Assembly: GCF_963921235.1 (NCBI RefSeq)
Contig: NC_086097.1
Location: 48,734,001 to 48,798,000, forward strand
DNA: 64,000 nt
Reading direction: 5' to 3'
DNA from: Mobula hypostoma
Lineage: Eukaryota
A program made the position numbers and the translations under genes. Below the pieces are notes generated by a model. That model was not told the origin of the DNA. It worked only from the letters and a program-made list of their open reading frames with translations, and did no database searches. This document shows positions 1-64,000 of the stretch, one piece after another (within the stretch, counting starts at the first letter, position 1; every line of letters begins with the position of its first letter).

Positions 1-380
1 AAAGAATAGGGACTCTGGGCTTCCCTACATGCAATTTCTCAAGCCTAAGTGTGGAATTTACTCAGGCATGGACTTGAGAGATTGGGTAGAAGGTTGGGAT
101 GTCTTCCTTTGCTTGGGAGTCCTAAATTTTCATCCACTAACATCTTTAGAAGCTACAATATGGAGGCAAATCTGCAGAGTTTGAAGCTATTTATGGGCTG
201 AAAACATCAACGCAGGTTACTACTGGGAGTGGACGGCTAGCCTGCACCTCATAAAGGGGTTGTCCCTTGTTGGATCAGCTGCAGGCTGTTATTGTAGTGA
301 TTCTAAGATGAATCTGGCCTTAGAAAGGTTGAATGATACTATGAGATAGGAGCCAACAGGCTTTAAGAAATGGTCTGGAT

Positions 381-734
381 TAGTGGCCCCCAAACTCTGG
401 GCCGCGGACCGATACATTGCCACAAAGAATGCAGTGGTGCAGCGGTAGCCAGAACGCACCCAGCACATCTTTAAGAAAAAAAAGCTGAAATAAACAAGCT
501 AATTAATTAGGTGCCACCCAGCACGTAAATGTCGGCCCAGATCAGAGGCGATTGCCGATCGCGTCGCCTCTGATCTGGGCCGATATTTATGTGCCGGGCG
601 GCACCTAATTAATTAGCTTGTTTATTTCAGCTTTTTTTTCTTAAAGATGTGCTGGGTGCATTCCGACTACCGCTGCACCCCTGCATTCTTTGCGGCAATG
701 TATCAGTCCACGGCCAGGAGGCTGGGGACCACTG
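381..734. mobile_element. hAT (Charlie-like) foldback MITE
   Basis: The whole element is an imperfect palindrome with ~170-bp arms and a centre near 558. Termini are (T)AGTGGCCCCCAA / GGGGACCACTG. The 8-bp TSD is GTCTGGAT (373-380) / GTCTGGTT (735-742), close to the Charlie NTCTAGAN target. Confidence 0.9.
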
Positions 735-798
735 GTCTGGTTCGTGCAAAACTGCTCTTTGAGGTAAATGCTTTTATTCAACTGGTAATTATGGATGG

Positions 799-1109
799 TG
801 TTAGCGCATGGCCAAGTGGTTAAGGCTTTTGTCTAGTGATTTGAAGGTCGCTAGTTCGAGCCTTGGTTGAGGCAGCGTGTATGTCTTTGAGCAAGGCACT
901 TTACCACACAGTGCTCTACGATGACACTGATACCAAGCTGTATGGGTCCTAATGCCCTTCCCTTGGACAACATCGGTGGTGTAGAGAGGGAAGACTTGTA
1001 GCATGGGCAACTGCTGGTCTTCCAAACAACCTTGCCCAGGCCTACGCCCTGGAAACTTTCCAAGGCACAAATCCATGGTCTCGTGAGACTAATGGATGCC
1101 TATATATAA
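799..1109 (+). mobile_element. tRNA-derived SINE with CORE-like segment and RTE-like 3' tail
   Basis: A box TGGCCAAGTGG, B box GTTCGAGCC, CORE-like TTGAGCAAGGCACTTTACC, and tail GAGACTAATGGATGCC(TA)n. 12-bp TSD AATTATGGATGG at 787-798 and 1110-1121. Confidence 0.85.
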
Positions 1110-1678
1110 AATTATGGATGGATGAATAAATATTACAGTTATTCATTATATCATTTGAGGCAAATGCTTGTCACTAGGGAAATGAAATAAGCAACTCCAT
1201 TAATGAAATTGAAATTATGCCAGTTATGTGTTAGAACTCTAGCTTGTTACAGTTTTGTTAACTTTAAAGTAAGTACTTTAGTGATTGCTGTGGTATAGAC
1301 TTACAGTATGCTGCATTACCATGTGGTACAGAAACTGCACTACGGCAGACAGGTAGTTAAAACTGCCTGACGCATTACTGACACCAGCCTCCCTGCCATC
1401 AAGGTGCCAGAACAAGCTCAAGACTATCATGAAGGATCCCATCCATCCTGTTTATGGACTATTTCTCCCACTCCCATCAGGGGAGAGGCTGCACGGCATC
1501 GATACCAGGAGCACAAGACTCAAAATCAGTGACTTCCCCCAATCCATCAGGGTGATCAAAACCTCGACCTATTTACCCACTCCACCACACCCCAACCATC
1601 ACTACATGCACCTCACCAAGCGTCACTTTAGTTCATACAATTAGTCTATGTATATAACTGTTACTATACATCGTGTTT

Positions 1679-1891
1679 GGGGGGTGCGGATGTGGTCTGG
1701 GCCTGACGTCCCGTTCACCCAGGGAAAGTGAACGCACAATACATCGCCTCTCCTTTCCCGGTGTAGTGATCGCCACGTGGTCACTGTCTGGCCTGCTAGG
1801 CAGGATGCCACTGCCAATGGCCTCTCCTACATTACTGCATCCGTAGCAACGCCTTCTCGTCGGTGCCCCCCATTTCCACTGAGCTTGCTAC
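1679..1891 (+). ncRNA. HDV-like self-cleaving ribozyme (candidate)
   Basis: P1 GGGGGGT(1679-85)/GCCCCCC(1865-71); P2 GTAGCAA(1843-49)/TTGCTAC(1885-91); P3 GCC(1851-53)/GGT(1862-64); L3 TTCTCGTC(1854-61) fits TYCHCG*Y; J4/2 CTGA(1879-82) fits CNRA. P4 is minimal. Confidence 0.75.
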
Positions 1892-2343
1892 GTCATGGCG
1901 TGACCGAGCGTCCGGTGGTATAACTGGGTGGGTAGGCTGGGCTCGTTAGCCTTGGTTGGCAGCCAGCCTAAGAGAAGGACAACTCTGAATCCAAACCCGG
2001 GCAGGTGGGCCTCATCAGCCTTGTCAGGACATCCACCTACTAGGAGAAGGACACTCCGACATAAATCCTACGACCCGAGGACCTCGCTGTCACCGTCCCA
2101 GCTTGCTAGGCTATGGCAGATGAACCCCGGGTGTAAAGGGTGGGGCCAGTACCGTGCACACTGCACTCCACCTAAAATACCATTGCGCAGGCCGAAGGAC
2201 ACGACCACGTCTACGACCATCTCTTGCAGCCGCTGTGGCCGGGCCTGTCTGTCTCGTACTGGCCTCGTCAGCCACCAGCGAGCCTGCAGAAGACTGGGCA
2301 GCCCCCTTCCTAAATTTTTATTCCTGAAGCCAAGCCATGACTG
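1679..2343 (+). mobile_element. Non-autonomous, internally deleted RTE-clade element (5' UTR plus C-terminal zinc finger and 3' end)
   Basis: 11-bp TSD ACATCGTGTTT at 1668-1678 and 2344-2354. The 3' part encodes CSRCGRACLSRTGLVSHQRAC, an RTE C-terminal zinc finger. The RTE-type 5' UTR motif GAGAAGGAC(A)ACTC occurs twice. GC/CpG-rich relative to flanks. Confidence 0.85.
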
Positions 2344-3589
2344 ACATCGTGTTTTACAGGATTGTTTTTATATTTTTATTTATTGTGTTTTGATATGCTG
2401 CATCAGATCCAAAGTAACAATTATTTTGTTCTCCTTTACACTTGTTTACTGAAGAACAGCTCTATACAATCTTGAATCATTGGAAAGATTATGAGACTGT
2501 AATATGCCATCTGACCTCACTCCTTATTTTTATTAAAAATAAGGACTGATATCAGATGGAAGGAACAGAGAGGTTCTATCCAGCCCCATGTGATTTCCAC
2601 CCAAAAGGTTAGGTTAAAACCTTTTCAGTGCTCTTGATAGCATGCCCTGAGGTTTTGCAGTTTGCAAGCCTAAAGAGTATAACTGAACAGAATTTGGACA
2701 AGTTATTACAGAGCACAGAAATTGTAAAGTAAAAGACCAGGATCTCCTACCACACCCTGGGGACATATCCAAGTCTTGTAAGATTTGTGGTTCTAATAGG
2801 AAGCAAGAATCAAAAGGGTGTTGAAGGAAAGTCCAAAATTTTCAAGAATCTACAAAGTGGGTCCATATGGCATTTCTGCTCAATTTATAAATATTTCAAT
2901 GCCAAGACACAGGCCAATAATTATTTTGTGCTGTTTATTTTATGTCTGTGTGTTCATAGACATCATGTATTTTTATAGACTGGGTTTCATTACTCATTTT
3001 TACTCCCAATACAGATTCTTTCTGAAGCTTAATCGGAAATCCAGAATATTTTACCCTGGAAATAGGTGCAGTCTTCGGAGGGAAAACAAATTCTGTAATG
3101 TGTAGGTCTTGCTAATCAGTGCCTGCTCCCACTGGAGAAAATGAACGGAGACAGATTATACTTTATAGAAGAACGTATGAGTCGTTGCTGTGACAGTGGA
3201 CTTTTGTGAAGACGCATTCTACACATCACTGGAATTTAGATATGAAATTTTAGAATACTAACAGCGATATTTTTCCTATCTCTTGAGCAATGCAGATTAA
3301 TTCCTGCGATGCCCTGCTGTGAACAGAACACATTGCATTTTGCTTCCAATTTGTCTGCAACTGATACAGAGGTAAAATCTTTTAGAAATAAAATGAGCAG
3401 GAATTTTGTTTGAAATGTGCTGCCTTCATGGAAATTTCCATTACAATATGTAAAATAAAAGTGCTGAAAGAATGACAAATTGTTTGTAGAACACGAGAAG
3501 CTTTATCTGTGTGCATCCTAAAATATCGACTTTGAAAGCCTGTCTCAGTAGAAGAGCGGCATTGCGCAAATCAAAGGGTCAGAATGTTG

Positions 3590-3930
3590 AATCCAGGCTC
3601 CAACATTTATAGTCACTCACTTTCAAGGATTCTTCATCTCATCTTCTCAATATTTATCGCTTACTTATTTATAATTTTTTTTTGTTTTCGATTTGCTTAG
3701 TTTGTTGTCTTTTGCACATTAGTTGTTTGCCCATCCTGTCAGGTGTGGTCTTTCATTGATTCTGTTATGAATCTTTGAGCTTCTGCTAGAAAATGAATTT
3801 CAGGGTTGTATATGGTGACACCATCCTAACATGCTTTTGACCAGGAAAACCTGTAACACTCACACTCCTCTTCACTAGGTATATGTATATATTTATGTGT
3901 ATATGTATTATATGTACTTTGAACTTTGAA
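3590..3930 (+). mobile_element. Rex1/L2-like LINE 3' UTR fragment
   Basis: Shares the ...AAATGAATTTCAGGGTTGTATATGGTGACA... tail with the copy at ~58590-58640 and ends in ACTTTGAACTTTGA. Confidence 0.6.
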
Positions 3931-4624
3931 ATTATGAAGAGCCACAGTGGAATCTTCAGTTCTCGTCCATTAGGGCAGAAGAGCAGAGAAAGGCTTGAGA
4001 GGACTGATTTTGCTCTGCTGAAAAGCACTTCTGGCACACAGCAAAATCAACAGCTGCCATGAAGAAATTGATGGTAGAGACTACCCTGCCCTCTGAGCTG
4101 AAGTAAGCAGTGGGTAGCGGTAAACAGCAGTGAGGGACCTATATTATGGAGAATGTAACGTAGCAATAATTAACATACTGGAAATGAGCCAGCATGTAAT
4201 GAGACCCATTCTTGCAGGCTCCATTTATTCTCTCTCTAGTGCTCTTTGTGATGCAAAAGCAAAACACTCATTTTTATGTTCCATTATTTTTCATGTAATT
4301 TATCCTGTCACTGTGATCCGCAGTTTTTCACTCAATAATACTGACAATCGGTCTGCTTCAGCACCACCTACTGCAGCTTCTATTATGAATTGAGCATTAT
4401 ATTTGAAGCAAACTTTTTCGAGTAAATTTGTTACCTAAATTCATTCAGTCGTTTTGTTCCCATCATCCAAAACTATTGGGTGTATAAAAGGCTATGGTGT
4501 GGGTTTCTTTTTTCTCCAGTACAGAAAATATTACAAAATGAGATTGATTGGAAACACTTACCACAACCCATGTCTTCAGGCATGCCAACCTGTCAAATTC
4601 CAGAGACTAGAACCAACGTACATG

Positions 4625-4790
4625 AAAACAGAAAGTGCTGGAAACACTCAGCAGGTCAGCCACCATATGTGGACTGAGTAACAGAATTAATACTTCATGC
4701 TGGTGGCCCTTTATCAGAATGAGAAAAGTTAGTTTGAAGTTGCAGAGGGTGGGAGGGACTGATGATAGAACAAAAGAGATATTTCTAATA
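4625..4790 (-). mobile_element. Penelope-like element terminal (pLTR) fragment
   Basis: Reverse-complement homology to 40810-40950 and 49773-49905. Decayed hammerhead core CTGATAA...GAAG. Confidence 0.6.
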
Positions 4791-5854
4791 ATTTTCAGAG
4801 TTTCATTCTAAACTAGTGTGAATGAGCTCGAGGGCTCTAATGGTTTGTTGGGAAGTAGAAACTCCTCATCACATGCACTACATGAGAATACTTAGAGCTA
4901 GACAAAAACATTGTAAGCAGGAAAATTTGTGTGATCACCTACTTTCACATTACTATAAAAGCAAAGAAGAAAGGACAGGGTTCTGACATTGGATTAAAGC
5001 TGATAGCTTCTCTAACACAGCATGGCTGTGTGACTTTTAACTTACTAACAGTGTGCTTTTGATTACAATCATCACTGAACTAATAGTGAGAATCTATTCC
5101 CCACTTCATCGTAGCAGAAGAGCTAATTATAATGGAGATCGTTGATTTGAGGCCTTTTCTTTCCTGTAAAGGTTATGAATTGGAAATTGATTGGCCCCAG
5201 TCTGCCTGCCACCCTGCTGGGTGAGTAAAATTAGTATTGCCAATGTTGGGAGAAGGATGTGGATCCCCTGCCATTAGCATCAATGAGTAGAACCCAGGGT
5301 CCTTCAGTTTAAATAGTTATCCATTATATACTGGATTGGATCAATATGGACATAGTCTGTAGCTCCCCACCTGCAGGAGCCCCAAAGCCACACTATTTCT
5401 TATAGCTCTACACCCTCCATTAATCTTAAAACTTGAGCAATAACCCGATAGCTTTGTGACAGCATGTGCTGTTACAAAACACCTTTTTTAATATTTCAGT
5501 TTGTATCTTATAACCATTAAGAATCTGTAGGAAAATATTAAATCATTTACAAAAATTAAAGCATATTAACATTCTTTAAAAAATAATGTATTTGAAAACA
5601 CATTAAAATTCTATTAATTAATAACAATGACCACTTTCAAGTATGTGATTATGTTAGATATGACCAGGCATAAATCAGAGGGGTCAGATACAAGGAGTAT
5701 GTGGCTCAGTAATTTGCAGCTAACCATCAATACGTTATGGCTTGCAATATTCTATGAAAACATTCTAGGCTACAATTCAGTATTCATATGTGGTGCCCAT
5801 CAGGTTCAGTTCTCTTTGGACAAATCAATATTTAAGTGTTGGCTGTAAAGACAA

Positions 5855-6445
5855 CAGCCAAACTCAAGAAAACACAACAGCACCTCCATTTCCTGAGGAG
5901 ATTGATGTGTGAGGCTTCCCTTCACCCCCATTCTAGCCAATTTTTACAGGAACACCATTGAGACTGTCCTGACCAGCTGCATCACCGTTTGATACGAGAA
6001 TTACAAAGTAGCTGACCTCAAGACTCTACAAAGAATTGCAAGGTCTGTTAAAGAGGATCATCTGGGCCTTTCTACCACCCATCAGAGATGGGCCCTAAGC
6101 TTTGTCAATGATCCCTCCCATCTGACTAACAATCTTTTTGATCCTCTACCATCAGGCAGAAGGTATCATAGCATTAGGACAAAGGCAGTTAGGATGGGAA
6201 ACACAATCTTCTCCAAGGCCATGAGAGACTACTACCACCACCCAGGTATCATCACATATGAAGCGTCAGTGGCATTATACTGGTTAACTTCTGTTGTAAA
6301 TATACCTTTTTTTTTGTTATTTGTAGTGATATTACTTTATGTATTGTGCGTGAGTAACATGTGCTGTGATGTGCACCTTGATCCAGAGGAACATTGTTTT
6401 GCTTGGCAGTATACATGCATATGGTTGAATGACAAGCAATAAGCT
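5855..6445 (+). mobile_element. Rex1/L2-like LINE 3' fragment
   Basis: Degenerate ORF2 C-terminus (KTQQHLHFLRRL...PLPSGRRY) followed by 3' UTR. Confidence 0.7.
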
Positions 6446-6539
6446 ATTGTCTTGAGGACCGATATGTTGTGGCTCAAGAATATCTAATAAAATTCCAAAG
6501 CAAAATTAAGTTCGGGTGCTTTTCAAATATCCTTGTCAG

Positions 6540-6670
6540 GTACATAGGACATAGAACAGTACAACACTGGAACAGGTCCTTTGGCCCATGGTGTCTGTGC
6601 TGAAGACAATGGCAAACTAAACTCAATCTCTTCTGTCTGCACATGATCTACATACCTCCATTCCCTGTTT
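6540..6670 (-). mobile_element. CR1 3' UTR fragment
   Basis: ACATAGAACAGTACAACAC...GGCCC pattern shared with other CR1 3' ends in the window. Confidence 0.55.
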
Positions 6671-7624
6671 ACTTGCAAAGCTTACATTAATTGCCTGAAG
6701 ATACAGATTCATACTTTATACATGTAAACATGGACTCATTCATGCCCCACCTAAGGTTCATTCCAAATCACAGCTGCTCATATGAGTTGCCAATCAGAAT
6801 TTGCTGATCACTGCTTTTAGGTAGGTCATTATTCTTTGGTACAACCAACAGGATACAGATTCATCTCCTTTACCATTAGCCCACAAGAATAGACAAAGTG
6901 AGCACAGGCATTTGCTGTTGTCCTCAAAGGCAGGCATCTAGAGATGGTGCTCACAAACTGTGCCCTCCGACCTCCCCCCCACCTCCATCACCTCCTGGTA
7001 CCTTTCTGGTAGGTGTGCCTGTCCGTGGCTCTTAACCAGAGGACATCCATCCTGCGGATGATGCAACCCTTCAGTCCAGACCTCAGGGATCTGCTATGAA
7101 CAAACACTCTCCCCTCCGGAAGAGTGCTGGTGGTGGCCTGTGTGCCCTTAAGGTATGGAGGCTGAGAGTTAGCAGATGTGAGAAATTGGACCAGAGCTTT
7201 CTGGTGAAAAAGCAGCAGCACAGCATTGCACAAGGGACCCTTGCAACTTCACAATCATTTTTAAAATCATGTCAAGAAAATGCACACCATAATTTTAACA
7301 CCGACAAAAGATGCTGATGTGTATATAGAACAACGACTACAGATCCTTCCCAATGGTGAATTTGACAGGACCAGTGGCCCGAGGTTTTCTCATGAAAGTT
7401 GGTAAGTAGCAGCACCTCACCTTCACTGTTTAGATGTGGTGTAAGGATCAGTCTGTAATTTCCAGACTGTCATCAGTAGTCTAACAGCACAGAGTTTTCC
7501 GTCATCACCAAGCACTGGATAACAGGTGGAAACTTTAAGAGACGGCATGCAGTTCCAGTCCCTCACCAGCAAGTGTCACTGTAGAGCAACCTATGTTTGA
7601 GGGTTCCCATTCCTTTACTTGATA

Positions 7625-8120
7625 TAGATAGATTGAGAGATACTTTATTGATCCCAAAAGAAATTAGTGCCACAGTAGCATTACAAGTGCACGGATACAC
7701 AAATATTAGAAGAGAAGTAAGAAAGAATAAAAAATAAATTACCTCGAACAGTGTAACAGGAGGTGGTTATCGCTTCCCCAGCTATAGGTTGACTCATTAT
7801 AGACCCTGATGGCGAAGGGTAAGAATGAGCTGATACAGTACCCTTTGAAGCAGTGTAGTTGTCTCAGTCTATTACTAAAAGTACTACTCTGTTCAGCCAA
7901 GGTGGCATGCAGAGGGTGAGAAACATTGTCCAGAATTGCCAGGATTTTCTGTAGGGTCCTTTGTTCTCCCACACCTCCAGTGTGTCCGGGTTGACTCCTA
8001 TAACAGAGCCAGCCTCTCAAATCAGTTTATTGAGCCTGTTGGCACCATCCCTGTTGATGCCATTCTCCCAGCACACCACCACATAGAAGATTGTATTGAT
8101 GACAACAGACTGTTAGGTAC
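7625..8120 (-). mobile_element. Rex1/Babar-like LINE 3' fragment
   Basis: Minus-strand translation ILDNVSHPLHATL...SSFLPFAIRVYN; tail contains ATCT-type repeats. Confidence 0.7.
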
Positions 8121-9256
8121 ATAACTAAAGTTCTAAAGTAAATATTAAAATGCAATTTTACATTTCTTACCTGGATTTCCTCTCTTTTCACCCTTTTGGC
8201 AGTCCTTCTGCTGCAGAGTAGTTCATCATCTTCCCTGCCTGAAGAGGTGACCATTTCCTCACCCAGCCAAACGCTGCTCCGATCCCAGGTTGTTTATTCA
8301 CCTGCAATGTACATTGCATGCTTCCTTACAATTGGAAATACATGACAGAGAGTGCAGCCTCATGCAGATGGTTACATCTGGGAACAATGGTAGCATTCAA
8401 GCAATTGGCTCCAACCCACTGGCTGCCAAGCTGAACCAAAGTGCCTAAGACTTTCTCTAAGTCCACTCAAATGAGATTTCAGTGCCTTCTGGAAAATATC
8501 AGAGAAAGCAAGAACAAAATTTTATTAGAGTGGTGTTGCTTATCTAAAACTGCAATAAGAACTCAATTCTGATGTTTTACTCTATTGGGGGGGGCGGAGA
8601 CTTTGAGGTTGGCATAATGGGAACATAAAGGAGCCCCAATTTGAAATGGCAATGGGTGAACTAGGAAGATGTTGGCCAAATGCAGGCAAATGTAATTACT
8701 TCCAACAGGGGTGCAGTGCTAATTTTTTAGGTGCCGGAGCTGACAAAATGCTTGCCATTTCCTATATCCTCTCTATGTATATGTCACACCCAGTCTGCGT
8801 ACATGCTCATTTCATGTACTGGGCAACTATATGAGTAGGGCTTTTTATAACATCAAGCATTAAACCAAGATGAAAGAAATATGTGAATTCCAGAGCTCCA
8901 TAGAAATATAATGATAGATAAGACATTAACAAGATTATAGCCTATCACTACATTTCAGTGTATAACTGGTACAATAAAACATATAATACTTAATTTAATA
9001 ACATGACAAAGTATTGCACAGTTGCACCCACCAATTATCATAAGACATAATTATCAAGCAAGTAAAGAAAAAGATGGTAATCATGTATTTTACCAATTTA
9101 AAAGTAATTACCTACTTACCAAATACCACCAATGAGAAGTTTCACAATAATTTCCACAAAGGGTCAGGCGTAATATGTTTTCAGGGGTCTGAAGCAACTC
9201 TTGTCCTGGTGTCATCTGTTGATCTGTGTTATTGCAGCCATGATATGACATACGGC

Positions 9257-11321
9257 TCAGGAATCCACTGAACTGAGCTGTATGAGAGGAGGTCCATGTA
9301 GTTTAACAAATATAAGTACTGATACATGATTTATGAGAATTCTTGAATGTGTTGTTGTTATTATCAAGTTTATGTGACTGAATCCTCTCTCACACTCAGC
9401 AGTACTAATAGGAATAACTTGTGAACAGCTCAGTAATGGGTGTAAATCTTGGGGGATGCAGAGTCCATGATCCTCCACATAATCTCTGAAGGCATTTATT
9501 ACAGAGGAAGAGGAAAGCTTAGACCCTTTACAGAGAGATGACATTGCAGCTTCTCCATAATTAGGCGGTATTTCAGCAGGCCAGTTAACTTTATCAAGGA
9601 CACACATTTCATTTAGCAGGGATTTACACATACTTTGAGGTTTAGAAGTTTGAGAATCTTTCAAGGATGTTGCCGTCAACATATGGTGCTACAAATTGTT
9701 TATAAGACTAGTAAGAAATTGTAGACAATTAATGGAGAGAATTTTGTTGTTGCTTGTTAAGGTAATTCCCTTTTCAACTGCCTCTTGAGCTTCTAGTGTT
9801 TTTGTACCAGGTTGCTCTTTCCATCCATGCAATGATCTTATGCTCCGTTGGATCAGTTTTTTCTGCATAAACAATCGTACTGGTGCGTTTCTGTAAACAC
9901 TCTGACAGTAAACCAAATTCATGCCATGTGTCATACATTAGAGCTAAGTCCAATAGAAACTGTTTTGAAGGGAGTCTTTTCAACAGACCTTCATAGGTTT
10001 TTCTGTCACTCCCTGATCTTGCTTCATCTTTCATTGCTTTTTCAAAATGAAGACACAGTGTTTCATAATTTTGCCACACTGCTGAACCTGTTCGAAATGA
10101 GCTAGCTACCCACTTGGTGCCCAGAACACGGCCTATTTTCCAAATTTGTTGTTCCAGTTGAGAGGCACATTCAGACAGCTCCTTTTGATTTAGGGGTGAC
10201 CTACTGTAAGCAGAGTACAATTCGTCCATAAATGATTGAAAATGATTTATTCCATGAACTTCTCTCACCGAATCACCTACTGCAAGTTCTAATATGTGAT
10301 TAAGACAGTGCCAAATTATCACATCAGGATAATGTTCCTTGAGAATTGTAGCAACACCAGATTTAACACCAAGCATTACGCTCGCCCCATCACTAGCAAA
10401 TGCTGTAAGATTCTGTTTCAAGTAAGAGTCATCAAACCCATGGTTATTGAGACAGTTCAATAGATGCTTAGCAATAGGTGCAGCTTTCTGATCAGGCAGT
10501 TCAATTAGATCTAAAAACATAAAATGGGGATCACCTTCCTTATCACTTCCGCATTTCAAATAAACTATTAGGGCGGTCTTAATGCTCAGGCTTGTTGATT
10601 CATCAATGAAAACAGAAAATTTGCCATTTATCTGCTTGATATGCTGGCAAATTTTCTTTTTCATATTAATAGCTATGTGATTAATTATCCCTGTAGCACT
10701 AGTGCAGGAATGTAGTCCAATTCCAAAGTCAATACCATTTTTATTTTGAAGTTCCAATAAGCCAACCTGATCAGAGTATGGTCTGTCATTCTGAGCTAAA
10801 TAATATGCAGAACGAAAAATTGAACAAGTTGTCTTTAGATGCGAAGTATTCATGGTGTCACATAATTTTCCAAGAGCATCTTCACTAGCTATATTTTCAA
10901 CACTTACAGCAGCAGTGTGAGCTTTTGATAGTTTTTGATCAACAATTTTTCTTCTGAAAGACTTCAAGCGTGTACTTCGACCGGTTCCATAATAGGATAC
11001 TTGGTACATCTGCCAATCATTTGACAGCCTCAAACCCTTAGAAGTGAAAAGTGTCAGATTGCTTTTGTTTGCACATACTTTACACCCAAGTTTATCATCC
11101 TTGAAGTCTAACCGGGGCTAAGTTTCCTTCTTTTTCTTCCACATTTCTTCAGTCCAAACATCTGAACAGGGATACAAGCCTGACTTCAATGGATCATTAC
11201 TTTCAGAACTGCATTTGGACACGATTAGAAAATTGCCAAGCAGGCAAAACACAGCTTTTGTCACTTTTACTGTTAGCAGTTTCTTGTACATTATTCTTGT
11301 TACACTCCTCAGCTTGTTCAC
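9257..11321 (-). pseudogene. hAT transposase pseudogene
   Basis: Motifs VFIDEST, ASDGASVM, WHCLNH (CxxH) and IPISTAECERGFS (dimerisation domain with catalytic E). ORFs 11118-11321 and 9774-11033 are in one frame separated by a stop; frameshifts occur near 9.7-9.9 kb. Confidence 0.9.
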
Positions 11322-11419
11322 GAAAGAAAGTTAACATTATTTGCTTAGAAGCCATAGGGTTGTCAGTGAGAAAAATACTTTTGTATTAGTGAGTAATCCA
11401 TGGACCACCACAGATGTAG

Positions 11420-11710
11420 CCTTACTAAGTGCTCTTTCACGCATAATTTTGCCATCAATAGGGATATGCTTCTGTGACATGTCCTCTAGCCACACACTTA
11501 ATGCTTTCTCAGTCTTGCAAGCACTTTATCATGAACCAGAGAGACCATTTTTGCCATTGTAGGAGTAGCACTAACACTTCCACGAATTTCAGCTTCTTTC
11601 TGCTTTATTGTGCGAATGCTTGATTCGTTCTTACCGAGCTTACGGCCCACTTCGGCAAGCGACATGCCACTTTTCAAAAGATCTAAGATTTTTATTTTCT
11701 TTGTGAACAA
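11420..11710 (-). pseudogene. Tigger/pogo-type CENP-B HTH DNA-binding segment inside the hAT
   Basis: KIKILDLLKSGMSLAEVGRKLGKNESSIRTIKQKE..., then after a 1-nt frameshift EKALSVWLEDMSQKHIPIDGKIMRERALS. Confidence 0.8.
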
Positions 11711-12660
11711 TGCTCAAACAACGAGTGCTGGAGAGAGGGTGAGGATCTGTGAACTGGTGGGAGCCTACAACAGGGTATGCTGGGACAACGGGTCGAGCGA
11801 GGAGGAATTTCACAAATACCTAAATAAAAAACAGTCACAGCTCCAGGATTTCACCTAAAACGATAAAATATCCTAATGTTATTCGTGGTATTTTCCCCAC
11901 CAGCCACCAACCCCTCTCCCCAACCCCTGCTTCCGTAAAATTCCCTCCATTTAACATGTGGCCGCTGTTAAATTCCCTGCTTGTTTATTTTGACTTTTTT
12001 TTAAACAGAGGTGCTGGAGAGGCACCCTGGTGAGCTCCAGCAGCACTGCACCCCTGACTTGCAATAGACAGCTTGGTCCACATGGATGAGTAAGGCTGTG
12101 TGCCCTGTTTCTGTGATGTAAAATTCATGTATCCATGAATTCTGTAAGCAAAATAGATTTACTTGATTTGCTATGACTCATTTTTGAAGTCAAGCATTTG
12201 CACCAAATTGACTAATGTCCTGAGTGCCTTGTTTAAAATTCATACACTGCAAATGAGTGAAGTTAGCAAATAGTAAATGATCCTATTGATCAGAAGGCTG
12301 CTGATGTAAGGCAGTGATGTTAACTCTGAAAGACTTGTTTAAACAAAATCTTTAAAGCACCACAATTAGGAGCACAGGAGCAGGAATAGGAGTCTCATAC
12401 CCTTCAGCTTGCTCTGCCATTCAATTAGATCCTGGCTGATTATCGTAAGTAATCAATCCATAAGCGTAAAAATTGACAGGATGGAAATTAACAGTAATAG
12501 AACTTTGCTTGGTGATAGTGACAGTATGCTGCATAGAAAGGGCATAAAGAGGCACTGAATTTAAAAGCATCCGTGGAAACACAATCCTCCTCCTACTGAA
12601 TTTTAAATTGATATAAACTCTTGTCATTGTGAATGCTGCTTGATTTACGGCTGTCAGAAG

Positions 12661-15110
12661 TGTTGTGTATTTATTAATTCAGTGATATTTTAAATATATT
12701 GTTTGATTAAGCATCCTTTGTTTGTTTAAATAATTCATTAATAGTATGTGAATGGAATACGAGGGGTGATTGATAAGTTCGTGGCCTAAGGTAGAAAGAT
12801 ATGAGTAATTAACTTCAAACTTTCTGCATAATCATTCAAAGAGTTTACCTGCATATGCATGTAACGAGAACTGTATAACCCATCTTCTTCTACTTTAGGC
12901 CACAAACTTATCAATCATCCCTGCTGTGGACCCTTTCTGGAGGTCCAAGATCCGTATGCTCCACGACCGCTGGACTAAGTGTGTAAATATAGGAGGGGAC
13001 TATGTTGAAAAATAAATGTGCTTGGTTTTCTAAAATTGACTCCTTCTACCAGAGGCCACAAACTTATCAATCACCCCTCGTACGTCATCATGACCCACGT
13101 TGTACGAAGGTGTCTCACTTAAGTAAAAACAAACCAAGACATGTTCTCCTAGGCTCTTGTTTTTTTTTCTGTCAATTAGTTTTATTTTTTGGAGTTATAA
13201 AACGTAACAGTGGAGATGAGGAAGTTTTAACTGAACCCAAGATGACTACCTATCTGTTGAAGAGCACCGAGGTGTTCGAGTTTTTAAAAAACTCGAATAA
13301 CGAAAAGAGTGTCTTCAGGAGGAGACAGATGTTCAAGTTAAAGAAGGGCAGAAAATGGACAAATTCACAGGTTCATAAACAGTGAGTACCAGATGATAAT
13401 ATTCATAAATAAAATAAGTGGGAATGGCTGGCTGCATTGGAAAGATTGATACTTTTGATTACACAAAAGATAACTGGATATTGCATATTGAGTGAATTGA
13501 GCAGTATGTTGCAGCAAATGAAATAGCCAATGAAAAGCGAATGCCAATTTTGCTGAGTGTATTGGATATAAAGGCATGCAGGTTGCTTAGAAGTTTAACT
13601 ACACCAACCAAACCAGCTGAAATGAGCTTTGCTGATATGATGAAAGTAATGCAGGAACATTTAGAACTGAAACCATTGGTGATTGCAGAGCACATTAGGT
13701 TTCATAAACAGAATTGAAAAGGAGGGAAGTCTATTTTGCCATACGTAGCTGAATTGAAGAAGTTGAATGAGTATTGTCAGTTCAGTAATGGGCTTAGTGA
13801 TGCACTGAGAAATTGCTCAGTTTGTGGAATCTTATAAGAAAACATTCAAAAACAACTCCTAACTGTAGCACAAACTTCATTTAAAAGAGCAATTGAAATA
13901 TCTGCATCAATGGAAATAGCAGGTTGAGACGCAATTGAGTTGCAGTCGGGAATGAAAGAGAACGTAAACAAAATTGCAACGTTTAAACAGAAACCGGCCT
14001 GGCCAAACAAATTGTGATATAGTTGTGGCAAGGGGTTACATACATCTGACAAGTGCAGTTTAAAGGCAAGGCTTGAAGAAAATGCAACAAAGAAGGTCAC
14101 ATACAAAAAGCATGTCAGGCAGGCAAAAATAAATGGACTGCACGTAGAATCAACTGATATTGAATTAACAAAGGTACAGGATGATATCACAGCAATCTTT
14201 AAGGATTGCAATGGAAAATTCAGACATATGAAGGGTAAAATAGTGTTAAATTAAAATGCCACATCTAAGTTTTACCAAGCCCATCCAGTTCCTTATATTA
14301 TTCATGATAAAGTAGCCAGTGAGCTAGATTGCATGGAGGTTGAAAGACTTCTTTGCAAGGTTGACTGGAGCCCAGTTGTGCCAGTAGCCAAGAAAGATGG
14401 GGCTGTCAGGATCTGTGGTGATTTTAAGATTACCATCAACTCAGTAATGAAAATATATCAATACCCTCTGCACCGGATAGAGGATACCTTTACAAACTTT
14501 TCTGGAAGAAAACACTTCAACAGAGTGTATGTAGCTGACGCCTTCCTACAGATGGAGATGGAAGAAGAGTCCACAGTGTTTTTCACCATAAATACTCACA
14601 AAGGGCTTTATCGCCATAATCTGCTTATTTTTGAAGTAGCATCTGTAGCTGCACGCTGGAAGAAAGCTAGTGATAAGGTGCTGCAAGGCTGTCCAGGAAC
14701 TCAGTGTTACCTGGATGACATCATTGTTACTGATGAGGATGACAAGGGACATCTCCAAAATCTCAAGACAGTGATAAAGAGGTTAAAAGACTATGGGCTC
14801 AACAAAAGATTATCTATTGAGTTGCGTTCTACATTGAGTTGGAGCTTACAGCTAAGCAGGGGGGAATGTTGTGCATTTAATAATTCAGTAATATTTGAGT
14901 AATATTGTAAATATATTGTTTGATAAGCATTCTTTATTTAAATAATTCATTATGGATTACGTGTCACAGCACATGAATGGCATACAAAATCACGTTGCCA
15001 CGTTATACGTGCGTGCCTCGCTCAAAGTAAACACAAGCAAGACATGTTCTCTTGGGCTCTCATCTTTTTTTTACAATTAGTTTTATGTTTTGGAGCTACA
15101 AAGTATAACA
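12661..15110 (+). mobile_element. Gypsy LTR retrotransposon, internally deleted
   Basis: LTRs TG..CA at 12661-13209 and 14867-15110. PBS-like TGGAGATGAGGA and PPT AAGCAGGGGGGAA. Gag remnant; RT motifs RICGDFK and YLDDII. TSD AGAAG/GGAAG. Confidence 0.9.
12760..13080 (+). mobile_element. Mariner-derived MITE inserted in the Gypsy 5' LTR
   Basis: TA TSD; ~37-bp TIR CGAGGGGTGATTGATAAGTT(C/T)GTGGCC; mariner C-terminal remnant RWTKCVNIGGDYVEK*. Confidence 0.9.
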
Positions 15111-15457
15111 GGAAGGGGCGGCCCCACGAGTACCACAGGCAGAATGTCACACTACTATTTTTTTCTTTCATCAGAACTGCTTAAACTTTTTCATAAAGTA
15201 ATTAAAATAACCTTGTATCAGATGCATAAAACTGCCAGATTAATCATCCTTTATTATCTGGTTTGATCACACACTTGGATTTTATAATGCACAAAACAAT
15301 AATTTTAATTTCGGATTTACGTATTTTGTGAATGGATTCTTGATGGATAGCTCCCTTTTTTGGATAGTGTGTTATTTAGTAATGCCACGCATGTTCATTG
15401 ACATTCAATTCAGATCCAATCAGCAATGTTGATAAAGGCAGCTTCAAGATGCAACCA

Positions 15458-15531
15458 ACACACACAAAATGCTTGAGCAACTCAGCAGGCCAGGCAGCAT
15501 CAATGGAAAAAAGTACAGCTGACGTTTCGGG
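15458..15531 (-). mobile_element. Penelope-like pLTR fragment (truncated)
   Basis: Reverse complement matches the 3' part of 40840-40910, including CCCGAAACGTC. Confidence 0.6.
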
Positions 15532-18519
15532 TGCAAGCAACTCTATTTGTAAACTGAGAAGGCTGAGTGATTGTGAATACTTCAGTGTTTGATGGCAAAG
15601 GGTTATAAATTTAAGTGAAAAGAAAACTGAAAATAAAGGGAAAAAAATACAGATTCTTTATCTACATTAAAAATGCAAATAATCCTGTTTATCAAAGTGA
15701 TTTTCAAAGTGCCAGCCTGAGAGAATAAACGTTGATTGAAAACCATTACAGATCAGGACTAACTGATGACCACTGTCACACATGATTGTTCTGCTTTCAT
15801 CTGGACAAGTTTAGCCATAGAAGTTAATGTAGATGTGATAATTTGATACTCTGATCTCATGCTTAACCCTTAATAATGCACTGAAAAATGCAGCACGATT
15901 CAAACCCTTTGGTGCTGCTTTATGATCTGGTACGGAGTTTGTGCAGAAAAGTTGCATGCTATCTTCTCTGTGGATTTTACTCTGAGTTACAGTCAAACAG
16001 TATACTTGAACTGTTTTTACAAGCTTTGGCTGAATGAAAACCAACAATCAAATGGTATCAATGGAGAATTTTGGATTATTATCTTAAAAATGACCTAAAT
16101 TAGAAGGTAAACAATCAATGCTTTTTCTGTATTCTTTGCTCGATGGAGAAAAATCCCAAGTGCTCTATAAAAGCACTTGTGTTAACATATTCTAGATATC
16201 GCTGATTGGAAATTGTAATCATATGAAATTTAAAGATACCAAACCCAAGGATTTGAGCTAAATTCTAGTGGGTCAATGTTTTTTTTTCTGGCTACTTGCT
16301 GCAATATGACCTCAGTGTAGTTCCTAGTCCATGTGACGAGGCATTACTGAATAAGCCTAAAGTCAGCCATTTCACACAGGAAATCCATTGGGAAATCTAA
16401 TGTGTGAACTCTCAGCAAGCAAACTGGTGCCCTCCTGGGACGAAAGCCAAAGCATATTAATGGGATGGATGAAACTTCATTCCACAAGTTGAATCAGGCC
16501 CTACCAGTGATTTCTAAGTCACAAAGGTATTTCATTAAGCAGCATCACTGCTGTCTTTTTCAACTTCTAATCACTGACAAGCTACTTTAGAAAATCACAT
16601 AAGTATAAATATGGTCATAACCACTAACATTCTTATGTTATTAATAACCTCAGAATAGGAAGTTGAACTGGTGAGGAGTTTTAAAAGATGAGCAATTTTC
16701 AAGTAACACATTAAAAAAACAATATAAAGTCAATTAATTGATTCAATAAGATGTATTTAGAATTCTTGCTAAAACATGACATTTTTCATGTATGACATTT
16801 ACATAACATTTTCTATACTTGCACACATTTTACCTTATCAAAACAACCAGCTCCACAGTTGGTAGATAAATCTGTTTTCAATGCATCTTGTAAAGTAGCA
16901 TGTTGAAATCCTACTTTAGCCAGCTTGGATTTCATGCAGGGAAGTTTCGTTGTCAGTACAGATTGTTTAATCTCAAAGGTTAACTTGCCGTCCACCATAT
17001 TGTGGAAAGGAAAGACTCTTGTCAACCCCCACTACATCAGTGTGTGCTTGAGTTACGATAATTTTCAGCTGTTTGTATTCTTACGGGAGCTCACTTGTGC
17101 CTCTAGTAGTTATTGTATCAGCTGCTGCTATTTTAATGCACCTCGTAAAATGATAGTCCTGATGGGAAAGACTGAAGTAGTTGTAATTAGGGAAAAGCAA
17201 CAGTCAGGCATTTGCATTCACCGCACACAACGTCTACAATGCTGAGACTTTTTTTTAAGATGTGTAATGAAATGAGTAGGTTCTTGCCTCTTTATATCGG
17301 CCAGCTTGAATATAAGACAGGGTGGTCTCCAGAGAATGCTACATATCTCACTAATTACTCAATTTCCAAAGCTCACATCGGTTTTCTTTGAAATTTGACA
17401 TAAATAAGAGGTAAGGATTTAGTATGCATCAAGTGGAATAAGAGAAAGCTACTGTTCTCTATACCTTATGAAAGGTATGCAATTGTTTTTAACTGACAGG
17501 TGGTCACTCAAGTGAAGATTTGTTGTTATGAAACAGAAAATACTTTTCACACATATAGCATAACAATTTTTTATATACTTCCATCCCAGCAAGCATTTCT
17601 ATAAGAAAAATATGAAAAACTGCCTTTAATATAATGACACTTCTTAATATGTTTAACTTCATAGTAAAATTATATTTAACTGCGGTGAACTTGTTTGCAG
17701 GATCTAATCACACAAGTGATGTCATGAATTTTGATGTGTTGTTATGAATGATCTCTTCAGATGCATTAAACGTTTGGCCAATATATTACCAAAGTTCACA
17801 ATAGGGTATGTTTAGGAATGTCAAAAGGTGAAGTACATAATGTATTTCTAGCAAATCTTGTATAATTAATTATATTCATGGAATTATCATGGCAAATGGA
17901 TGCAATGTGAAATTATAGATATTAGTTATTAACACTATCAATCAAAAATGTTCCACATTGAGAAATAGGATGTTCCCTGCTTTACTGATGTACTTCAGTT
18001 ATGAATAATTATCCAAAAAATGTTAATCTCTTCTGTAACTAGATATTCTTAATGTTAAATCCTCAGATAGTGTTTAACAACTACAGTAAAAATTCTGAAT
18101 TGCTTACATCCTGTATAGCCAGCAATTCCAACACATATTATAGAGGCTGTTGAACAAATGCTTTGCTTCATTAATTCCGCACATTTCATAACCGTGCTTT
18201 CTTTGTGATTGCCAATTTCCTAATGATGTTTAGTTACCAAATAAACCTGGCTTTGGCCAAAGTGGAGGCTCCACAGAAAGCTGAATACTGAATCATGATG
18301 CTCTGACTACTTTATAAATTATGCTTGCCACTATCCAAGTTGACAAGAGTGGGTACTCTGGATATCATTGTTCTTGACCTGTCTCCAAGACGATGGAATT
18401 GGAGAGGTCCCATTTCGTTCCCTGACTCAGGTAAACTCCAGGGCACGACTGTTTCTTCACTAATTGAGTCTGGAGGCTTAGTCTAGTTGCTGTGACTAGA
18501 ATTCGTCCTTTTTTTTTAA

Positions 18520-19140
18520 AAACAGAAGCATCATTCTTGTTATCACTGACATATTTCATGAATTATGTCACTTGGCAGCATCAAACATAAAAATCACTAA
18601 AGGTTACAATCAGAAATATTAAATAAGTACATAAGTTAGTAAATAAATAAATAATGCAAAAAGAGAGCAAAAGGTGAGGTAGTATTTATGGTTTCATGGA
18701 CTGTCAGAAATATGATGGCAGAGGTGAAGAAGCTGTTCCTAAAATATTGAGTGTGCATCTTCAGGCTCCTGTGCCTCCACCTGATTGTAGTAATCAGAAG
18801 AGAGCATGTCCTGGATGGTGAAGATCTTTAATAATGGGTGCCTTCTCTTTTGTAGTACTGCCTTTTGAAGATGTCCTCAATGGAGATGTTAATGCCCTGA
18901 TGGAACTGGCTGAGACGACAAACTTCTGCACCTTTTTTTGATCCTGTGCGTTGGAGTCTCTAAACCAGTCGGTAATGCAACCAGTCAGAATGCTCCCTCA
19001 TGCTACATTTGCAGGAACTTGTGAGTCTTTGGTGACATATAAAATCTCCTCACTTCCTAATGAAGTAGAGCCATTAATGTATATTCTTCATGACTGCATC
19101 AATATATTATGTTCAGGATAGATCCTCCAAAATGTTGAGA
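18520..19140 (-). mobile_element. Rex1/L2-like LINE 3' fragment
   Basis: Similar to 23140-23560 (GAAGAAGCTGTTCCTAAA...TCTTCAGGCTCCTG). Confidence 0.65.
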
Positions 19141-20088
19141 GATCTCTCTCATTTACTCTCTGGAATATTATAGCCTGGTAAAAAGCAAAACAAAAAGGAC
19201 TATTGTCCTGCCAGTGTGAGGAGAGTGATCCTTGTGATAACTTTTTAAATATTTGAACCTGATGCCAGTGGTGGTGCCATCTGTCTGCCCCATCTGAGGT
19301 GACGACAGAGCCCACAGCAAACTTTTCAAAATTCTCAGTTAACAATGTAATTAGTTGAATCTTCATACAGAATTATTCATTTGAAGAATACTCTGCACCT
19401 GATCTTGAAAGGCAGGATATTCAAAATGCTGCAGGATATTGGACACTCCCTACCATGCTGATACTCCCAACCCCACTGTAAACTACCTCCAGAGGGCCCA
19501 GTTTAATTAACTCACCTCTGCACATAATAGAACAGCTACATTCAAGAAACTGGACCTACTCAGACCAGTCTTCCAGAGGAAAGGTAGACGATATTCTTAT
19601 AAATGAAGTGTGCTAATCTAGGATAACAATATTGCATTCATCCTAATATTATATCAACCTGCCTTTCTAATCCTCCTAATCTCTACGTTATTTTGCTAAA
19701 TATCACCTGAGACATAATGGAGGTTTCCACTTACACCAAAGAGAGGACCTTGTGATGTCTTTTGTGAGCACAATGACTATTGTACAAGGTGGGGAAGCTA
19801 AGCTTCTTTTTCAACTTTGAGATTATCCATTTCACCAGCTGTGCATGGTGTTTTGTGCTTTCCAGAAAGACATGTTTCATAGGATGCTTTGCAAACCATA
19901 TGATGATTCAAGTAAATTCAAAAGGCTGTGTGTGAAATGTCACATTAAGAATATAAGAAAATAGAGCGGGAGTAGGTGACTTGGCCTCTCAAACCTGCCC
20001 TGCCATTCAAGAAGATTATTTCTTCTGTGTTAATTCCATAAAGTTCTCAATTCCCAGATCGTTTAAAATGTACTTACTACCTCTTTAA

Positions 20089-20506
20089 CCCTTATATACT
20101 GTTCGGGTCAAATTTGACCCATTTTGACATATGACAGCAGTAAAAACACCCTAAGTGAGTGCCATTTTTTAGCCAAAATTTGATGACTTTTCCTAAAGTG
20201 GCCCAAAATGCACAAAAATGAAAGTATTTAAAAATGTTATACTTCTGTACAAGTGCTATAAATTTTCGTACATTGAGGCTATTCTGGGTCAAATTTGACC
20301 CGTATCTATTGAAATAGATTTTAGATCTCTGAAACATTAAGGATTAATCACCCATTTATTAATGTCAGATAGGCTATTTATACATTCTAAATAGATCCAT
20401 GTTTCAAAATTTGGTATAGACACTTGTTATGAGGGGATTCTTGGGCCAGGTCAAAATTGACCCAGACTATACTGTGAAGGTATAGAATATGAACAGGTTG
20501 CCTGGG
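20089..20506. mobile_element. piggyBac-type MITE inserted in an old CR1 3' fragment (~19950-20580, minus)
   Basis: TTAA at 20085-88 and 20507-10; CCC...GGG ends; internal GGGTCAAATTTGACCC palindromes. Confidence 0.8.
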
Positions 20507-21179
20507 TTAAGTACTTCCAATGATCTAGCTTCCTCAGTTCTCTGTAGAGAATTCCAGAGATTCAACACATTTTGAGAGAAATACCACAGACGAAATAGTC
20601 ATTTAAAACTAAGGTATTTTGATGTGTCATGTATCTGATTTCCATGTGTTCCTTTGAACTCACTTCCATGTGGTCATTCTTGGCTTTCTCACTCTCATGT
20701 CAATACTAATCATCTGCCTTGTGGGACATCTCCAGAATCCATGTATAAACAAAACAATTGTACCATGTGATACTTGCATCATTTAGTTCTGTCATTGAAT
20801 GTGCTTTACGCTGTGGAAAGACCAATAATATTCTAGTTTCTGTTATTTTCTCTTGGCACAACCAATAAGGGCAATTTTTTTTTAGTGCATATATATTTAC
20901 TGATTTCACTATTGGTCTATTGCTGACAGGGTATAATACTATGGTACATGAAACATAAGCCAGCAAGTCCTCTGAAATTATCACTGTTAAATGTTAGTCC
21001 ATTATCTATCCTTACTAACTTGTACACCAAATGTGGAAAAGATCCTTTCAGGCATACAGACATGTAACAAGAAAATATGCAGTGTTCTTAAAAGTTAAAT
21101 GCCGTAGTACAATAGTACTGCACAATAATAACACTATACACTGCATCCAGTGATCATAATGTCATACATTTCAAGATTA

Positions 21180-23130
21180 TTATGGATAAAGATAGGTCTG
21201 GTCCTCAGGTTGACATTCTAAATTGGAGAAAGGCAATTTTGATAGTTTCAGAAAGGAACTGGACAGTGTGGATTCAGACAGGCTGTTTTTTGGCAAATGT
21301 ATGTTTACTAAGTCAGAAGCCTTCTAAAGCGAAATTTTGAAAGTACTGAGTATGTATGTTCCTGTCAGAATTAAAGGAAAGGATAACAGTTTTAGGGAAC
21401 CTTTGTTTTCAAGAGATTTTGAGGCCCTGTTTAATAAAAAGAAGGAATTGCATGGCAGGAAGGAACAAATGAGGTACTTGAGGAGTATAAGAAATGCAAG
21501 AGAACAATTAAGAAGGATATCAGGAGGGCGAAAAGAAGGAATAATGTAGCCCAGGCAGACAAGGTGAAGGAGAAATCAAGGGCTTCTAAGATATATTAGA
21601 GCAAAAGGATAGCAAGGGACAAAATTTGACTATAGAGTGGTCACTTATCCGTGGAGCCAAAGGAGATGGGGGAGATCTTAAATGGAGTTTTTGCATCTGC
21701 ATTTACTCAGAAGAAATACCCAGAGTCTATAGAAGTGAGGCAAAGCAGCACGGAGGTCATGGCCCCTATACTGATTGCAGAGGAGGAAGTGTTTACTGTC
21801 CTAAGGCAAGATGAGGTAGATAAATCCCCAGGGCCTGACAAGGATTTCCCTTGGAACCTGTGAGAGTACAGAAATTGCCCTAGCAGAGATATTTAAAACA
21901 TTCTTAGCCACGGATGAGGCGCCAGAGGATTGGAGGATAGCTAATGTTCCATTGTTTAAGGAAACCTCTAAGAATAAGCCAGACTATATGGGCTGAACTC
22001 CTGCTCCTGTGCTGAAGTGTTCCATGACTCTATGATTCTATAACAACAATGGCTGGACCAGTTGCTACCCAATGGGCATTCTCTTACAACTTCTCCGAGG
22101 AGGCTAGGATCAGAATTAGAATCAAGCTTAATGTCTCTGGCACACATTGTGAAATTTGTTATTTTGCAGCAGTAGTACATTAAGATACATAGTAATAAAA
22201 ACGATGAATTACAAAAAGTATATAAGGCGGATGAGCTTAGGGCCAGGATCAATACCTGGATTAGGATATTGTAGCCATTAGTGAGACTTGGTTGCACGAG
22301 GGCAGGCCCAGTATTCCAGGGTTCATTTGTTTTAGACGTGACAAAATGGGAGGGATTAAAAAAGGAAAGGTGGCATTACTAGTCAGGGAAAATGTCACAG
22401 CAATACTCCATCAGGACAGACTGGAGAACTCATCTAGTGAGGCGTTATGGACGGAACTGAGAAATGAGGAAGATATGACTGCATTAATGGGGCTATATTA
22501 CAGACCACCCAACAGTCCTAGGGATTCAGAGAAATAAGATCGCGGACTGTTACAAGAAACACAAGGTTGTTATAGGAGGCGTTTTAACTTTCCACATATG
22601 TTAAGAGCAAAAGGATTGCAAGGGACAAAATTGGTCCTCTGGAAGATGTGTGGATGCAATCCAGATGGGGGAGATTTAATATTTTTTTTTTGCATCTGTA
22701 TTTGCTCAGGAGATGGAGACAGAATCTACAGAAGTGAACTTCATAGACCCTGTACTGATTGCAAAAGAGGTGGTGTTTGCTATCCTGAGACAAATCAGGG
22801 TGCATAAATCCCCTGGATCTGACAAGGTGTTCCCTCAGACCCTGCTGGAGGCAAGTGGAGAAATTGCTGGGGCCCTAGCAGAGATATTTAAGTCATTCAT
22901 AGCAGCCGGAGAGGTACCAGAGGATCGGAGAATAGCCGATGTTGTTCCACCATTCAAAATAGGTTCTGAACATAAACTGGGAAATTATGACATCAGATGT
23001 GGGAGAGTTACTGGAAGGTACTCTAAGAGACCAGATATATAAGTATTTGGATAGACATGGACTGATTGAAGGTAGTCAGCATGGCTTCATGTAGGTCATG
23101 TTTAACCAATCTTATAGAGTTTTTCAAGGA
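21180..23130 (+). mobile_element. Mosaic of decayed CR1 ORF2 fragments
   Basis: APE and RT remnants (RRDKMGGIKKGKVALLV, DKSPGPD, GEIAGALAEIFK). Two related copies of the same ORF2 segment occur at ~21600-21985 and ~22600-22990. Confidence 0.75.
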
Positions 23131-23817
23131 ATACTGAAATGGTGTTTCTGGGTTCATCATCCATTCAGAAATCTAGTGCCAGAGGGAAAGAAGCTGTTCC
23201 TAAAACATTGACTGAGTGTCTTCAGGCTCCTGTACCTGCTCCTTGATGAGAAGAGAGCATGTCCTGGGTGATGGGGGTCCTTAATGATGAATGCCACCTT
23301 TTTGAGGCATTGCCTTTTATAGGTGTCCTGGATACTGGTGAGGCTAATGTCCATGTAGCTGGCCAAGGTTACAACTTTTTTCAGCTTTTTCCAATCATGT
23401 GTAGTGGCCCCTACATAATAGATGGTAATGCAACCATTTAGAATGCTCTCCACAGTACATCTGTAGAAATCTGCATGTGTCTTCGATGACATCCCAATTG
23501 TCTTCAAGCTACTAATGAAATATAGCCATTGTTGGGCCTTATTTGTAATTGCATCAATATGATAGATCCTCAGAGATGTTGACAGCCAGGAACTTGAAAC
23601 TGCTTACTCTTTCCACTTCCGATCCCTCGATGAGGATTGGTGTTCCCTCCACTTCTCCTTCCTGAAGTCCACAATCAATTCCATGGTTTTATTGACGCTG
23701 AGTGTAAGTTTGCTGCTGTACCACTCCATAAGACCATAAGACAAAGGAGCAGAAGTCGGCCTTTTGGCCCATCGAGTCTGCTCTGCCATTTTATCATGAG
23801 CTGATCCATTCTCCCAT

Positions 23818-26724
23818 TTAGTCCCACTCCCCCACCTTCTCACCATAACCTTTGATGCCCCGGATACTCAGATATCTATCAATCTCTGCCTTAAATACAC
23901 CCAATGACTTGGCCTCCACTGCTGCCCATGGCAACAAATTCCATAGATTCACCACCCTCTGGCCAAAAAAATTTCTTGGCATTTCTGTTCTGAATGGGTG
24001 CCCTTCAATCCTTAAGTCATGCCCTCTTGTACTAGACTCCCCCATCATGGGAAACAACTTTGCAACATCCACTCTGTCCATGCCTTTCAACATTCGAAAT
24101 GTTTCTATAAGGTCTCCCCTCATTCTGCAAAACTCCAAGGAATACAGTCCAAGAGCGGACAAACGTTCCTCATATGTTAACCTCTCATTCCTGGAATCAT
24201 TCTAGTGAATCTTCTCTGTACCCTCTCCAACGTCAGCACATCCTTTCTTAAACAAGGAGACCAAAACTGCCCACAGTACTCCAAGTGAGGTCTCACCAGC
24301 ACCTTATAGAGCCTCAACATCACATCCCTGCTCCTATACCCTATTCCTCTAGAAATGAATGCCAACATTGCATTTGCCTTCTTCACTACTGACTCAACCT
24401 GGAGGTTAACCTTAAGGGTATCCTGGACAAGGACTCCCAAGTCCCGCTGCATCTCAGAACTTTGAATTCTTTCCCCATTTAAATAATAGTCTGCCCATTT
24501 ATTACTTCTGCCGAAGTGCATAACCATACACTTTCCAACATTGTACTTCATTAGCCACTTCTTTGCCCATTCTTCCAATCTATCCAAGTCTCTCTGCAGA
24601 CTCTCCATTTCCTCAGCACTACCGGCCCCTCCACCTATCTTCATATCGTCAGGAAACTTAGCCACAAAGCCATCTATTCCATAATCCAAATCGTTGATGT
24701 ACAATGTAAAAAGAAGTGGCCCCAACATGGACCCCTGTGGAACACCACTGGTAACCGGCAGCCAACCAGAATAGGATCCCTTTATTCCCACTCTCTGTTT
24801 CCTGCCAATCAGCCAACGCTCTATCCGTTCTATTCCATCTATTCCATGCGCTCTTATCTTGTTAAGTAGCCTCATGTGTGGCACCTTGTCAAAGGCCTTC
24901 TGAAAATCCAAATATACAACATCCACTACATCTCCCTTGTCTAGCCTACTAGTAATTTCCTCAAAAAATTGTAATAGGTTTGTCAGGCAGGATTTTCCTT
25001 TAAGGAATCCATGCTGAGTTCTGCCTATCTTGTCATATGCCTCCAGGTACTCTGTAACCTCATCCTTGACAATCGACTCCAACAACTTCCCAACCACCAA
25101 TGTCAAGCTAACAGGTCTATAATTTCCTTTTTGCTTCCTTGCGCCCTTCTTAAATAGCAGAGTGACATTTGCAATCTTCCAGTCCTCCGGAACCATGCCA
25201 GGATCTATCGACTTTTGAAAGATCATCACTAATGCCTCCACAATCTCCACAGCTACTTCCTTTAGAACACATGGGTGCATTCCATCTGGTCCGGGTGATT
25301 TATCTACCTTTAGACTATTCAGCTTCCTGAGTACTTTCTCTGTCGTAATTGTGACTGCGCACACTACTCTTCCCTGCCACCCTTGAGTGTCCGGTATACT
25401 GCTGTCTTCCTCAGTGAAGACTGATGCAAAATACTCATTCAGTTCCTCTGCCATCTCCTTATCTCCCATTACAATTTCTCCAGCATCATTTTCTATCAGT
25501 CCCATATCTACTCTCACCTGTCTTTTACTCTTTATATACTTGAAAAAGCTTTTAGTATCCTCTTTGATATTATTTGCTTGCTTCCTTTCATGGTTAATCT
25601 TTTCTCTCTTAATGACCTTCTTAGTTTCCTTTTGTAAGGTTTTAAAAACTTCCCAATCCTCTGTCTTCCCACTAATTTTTGCTTCCTTGTATGCCCTCTC
25701 CTTTGCTTTAACTTTGGCTTTGACTTCTCTTGTCAACCATGGTTGCATCCTTTTTCTATTTGAAAATTTCTTCTTTTCTGGAATATACCTGTCTTGCACC
25801 TTCCTCACTTCTCACATAAACTCCAGCCACTGCTGCTCTGCCATCTTTCCCGCCAGTATCCCTTTCCAGTCTACTTTGGCCAGTTCCTCTCTCATGCCAC
25901 TGTAATTTCCTTTACTCCACTGAAATACCGACACATCAGATTTCGGCTTCACTTTTTCAAATGTCACAGTGAACTCAATCATGTTATGATCACTGCCTCC
26001 TAAGGGTTCCTTCACCTCAATCTCTCTAATCACCTCTGGTTCATTACACAATGCCCAATCCAGTACAGCCGATCCCTTAGTGGGCTCAACAACAAACTGT
26101 TTTAAAAAGCCATCTCGCAGACATTCTACAAATTCTCTCTCGAGATCCAGTGCCAACCTGATTTTCCCAATGCACTCGCATGTTAAAATCCCCCACAATT
26201 ATCATAACACTGCCCTTCTGACAAGCCTTTTCTATTTCCTGTTGTAATTTGTAGTCCACATTACTACAGCTGTTTGGAGGCTTATAAATAACTGCCATCA
26301 GCGTCCTTTTACCCCTGCTATTTCTTAGCTCAACCCATAAAGATTCTGCACCTTCCGATCCTATATTACCTCTTTCTAATGATTTAATATCATTTCTTAC
26401 CAATAACGCCATGCCTCCCCCTCTGCCTACCTTCCTATCCTTCCGATACACCGTGTATCCTTGGACGTTCAGCTCCCAGAGACATGCATCCTTCAGCCAC
26501 ATCTCAGTGATGGCCACAATATCATACCTGCCAATCTGTAGCTGTACGACAAGATCATCCACCTTATTCCTTATGCTGCGTGCATTTAAGTACAACACCT
26601 TAAGACCAGTATTTGGTACTTTTCGCTTTGATTTCACTGCAACATTTTTGCACTGCAACTCATCCCAATGGCTACAAATTTGTCCCATCACCTCCCTGTC
26701 CTTCCTGACATCTTTACTGCTCAC
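23818..26724 (-). pseudogene. CR1 ORF2 (AP endonuclease plus reverse transcriptase), frameshifted
   Basis: YLNARSI, AITEMW, GDFN, SDH; RT motifs LDFQKAFDKV and GVPQGS; catalytic motif reads FPDD. Split over four ORFs. Confidence 0.93.
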
Positions 26725-26816
26725 TATCTTAGATTTATTTCTGTTTTCCCCTTCCTCCGCTCTGTCATTCCAGTTCCCATCCCCCTGCCAAATTAGCTTA
26801 AACCCTCCCTAACAGC

Positions 26817-27728
26817 TCAATTAAACTTTCCCGCCAGGATATTGGTCCCCTTCGGGTTCAGGTGTAACCCGTCATTTTTGAATAGGTCATACTTCCCCCA
26901 GAAGAGATCCCAATTATCCAAGAATCTGAAGCCCTGTACCCTACACCAGTCTCTCAGCCACACATTCATCTGCCTGATTCTACTATTCTTCCCCTCCCTA
27001 GTACGTGGCACAGGTAGCAATCCCGGGATTACTACCCTGGAGGTCCTGCTTCTCAGCTTCTTTCCTAACTCCTGGAAATCTCTCTTCAGAACCTCCTCTT
27101 TTGTCCTATCTATGTCATTGGTACCAACATGTACCAAGACAACTGGCTGCTCACCCTCCCCCTTTAGAATATTCAGGACCCGATCCGAGACATCCCGTAC
27201 CCTGGCACCTGGGAGGCAACACACCATGCGGGTATCTCTATCAGGCTCACAGAATCTCCTGTCCATTCCCTTGACTATTAAATCCCCTATGACTACCGCA
27301 TTTCTCTTCTCCCTCCTTCTCTCCTACACAACAGCGCCAGGCTCAGTGCCAGAGACCCGGTCACCGTGGACGTCCCCTGTCAGATCATCCCCCTCAACAG
27401 CATCCAGAACAAGATATTTGTTGCTGAGGGGAACAGCCACAGGTGTGCTCTCCACTATCCGGGCATTTCCCTTCCCTCTCTTGACAGTGACCCAGTCTTC
27501 TGACCCCTGTAGCCTAGGCATGACTACCTCCCTGTAGCTCCTGTCTATCATCTCTTCACTTTCCCTGATAAGCAGTAGGTCATCAAGCTGCAGCTCCAGA
27601 TCCCTAACACGGTCTCTGAGGAGCTGCATCTCGGTGCACCTGGTGCAGATGTGGCCATCAGGGAGGCCGGAGGTCTCCCAGGATACCCTCATCTGACACC
27701 CTGAACAAAGCACTAACCCTGCAGGCAT
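26817..27728 (-). pseudogene. CR1 ORF1 (zinc finger/coiled coil plus SGNH esterase)
   Basis: CSGC...HICTRC, heptad LRDRVRDLELQL, CLPGARVRDV, HVGTND, DGLHLN. One in-frame stop at 27324-26. Confidence 0.9.
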
Positions 27729-30700
27729 GCTATCTAATTCTACAGGAATGAAACAGGAAAGGTAAGTCTACTCACCCACTTACCTTGCCAAACAGATGAA
27801 CTTTTTAAACCGTTAGCTATTACTGATAGCTGTGAGAGCCCTGCTGTTCCTGTCTGTCCGGGCCGATTCGCGAATGGGGGCGGGGGGGGGGGGCGGAAGA
27901 GAAAAAAAAGAGTTGGTGCTTCGCTCTCGCCTCTTCCCGTTTACCGCCGAAGCCCGTTGAAGCCGAACCCCTACACTCTGCTCCCACTCACTCTACTGCC
28001 TGCTGTATAGTGTGGTCTCCTTTTTAAACTCTCTGCGCTGTCCTGTTGACATCACACACCTGCGCAGTCTCGTTCTTCTTGCACTCGAAGTAGTTTTTAA
28101 AAAAACTGCCTTCCTTCAGAATTCAGCTCCCACGACGCTCTGTAGTCCTGATCCAAAAGACTTAACCAACTGGTCTATCTTGCTTCTGCATGCCTTCTCA
28201 TCACCATCTGAAATTCTGCTAATAATAGTGGTGTCATTGGTAATTTTACAGAGGTGTTTAAGCTGTGCCTAGCCACACAATTGTGGGTGTGGAGAGAGTA
28301 GAGCAGTGGACAAAGTACACATCCTTGAGGTCAGTGAGGAGATGTTATTTCTGATCCACACAGTGAAATCTTCTGGTGATGAAGTCAAGGATACAGTTGC
28401 AGAAGGAGGTACAGAGGTCCAGATTTTGGACCTAGTTGACTAGAACTGAGAGTATGATTGTGTTGAACGCTGAGCTGTAATAAATGAAAAGCAGCCTGAG
28501 GTAGGTATTACTATTGTCCAGATGATCAAAGGCTGATTGCATCTGCTGTAGACCTATTGTGGCCAAAGGCAAATTGCAGTGGGTCCAGGTCCTTGCTTAG
28601 TCAGGATTTGATTCAAGCCACGACCAACCTCTCAAGCACTTGATCATTGTAGATGTGAGTGCCAATGGGCAATAGTCATTGAAGCAGCTCACCCTGTTCT
28701 TCTTCGGCACTGGTATAACTGTCATCCTTTTAAAGCAGGTGGGAACATCCATCTGCAACAGCGAGATATTGAAGATGTCTTTGAAACCTCCCGCCCATTG
28801 GTTGACACAGATTTTCAGATCCTCACCAGGTATACCATCAGGGCTTGATATTTTGTGAGGTTCCAACTTTTGCAAGATGTTCTGACAAGAACCTCTGAGA
28901 CAGAGATTGTAGGGTCAGCAGACACTGCAGGGATTTGCACAGGTGTAGTTTTATTCTCCCTTTCAAGGCATGCATAAAAGGTTATGGAGCCCAACTGGGA
29001 GTGAAGCATTACTGCCGCTCATGATATTTGGCTTTGCTTTCTACCTACTCCGCTTTCTACCCTGCAGAAGCTCCATCATTTCTCACCCTACAGGAGCTAC
29101 ACACTCCAAACCTGTCAGTAGCTAAATTACTTCCCACCCTAGGGAACTCAGAGGTTTCATCAATTCCACTGCCACAAGTGATTCATCACTCCCCACTCCT
29201 CAGCCACTCCCTATCTCACAGGATGTCTGCCATGCCCTATTCAGTGGGTCTCCTCTTAACGCTACCTTCCCTCCAAAAGTACTTTGTTCCTTTTGTTCAA
29301 AACCCGCTTCAGCTGTCAAAACACAACATTGTGATACTGAGCGTCCCTGCAACAATAGATGCTACAGTAGTGACTTATAATAGCATTCCTCTCCACTGCA
29401 CTGAGCCCTCACACTTTCAAATTGAGGCATTCTAAACATCTAAGCATTTATTTTAAGATCCCAGATTTGAGTCTTACTACAGAAGAGGGACTGTTATCAG
29501 TGCTCATAAAACATCTTGAGCCATTTGAAATGAGGTTTACGTGTGTGAAAGTCTGGTTGCAATCCTTCACTACAAGCATAAAAATCTGTGAATTCTTCCA
29601 TCACCTGAAGCAAATTATGTAGTGCATCGCTCTTCACCTGTGTCACTGCAACAACCATCAATTCAATTCCATTCTCTTCTGTCTTCTCTATATTTGCATA
29701 TATTTACCGTTCTTCTCCTTCCAAAACTACTATAAATTTAACTTCTATTATTGTTTTTCGACAAGCATTCCATGTTCAAGCAGCCCCCTTTGTTACGCAG
29801 GGAATAGTTTTAATTGCATGCCTCACGGTTATTGAATTTCTTACCAACTGAAGTAGTTTCAAGAGACACTGAAGATATCACCCTTTGTTCAGTATGGTTA
29901 TGCCAGTCTTGCAGAGTAATTGAACTAGGCTTTTGGTCTCCAAGCTCTTTTTCATTTATGTATATATGTATATATTTACTGGTTGCCTCCAGCAAAATTA
30001 TCTAAGCATTGGATATTTAAATTTAAAATTTATAAGTAAAGTAAAACCATAGCAGCCTCTTTTCAAGCAGCATCATAAATATAGATTAAGAGAACTGACT
30101 TCACAGATTTAACTCAGGAAATGCAGAGGACTGTTCAGTAGGAAAACTTACATTTAGAGATAAGTTGCATTTTGTTGTCTTTATTATAGTACCAGCAGGA
30201 GTCCTTGAGGAGCTTTGCATAGTAATAAAAGCATTAGGCAAAGAACCAAATTACGTTTTATTTAGTGACACCAATATTTATTCAGATAACTATCTAAATA
30301 TGAAGACACCTCCTTTTCAGGCTTTTGATTTCAATTTCTGTCCGAGTGTTTCATTTCCTCCTGATAAATGGTTGCCAGGCCTTCTGATATAAGGAAGTGT
30401 AATAGAAAATGTGAATAAAGTACATTGTAAATAAGCCAAGGTAGAATCTAATTCTCTAATCTATATTTATAATCCTACATGGAAAGACTGCATGAAAACA
30501 TCCATCATGAAGACAAGATTTAGTGTGACCACATCAGGTATCGCTTTCCTCACCGTTCCAGAATTATACTGCAGGGAAAGCATAACCTGAGTTTTATTAT
30601 CTGCCACAAACCACCTACTTAAACCCCTCTTCCACACTGTAATAGCTCCAAATAGGTACTGAATTTTTGCTCCAATATTGTAGCCTTCAATATGGGTGTT

Positions 30701-31319
30701 TCTCAGATCTGTGCTGCTCTCTGGTTTCTACCCACCCCTCTAGTCATCCACAATTCTGAACATTTCTTTGCAGCTTCCCCTCCATTTAGCCTCATACCAC
30801 CCGAGTTAATCTCATTCAGGACAACTTCTTTTCGCTCCTCACCACTCAATTCCTGACTGCACCTCAGAGGGTCTTATAATCACAGTGGTTAAGCCAGATG
30901 ACTTGTCTCCTAAAATGTGACTCCAAATCCCAATGGACAAGCGGGGAAAGTAAGTGCAGTTAATTTACTCATTCTTGAATTTTTAAAAACTGCATTAGTA
31001 GTGGTGACAATAAAATAAAATCTTTCCTTGGGAATCTTTGTGGCTTGCTGGTGTCCTTCCGGGAGGGGAAAATCGGTCATCTGTCTTTTGTTTCGACATA
31101 TTTATAACTCCAGGCCTTTTCAAGAGGATGACTCCTTGCTGAGGTAAAAAGAGGGCAGAAAGTGCTGGCCAGCCACTAATTCTTGAAGGAAGAAATAGTA
31201 TAAAAGCAAATATTTTCTCAGCCTCTGTGCCAACTGATGTTGTGAATGTCTCTGCTCCACAGACACTGTCCCTGAGAGAATATGGCAAATCAACTACTCA
31301 GGTTTTGCACAAATGAAGC

Positions 31320-32210
31320 CTTTTGTTATACAGGATGAAGAACAGCCTCTGTATTATCCAAGACCTCTTCAAAGAGCAATGCCTTAGGAAGGCAGCATCC
31401 GTCATTAAGGATCCTCATCACCCAGGACATGCTCTCTTCCCATCGGGATGGAGATACTGAAGCTGAAAGGAACACACTCAGCAATTCAGGAACAGCTTCT
31501 TCCCTCCTGCCATCTGATTTCTAAGACTACCTCATTACCTTTTTATGTGTTATTTTGTTTGTACTAATAATTTTAATTAATATAAAAACATATATACACA
31601 CCTGTAACTCACTTTTGTTCCTCTATATTTATTTATCAGGTATCAGACATCTTTGCCATAGAGGGAGTACAAAGAAGGTTCACCAGATTGATTCCTGGGA
31701 TGGCAGGTCTTTCATATGAAGAAAGACTGGATGAACTGGGCTTGTACTCGTTGGAATTTAGAAGATTGAGGGGGGATCTGATTGAAACGTATAAGATCCT
31801 AAAGGGATTGGACAGGCTAGATGCAGGAAGATTGTTCCCGATGTTGGGGAGGTCTAGAACGAGGGGTCACAGTTTGAGGATAGAGGGGAAGCCTTTTAGG
31901 ACCGAGGTTAGGAAAAACTTCTTCACACAGAGAGTGGTGAATCTGTGGAATTCTCTGCCACAGCAAACTGTTGAGGCCAGTTCATTAGCTATGTTTAAAA
32001 GGAAGTTAGATATGGCCCTTGTGGCTACAGGGGTCAGGGGGTATGGAGGGAAGGCTGGGTTCTGAGTTGGATGATCAGCCATGATCATAATAAATGGCGG
32101 TGCAGGCTCGAAGGGCCGAATGGCCTACTCCTGCACCTATTTTCTATGTTTCTATGTTTCTATGTTTCATCGTACTACTGCCATAAAGTTAACAAATTTA
32201 ATATGCCGTG
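31320..32210 (+). mobile_element. Rex1/L2 3' fragment with a young 5'-truncated CR1 inserted at ~31645-32167
   Basis: Uninterrupted CR1 C-terminal ORF 31688-32065 (SLEFRRLRGDLIETYK...WNSLP) and (TTTCTATG)n tail. Confidence 0.85.
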
Positions 32211-32609
32211 GTGGTGTTGGCTACATTTGATGCGTTTTGTTTGTCCCATGGGTTATCCTTTCGCTGAATGAACTGAGGAGTTCTACCCCTGGTATATGGC
32301 CTTCTGAATGAAGCTGTGCTGGAAGAGAACACTCACCTGCAAGCTGGAAAGCACTCAAGGAACTGAAGTGCTGTTACCCGTGGCTGCAGAAATGACAGAC
32401 TGCACTCTTCTATGCTTACTGGTAGGTTTCCTTGTCAGATGCTCTGCTAACTACCTTGTGGATATACAGTACATATTTACTAACACGACAGGACTGTGTA
32501 ATTTCTTTCCTCATCTATTGCAAGAATTTGTATCTGACTAGGTGTCTGGCCTACACTTTGCCTTCTGATTAGGTGCCAGTTTTGCCTTTTAACATTAGTG
32601 TTCTGCTCA

Positions 32610-32890
32610 CAACTCCAGAGACCCAAGTCCAAGCCTGAGCTCCAGTGCTGCCTGTCTGGAGCTTGCATGTTCTCTGTCGTAGTGTGAGCTTTCCTGAGGT
32701 GCTATGGTTTTTTCCCCACATTCCTAAAGAATTGCTAGCTGACAGGTTAATTTGCCACATCCATAAATTTCCCCGATACACACGTGTGGAGAGCTGGTGT
32801 GCTGTGAAGAGAAGAAAATGAGATTAATGTGGATGGGTGTTTGATAGTTGGTAGAATAATAGTGGCAAGCAGGCTATTCAATGCTGTATC
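32610..32890 (+). mobile_element. Old V-SINE-like element
   Basis: TGGAGCTTGCATGTTCTC...TTTCC...CCCACATTCC V-domain-like sequence; related fragment at ~61327-61520. Confidence 0.6.
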
Positions 32891-33086
32891 ACCATAGTTT
32901 CAGACAGAATAGAGATTATTGTACAATGATTTAACTCACACTCATTCCTTCTCACAGAAGATTCTTTATCCCATTTCTCTTGCACACCTTTTTTTTAAAA
33001 AAATTGTTCTCCTACCATTGTACACAATCTTTGACATTTTTAGCTCCTTTTCTTGGATCTTCTGTGAAGCAATTTTAGCCACAAAC

Positions 33087-36000
33087 TGTAATGTATAGAT
33101 CTATTTCTTCTAGCGCAATGACTCCCCTTAGCATTGACAACTACTCATACATATTGATTTGTCTACACATGCACATTGATCTGCTCTCTCTCTCTCTGCA
33201 ATGTGAACACACCAGTTAAAGTCATCTCCCACCCGTGTGCTTTTATTTTAATTGATATATATTTGCATAGACACAACAAATTGGCGATGATTACAAACCT
33301 GAAAGGCAGCGAATAACAGCAATGGCGTCAACAGTTATGGGACGACAGACTTTATAGAGAAACAGTGAGAGAAAAGAGTTAAATGGTATGGAGCAGGCCG
33401 TCATGGACGCTAACAAAGGGATGTGTGAATAACTGCACAGTGAAAGATGCACAACTAGCAAAGTTAAAGTGTAAATAACGTGACGATGGAAAGTTGATGA
33501 ATTTGATAGTGCTGCTGGGGACTGGGAATTGTACATCAAGAGGGTTGAACTGTATTGTAATGCAAACAACGTGGATGAAGTAAAAAAAAAGCCTCCATGC
33601 TTCTTAGGTTAATAATGCTAAAATGTACAGACTTTTACACAACTTAGTAACTCCTGAAAAGCCAGCAAGACAATTGACAAAATTGTTACTATTTTACAAA
33701 ATCACTTGAGCCTTAAACCAGTGGAAATAGTTGAGAGACTTAGATTTTACACAAGGAACCAGTTAAAGGATGAAAGCATTTCTAAATACACTGCAGAACC
33801 AAGCAAACGTTCCCAATATTGTAACTTTAGAGATGCACTTTTTCATGCATTAAGGGACAGGCTTGTATGTGGCATGCATAAGCAGAAGCACAGAAAAAGA
33901 GTTTAGAATGTGAAATGCACAAAATGTCCCTGAATGGTGCAAAAAGCCAAATATTTTATTGATGTGGCAAATCCTTCCATGGTGCCAATGACTGTTGGTT
34001 CAAAGAAAAAGTTTGCAGAAAGCGTCAAAGACAAGGTCACACAGAGAGAGTGTGCCAGTCAGACAAAAAGCACAACCAAAGAGAAAAACCGCACAGGGTG
34101 AAAGCTTCAAACACAAAACTAAACAAATGCATAAAGTGACTGAATGTGAAACAGAATCAGACAACACAGAGTCTGACAAAGGTAAGCTGTAACGCCTAGA
34201 ACTGCATAGCATTACTGAAGCAGATCACGGATCACAATAGATGTGTCTGCAGTAAAACTGAAAATGGAGCTGGATACAGGGTCAGCTTTGTCCATAATTC
34301 CAGAGTGTGATTACAATAAGACCATAAGACAAAGGAGCAGAAGTCGGCCATTCGGCCCAGCGAGTCTGTAACCAATAGACTGTTTTTTAAGCTACTATTA
34401 GAGACCTCAGTGATGCTAAAGACCTACACGGGCAAAAAAGTGTCTCCCAAAGACAAATTGAAAGTAAATGTGACATATGGAGGCAAAACACAGCATTTGG
34501 ACCTTTATGTATTGAAAAGTGGAGGGCCAGCTCTTTTCAGATGCGAATGGTTGAGAAAACCCAACTGAACTGGCACAAAATCAAAGCTCTCAATCTGTGA
34601 TCAACAGGCAACTGCAGCCCAAATGGTAGCACTAACCGGAGACTATCACAGTTGCTTAATACTAATGAGAAGGTGTTTGGGAAGGGTATTGGCAAACTCA
34701 AAGAAGTAAAGGCAAGAATTGAACTGGATGAAGTAACAACACCAAGATTCCATAAAGTGCATCCAGTGACTTATGTATTATGTCCAAAAGTGGATGCTGA
34801 ACTTCAGAGCTTGGAGTCATCTGGCATCCCTCCAAGTCCACTGTTCCACGCCCATTGTTCCAGTGATCATGAAAGGGAAGGCCAGAGGTGTTTGCATATG
34901 CGGGCACTTCAAAGTGAGCATCAACCCTGTGCTGTGTACTGTGCAGTTTCCCCTGCTATGAACAGATGACATTTTTGCATCTTTGGCAGGTGGGGAGAAG
35001 TTTTCAAAGATTGACTTGTCACAAGCCTATCTGCAAATGGAGGTGGAGGAGCCAAGAAGGAAGTTTCTCACAATCAACATTCACAAGGGACTTCCAGTAT
35101 AATTGTCTTGTCTTTAGCATCACATCAGCTCCAGCAATTTGGCAAAGAGCCACGGACCAAGTAGTCAAGATATCCCAGTAATACAATTTACCATGACATC
35201 ATTGCGACCGACAAGAATGATAAAGAACACCTCCAGAACCTTGGCAACGTGCTTACCAGGCTGAGTGAGTATGGACTGTGTGCAAAGAGAGAGAAATGTG
35301 AGCTTCTCAAGTAAGAAATTTCATATTGTGGACTTGTCATTGGCAAGTATACGTCACAAGAGAAGATTGAAGCAGTGCTGCAGGCACCCAAACCAGAAAG
35401 TGTGTCACAACTCAGGTCATACTTGGGCCTGGTAAACTGCTACCACCAGTTTCTCCCAAATATTGCTACAAGGCTGCACCCACTGAATGCAGCCAAGAGC
35501 AAAGTGGGAATGGTCAGAAGGATGTGACAGAGCATACAAGGAAACAAAGAAACTAATAGCCTCAGATGAACTGATTCCCCCATTATGACCCATCTCTGCC
35601 CATCAGACCGGAGTGCAATGTGCCCCTTTATGGCACTGGTGCCATTTTGTCACACATTATGAAAGACAGATCTGAACGTCTGATTGCATTTGCTTCAAGA
35701 TCACTGACGAGTGCAGAACGCAAATACGCACTGATCGACCAAGAGGCCTTTAGTCTAGTATGGGAAATAAAGAAGCTCCACTGCTACCTCTAGGGACAAA
35801 AATTTATGTTAGTGACAAATCACCAGTCCCATGTGTCCACTTTCAATCTCAGGAAGGAAATCCCATCCTCATTGCCAATTTGTTGTGCCTGTACAACTAC
35901 ATATCAAATATATAAAAGCAGTAATGTCTGCTACTGGGTTACAATGTTAGACACTATTACTAGGAGCCCATTCTTATGACGTAGAGTTCAAGGATACCAA

Positions 36001-37691
36001 ACAACACAGCAGTGCTGATGCTTGTTACATCTTCCACTTTTGTCAACTGAACAAAAATCTTCATACTGTGACCCAGATGAAGTGTCTGGTGGCCCAGTTG
36101 CCGGTAACAAATTCTGAAATACATAGGAACAAGGAATGACCCAATATTGTCAAAAGTCTGTGACATCACTGTGCAAGGACAGCTGGTTGAGGGTAATTCT
36201 ATGTTTCCGGAGTCCTCAGTGGGATGAGACCAACTGTCAGTATGTTAAAGAACACTGATGTGTGGATCTTGTGTTATGGTTCCCTCTAAACTGCACACAA
36301 GAGTGTGAGAGAATCTGCATGAAGGATATGTAGGTACAATCAGGATGAAGAGTCTAGTCCAGAGCAATCTGTAGTGTTCAGGAATCAACAGACAGATTAA
36401 AGACTTAACCAAAAGCTATTCAGGATGTCAAAAAGTTCAAAATGCATCGTTGCACCCGTGGGAGCGGACATCTTCATCAAGACAAGGAGTGCATATAGAT
36501 TTTGCTGGACCTTTCATGGACTCCATGTTCCTGATTGCTGTGGATGCTCATTTGAAGTAGCCTGAAGTCATACCAATGAAGTCAACACCTCTGAGAAGAA
36601 TGCTTCTGCTCTGAGGATTATCTTCACCAAAAATGGCTCATCTGAACAAACTGTGAGTGATAATGGACCACAATATACATCAGAAGAGTTCGGACTATTC
36701 ATGAAGAAAAATGGTATGAAACATTTTAAGCCAGCTCCTCACCTCCCAACAACAAATGGGTTAGCTGAAAGCTTTATCCAAACTTTCAATGTCCATTAAA
36801 GTGATGGACAAGCAGGACATTTCTCTACAGCACAAGGTGGGCAACTTCCTTTTTGTGCATCGGAACTCTGTTCATGCGGTGACAAATCAAATACCTGCAA
36901 CGCTTTCATGAACAGGAATCAGATCTCACATAGACCACCTGAAACCAGATCTTTGGAGGGAAGTACAGAATAAACAATTCAGCCAGTTGCCAAGTAAATC
37001 AGCTTGGAGCTTCGAGGATGGACAGGAAGTCCTTGTGTGTGAATACAGAGGAGACAAATGGACACCTGGTAGGACAGCTACAAGAGCCGGACCACTGATG
37101 TACCCAGTGGATGTTTGAGATCAGACATAGAGACGTCATGTGGACCGGCTACTGGATGCTCAGATGAGGAACACACCCAAGTCAACTGCATCCAACATGA
37201 TGACAACTACTGCCATGGGACTTGCTGCTCAGTGATGATCATGTCACTGACAGCAACATGACACTTGCAACAGTGGAAATTGTCTTTGACAAGACACCTA
37301 CAAAACCTAATGCCACTCCACAGGTCCAGGGGTGCTAAATTCAAAGAAACAGAGTGCCACCCAAAAGAGTGAACCTTTAGAACTGTAAAGTTAGTTATGG
37401 ATTGTTATTGTGAAAGCATGTTTATTTGAATATTGTTTGTTGAAGGGAAATTGATGTTTTATTACATATACCATTTTATGTTGCATTAACCTAAAGGGGG
37501 GAGGACGTGTAATGTATGGATCTATTCTTTTAGTGCAATGACTCCTCTTAGCATTGATTATGAACTGATAACTATATATGCACATTGATCTGCTCTCTCT
37601 CTCTCTCACTGCAATGTGAATACACCAGTTTAAGCCATCTCCCGTGTGCATGCTTTTTTTAAAATTGATATGTCGTTGCACAGACACAAAC
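33087..37691 (+). mobile_element. Gypsy LTR retrotransposon, full-length and decayed
   Basis: LTRs 33087-33278 and 37508-~37691; PBS TGGCGATGA; PPT AAAGGGGGGAGGA. Gag (ALRDRLVCG), protease (ELDTGS), RT, RNase H and integrase (HIDFAGPF, SDNGPQY, NGLAE) remnants in Gypsy order. Confidence 0.93.
34316..34368 (-). mobile_element. ~50-bp CR1 3' tail inserted in the Gypsy protease region
   Basis: ATAAGACCATAAGACAAAGGAGCAGAAGTCGGCC is identical to the 3' end of the CR1 at ~23728. Confidence 0.85.
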
Positions 37692-38482
37692 AGCATCAAG
37701 TTACACAAAACATTGTTTACTGTCCCTCTTAGCATATCTGAGGCCCCTCTCTCTCCACAAAAATCTGCCACTAATGGAGTCTCAAGGGTTGTCACAGACT
37801 GGGTGTTTTGCTCATACTTTATTTTGCCAGTCTGCACACATGGTATTAGGTTAACAACGTGTGCTGCTTTTCTGTTGGAAAAATACTGTCAGATCATGAT
37901 TGTGGGTGCCTTTTATCTGCTTGCTATTCTGTTCCCACTAATGAAACAACATTCACGGGAATAAAATCGTATATAACCATGTAACAATTACAGCACGGAA
38001 ACAGGCCATCTCTGCCCTTCTAGTCCGTGCCGAACTCTTACTCTCACCTAGTCCCACCTGCACTCAGCCCATAACCCTCCATTCCTTTTCTGTCCATATA
38101 TCTATCCAATTTAACTTTAAATGACAACATCAAACCTGCCTCAACCACTTCCGCTGGTAGCTCATTCCACACAGCTACCACTCTCTGAGTAAAGAAGTTC
38201 CCCCTCATGTTACACCTAAACTTTTGCCCTTTAATTCACAACTCATGTCCTCTTGTTTGAATCTCCCCCACTCTCAATGGAAAAAGCCTATCCACATCAA
38301 TTCTATCTTTCCCCTTCATGATTTTAAATACCTCTATCAAGTCCCCCCCTCAACCTTCTACTTTTCAAAGAATAAAGACCCAACTTGTTCACCCTTTCTC
38401 TGTAACTTAGGAGATGAAACCCAGGCAACATTTTAGTAAATCTCCTCTGTACTGTCTCAATTTTATTGACATCTTTCCTATA

Positions 38483-40006
38483 CAGGTGTCCCCTGCTTTT
38501 TGAACGTTCGCTTTACAAAACCTCACTGTTACGAAAGACCTACATTAGTACCCTGTTTTCGTTTTCAGAAGGTGTTTTCACTGTTACGAAAAAAATATTC
38601 AGCGCGCGAAAAAAGGCAGCGCGCCCCGAGCAGCCACTCTCCCCTGGATTGGGAACTGCTTTGCTTTAACACGTGCCTGTGAGCAGCCATTTGAAAGATG
38701 AGTTCTATGGTATCAGAAAAGCCTGAAAGAGCTCGTAAGGGTGTTACACTTAGCCTAAAACTAGACATAATTAAGTGTTTTGATCGTGGTGAACGAAGTA
38801 AGGACAACGTGAGTTTGGCTTGTGGAAACTGACAAACATGATGTTGAAGAGGTTTTGACATCCCAACACCAAGAACTGACAGATGAAGAGCTGATGCAAT
38901 TGGAAGAAAAAAGGATAACAATCGAAACCGAATGAGTAATGATAAAGTAGAACTTTAATTTTGAAAGGGTACGTCGGTTTAGGAGATATTTGCAGGATGG
39001 TTTGAGTCCTTATTAAAGAACTGTGTGATAGAAAAATGCACGAGGCTTAGCAGTCAAGCAAGCCTTCCACATAAGCCACAGCAGATGATGAACCTCAACA
39101 TCGAGGCGGGCAGAGATAGAAGAAGATGAGCTGCCTGCTCTAATGGAAACAGACGACGAGATGACACTCCAGTGTCCCATCACCCCAACCCCCAGGCCAC
39201 GGACAGATACCAATTCGCGGAGAATGCAAAAGTAGCCGAGAGGCACACAGCACATCTTTAAGAAAAAAGCCGAAATAAACACGCTAATTAATTAGGTGCC
39301 GCCAACATGTAATTGTCGGCCCAGACCAGAGACGACGCAATCGGAAATCGGCACTGATCTGGGCCGACAATTACGGGCGACACCTAATTAATTAGCATGT
39401 TTGTTTCGGCCTTTTTCTTAAAGATGTGCTGTGTACCTCCCGGCTACCGCTGGACCCCTGCGTGCTTTGCGGCAATGTATTGCTCAGCGGCCTGGCGGGT
39501 GGGGGCCACTGCACCACCCCAGCCTGCGACAAGTCTAACACACCATCATCAGTGTGCTCGGTGCTGTCTTCCCGATTCCCGTAAGTGATACTACACTGTA
39601 CATACATTATTTCTACTTTATATTGGCTGTGTATTTTTACGTGTTACTTGGTATGATTTGGCAGCTTCATAGCTTAAAGGTTACTGGAGAGCGCTTGTGC
39701 GTTTCTGCCGACGGCGCTTGCGTGCGATTTTTGCTACGGAGAGCAGTGCAGTGATGATTGTGGAAAAGTATTTCTACTTTATATAGGCTGTGTATTTATC
39801 ATATCATTCCTGCTTTTACTATGTGTTACTGTTATTTTAGGTTCTATGTGTTGTTTGGCATGATTTGGTAGGTTACTTTTGGGTCTGCGAACGCTCACAA
39901 AATTTTCCCGTATAAATAAATGGTAATTGCTTCTTCACTTTACGACATTTTGGTTTACGAACTGTTTCATAGGAAAGCTCTACCTTTGGATGGCGGGGGA
40001 AACCTG
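38483..40006 (+). mobile_element. Tigger/pogo non-autonomous element
   Basis: TA TSD; termini CAGGTGTCCCC / GGGGGAAACCTG. N-terminal HTH remnant RARKGVTLSLKLDIIKCFDRGE (from ATG 38698) and C-terminal DVEEVLTSQHQELTDEELMQLEE. Confidence 0.88.
39170..39511. mobile_element. Diverged copy of the 381-734 hAT foldback MITE nested in the Tigger element
   Basis: Shared CAGCACATCTTTAAGAAAAAAGC, CTAATTAATTAGGTGCC and GTCGGCCCAGA arms; right end GGGGCCACTG. Confidence 0.85.
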
Positions 40007-40479
40007 TAATTCGGTGACCAGAACTGTACACAATACCCAAATTTGGCCTTACCAATGCCTTATACAATTTCAAGATTACATCCCAACTCCTATACTCAAT
40101 GCTCTGATCTATAAAGGTCAGTATACCAAAAGCTTTCTTCACCACCCTATCCACATGAGATTCCACCTTCAGGGAACTATGCACCATTATTCCTAGATCT
40201 CTCTGTTCTTCTGCATTCTTCAATGCCTTACCATTTACCATGTATACCATGAATAGCCCATTTCAAAACAAAGCTCTCTTGTTATTTAAGCAGCAGGCCA
40301 TAAATTCCAAACAAGAGGGCAGGTATATCTCCCCTATTTTTCCTGAATCATGAAAGTATACCACCTTAGCTACAATAAAGGTAGAAAACAAGGTTCTATA
40401 TTTCATTAGGAAAGAGTAAAAGCACAAATCAATTGACCTATAACTGAATAGGGTACTGCCCAGGTCCCAGCACTATGCA

Positions 40480-40950
40480 CCAGTCTAGCCCCATTATCAC
40501 ATCGATTTCTCCAACTTCTGATAATTCTCCCCCTTCCTCCTTCACTCTTTTTCTATTCCCTATTCTAGTTGCCCTCTTACCGCTTGTCTTTTCTTCACCT
40601 GCCAATCCGCCTTCTGGTGCTCCTCCTCCTTCCCTTCCCTGGTGCACTGTCTTATTGGATTTCTCCCCAGTCCCCTAGTCTACCCCTCCCCTTCAGCTTC
40701 TACTTCATTACCCCTCCCCCAGCCATGCACTTACCCCTCACCCAGCCTCATCTATCACCTGCCAGCTTGTACTCCTCCTCCTCCTTATTCTGGCTTCTGC
40801 CACCTTGCTTTTCAATCCTGACGAAGGATCTCAGCACGAAACATCAACTGTTTATTCCCCTCAATAGATGCTACCTGACTGGCTAAGTTCCTGCAGCATT
40901 TTGTGTGTGTTGATCAGGATTTCCAGCATCTGCAGAATCTCTTTTGTCAC
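40480..40950 (+). mobile_element. Penelope-like element 3' end with pLTR and minimal hammerhead
   Basis: ORF-end remnant IDFSNF*, a pyrimidine-rich tract, and CTGACGA(40818-24)...GAAAC(40838-42). Confidence 0.75.
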
Positions 40951-41555
40951 AAACACCTGAATTCAGTTCAGATAATGAAGGTTTTTGATGTGAAACCCCT
41001 CATGAAACACCATCACATCATTAGGTGGTAAAGTTAAATTCCTGAAGGATGCAGGGTCCATTTAAAGAGATAGTTGATGCTGAACCTCTGTTAGTAATCA
41101 GTTCAAACCCAATAAATTTAAAACACTTCTTTACAGATCAAATGCTGGAGTTTGTAAATGTGTCAGTATTAGAAGAGACAGATCATTCTGTCGATCTTTG
41201 CTAATAAACTTTCATCAGTTCAGGCATTCACCTCCACAATAAAGCTAATTAAATAAAATTGAGAACTGAAAAATGGATCAAAAGCGTCAGATTCTTATTG
41301 AAAACTAATCTGTTTATATCTTGAGCATTAAACAAAGTGCCATCAAAGCAGATGTGCAGGTGAAGGATAAATCAGAGAGACTACAAGAGAGAACATATCA
41401 GTGGTGAATTATAGCTTTCATTTTGATTACCTTGTGTGTCTTTTCATTGAGAAAGTCTAGGAGAGGTTGCAATTAAGTATGAACTAATTGTTTTTAAAAT
41501 CAGATGACTTGAAAACTGTTGTTAATGCTTGTAGTCAAAGATCCCATGTCTAATA

Positions 41556-42345
41556 CAGTGGGTTTGACCTTTAATTGGGTTATCACTCAATTGGGACAAC
41601 TCTTAAAGAACAAAAACAAATTGAGAAAATTGCCTGGATTCCCTTCAATTATTTGGGACACTATAATGTTTAATTGGGACAGGAGACTTGGCGAACAGGT
41701 TCTAACTAACGTCAGTCACCAACTGTGGCCATTAGACACTACACTGTGCTTAAGCGAACAGTTTTTAAATATTGTCAGTTTCTGTGTTTGTGCTTGAAAA
41801 ATCTGTGATTTTAGACACTGATAGTTGGCAAGAAATAAACAGTTAGACAATTCCAAACTGTTTTACTCACTGCTATTTCAAGCATACAGGCTTAGAAATG
41901 TCAGGAATGGTCAAGAGTGAAAATGAAACAATTTCACAAGTTCAACAAGTTAGAAACTATGAAGAATTTGAAGTTATCTATCAATAATCATCTTGAATGT
42001 TACAATGCACATAAAGATTTGGAGGATGCAATTGTTAATATCGTTGTATGAAGGCAGTCCCTTATCTGCATTAGGTGTCTGTGCTGATTTCGTTCATTGT
42101 ATCCACTGGATGAATTCCTCTGATAACTGTTAGGAATTAATACAGTTTTATAGCACTGAAATACAATTAGTAGTGTTCTAATTTGTTTTGTATTTCACTT
42201 AAATTCATAATTTGTTACTCAGTTTGTCTTTATTTATACTTTTTTAACCATTTCCATTAAACTGCAGTTAATTGGAGCAAGCTGCTTAATTGGACCAAAA
42301 TGTGCTGGTCTCGACGTGTCCCAATTAACTTGATTCAATACAGTG
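41556..42345. mobile_element. Tigger-like non-autonomous DNA transposon (old)
   Basis: TA-CAGTGG left end; repeated (A)ATTGGGACA motifs mirrored by TGTCCCAATT at the right end. Confidence 0.6.
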
Positions 42346-42606
42346 TATTGCTTAACATGTTTCTATGTATCAGCTGTGCAGTCATTGAGCAGGCTGATTA
42401 GTGAATGCACTGGATGTAAAGTTTTTCCGTCCTTTCAACAATTACACATAATTTATGTAAGTGTGGTCGATGACAGAAATTATTTTCTTTTCACTGTACA
42501 ATGATATGCTTTGTAAATTACACAAGACGCTAATTGGCTTTGACATGAATGAATAATTGCACCTTACTTGAAGAGTAAATACTATTTTACTGGTTAAAGA
42601 TATTTG

Positions 42607-45600
42607 ATCCTGAACAACCGAGGACCCATGGAGTGGGTTTTACCATCTGAAACAGCCTACTTCAGATGCTGACAGAGCAACCACTGGGAATCAACGAACG
42701 TCTCATGACTCTGTGAATTCAGCTTGTCAAGAACCAACACGCCACCATCATCAGCGCCTATGCTCCAACTCTGGACGCTGAAGATGAAATAACGATGAAC
42801 TTCTACGCCCAACTTGACCACGTCCTTTCCTCTGTTCCCAACAACGACAAGATCATTCTCTTGGGAGACTTCAATGCCAGAGTCGGGAAAGATCATAGGC
42901 ACTGGACTGGAATAATAAGCAAGGAAGGAGTTGGCAAGGTCAACGCCAATGGAACACTCCTCGTCACCAAATGTGCTGAACACAACCTGGTGATTACAAA
43001 CACCCTATTTCGCCAGAAAGACAGGCACAAAGTCTCCTAGCAGCATCCGCGCTCCAAACATTGGCACCTCATCAACTACATCATCGTACGATCTCGGGAC
43101 CAACAAGATGTACTGACAGCAAGAGCTGTTACTGGTGCCAACAAATGCTGGACAGACCATCGACTCATCTCATCCACCATGAGAATGAAGATTCAGCCCA
43201 AAAGGAAACACCAAAATCAGAACACTATTAAGAAATTCGATGTTGACATCTTTCAAGACATCAACCATGTACAGAAGTTCCAACAAAATCTTACAGAACA
43301 ACTGCCTCAACAAATTCCACCATCTGTAGAAGAACACTGGAATCAATTGAAGAACACTATCATCACCTCCTACAAGAAAACAATTGGGTTCAAGACAAAA
43401 AAACATCAGGATTGGTTCGATGATAACAACAAACTACTCCAACAACTCATCGACGAAAAGAGAAAAGCTTTCATCACCTTACAAAATGATCAACAATCGG
43501 CTACCAAAAGGAAACACTATCAGGAATGCAAGGCTGCGGTCCAGAAGAACACCCAAAACCTGAAAAATCAATGGAGGAAGGAAGCTCAGAAAATCCAACA
43601 ACTAGCAGATGCCAACGACTCTCGAGGCTTTTTCAACACAACTAAAGCTATTTTTGGCCCATCCATTCATGGTCAAGCCCCTCTCAAAAGCAAAGATGGT
43701 TTAACCATCCTGAAGAGCAATGCTGACATCAATTCTAGATGGAGGGAGCACTTTGAAGATCTTCTGAATCAAACCGTCTCATTTGACAGGAATGTGATTA
43801 AAAATATTCCAAAACAGCCTGTTGATGACTCCCTAAAGAAAATACAAACACAAAGTCAAGGAAGCCATCAAAACCTTGAAAAACAACAAGGCCGCTGGAT
43901 TCGATGGAATACCAGCCAAGATCTACAAAATTGGAGGTAACCCGCTTCATTACCAACTGCATCAACTTCTCATCAAGTTCTGGATAAATGAAGACATACC
44001 AGCAGACTTTAGAGACTCAGCAATCATTACCATCTACAAAAGGAAAGGCAATCGATCCGAATGCAGAAACTATCGTGGAATTTCCCTGTTAGCAACAGCA
44101 GGAAAGATCCTCACCCGCATCATGAACAACCCACTCAAGCCTTTAGCTGAGAAGATCCTTCCGGAGACACAAGCCAGTTTTAGACCATCATATGGAGCAA
44201 TCGACATGATCTTCACAATGCGACAACTACAAGAAAAATGTCGTGAACAACTTCAACCTTTGTACATGGCATTCATCGACCTCACCAAAGCCTTCGACTC
44301 AGTATCAAGGGAACTCCTATGGGATGTCCTACCCACCTATGGATGCCCTGAAAATCCTGAGACTCCTCCATGATGGCATGCTTGCCACAGTCATGGTCAG
44401 CAACAGTAACTGTGAGCCTTTTCAAGTTAGATCAGGAGTAAAACAGAGATGCGTGATTGCCCCAACTTTGTTCACCATCTTCATTGCGACAATCATCCAC
44501 ATCATCAAGGATGACCTACCCCCAGGAATCAAAATTGTCTACAGAACAGATGGCAGACTTTTCAATCTTGCCCATCAAGTCCAAAAACAAGACATCCACG
44601 AGTTCCCTCATCGAGTTCCAATACACAGATGACAACAGTGTTGCAGCTCTCTCAGAAAACCACCTACAACAGATTCTGACTGCTTTCAACTGTGCATACA
44701 GGAAACTTGGACTTACCATCAATTCCAAGAAGACTCAGGTCATCTATCAACTGTCACCAACTGAGAAAAATTGGATAGAACCATCAATACAACTTGGCGA
44801 AATAACCCTGGAAAACGTGGACCACTTTCCGTATCTTGGAAGTCACCTCTCCTCCAATGTCGACCTTAATGACGAGATCCAACATCGTCTTAAATGCGCG
44901 GGAACAGCTTTTGGACATCTCCAAACAAGAGTCTTTCATGATTGTGACATCCGAACAAACACCAAAATGTTAGTGTACAAAGCAGTGGTGATCCCAACCC
45001 TCTTGTATGCATCAGAAACCTGGACAACATACCGATGACATCTGAAGGCACTTGAAAAGTTCCAGCAATGCTGTCTTCAAAACATCTTAAATATCAACTG
45101 GGAAGATGGAAGAACCAATGTCAGCGTGCTAAATGAAGCAAAAACAAGCGTTGAAGCCTACATCGTCAAGAACCAACTAAGATGGAGCAGTCATGTTGTT
45201 CGGATGAAAGACAAATGTCTGCCAAAACAAATCTTCTATTCCCAGCTTAAAGGTGGCAAACGTAAAAGAGGCAGACAACAGAAGAGATTCAAAGATGTCT
45301 TAAAAGCCAACATGAAGAATTGTAACATCGACATCAACAATTGGGAAACCAATGCCAAAGGCAGGAAACTCTGGTAAGCCATCATCCGAGAAGGAACAGC
45401 AACTTTCGAAGCCAACAGATGTGCAGAATTAGAAGAAAAGAGAAGAAAATGGAAAGAGAGGCAGCAACAACCAAAGCCCAATCTGCCATCTGGAACTACC
45501 TCTTTTGAGTGTGGACGAACTTTCAAAGCCAAGATTGGACTCATAAGCCACTTGAGAGTCCATAAGTAGATCAACAGAACGAAGACCATCATCCTCGACC

Positions 45601-45622
45601 TCGAGTGATATCCATGACGATG
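42607..45622 (+). mobile_element. RTE-clade LINE, 5'-truncated within the endonuclease
   Basis: LGDFNARVG, TDHRL, NYRGISLL, FIDLTKAFDSV, QYTDD and C-terminal CGRTFKAKIGLISH; short (GAT/GAC) tail. ~18-bp TSD ACTGGTTAAAGATATTTG (42589-606) / ACTGTTTAAAGGTATTTG (45623-40). Confidence 0.93.
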
Positions 45623-46819
45623 ACTGTTTAAAGGTATTTGGTAAGCTGAATGGACAAGAAGGGAAACTGAGAAAGGCCACTACCCCTTGACAACGAGCAA
45701 ATGTACAAGATATTTTTATACAAGTTCTGATAAATAAGCCTTTGACAATTGTAAATTATTGATCATTGCAGATGCTTAAGTCTAGCTTGTGTCATCTCCA
45801 GACCTGCAAAAAGAGTTGTGCTGTTAGTTGCCACACACAAACCCAGTTAACAATTTACATTGGGCCTTTTGTTTCACAGCAAAGTTGGTAAGATTTCTAA
45901 TTTTAAACACTATTACATGACAAATACATTCAGCAAAATATATTCATTTAAATATTTATAATGTGGCCTAATCAAATTGATTAGTCGCTAACTGTCAGAT
46001 AGAACTAATTAAGCAAAAATAAAAGATGAGACAAGGGTGGGGAGGGAGCCTGCAGATGAGAGTTCTCTTCAGCACAAATCAGCTGCTATTAGATTGAAAA
46101 GCATTGTTTCATGCTTAATATATCAGATGGAACAAAATTTTCTTGTCAATAAGAAGGATAATAGAACATTTTTAAAATAACCTTTTGTGGGCTATTATCT
46201 TATGGTGATAGTGAATACTGCAGCAGGCTCTACAATAAAATTAAGAAACTTCAACTAAATTGAACTCATTGGCTGCCACCTCATGTTGTAATCAGCTCAA
46301 ACTCCTATTCTGATATTGCGCTGATGGATCATTAACTATAGCCTTATTAAGCAAATGTACTGTTGTTTAATTCTTTGCAGTCTAAGCAGTTCAAGATGAA
46401 TAACAGTTTGCACCTGCCAGTTAAAGCCTCATTTCATTGCTTGTCATTTCCACACCACTAGTAACGATGCAATGATTCTCTGAATACAAGACAATTAACC
46501 ACTTACTGATTCCATTATGTCATCTGGAATCCTATAATATTACATTTACCTACTGATGTAATGAACATGTCTCAAATCTCAGGCAAATGCCCCAAGCAAT
46601 ATTTAGCCATCAGCAGGACATGAAACCATAGCCAAATCTGTGAATGTTAATTGAAATCTGGAAAATAAACAGTGACGATGTTCAAAAAGACTCATGGATT
46701 TTTCACAGTCTTAAAAAGTCTCAGTAATATAGTCCCTTCCGTATATCGAGTGCACGCAGACCATCAAGCTTTTAATGTAGGAACATATTAGCATGCCAAT
46801 GCAAACAGGGTATGAAATA

Positions 46820-47640
46820 AGAACAGAAGAAATATGAACAGGATGAGCCCATTTGACTTTTCTTTTAACTCAGCCCCACGTTCCAGCACTATCCTTTTTG
46901 GTTTCCCCATTATCCAGAAATCTACTGATCTGTTTTTGGAATGAACTCAATAACTGAGCCTCTAGGCTATAGAACGACCGCCTTCAGCACAAAAAAAAAC
47001 ATTCTCATCTTAAATGACACCCGCCTTATTCAGGCCCCGTGCTCCTTGGCTCTATACCCCTCAGCCCGAGGGAATATCCTCACTGCCTCAAGTCTGAGTT
47101 CTGTGAGAGTTGAGAGTTCCAACAAGATCATCTTTTTCCTTCTAAAATTCCAGAGAATAATAGCCTAGGCTACCTGTGTGGTACCCATTCCTTTCCTGGG
47201 TCCAGACTTCACTGCAGTCCCCCTGTGGAGTTCAACACCAACTACTACAAGATATTTTTTGTAACTTACATTTTTTTTTGGTCTTGGACTGTCCCGTTGC
47301 CACAAACAACAAATTTCACAACCTATGTTAGTGATAATAAATCATTGTTATGATAGGAGTACAAACATTGGACTAGAAGGCAGAGGTTAAAGGTGAAAGG
47401 GGAAAGATTTAAAGAGAATCCAAGAGGCAAGCTTTTCACTCAGAAATGTGTGGGTATATGGAAGAGGAAGTAGTAGAGATGAGCACAGTTACAATTACAA
47501 AGACATTTTGACAGATTCATGGATTGGAAAGCTCTAGAGGGAAATAATCTAAGTGCAAACAAATGGGACCAGCTCTAGAAGCCACCTTGATTGGCATGGA
47601 TGAGTTAGGCCAAAGTGCCTTTTTCTACACTGTATGATTC
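46820..47640. mobile_element. Old CR1 3' fragments (minus ~46820-47175; plus ~47365-47640)
   Basis: Degenerate similarity to the CR1 3' ends elsewhere in the window. Confidence 0.55.
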
Positions 47641-48451
47641 AGTGTATTCCTTAGAAGGCAGATGTCTAAATGGGATTAAGGAGCTAAAAAAGGTCCAGGT
47701 ACAGTGGGATTAAGAGGAATCTAAGAAAACTAAGAAACAGTTGGACTTCTGAGAGAGTGTGCCTAAGGGATGGTGATATTTTCTTTAAAAGCATTTTTAT
47801 ACGTTATTTTAAAGGTCTCTTTGACCATTTTCCTTTGTCAGCAAGCCCACACTCCTGCACTACATTTCAAATCCTACCTCTTTCCTCACCCTTCCTCTGC
47901 TTACAGCATTCAATCAGATTTGATGTGACAAGAATGATGTGTCAGCTTTAGGCTTATTTGCTTTAAATATGTTTCCTCAGCTCTTGCAATCTGTTTCAGG
48001 AATCTTAATAGGCAAGACACTCACTCACTGACTAACTCAGAAAAAGGTAATGCTAAGTAACACGAGGGAATAGTCCAGCTGTACTTTAATGGCAGTGATG
48101 TGAAACTCTAGTGACTGTGTGAATATTAAAGAGGGTGATTGGGACTTCACACAGCAGCAAGAATTCCTGAAAGTAGTAAAGTGAGAAGAAAGGAAGATCT
48201 GTATTAATTTAACACCATTCACATCCCAAAGCATTTTACAGGCAATAAAGTACTTTTGAAGGTTCATTCAGCACAGTGCATTGATTCAAACCCCGTTGCA
48301 CAAGGGACTGTTGTCATATCAGGAATATTCAAGCTTTATATATAGCAGGCTCCAACATACAGCAGTGTAATACTGGCAACATTAACTGTGTCAGTCATCT
48401 TGTGTGAGGAATAGGCATCAGTCCGAACAATGGCAATACTCTCCTGCACTT

Positions 48452-49050
48452 GGAACATGGAACAATACAGCACAGTACAGGCCCTTTGTGCCAACCTTTT
48501 AACCTCCTCCAAGACCAGTCTAACGCTACCCTCCCACATAATACTCCATCTTTCTTCCATCCACGTGCTTATCTAAAGTCCCTAATGTACCTGTGTCTGC
48601 CATCACATCTGGCAGCGTGTTCCATGCATAGACCACTCTACGTGAAAATCCTACCCCTGACTCCCCCTACTCTTTCTTCCGATCACCTTAAAAATTATTC
48701 CCTTTTGTATTAGCCATTGCCTTCCTGGGACAGAGGCGCTGGCTGTCCACTCTATCTATGCCTCTTATCACCTTATACACCTATATCAGGTCACCTTTCA
48801 TCCTCCTATGCTCCAAAAGGGAAATCTTATCTCACTCCACCTATGCTCATAGGACATGCTCTCTAATCCAGGCAGCATCCTATTAAATCTCCTTTACAAC
48901 CTCCCTAAAACTTCTGCACATCTTCCCTAAAACATCTGTTGATTCCAAGATCCATCTGTTCCTCCATACTGCTAAGAATACTGCCATTAACCTTGTACCC
49001 TCCTGCCTCCAGGTTTAACCATACAAAGGGTATCAATTCTATTTTGCTTC
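48452..49050 (-). mobile_element. CR1 3' fragment
   Basis: Collinear with 59200-59950. Confidence 0.75.
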
Positions 49051-49772
49051 TTGTCCACTTACAGAACAACTAACTGAGTTTTGATGGTCTTTTCATCCTT
49101 GAGTTGCAGAGGGCCTGTAGAGATATTTTATAAGTCAGAGAAACTTACAAATTTATAGCTTAAATAACTTCATATTTCCTCCTACTTGCTTAGAATAAAT
49201 ACCCACAGCAGTATCATCAAAACAAATGACCCAACCTGGCAATGGACATACAATCGAGCACTGAGAAACAAAAGGACATTCAGTATTTGAAATCAATTTG
49301 TTCCTTAGAAAAATGACTCATAAAAAAAATTGCACAGTTTACCAGCAATGTCACCTATGCAACATAGAGAGAATTTTCATTGAAACTAAAACACCAGTTC
49401 TCTTTCCAGAACCACCAACAAATGCCTCAAAGAATTTAATAAACTCGCCAGAGGAGGTGAGGCAGCATACCTGACATCATATTATTAGTTTACTTAACTG
49501 GGCTGAATTGGAGTTGGAAAATCCTCATCAGGGCTGCATGAAAGGTGTTACCTTTTTAATCAGGAGGGCTATGGAGATTTGAAAGGCAGTATTAACTCTG
49601 AGTTGAGGAGTGACCAATCAGCAAGAGGGTTTCATTGGAAAGGGCCAATAAAAATTAGCACAGGTGCAAGCAGAGCAGTCATTCTTCTGGAGTGCACCAA
49701 TCTTTAGAGTGGATTTGGCTCATCAGACTTAGGTGAAATCAAGTTTGGGTGAGGTACATTGTCCTTTAAGTT

Positions 49773-49905
49773 GAGTCCTGCTGAAGGGTCTTGGCCTGAA
49801 ATGTCGCCTGTACCTCTTCCTAGAGAGGCTGCCTGGTCTGCTGCGTTCACCAGCAACTTTGATGTGTGTTGCTTGAATTTCCAGTATCTGCAGAATTCCT
49901 GTTGT
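49773..49905 (+). mobile_element. Solo Penelope pLTR with decayed hammerhead
   Basis: Flanking direct repeat TTGTCCTTTAAGTT (49759-72 / 49906-19); core CTGCTGA...GAAATGTC. Confidence 0.8.
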
Positions 49906-49946
49906 TTGTCCTTTAAGTTATTCACTCTCTGTCCTTATTTGTTCAT

Positions 49947-50978
49947 AACCTGAAACAGAAGTGACAGGGTTTGGGGTGATTATACCAGCAAAAGAAATTG
50001 GAATTAGCAGAAGAACATCTAATAAGTTAGGGGTGTTTACAGTGGAGATGCTGGCAGTGTTGGTTGCGTTGCAATGGGTGCAGAAAGCCAGACAAGCCAA
50101 AGCATTGATATGTTCAGATTCATCTTCAGTTCTAGCAAGTTTAAGGTCTTTTCACACAAACAGTTGGCAAGATGTACTTTATGAAGTCCTTCAGTTAGTT
50201 ACAAGAATTGCAAATCAGGGAAGTCAGGTAAAATTTCTTTGGGTTCCAGCACATGTAGGGGTGAAGGGGAATGAGAGGGTGGATGAGTTGGCAAAGAGGG
50301 TGTTAAAGAAAGAAAATGTGGAAATGCACATTAGTATCAGTAAAGCAGAGGTTAAGTGTGTAATCTGGGAAAAAGTCAACCAAATGTGGCAAGAAAGATG
50401 GGACAGGGAGGGGAAAGGGAGGCATTTATATCAAATACAAAAGAGTGTTGCAGGTACTGGGGTAGGTAATGGAAACAGAAGAGAGGAAACTGTGTGGACT
50501 AGGTTAAGGCTGGGACACTGAGCATTAAACAAAACATTGAAAATGATAGGGAAACACCAGACAGGATTGTGTGAGGAATGTCAGGAAGAGGAGTCAGTAG
50601 AACATGTAGTTTTGTGTTGCAGGAAGTATGGGAGACAGAGAGAGATGATGAGAATTAAACTAAGGGAGTTGGGGGTGCAGGAATTCACATTAAAAGGGTT
50701 GCTGGGCATGGGTGAGAGAGCACAGGTCCGGGTATTTTTAGCGTTCTTAAGGGGTACAGGGGTTTTTTATAGGATATGACGGATAAACAGGAATAGGGTA
50801 CTAGGATGGTCAAAGATGGGAGGGTGAAGTGTAGGTTTGTGTGTGGGTGTGTGCACGCGCAAGCGAGATTGGGTGAAGGGATTTAGATTATATGTCTAGT
50901 GCACACTCCGGAGCAGAAGGTGGCAGTAATGCACCATTAAGCTGGATGCCAACCGCCGTAAAACAAGACACAGACAGA
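49947..50978 (+). mobile_element. I-group (Nimb-like) LINE 3' fragment encoding RNase H and a CCHC knuckle
   Basis: VFTVEMLAV, ICSDSSS, WVPAHVGVKGNERVDELAK, RLRLGH, CEEC..ESVEHV..C. 3' motif GGTGGCAGTAATGCACC. 13-bp TSD CTTATTTGTTCAT (49934-46 / 50979-91). Confidence 0.9.
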
Positions 50979-53900
50979 CTTATTTGTTCATTCATCATCT
51001 GTCTGGGCATAGTAGTGAATGGCTCTGCGGCAGTGTTTTGTACTCTGTGTGGGATGTGGGAAGTCTGCCAGATAAACTCATCTGTACCAGCTACACTGAG
51101 CTACAGCTCCTGAGAGAACAAATCAAGGAACTAGAGTTGCAGCTTGATGACCTTTGACTCATATGGGAGAATGAAGAGATGATAGACAGGAGCTACAGGG
51201 AAGTGATCACCCCTAGGTTGAAATAGGCAGGTAACTGTGTGACTGTCACAAGAAGGGGAGGGGATAATTGAAGCCGGTGCAGAGTGCACTAGTGGTCATT
51301 CCCCTCAAAAGTAAGTAAATAACTTAAAATACTTTTGAGGGGGATGACCTAGAAGGGGAGTCACAGTAACCAGGCCGCTGGAACTGAGTCTGATGCTGCG
51401 GGTTAGAAGAGCAGATAGGTGAAGAGGACTGTAGCATTGATTCTTTTAGTCAGATGAGGTTCTGTGGGTGTGATAGAGACAGCCGACTGGTATGTTGCCT
51501 CCCTGGTGCTAGGATCAGCGATGTCTTGGGTCAGGTCCATGGCTTTCTCTAGGGCGAAGGTGAGCAGCCAGAAGTCTTGGTACATATTGGCACCAATGAC
51601 ATAGGTTGACAAGGTGAGGAGGTCCTGAAGAAAGATTTTGGGGAACTAGGTAGAAAGCTGAGAAACAGGTCCTCCAGGGTAGGATTGCTACCTGTGCTAC
51701 ATGCCACATGGGTCAGCCATGATGAATTGGGGGAGCAGATTTGATGGGCCAGATGGCCTAATTCTGCTCCTATGTCTTATGGAATACCAATATATTCCTC
51801 ATTATTTTAAAGCTGTATTTGCACAATAGCCCTTCATACTCCATAGAGGTTATGTGGGATTATGTAGAATACCCAGCTCTCTTAAATACAAGCATTTATA
51901 TCTCTAACTTCAAAATCATCTTCCCCTGAACTAACTTGCTATCTGGCAACAACTCACCCCCCCCCCCCCGCCCCCACCAAGTGATTTCTTAAAGCCATGT
52001 TCTTGTTAAAAATACAGCTGCATTGTGCATGAAAAGCACCAAGGAACTGAAAAGTGATCTTTGCTCTTTTGAAAGCTACTCAAGATCTGGAGTGGGTCAC
52101 TGATGCTCTGAAGAGGCAAAATGTCCTTTTTGTAGGTGGTGGGAAGATTGCCCATGTGTTTCCTGTGCAATGTTAATGATAGAAGAACTACAGGTCTGTC
52201 AAACACTATTTAAGGAACTGTGCTTGTCCCTGATCCCTTCTGTCCTTTCTTTCTTCACCTTACTTGGCAGGTGGTTACAGTCACTAATATAGCTGACATG
52301 TAGCCTGGTAAATGGGCAGAATGGGAAGTATAGGGCAAGGAAAATGTTGATATAAAGGAAGAAATACAGAAACATAACTACCTCCTGGTGGAAAATGATG
52401 TGAGGGGCAACAACAATCTAAAGCCCACTCCAGTGCCCGACTCAGACAATTACCCCATGTTCCTCTAATTCACATTTCACCAAATCATGTGCTGGGTCAC
52501 TTGCTTCCTGACATCAGCTCAGATAATTTTGTCAGTGTTAATGTAGGTGAAAATATGGTTCTGAATGAAATTTAGAGCAGAAGTGACCCCAAGTACTGAG
52601 AATTTGGTGAAAAATTTGAGCTTTCTCGGTATAGGGTAAAGAGAAGTAGATCTATGGCTGCAAGGCCTGAACTTGTCACAATGTTATCTAAACACCTTTC
52701 ACAAGTGTGGGCTAAGGTCGCACTCTGTGGATGCCCCCTGTGGACAAGGTAGTACTGTCTAATTTTAGCTATTGACAAAAACTGAAGTCAACTCCATTGC
52801 CTCCACATTTCTTCCACATTAAAATAATTCACCACTTTATAAATACTTGTGCACTATGTGGACTGTAACGTCAAATCTCCTGGGAATTGAATTTACTGAC
52901 TAAAGTGCACCAGCATTTCACTGTTGAATCGAGTGATTTTTTTTTGGGTTTAAAAGTAAGTGATTTTCCAATCTGCATGATTTCCAAACATTTAGAATGT
53001 GGGAAAATATAATTTAAGGCGTGGGATATTTTTTTCTAACATAACTTCATTGTTGCTTTGATCCAAAATGATAACTGATTCCTTTTGCCCAAATAAAAAC
53101 CATATTTAACCTTTGTACATTAAAATGGAAATAATTACTGATATTGGACAATTATATAAAAAAAAGTAGTAAATTTGTTCATAGGCACTTTTTTGGAAAT
53201 CAGGGAGGTCCAGTAATTTTATCAAAAGTCTCTATTTTCCACAGATAACATTGTTTAAAGATCACAATGCTAGCCCATGGTTTGTCTGTATCTAACACTG
53301 CAGCTGGCTTTTTTGGCTATAGTGGGTAGGAGGAGAACTGCTCAAGCAGGTTTAATTTCATCATAGATTGCTAACAGTACTCTAATTATAGTTCTGGGAA
53401 TCATAGTCCATTGGTTTTATCAATGTTTACCTTTGGCTAACTTCTATTTTGGGGATAAAGACACCTGTTCTCACGGCTACCTTGAACAACTAATGCTTTT
53501 AGTGGTGTTTACTTTTATCCAAATGACTTTTTGGCCATCATATGCCAAGGAGTTCTTTATCAAATCTTTCCTGATGTTTTTTCATGAGATTGCTGTATTG
53601 CTGTAAACAATAATAGTGATTATTGGCGTTTGCAAATATTCAAATATGGCTTGGCAAACCTGAGGTCTGAAGCAATAGAACATTATTTGATGCTGAAGAC
53701 GACAATCTTTCATTTAGGGTTCCTGACCTTTTTTATGTCATGGACCTCTACCATTAACTGAACTTTCTGCTGCTATTAAAATGGTTTGTATTGTACAGGA
53801 ACGTCGGAGTCGATGTCTATACTAATAAGGTCCTTTTGGTTCCCTAGGCATAAATTAAAGTAACTTTGCACATAAGTAGATTGGATTTGTTAGCTGAAAA

Positions 53901-54609
53901 TCAGTGCTAATAAGACATCAATGGCTTCAGAGTGGTAGCAGGAGATATACATTGCCCCATTAATGCCAACACAGCAACCCTACCATTTTGGAATGGTTGC
54001 AACTCTAGCTTGGTCGTGAGAATTAGAATTCTGTACAGTTGTCCTCCTGAATTCACAGATTTATTGCTGGCCATTGCTACTCTGGACTGCCAACCCTCGC
54101 TTCACCACTCACTTTTACTCTGATCGTTACTCGTCCTTCCCTTCCAAACTTGTGGTGGTAGGTGCATTGTCCTTACCTACATATTTGTGATGCTGTTGCA
54201 AGCAAGTGTTTCATTGTGCCTACACCTCACTGTACTTGTCCATATGACAATAAACTTGACTTCACTTGACCTGACCTGTCCTGCCTGCCTGTTCAGTGCA
54301 GGAACTTCATGAAAAAATGCTTCTACTTAAACGACTAGAAACTACCTAACAAACCAGCCATGATGTCTCACCGCAGCTCACAGCTCACCAGTTCTCTCAG
54401 AGTCAATAGTTAAAAATTCTTTGCAGTCCCCTGTACTCCAAATTGGAAGTAATCAGCTTGTACCAATGGTCACCTGCCTGTGAATTAAAGTCTACCCAGT
54501 TGTTTAATGTCAGAGGGGAAATTCTAACTCCTCAAAATCTGTTGCACAACCACTATGTATGCAATGGATTTGACCCATTTATAATGAAAAAGGTTTTTAC
54601 CTGGCATGT

Positions 54610-55245
54610 ACTATATGGAGTAAACGGCAGGGCACTTAGGAACATTGATCTACAGAGAGATCTTGGGCTGCAAATCCAAAGCTCCCTGAAAGAGGACAGG
54701 ATGGTATAGAAGGCATATGGTATCCTTGCCTTTATCAGTCAGGGGATTGTAATTGTTGGCTAATTGCAGTTCAGCTGTGTAGTATTTTGATTAGGCCACA
54801 TATTGAGTGTTGTGTACAGTACTGATTGACACACCATAGGAAGGATGTGGCGGATTTGAAGAAGATGCAGCAAGGTTGTTGGAGTTTTGGAGGCTAAGGG
54901 GCAGCTTGATAGAAGTGTATAATATTATGAAAGACCTAGAGACGGGACAGAATCAGAGTCCTTTTCCCAAGATGGAAATGTTAAATTCTAGAGAACTTAA
55001 GTTTAAGATAAGGGGGAAAGTTTAAAAAGAAATTTATAAACAATTTTGACATAGAAAATTTGGCAAGTGTCTGGAATGTACCACCAGGGGAAATGGTAGA
55101 ATCAGATATGACAACAACATTTAAGACAGATCCATGAAGAGCCAGGGAACAGATGGTTACAGATCCTGTGCAGGCAGATAGGATAGAGTTTAGATTGCCT
55201 TCGTGGGTTGGAGGGCATCTTCCTGTGTTGTACTGTTCAATGTTT
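54610..55245 (+). mobile_element. Old CR1 3' fragment, followed by a Penelope-like tail to ~55340
   Basis: QRDLGLQI and IRPHIECCVQ remnants plus CR1 3' UTR. Confidence 0.65.
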
Positions 55246-58169
55246 TGTTTCTCTTCAGATGCTGTCTAACCTGCTGAGTTTTTCCAAACTTTTCTATTTT
55301 GTCCAAGACTTCCAACATTTGCAACATTCTGCTTTTGTCTCAGAATATTTATTAGTTAGTTTGAGAAAGTTGATCATTAGCCTCAAATTGGTGCTTAAAG
55401 GAATGCCTCTTCCTTCAGGACATGGATAGTACTCTGTAATGCACGGATAAGGTGTGGAAATAACCACATTCTCACTTTTCATAATGGATTTATCTCATGG
55501 GATGAAGAGTGCAGTCCAGGACGTGAAGTGCACTCTCTATTCATTACTGCTGAACTAATAAATGGAGGAAAATAATAATGCAGCACCAATAAGCTACCTG
55601 TCAGAGATAATTAACTCTTCATTGACACTCACCGACTCTCTTTTTTTGAGGGTGGTTACTCTGATTGGGTACCAGAACAATTTGACCATTAAAATATTTT
55701 ATTCAAACCCTTGTTTGAGTTTGGATATCAAGGATAAAAATTATTAGGACCTGGTGTACCCATCTTTTTCCTATGAATTGCCCACTGTACTTTTGGACAT
55801 GCTGTTGTCAACAAGGTACAGTATGCAATTTCTGGACATTCACTGCAAGTCCCCCATTCTGTTTCCTGGCATCAGTACACTTGCAATGGAAGATGATCAA
55901 GGATGGGACCTTGGCCGTTAATTTTTTCCTCCTCAACCCTCCTAGTCCAGAGGAGTAAGACCAACAGGTTTGGTTAGGATCATATCAGTCATTGAGTCTT
56001 GCAGATCGTTTGCCTATATGAAAAGATATACATTGATTTCATAAAGAGAGTCCTCTGGGTTTCTGTCTCTGGTGATATGGGGGTAAATGGTAAAAAGTGG
56101 AACAAGATAAGGTAGAGAATGAGAAACTGGGATCCTGTTTTCTTTTCTGAAAAATGCAAATCCAAGTTCAGATATCACAATTCATCACGTGCTCTACTCC
56201 TGGAGTAAAATATTGCAACCTCCGTAGATCATAGAAAGAGGTAAGATCAAAATTTAAGCTAATATCCACACAAAGTAAATTTTAAACAAGTGTGAGCTAT
56301 ACCGTTCTGGGATACAAACTGCTTTGAAGTGAGTTATTAGCAGACACAGCTTTGCAGCTTATTGAAGTTTCTTTTTCATCACAATTGCTTTCTGCATTGG
56401 TCATAATTCTTAACCATTCCCATCAAGGGAGTGTAATGGAAGAAGAAATGATGAGCTATAATGAAGGGCTACTTTGTCTCGCTTACTGGAAAAGAGCCAA
56501 GGTAAGAGCTGACACTATACTTTATATAAGCTTCAAATTGTACTGCTTATGAGAATGTGTAATTAATGAAAGGATTTTTTTGTTCTGCAGTAATAAATAA
56601 ATTACACAAGAGTGCAGTTTGTTAAAAATAAGTACACATGTGTATTGTAATTCATGTGCTGGGTATATGATAACACCAATTAAGACCCATAATATTGCCT
56701 CAGAATTGTCCTCCTTTGACACGGCAGCAATGTAAACTGTACATCAATTTTATTATCACAATGTCCTCCAGATCCTCCTGCTATTTGCTTGAAATATCTG
56801 CTTTCTTTAATGTTTTCCCTTGTAGAAACTATGAATGCTGCACAGAAGAGGATGGTGTTTAATCTACTATTTATGTTTCTGACTCTGACATAATGGTAGT
56901 CTGCCCATTGTAGCACTTTATTCTATCACCTCACTATTTCTCAATAGGAACATTTATTGCTGATTACATTTGTTCATGATTAAGCATTCCTTCCTTCAAA
57001 TGCTGCACAGACCCACTAAACACATCTCTCACTCAACCTAATCCCATCCATCAAATCACAACTTCCACTATTCTGCATCATTTATGTCACCTAGACAACT
57101 CAAAATCAACAAAATTATAGGAGAGGAAAGACAGCTTGAATCCTCTGTAATTGAATTTGTACACTCCTGGTTCATAACTCTTCAATTACAGTTTTTTATA
57201 AATATGGCATCCTAGTTATACTGTCTAATTGCTGGGAAGTATTGCATTTGAAAACTATAATTCTGTTGAACTAAGTAGAAGTGGTAGAGGTGATACAATA
57301 GTATCGCAATGCACTATTAAGCAATAAAAACAAAGATTAAGTCCCTACGGTGATCTAAATACATTCTGTACTGAAGTTATTAAAATAGTTCAGAGAAAAT
57401 CAGATTTATAATAGCAGATGTCTAGACTCTGGACGCATCACTGGAGGAGTTTGCATTTGCTCACATGTGTAATGTGACCTTGGTCTATGCAATTGGTAAC
57501 ATGTCATAATTTTTTATTATGACATAAAGTATTTTGATGTAGGTCTTATCCTGCTCTCAATGGATGGTCTATTGAACCAAGTAGAAGTCCTTTCTGATTA
57601 CTAAAACAATTGTTAAATTTCAGGTGCAATAAAGTTTTACAGCAAAGCTGGTTTATCATCCGTGTGATCAAATCTTTCAAACCACCATCAAATCTACAAT
57701 AAGAGTTCTAGGACAGAAATACTAAACAAATATATCTGGTTTTCAATTTGGTAAGCGCTTCTAAGTTCTCAAGCTGAAGCTGCTGGATCAGAATAGGACA
57801 ACTGATAAAATGATATCCTGGGCCTGATTAATGGAGCTTAGAGGGAACAACTGTCAGTAAAAGGCTATTGCCATATTTTCGTGAACATGTTGCACAAATC
57901 ACTTTTATTGGATAGAGTACCATCTCCCAGAGCTTCAGATCATCCGTTAAGATGCCACTTCTATAACAACTAGAGTGCAATGATCAAAGTCTTACACAGG
58001 CCTGAATTTAATGAATCAAGGAAGTGTTGCAGGAGTAGGGGATCTTGCCTGATTCACCCAGTAAAATATTGCAGACAAAGCATTAGCAATAGAAGCACAA
58101 GACTTATGGATGCAGGCACAGAGCTGTTCTACCAGTAATATGAGCAGATTGCTGATTAACCGAAAAGAA

Positions 58170-58650
58170 TTTGTGGCCTTCTCATCCAGAGAAAGCCCTC
58201 CCAACCATTGAGCACAACTACATGAAACGATGTCATAGGAAAGCAGCATCCATCACCAGAGACACTCACCACACAGATCATGCTCTCTTCTCACCACTGC
58301 CATCAGGTAGAAGGTACAAGAGCCTCAGGACTCACACCACTAAGTTCAGGAACAATTACAACCCTTCAAACACCAGACTCTTAAACAACAAGGGATAATT
58401 GCACTCACTTGCCCATCCTTTGAGATGTTCCCACAAGCAATGAACTCACTTTATCTTGTTATTTCATATTCTTGTTATTTATTGCTATTTATTTATATTT
58501 GTATTTGCACAGTTTGTTGTCTTCTGATTGATATTTCATTTATCCTGTTAAGGTTACTATTCTATAGACTTGCTGAATATGCCCACAGAAAAATGAATCT
58601 CAGAGTTGTACGTGGTGACATATATGTACACTGATAATAAAATTTAGTTT
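58170..58650 (+). mobile_element. Rex1/L2-like LINE 3' fragment
   Basis: KAASITRDTHHTDHALFSPLPSGRRYKSLRTHTTKFRN plus 3' UTR. Confidence 0.75.
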
Positions 58651-59199
58651 AAAGAGTGGTATATCCTTAATGAAAATACCCTACCAAGCAGCTAATAATG
58701 AGAAACACGTTAGAAGACCTCAAAAAAGATATAGAGAGTTAAAATTTCAGGTTGTCAGTCTTCCATCAGGAGAGGAGGATGCTGATAAACCAGTGAATGT
58801 TTTCCATTGTTATTTTCCACACCACCGGATCCACCCCACCTTCACTATTCTGCCTCAAGCAACAGTGTTTTCTCATCTAATTTCTCCCAGTTCTTGTAAG
58901 CAGCCATTGGTCTAAAGTATTAGCAATGGAAAATGTTGGAAAAACTCAGTACATCGGTTAGCGTCCATGGAGCCATCAACAAAATTATCAGAAGGAGAGA
59001 GAAGAATGAATGTGGCAAAGAGATGAAGGCTGATGTGACCCAGGGGCATGGTTGTATTAATTGCATGTGAGCAAGGCCAGCATGTAATGCCCATCGCTAA
59101 TTGCTCTTGATTAAGAGACGATGAGCTGTCTTCACAATCTGCTGCAGTTGCTCTGGTGAAAGTATTCCCACAATGATATTTGGCAGAAGGCTCCAGAAA

Positions 59200-61326
59200 A
59201 TAGAACGTAGAACATTGACATTTACAGTACAGTACAGGACATTCGGCCCACAATGTTGTGCAGGCCATGTAACCTACTCTAGAAACTGCCTAGAATTTCC
59301 CTACTGCATACCCCTCTATTTTTCTAAACTCTATGTACCTATCTAAGAGACTCTTAAAAGACCCTATTGTAGCTGCTTCCACCACCGCCGCCGGCAGTGC
59401 ATTCCACGCACCCACCACTCTCTATGTGGAAAAACTTACCCCTGGCATCCCCTCGGTATCTATTTCCAATCACTTTAAATCTATGCCCCCTCATGTTAGC
59501 CATTTCAGCCTTGGGAAAAAGGCTCCTGCCAACCACACGATCAATGCCCCTCATCATCTTATACATCTCTATCAGGTCACCTCTCATCCTCCGTTGCTCC
59601 AAGGAGAAAAGGCCATGTTCACTCAACCTATTCTCATAAGGTACGCCCTCCAATCCAGGCAACATCCTTGTAAATCTCCTCTGCACCCTTTCTATAGTTT
59701 CCACATCCTTCCTGTAGTGAAGTGACCAGAACTGAACACAATACTCCAAGTGGGGCCTGATCAAGGCCTTATATAGCTGTAACATTACCTCACGGCTCTT
59801 GAACTCATTCCCACAATTGATGAATGCCAACACACCATTCGCCTTCTTAACAACACTGTCGACCTGCACAGCAGCATTGAGTGTCCCATCGACAGGGAAC
59901 CCAAGATCTCTCAGATCCTCCACACCGCCAAGAGTCTTAACATTAATATTATATTCTGCCTTCAAATTTGACCTACTAAAATGAACTACTTCACACTTAT
60001 CTGGGTTGAAATCCATCTGCCACTTTTCAGCCCAGTTCTGCATCCTATCAATGTCCCGCTGTAACCTCTGATAACCCTTCAGACTATCTACAACACCCAC
60101 AACCATTGTGTCATCAGCAAACTTATTAACCCACCCTTCTACTTCTTCATCCAGGTCATTTATAAAAATCACAAATAGGAGGGGTCCCAAAACAGATCCC
60201 TGTGGAACTCCACTGGTCACTGATCTCCATGCAGAATATAAACTATTTACAACCACCCTTTGTCTTCTGTGGGCAAGCCAATTCTGGATCCACAAAGCAA
60301 GGTCTCCTTGGATCCCATGCCTCCTTACTTTCTGAAGGAGCCTTGCATGGGGAACCTTATAAAATGCCTTACTGAAATCCATATACACTACATCCATTGC
60401 TCTGCCTTCATCAATGTGTTTTGTTACTTCCTCAAAGGATTCAATCAGGCTCGTAAGGTACAACCTACCTTTGACAAAGTCATGCTGACTATCACTAATC
60501 ATATTATGTCTCTCCAAATGTTCATAAACCCTGCCTCTCAGGATCTTCTCCAACAAATTGCCCACCACTGAAGTCAGACTCACTGGTCTATAATTTCCTG
60601 GGTTATCTCTATTCCCTTTCTTGAACAAGGAAACAACATTTGCAATCCTCCAATCCTCCGGTACTTCTCCCTTTCCTATTGATAATGCAAAGATCATCTC
60701 AAGAGCCTCAGCAATCTCCTCCCTCACTTCCCACAGTAGCCTGAGGTATATCTCATCTGGTCCTGGTGACTTATCTAACTTAAAGCTTTTCAAGAGCTCC
60801 ATCACATCATGTTTCTTAATGTCTATATGCTCAAGTGCTTCAGTCCACTGTAAGTCATCTCCACAATTGCCAAGGTCTTTTTCCCTCGTGAATACTGAAT
60901 CAAAGTATTCATTAAGTACCTCCGCTCCCTCCTCCGACTCCATGCACACATTTTCACTATTGCACCTGGTTGGTCCTATTCTCACACATCTCATCCTCTT
61001 GCTCTTCACGTACTTGAAGAATGCCTTGAGGTTTCTCTTAATCCTGCTCACCAAGGCCTTCTCATGGTCCCTTCTGGCTCTCCTAATTCCATTCTTAAGC
61101 TCTGTCCTAGTAACCTTGTAATTTTCTGGAGCTTTAACAGTACCTAGTTTCTTGAATCTTTCATATGCTTTTCTTTTCTTCTTAACTAGTTTTTCTATAT
61201 CCTTTGTACACCATGGTTCTTTAACCCTGCCACCCTTTCCCACCTCAGTGGAATATACCTATGCAGAACTCCATGCAAATGTTCCCTGATCATTTGCCAC
61301 ATTTCTGCCATACATTTCCCTGAGAC
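59200..61326 (-). mobile_element. 5'-truncated CR1 with a 629-codon open RT frame (59354-61243)
   Basis: NYRPVSLTS, MDFSKAF, GVPQGSVLGP, KFADDT, RPHLEYCVQFW; TTCTA-type 3' tail. Confidence 0.93.
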
Positions 61327-61914
61327 CATGTGGGTTTCCTCCTGGGCTCTTATTTCCCCCCACATTCTGAAGATGTACCATTAGGATTAATGAATTGTGG
61401 GCAGGCTACATTGGCGCAGGAAGTGTGGCGACACTTGTGGATTGATTTGATTTGACGCAACGGATGCCTTTCACAGCATGTTTCGATGTATCTGAGGCAA
61501 ATAGATCTAATCTTTATCTTTTATCGAAAGCTTTTCTACAATTTACAAGGCACAAAATAGGATTGTGGTGGAACACTCTTCACTTCCCTGACTGAGCGGC
61601 CTCAGTAGAACTCAACAAGTTCAACTAAAACATCTTCTTTATTGACATCCCATCTATCACTTTAAATATTTACTCCCAGCACATTGAAGTAAGTTCTTGC
61701 TACCTAAAAAATGTCAAGCAGTTATTTGTTAAGGCGACTGCAAGAGCAGTGCCTAAACTGATCTCTCCAACTTAGAAAGATGATGACTAAAAGCTGAAAA
61801 TTCTCCACCAAATTAGGTATCAACCTTCATCATTTCTATAATGTCATGCCCGTTACAGAGACTTGGCTGTCTCAGGAGCAGGAATGGCTGCTGACTGTGC
61901 CAGGCTTTAGATGT

Positions 61915-62430
61915 TTCAAATCCCTCACTACAGGAAGGATGTGGAAACCATAGAAAGGGTGCAGAGGAGATTTACAAGGATGTTGCCTGGATTGGGGAGC
62001 ATGCCTTATGAAAACAGGTTGAGTGAACCTGGCCTTTTCTCCTTGGAGCGACAGAGGATGAGAGGTGACCTGATAGAGGTGTATAACATGATGAGAGGCA
62101 TTGATCATGCGGATAGTCAGAGGCTTTTTCCCCAGGGCTGAAATGGTTGCCACAAGAGGACACAGGTTTAAGGTGCTGGGGAGTAGCTACAGAGGAGATG
62201 TCAGGGGTAAGTTTTTTACTCAGAGAGTGGTGAGTGCATGGGATAGGCTGCCGGCAATGGTGGTGGAGGTGGATACGGCAGAGTCTTTCAAGAGACTTTT
62301 GGATAGGTACATGGAGCTTAGAAAAATAGAGGGCTATGGGTAACCCTAGTAATTTCTAAGGTAGGTTCATGATCGGCACAACTTTGTGGGCCAAAGGGCC
62401 TGTATAGACTGTAGGTTTTCTATGTTTCTA
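61915..62430 (+). mobile_element. CR1 3' fragment
   Basis: HYRKDVETIERVQRRFTRMLPG; TTTCTATGTTTCTA tail. Confidence 0.9.
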
Positions 62431-63490
62431 AAGATTGGCAGAAAGATCATTTGAAGGAAAGTCAACTATGATAAAATAAATGTACCAGGTTTTCAATTGA
62501 GGCAAGCAACTCATGACTATTTGAAAGTCAAATCTCAGAGAGCCTGGCAATGGATAAGCTGCTCTGAATGAATAACATTTAAGGTTAGATATGGAAAGAG
62601 ATTTTGAGTTGCTTAAATGCTATTTTTTCTTCTTATATGCTGCTGTCAAGGAAACTGACCTAGTTCGAAGAAGTCACTGTGGCTACACACAGTAAAATAA
62701 CCTGCAATTTAATTCCAGGTACCTTCTATGAAAATCAAATGACAAAATATTTCTCTGCACAAGTGATAGTACGATATTTTTATTGCTGTTTTATAGTGGT
62801 GTCATCTTCAGCACCTCAATATCCTATTGATCTTTATAAAGAAAGATGAAAGGTACAGACAATTTCAGACTAAAAGATTATGTTTGCATTGATGGATAGC
62901 AGCATTGCCAAGTGCACTGGTCTTCCTCTTTATTCATAATAACTGTGTCAGCAACACTTAAATAGTCATAATATTGGTGAAGTCTAACAATATTCTTTAT
63001 GTTCAGTCTCAGAAAGGAAATTCCACAACTAAGTATGCCAACGAGATGATAATTCTTGACACTTCTGATGTAAAATATGCAAAAAATTGATGTCTGGATG
63101 ACCAGACTCACCTACTCAGATGGTTCAAGCCTAAATGGTTCTCACACCAATGAAATACGCAAAATTTAAGAAAGGTCTTCATTGGTGAACTACTTAAATA
63201 ATTTGCTAAATGTGCTGGCAAGGTGATGCCAGTTTCTCACATGTAATACCGCAAGGAGGATTTCCTCCTCTATTTTGCTGATGTGTCACACACCTTGGTT
63301 TCATTTATTTAAGTTACATAACTCATGACACCACAGCAAAATGCCCTTACTCCTGCTTCATGTTAGGGGAGATGACTTTCGGAGATCAGTTTAAAATAAA
63401 ACTTGATTTTTGGAGTGTGCTGAAGCCGTGACTGCTAGAAATGACTATGGAACCCTTGAAGGAGGTCATTTCAAGGGTTTGGTCAGATAA

Positions 63491-63860
63491 TGAGTGGCAG
63501 GGTGGAGATACGGCTCTAATAAAGGAGGTGTAAGGTGCTCCTTCCCTCCACTAGCCTACAGGTCACCCTTGGGCAAGATGTAGCACCTGCTTAGCCCTCC
63601 CCCCCCCCCTCAAATGGGAGCAGGTGGTGGATGGTCATATGAGCAGCTGGCGCACATCACAAGTCCTGGTTATGTGACCACTGATACTGGGCAGACAATC
63701 TCTGAAGAGTATTGATAATGGCTGGTGTCACCCATCTTGTAAAGACACTTCCTAGAAGAAGGCAAAGGCAAAGCAATTCTGTAGGAAAATTTGCCAAGAA
63801 CAACGATGGTCATGGACCATGATCACCAACATCATATGACATGCACATAGTAATGATGAT
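63491..63860 (+). mobile_element. RTE/Bov-A-like SINE
   Basis: AGAAGAAGGCAAAGGCAAAGC...TTGCCAAGAA Bov-A-like motif and (GAT)n tail. Imperfect TSD TGGTCAGATAA/TGGTCACACAA. Confidence 0.65.
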
Positions 63861-64000
63861 GGTCACACAAAGCTAAAGTACCACAAGGAGCTAATATCCT
63901 TTCCCATTGAGGGCTAAATAAACAGGTGGCAAGCTGAGATGAAGGGTGGACAAATACAACAGCAAGAACTTCAGCAAGACTACATGGCAACTGAGGATGA

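Follow-up and report, generated by a model that had tools for sequence, protein, structure and literature searches.

Short copies of an RTE retrotransposon with a predicted HDV-like ribozyme at the 5' end carry nearly copy-specific deletion junctions

We found that a 665-bp repeat in the analysed 64-kb stretch of DNA (the window, ~40% GC) consists of the first ~545 nt and the last ~120 nt of a ~4.1-kb autonomous RTE of the same genome, with a predicted HDV-like ribozyme at its 5' end and about 3.5 kb lost between the two arms. Other short copies are built likewise, from the 5' ~530-555 nt and the last ~115-135 nt of the element, and the joint changes from copy to copy, with 39 distinct forms among 44 copies. 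These near copy-specific junctions, together with an abundant autonomous partner and with tails and variants common to long and short copies, point to repeated de novo formation from full-length RNA. We therefore consider it rather probable that short copies are recurrent products of a template jump by the reverse transcriptase (RT) at insertion, with later conversion between copies. The ribozyme and the bipartite form are of known kinds; the recurrent hotspot deletion is the apparently unreported part.

A predicted HDV-like ribozyme at the element's 5' end

The layout of the window element is given in Table 1. Its relatives were collected from the 3.48-Gb vertebrate genome (200 contigs; its repeats give the impression of a cartilaginous fish) in three family searches, in each of which the best 40 of 193-916 candidates were scored. 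Relatives among the best 40 of 916 candidates were 86-91% identical to the window element over nearly its full length. A consensus was built from 30 genomic loci and per-position counts were taken from 29 non-duplicate copies, which in their alignment lie ~6% from this single consensus. L023 was left out of the counts as a duplicate of L022; the two are 37 kb apart (G000:C9) and identical in element and flanks, a recent segmental or assembly duplicate.

Table 1. Features of the RTE copy in the window
Feature	Positions	Strand	Remark
5' target-site duplication (TSD), 11 bp	1668..1678	+	
Internally deleted RTE copy, 665 bp	1679..2343	+	41 positions differ from the family consensus
Two extra G outside the family P1 (5' junction heterogeneity)	1679..1680	+	
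P1 5' strand, family register G6C	1681..1687	+	predicted cleavage 1680/1681
J1/2, 154 nt, multi-hairpin in consensus	1688..1841	+	
P2 5' strand	1842..1850	+	
P3 (1851-53/1862-64) and L3 (1854-61)	1851..1864	+	C1856 = predicted P1.1 partner of 1872
P1 3' strand (1865-71) and P1.1 position 1872	1865..1872	+	
6-nt linker replacing P4, then J4/2 CNRA	1873..1882	+	putative catalytic C1879
P2 3' strand	1883..1892	+	C1884 bulged
Start of the autonomous element's 182-codon upstream ORF, cut by the deletion	1895..2221	+	ATG at 1895
Conserved RTE 5' domain, two tandem copies (1930-97, 1999-2068)	1930..2068	+	from sequence; motif in the PMC5786205 supplement
Deletion junction	2221..2223	+	5' arm end 2221, extra T 2222, 3' arm start 2223
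3' arm: C-terminal C-x2-C...H-x3-C end of the RTE ORF and 3' UTR	2223..2336	+	
Microsatellite tail, TGAC-repeat type	2337..2343	+	type also in long copy L043 and short copy L011
3' target-site duplication	2344..2354	+	

We used a strict HDV-like descriptor whose limits came from general knowledge of HDV and CPEB3, with nested double-pseudoknot order and a 7-bp P1 starting at G1. It gave a single match in the family consensus, with G1 at 1681 and the elements in the order P1-P2-P3-L3-P1'-J4/2-P2'; dinucleotide shuffles gave 0/3000. In the 64-kb window no strict match was found on either strand, and a relaxed version (A allowed at P1.1) matched exactly once, at the window element. Of 58 copies examined singly, 6 still passed the descriptor. 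The family is thus predicted to have what the preliminary description put forward, an RTE element with an HDV-like ribozyme at its 5' end.

Core positions were kept in 21-29 of the 29 copies, the main losses being at CpG sites. The P1.1 position 1872 is G in 22/29 copies and A in 5/29, and its predicted L3 partner is C in 28/29; the P1.1 pair between the L3 C and the G after P1' is therefore present in the consensus and missing from the window copy, which has A1872. These counts confirm the earlier suspicion that this A is a product of CpG decay. The putative catalytic C1879 is C in 28/29 copies. Position 1880 is C in 23/29 and T, likewise a product of decay, in the window copy, position 1881 is G in 22/29 and A in 7/29 (still R), and A1882 is found in 28/29, so that the ancestral J4/2 reads CCGA, a CNRA motif. 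G1851 is private to the window copy (A in 27/29 copies). The core conserved across the 29 copies suggests an ancestral motif with a Watson-Crick P3, a single P1.1 pair and a CCGA J4/2. The window copy itself is probably inactive, given the decay at P1.1 and its failure with the strict descriptor.

Several coordinates had been placed correctly before, namely the TSDs, P1', P3, L3 and C1879, and the reported lack of P4 was confirmed. P2, described at 1843-49/1885-91, is present and extends to 1842-50/1883, 1885-92 with a C1884 bulge. The exact 5' end and first ribozyme base, given as G1679, had to be moved by two bases: the family G1 is 1681, and C1687 pairs with G1865. The former P1 register was possible only because the window copy has T1685, a change common to this copy and its neighbour L002 (G in 22/29 copies). 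Ahead of the P1 C stand 5-6 letters in 11 of 19 copies with a called TSD and 7-9 in 5 of them (G microhomology counted); in the window copy there are 8. The multi-hairpin character of J1/2 holds in the consensus, while several of the helices named earlier are copy-specific. The proposed closing helix, 1686-92/1838-44, shares positions with P2 and P1 and owes its pairing to two changes in the window copy, and the helix at 1712-18 has a mismatch in the consensus. Consensus J1/2 folds into four or five other hairpins, for example 1688-94 with 1713-19.

The covariance-model check suggested at the outset lent no support, as Rfam scans of window 1-6000, of 1670-1910 and of L003 returned no HDV, CPEB3 or drz match; the 154-nt J1/2 may defeat these models. 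Spurious miRNA matches in the scan were due to a MITE-like palindromic element at 382-733 (170-nt arms, 91% complementary, 12-nt loop). Protein scans for diverged ribozyme-bearing relatives that could be used for covariation found none among metagenome, viral and prokaryote contigs, and a DNA-pattern search gave three loci with the RTE 5' domain, none of which carried the ribozyme (0/3).

An HDV-shaped fold that does not cleave, serving as a protective or translation element or persisting as a relic, with the 5' end set by the transcription start, would account for the Rfam result and for a P1.1 of a single pair, a bulged P2 and an absent P4. We regard it as unlikely. All descriptor features occur together at the element's first bases, in an arrangement that none of the 3000 shuffles reproduced; R2 ribozymes without P4 and with a long J1/2 are described as cleaving (PMC3774820), and RTE 5' ribozymes are on record (via PMC6765202, PMC5786205 and PMC3774820). 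We conclude from the aligned copies that the HDV-like fold is real at the family level, as a predicted ribozyme. By its fold, position and precedent, the source element very probably carried an active one.

The preliminary description also stated that Pol III boxes were lacking, and we agree. No B box was found within one mismatch in the copy or in the consensus, and loose A-box-like matches occur only at or after element position 218. A SINE-type Pol III head is thus absent (no B box).

The autonomous partner and other elements in the window

Loci carrying the ribozyme core or the 3' end were found to extend forward into an APE domain or, in the other direction, into an RT domain. An APE arm was assembled from 7 loci and an RT arm from 9 loci; RVT_1 was matched, and Pfam gave no match for the 147-aa APE piece. 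In L074 the two element ends lie ~4.14 kb apart. The internal deletion proposed earlier could thus be specified: the window element joins both ends of an autonomous RTE. The nearest proteins, with up to 81% identity, each have a single APE+RT ORF of ~1059 aa. Homologues carry generic names; matches with a named source (75-77% identity) come from a shrimp and from lancelets. The two best protein matches end in the C-terminal motif of the element's 3' arm. A single APE+RT ORF (~1050 aa, of which the middle ~750 nt are unread), a short 3' UTR, a microsatellite tail and TSDs were all found, and by this anatomy the source element is an RTE-clade LINE. The conserved RTE 5' domain is present twice, and by eye its first copy matches the motif of RTE-4_NV, RTE-8_HRo and other elements printed in the supplement of PMC5786205.

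The upstream ORF of 182 codons, seen in the window element and in long copies, has its ATG two bases past ribozyme P2 and stops short of the APE domain, and the first ATG of the main ORF lies within that domain. The upstream ORF is possibly an ORF1-like frame or a translation device. The RT/C-terminal region is 75-81% identical to RTE proteins of assemblies including shrimp and lancelets, and such identity across marine animals suggests horizontal transfer. Other RTE families with the same conserved 5' domain and different flanks were seen in public runs X19, X4 and X1 and at L092-L094. L091, a continuation of L078, is a long RTE copy broken by a stretch that resembles an LTR retroelement, with motifs of zinc-knuckle and protease type and numerous stops.

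The window holds several further RT-bearing ORF remnants. A second RTE-like LINE family is represented by a broken ORF at 43041-45038 (+), with no DNA match to the ribozyme element. LINE ORF remnants lie at 24177-27323 (-), where RVT_1 was confirmed, and at 59354-61258 (-) and 31586-32065 (+); we take all three to be CR1-like. At 14255-14902 (+) an LTR-type RT fragment gave a weak RVT_1 match, and at 9774-11117 (-) a 447-aa transposase-like frame had no Pfam match. By eye, ~797-1105 was read as a SINE, with A and B boxes resembling those of tRNA genes and a short tail rich in A and T.

Deletion junctions and likeness between neighbouring copies

Junctions were compared in 44 short copies, that is 45 minus the unresolvable L086; those of L030, L070 and L079 were set by hand. 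The 5' breaks fall from -1 to +24 (a 25-nt zone) and the 3' breaks from -15 to +4 (a 20-nt zone), with one outlier at +18. We counted 15 one-base insertions (8 T, 6 A, 1 C), 12 blunt joints, 11 with 1-4 nt of microhomology and 6 longer insertions. Since most of the 44 copies came from junction-spanning queries, the clustering rests mainly on a junction-blind sample of 29 non-self loci, found with the ribozyme core as query and classified by hand, in which 16 were hotspot-deleted, 8 long and 5 deleted elsewhere. Contigs of three out of four public runs (X18, X19, X4) also had joints that varied within this zone, among the 15 of 26 joints listed. L064, L068, L077, L080 and L089 carry internal deletions that lie elsewhere than in the hotspot, and two of these loci keep the hotspot 5' break with a later 3' break.

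The preliminary description took the element for a single self-propagating non-autonomous family that uses an RTE protein in trans. This model found no support, given the diversity of junctions, an abundant autonomous partner with the same ends, and the features common to both size classes. Three tail types were found in both long and short copies, and three common 5' variants segregate in both. No fixed difference between short and long copies was detected; the smallest p was 0.0075 (a CpG site among ~530 5' sites), and one 3' site gave p 0.017. Because gene conversion can carry 5' variants from one size class to the other, the argument from shared variants is weakened; that from tails is touched less.

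A broader form of the same model, a true non-autonomous family like RTE-N, RTESINE, Bov-A, NARTc or the R2 SIDEs, in which one or more short masters are released by the ribozyme and copied in trans and many masters create the variety of junctions, is possible though doubtful. Families of this type are published (described in PMC5786205 and PMC3414825), and the short copies have what such masters need to show: both ends of the autonomous RTE without its middle, the ribozyme, a tail and TSDs. They also form the majority of ribozyme-bearing loci sampled (16/29), and four junction forms recur, in 3+2+2+2 copies, so that some short copies may have been re-copied. Against this, a short master predicts a uniform junction, and the forms observed would require about one master per copy. 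Copies with the same junction have only 0-2 rare mutations in common, one such pair (L005/L026) has tails of different types, and no diagnostic site is specific to short copies.

An origin at the DNA level after insertion, by microhomology-mediated deletion of long copies or by long/short conversion remodelling one ancestral junction, appears very unlikely. Microhomology in 11/44 junctions would fit it, as would the conversion between neighbours, which looks pervasive (below). However, the breaks are confined to ~25 nt at either end of a 3.5-kb stretch that has no long direct repeat, a 9-10 nt look-alike downstream of the 5' zone is used by no junction, and 15/44 junctions carry a single extra base. 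Conversion, moreover, would copy junctions, not diversify nearly all of them.

Three other causes were tried and rejected. Spliceosomal splicing was ruled out, as the breaks vary over ~20 nt. A selected in-frame fusion found no support, with 16/44 junctions in frame, near chance. A long-range RNA duplex across the junction was unsupported as the cause of the hotspot: between the two break zones no duplex was dominant, and the best window ranked in the top 5% among 8064. The strongest 5'-3' duplex pairs 5' ~230-280 with the 3' arm, away from these zones (-49.8 kcal/mol, reached by 3/60 shuffles).

Under our preferred reading, template jumping from full-length RNA, the ribozyme would cut the element from read-through host transcripts just before G1681, as in the precedents of R2, L1Tc and RTE. 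Each short copy would then arise de novo during target-primed reverse transcription. The RT would first copy the 3' ~120 nt of the element RNA and jump to a narrow landing zone just beyond the RNA's 5' domain, often adding 0-1 untemplated base or using 1-4 nt of microhomology, and would finish at the ribozyme's G-run. The likeliest cause of the fixed zone is that the RTE protein would hold the 5' ~550-nt domain beside the 3' end. At a later stage, long tracts would have been homogenised by non-allelic gene conversion acting over 0.5-4 Mb, among them the 5' part of the window copy with that of a neighbour 575 kb off.

Evidence for this last step comes from rare mutations. Of the pairs formed by 58 copies, 7 of the 9 lying within 5 Mb had at least three rare non-CpG 5'-arm mutations in common, against 1 of 1644 other pairs (Fisher p 4e-17; the 5-Mb cut was chosen after the top pairs were known). 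The neighbour pairs are L001/L002, L022/L074, L067/L079, L012/L078, L006/L013, L020/L021 and L003/L088, to which L005 with G000:C9:173.12 Mb and L043 with G000:C21:188.96 Mb can be added. Neighbours occur in both orientations, with unrelated flanks where these were read, and sharing extends over 0.35 to at least 1.27 kb. The best relative of the window copy is L002, 575 kb away, with which it has T1685 and a 3-nt insertion in common. The best match of L005 (96%) is 3.96 Mb away, with others at most 92% among the matches listed. The L043 ORF, picked with knowledge of a nearby copy, has a 98% match at 1.29 Mb and others of at most 93% among the matches listed. No close local match appeared for the L014 5' arm, the L059 ORF or the L074 ORF among the matches listed.

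Segmental duplication was rejected as the source of this likeness, as the flanks of 10 pairs match, if at all, in scattered repeat-like pieces of 67-90% identity. A flank search with L043 did not recover its neighbour among the best 40 of 5451 candidates, a weak negative.

Local capture, in which the RT would begin at the 3' end of one RNA and switch to a ribozyme-released 5' fragment transcribed from a neighbouring copy, would explain both the junctions and the likeness of neighbours. Long-short neighbours make up three of the four most related pairs, and the common mutations extend along most of the 5' arm and leave out the 3' arm: in six neighbour pairs the 3' arms have 5 mutations in common, where a common source would give 11.2 and unrelated arms 5.4 (P=0.03). 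The 5'-only pattern is equally predicted by conversion, because homology ends at the junction. In L022/L074 the 5' arms are 97.7% alike, while the L022 3' arm (best other match 93%) and the L074 ORF (best 92%) have no close relative among the matches listed; the 3' ends of L074 and L067 were judged indirectly, by absence from the best-40 matches of the L022 and L079 3' arms. That 3' arm and that ORF appear as old as the family, so both insertions would predate the sharing. Moreover, local sharing spans 1.27 kb of ORF in a long-long pair (98%). We therefore think local capture unlikely. The megabase-range sharing of rare mutations is best read, from these alignments, as non-allelic gene conversion after insertion, which fits better than local retrotransposition. 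Such long-range likeness between neighbours may hold genome-wide.

A bolder version holds that the RTE RT routinely jumps from the template 3' end onto ribozyme-released 5' RNA, often from a copy within a few megabases, so that most ribozyme-bearing insertions would be fresh chimeras. We give it little credence. If true, the ribozyme-capped 5' domain would be a programmed landing pad, which would explain why bipartite elements occur only in ribozyme-bearing clades and why neighbours resemble each other.

Significance and comparison with known systems

Copy-by-copy deletion in a fixed zone would show the birth of bipartite RTEs directly and in testable form, and a recurrent deletion offers a handle on why RTEs spawn such elements. 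The hotspot would also map the RNA ends held by the RTE protein, the 5' ~550 nt and the 3' ~120 nt. RTE-based gene-writing platforms have been described (PMC13708176), and held RNA ends bear on their templates and on the loss of internal cargo. If neighbouring copies at megabase range prove alike in general, the dating of repeats and the calling of subfamilies in the genome would be biased.

Ruminski et al. in 2011 reportedly placed HDV-like ribozymes at the 5' ends of RTE, R2, R4 and L1Tc elements. HDV-like ribozymes at RTE 5' ends are reported in work cited by PMC6765202, PMC3774820 and PMC5786205. Like the RTE, R2, R4 and L1Tc ribozymes, the present one has the nested double-pseudoknot order at the element's first bases and a long J1/2 (PMC3774820, PMC6765202), and like the silkmoth R2 ribozyme it has no P4 (PMC3774820). 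The variable 5' junctions likewise recall systems in which a 5' HDV-like ribozyme cleaves at the element's end. Unlike known HDV-like ribozymes, its sequence is not in Rfam and its activity is a prediction.

R2 template jumps are recurrent RT jumps with junctions that vary from copy to copy. U6/L1 chimeras also recur (cited in PMC3414825). The short copies described here resemble both in the recurrence of the proposed jump and in the variation of the junction; unlike both, the landing would be inside the element's own 5' region, in a fixed internal zone. In our literature search, which covered sources other than Repbase reports, the Vingi paper, most subscription papers and bioRxiv supplements, neither copy-by-copy hotspot deletion in an RTE nor megabase-range homogenisation among LINE copies was found on record.

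For conversion, the nearest parallel is with neighbouring Alu elements, in which non-allelic gene conversion is elevated within <10 kb (Aleshin and Zhi 2010, cited in PMC6598467). As there, neighbouring copies have mutations in common. Unlike there, the distances are 0.5-4 Mb, the tracts 0.35 to at least 1.27 kb, and most neighbour pairs sampled are affected.

Bipartite non-autonomous RTEs are common, and a link with the ribozyme has been raised as a question (PMC5786205, PMC7245038, PMC4844689). According to PMC5786205, bipartite elements without an ORF are made by RTE, Ingi, Vingi and R2 alone, and few LINE groups give rise to such derivatives 'for unknown reasons'. The present short copies are like RTE-N1/N2_Lch, RTESINE1/2, WALLSI3 and Bov-A (PMC5786205) in joining an RTE 5' part to the 3' end without a Pol III head, and in having the conserved RTE 5' domain and a microsatellite tail. 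Their 5' arm, in contrast to these bipartite elements, is long (~545 nt, including the start of the upstream ORF), and where each of those families is described with one consensus structure, here nearly every copy's junction differs. Like the R2 SIDEs and NARTc/RIME (PMC3414825), they are ribozyme-capped and internally deleted. For R2 SIDEs a template jump is named as one possible origin and recombination is favoured, each SIDE being traced to one founding event (PMC3414825), whereas here the event appears to recur in most of the retrotranspositions sampled.
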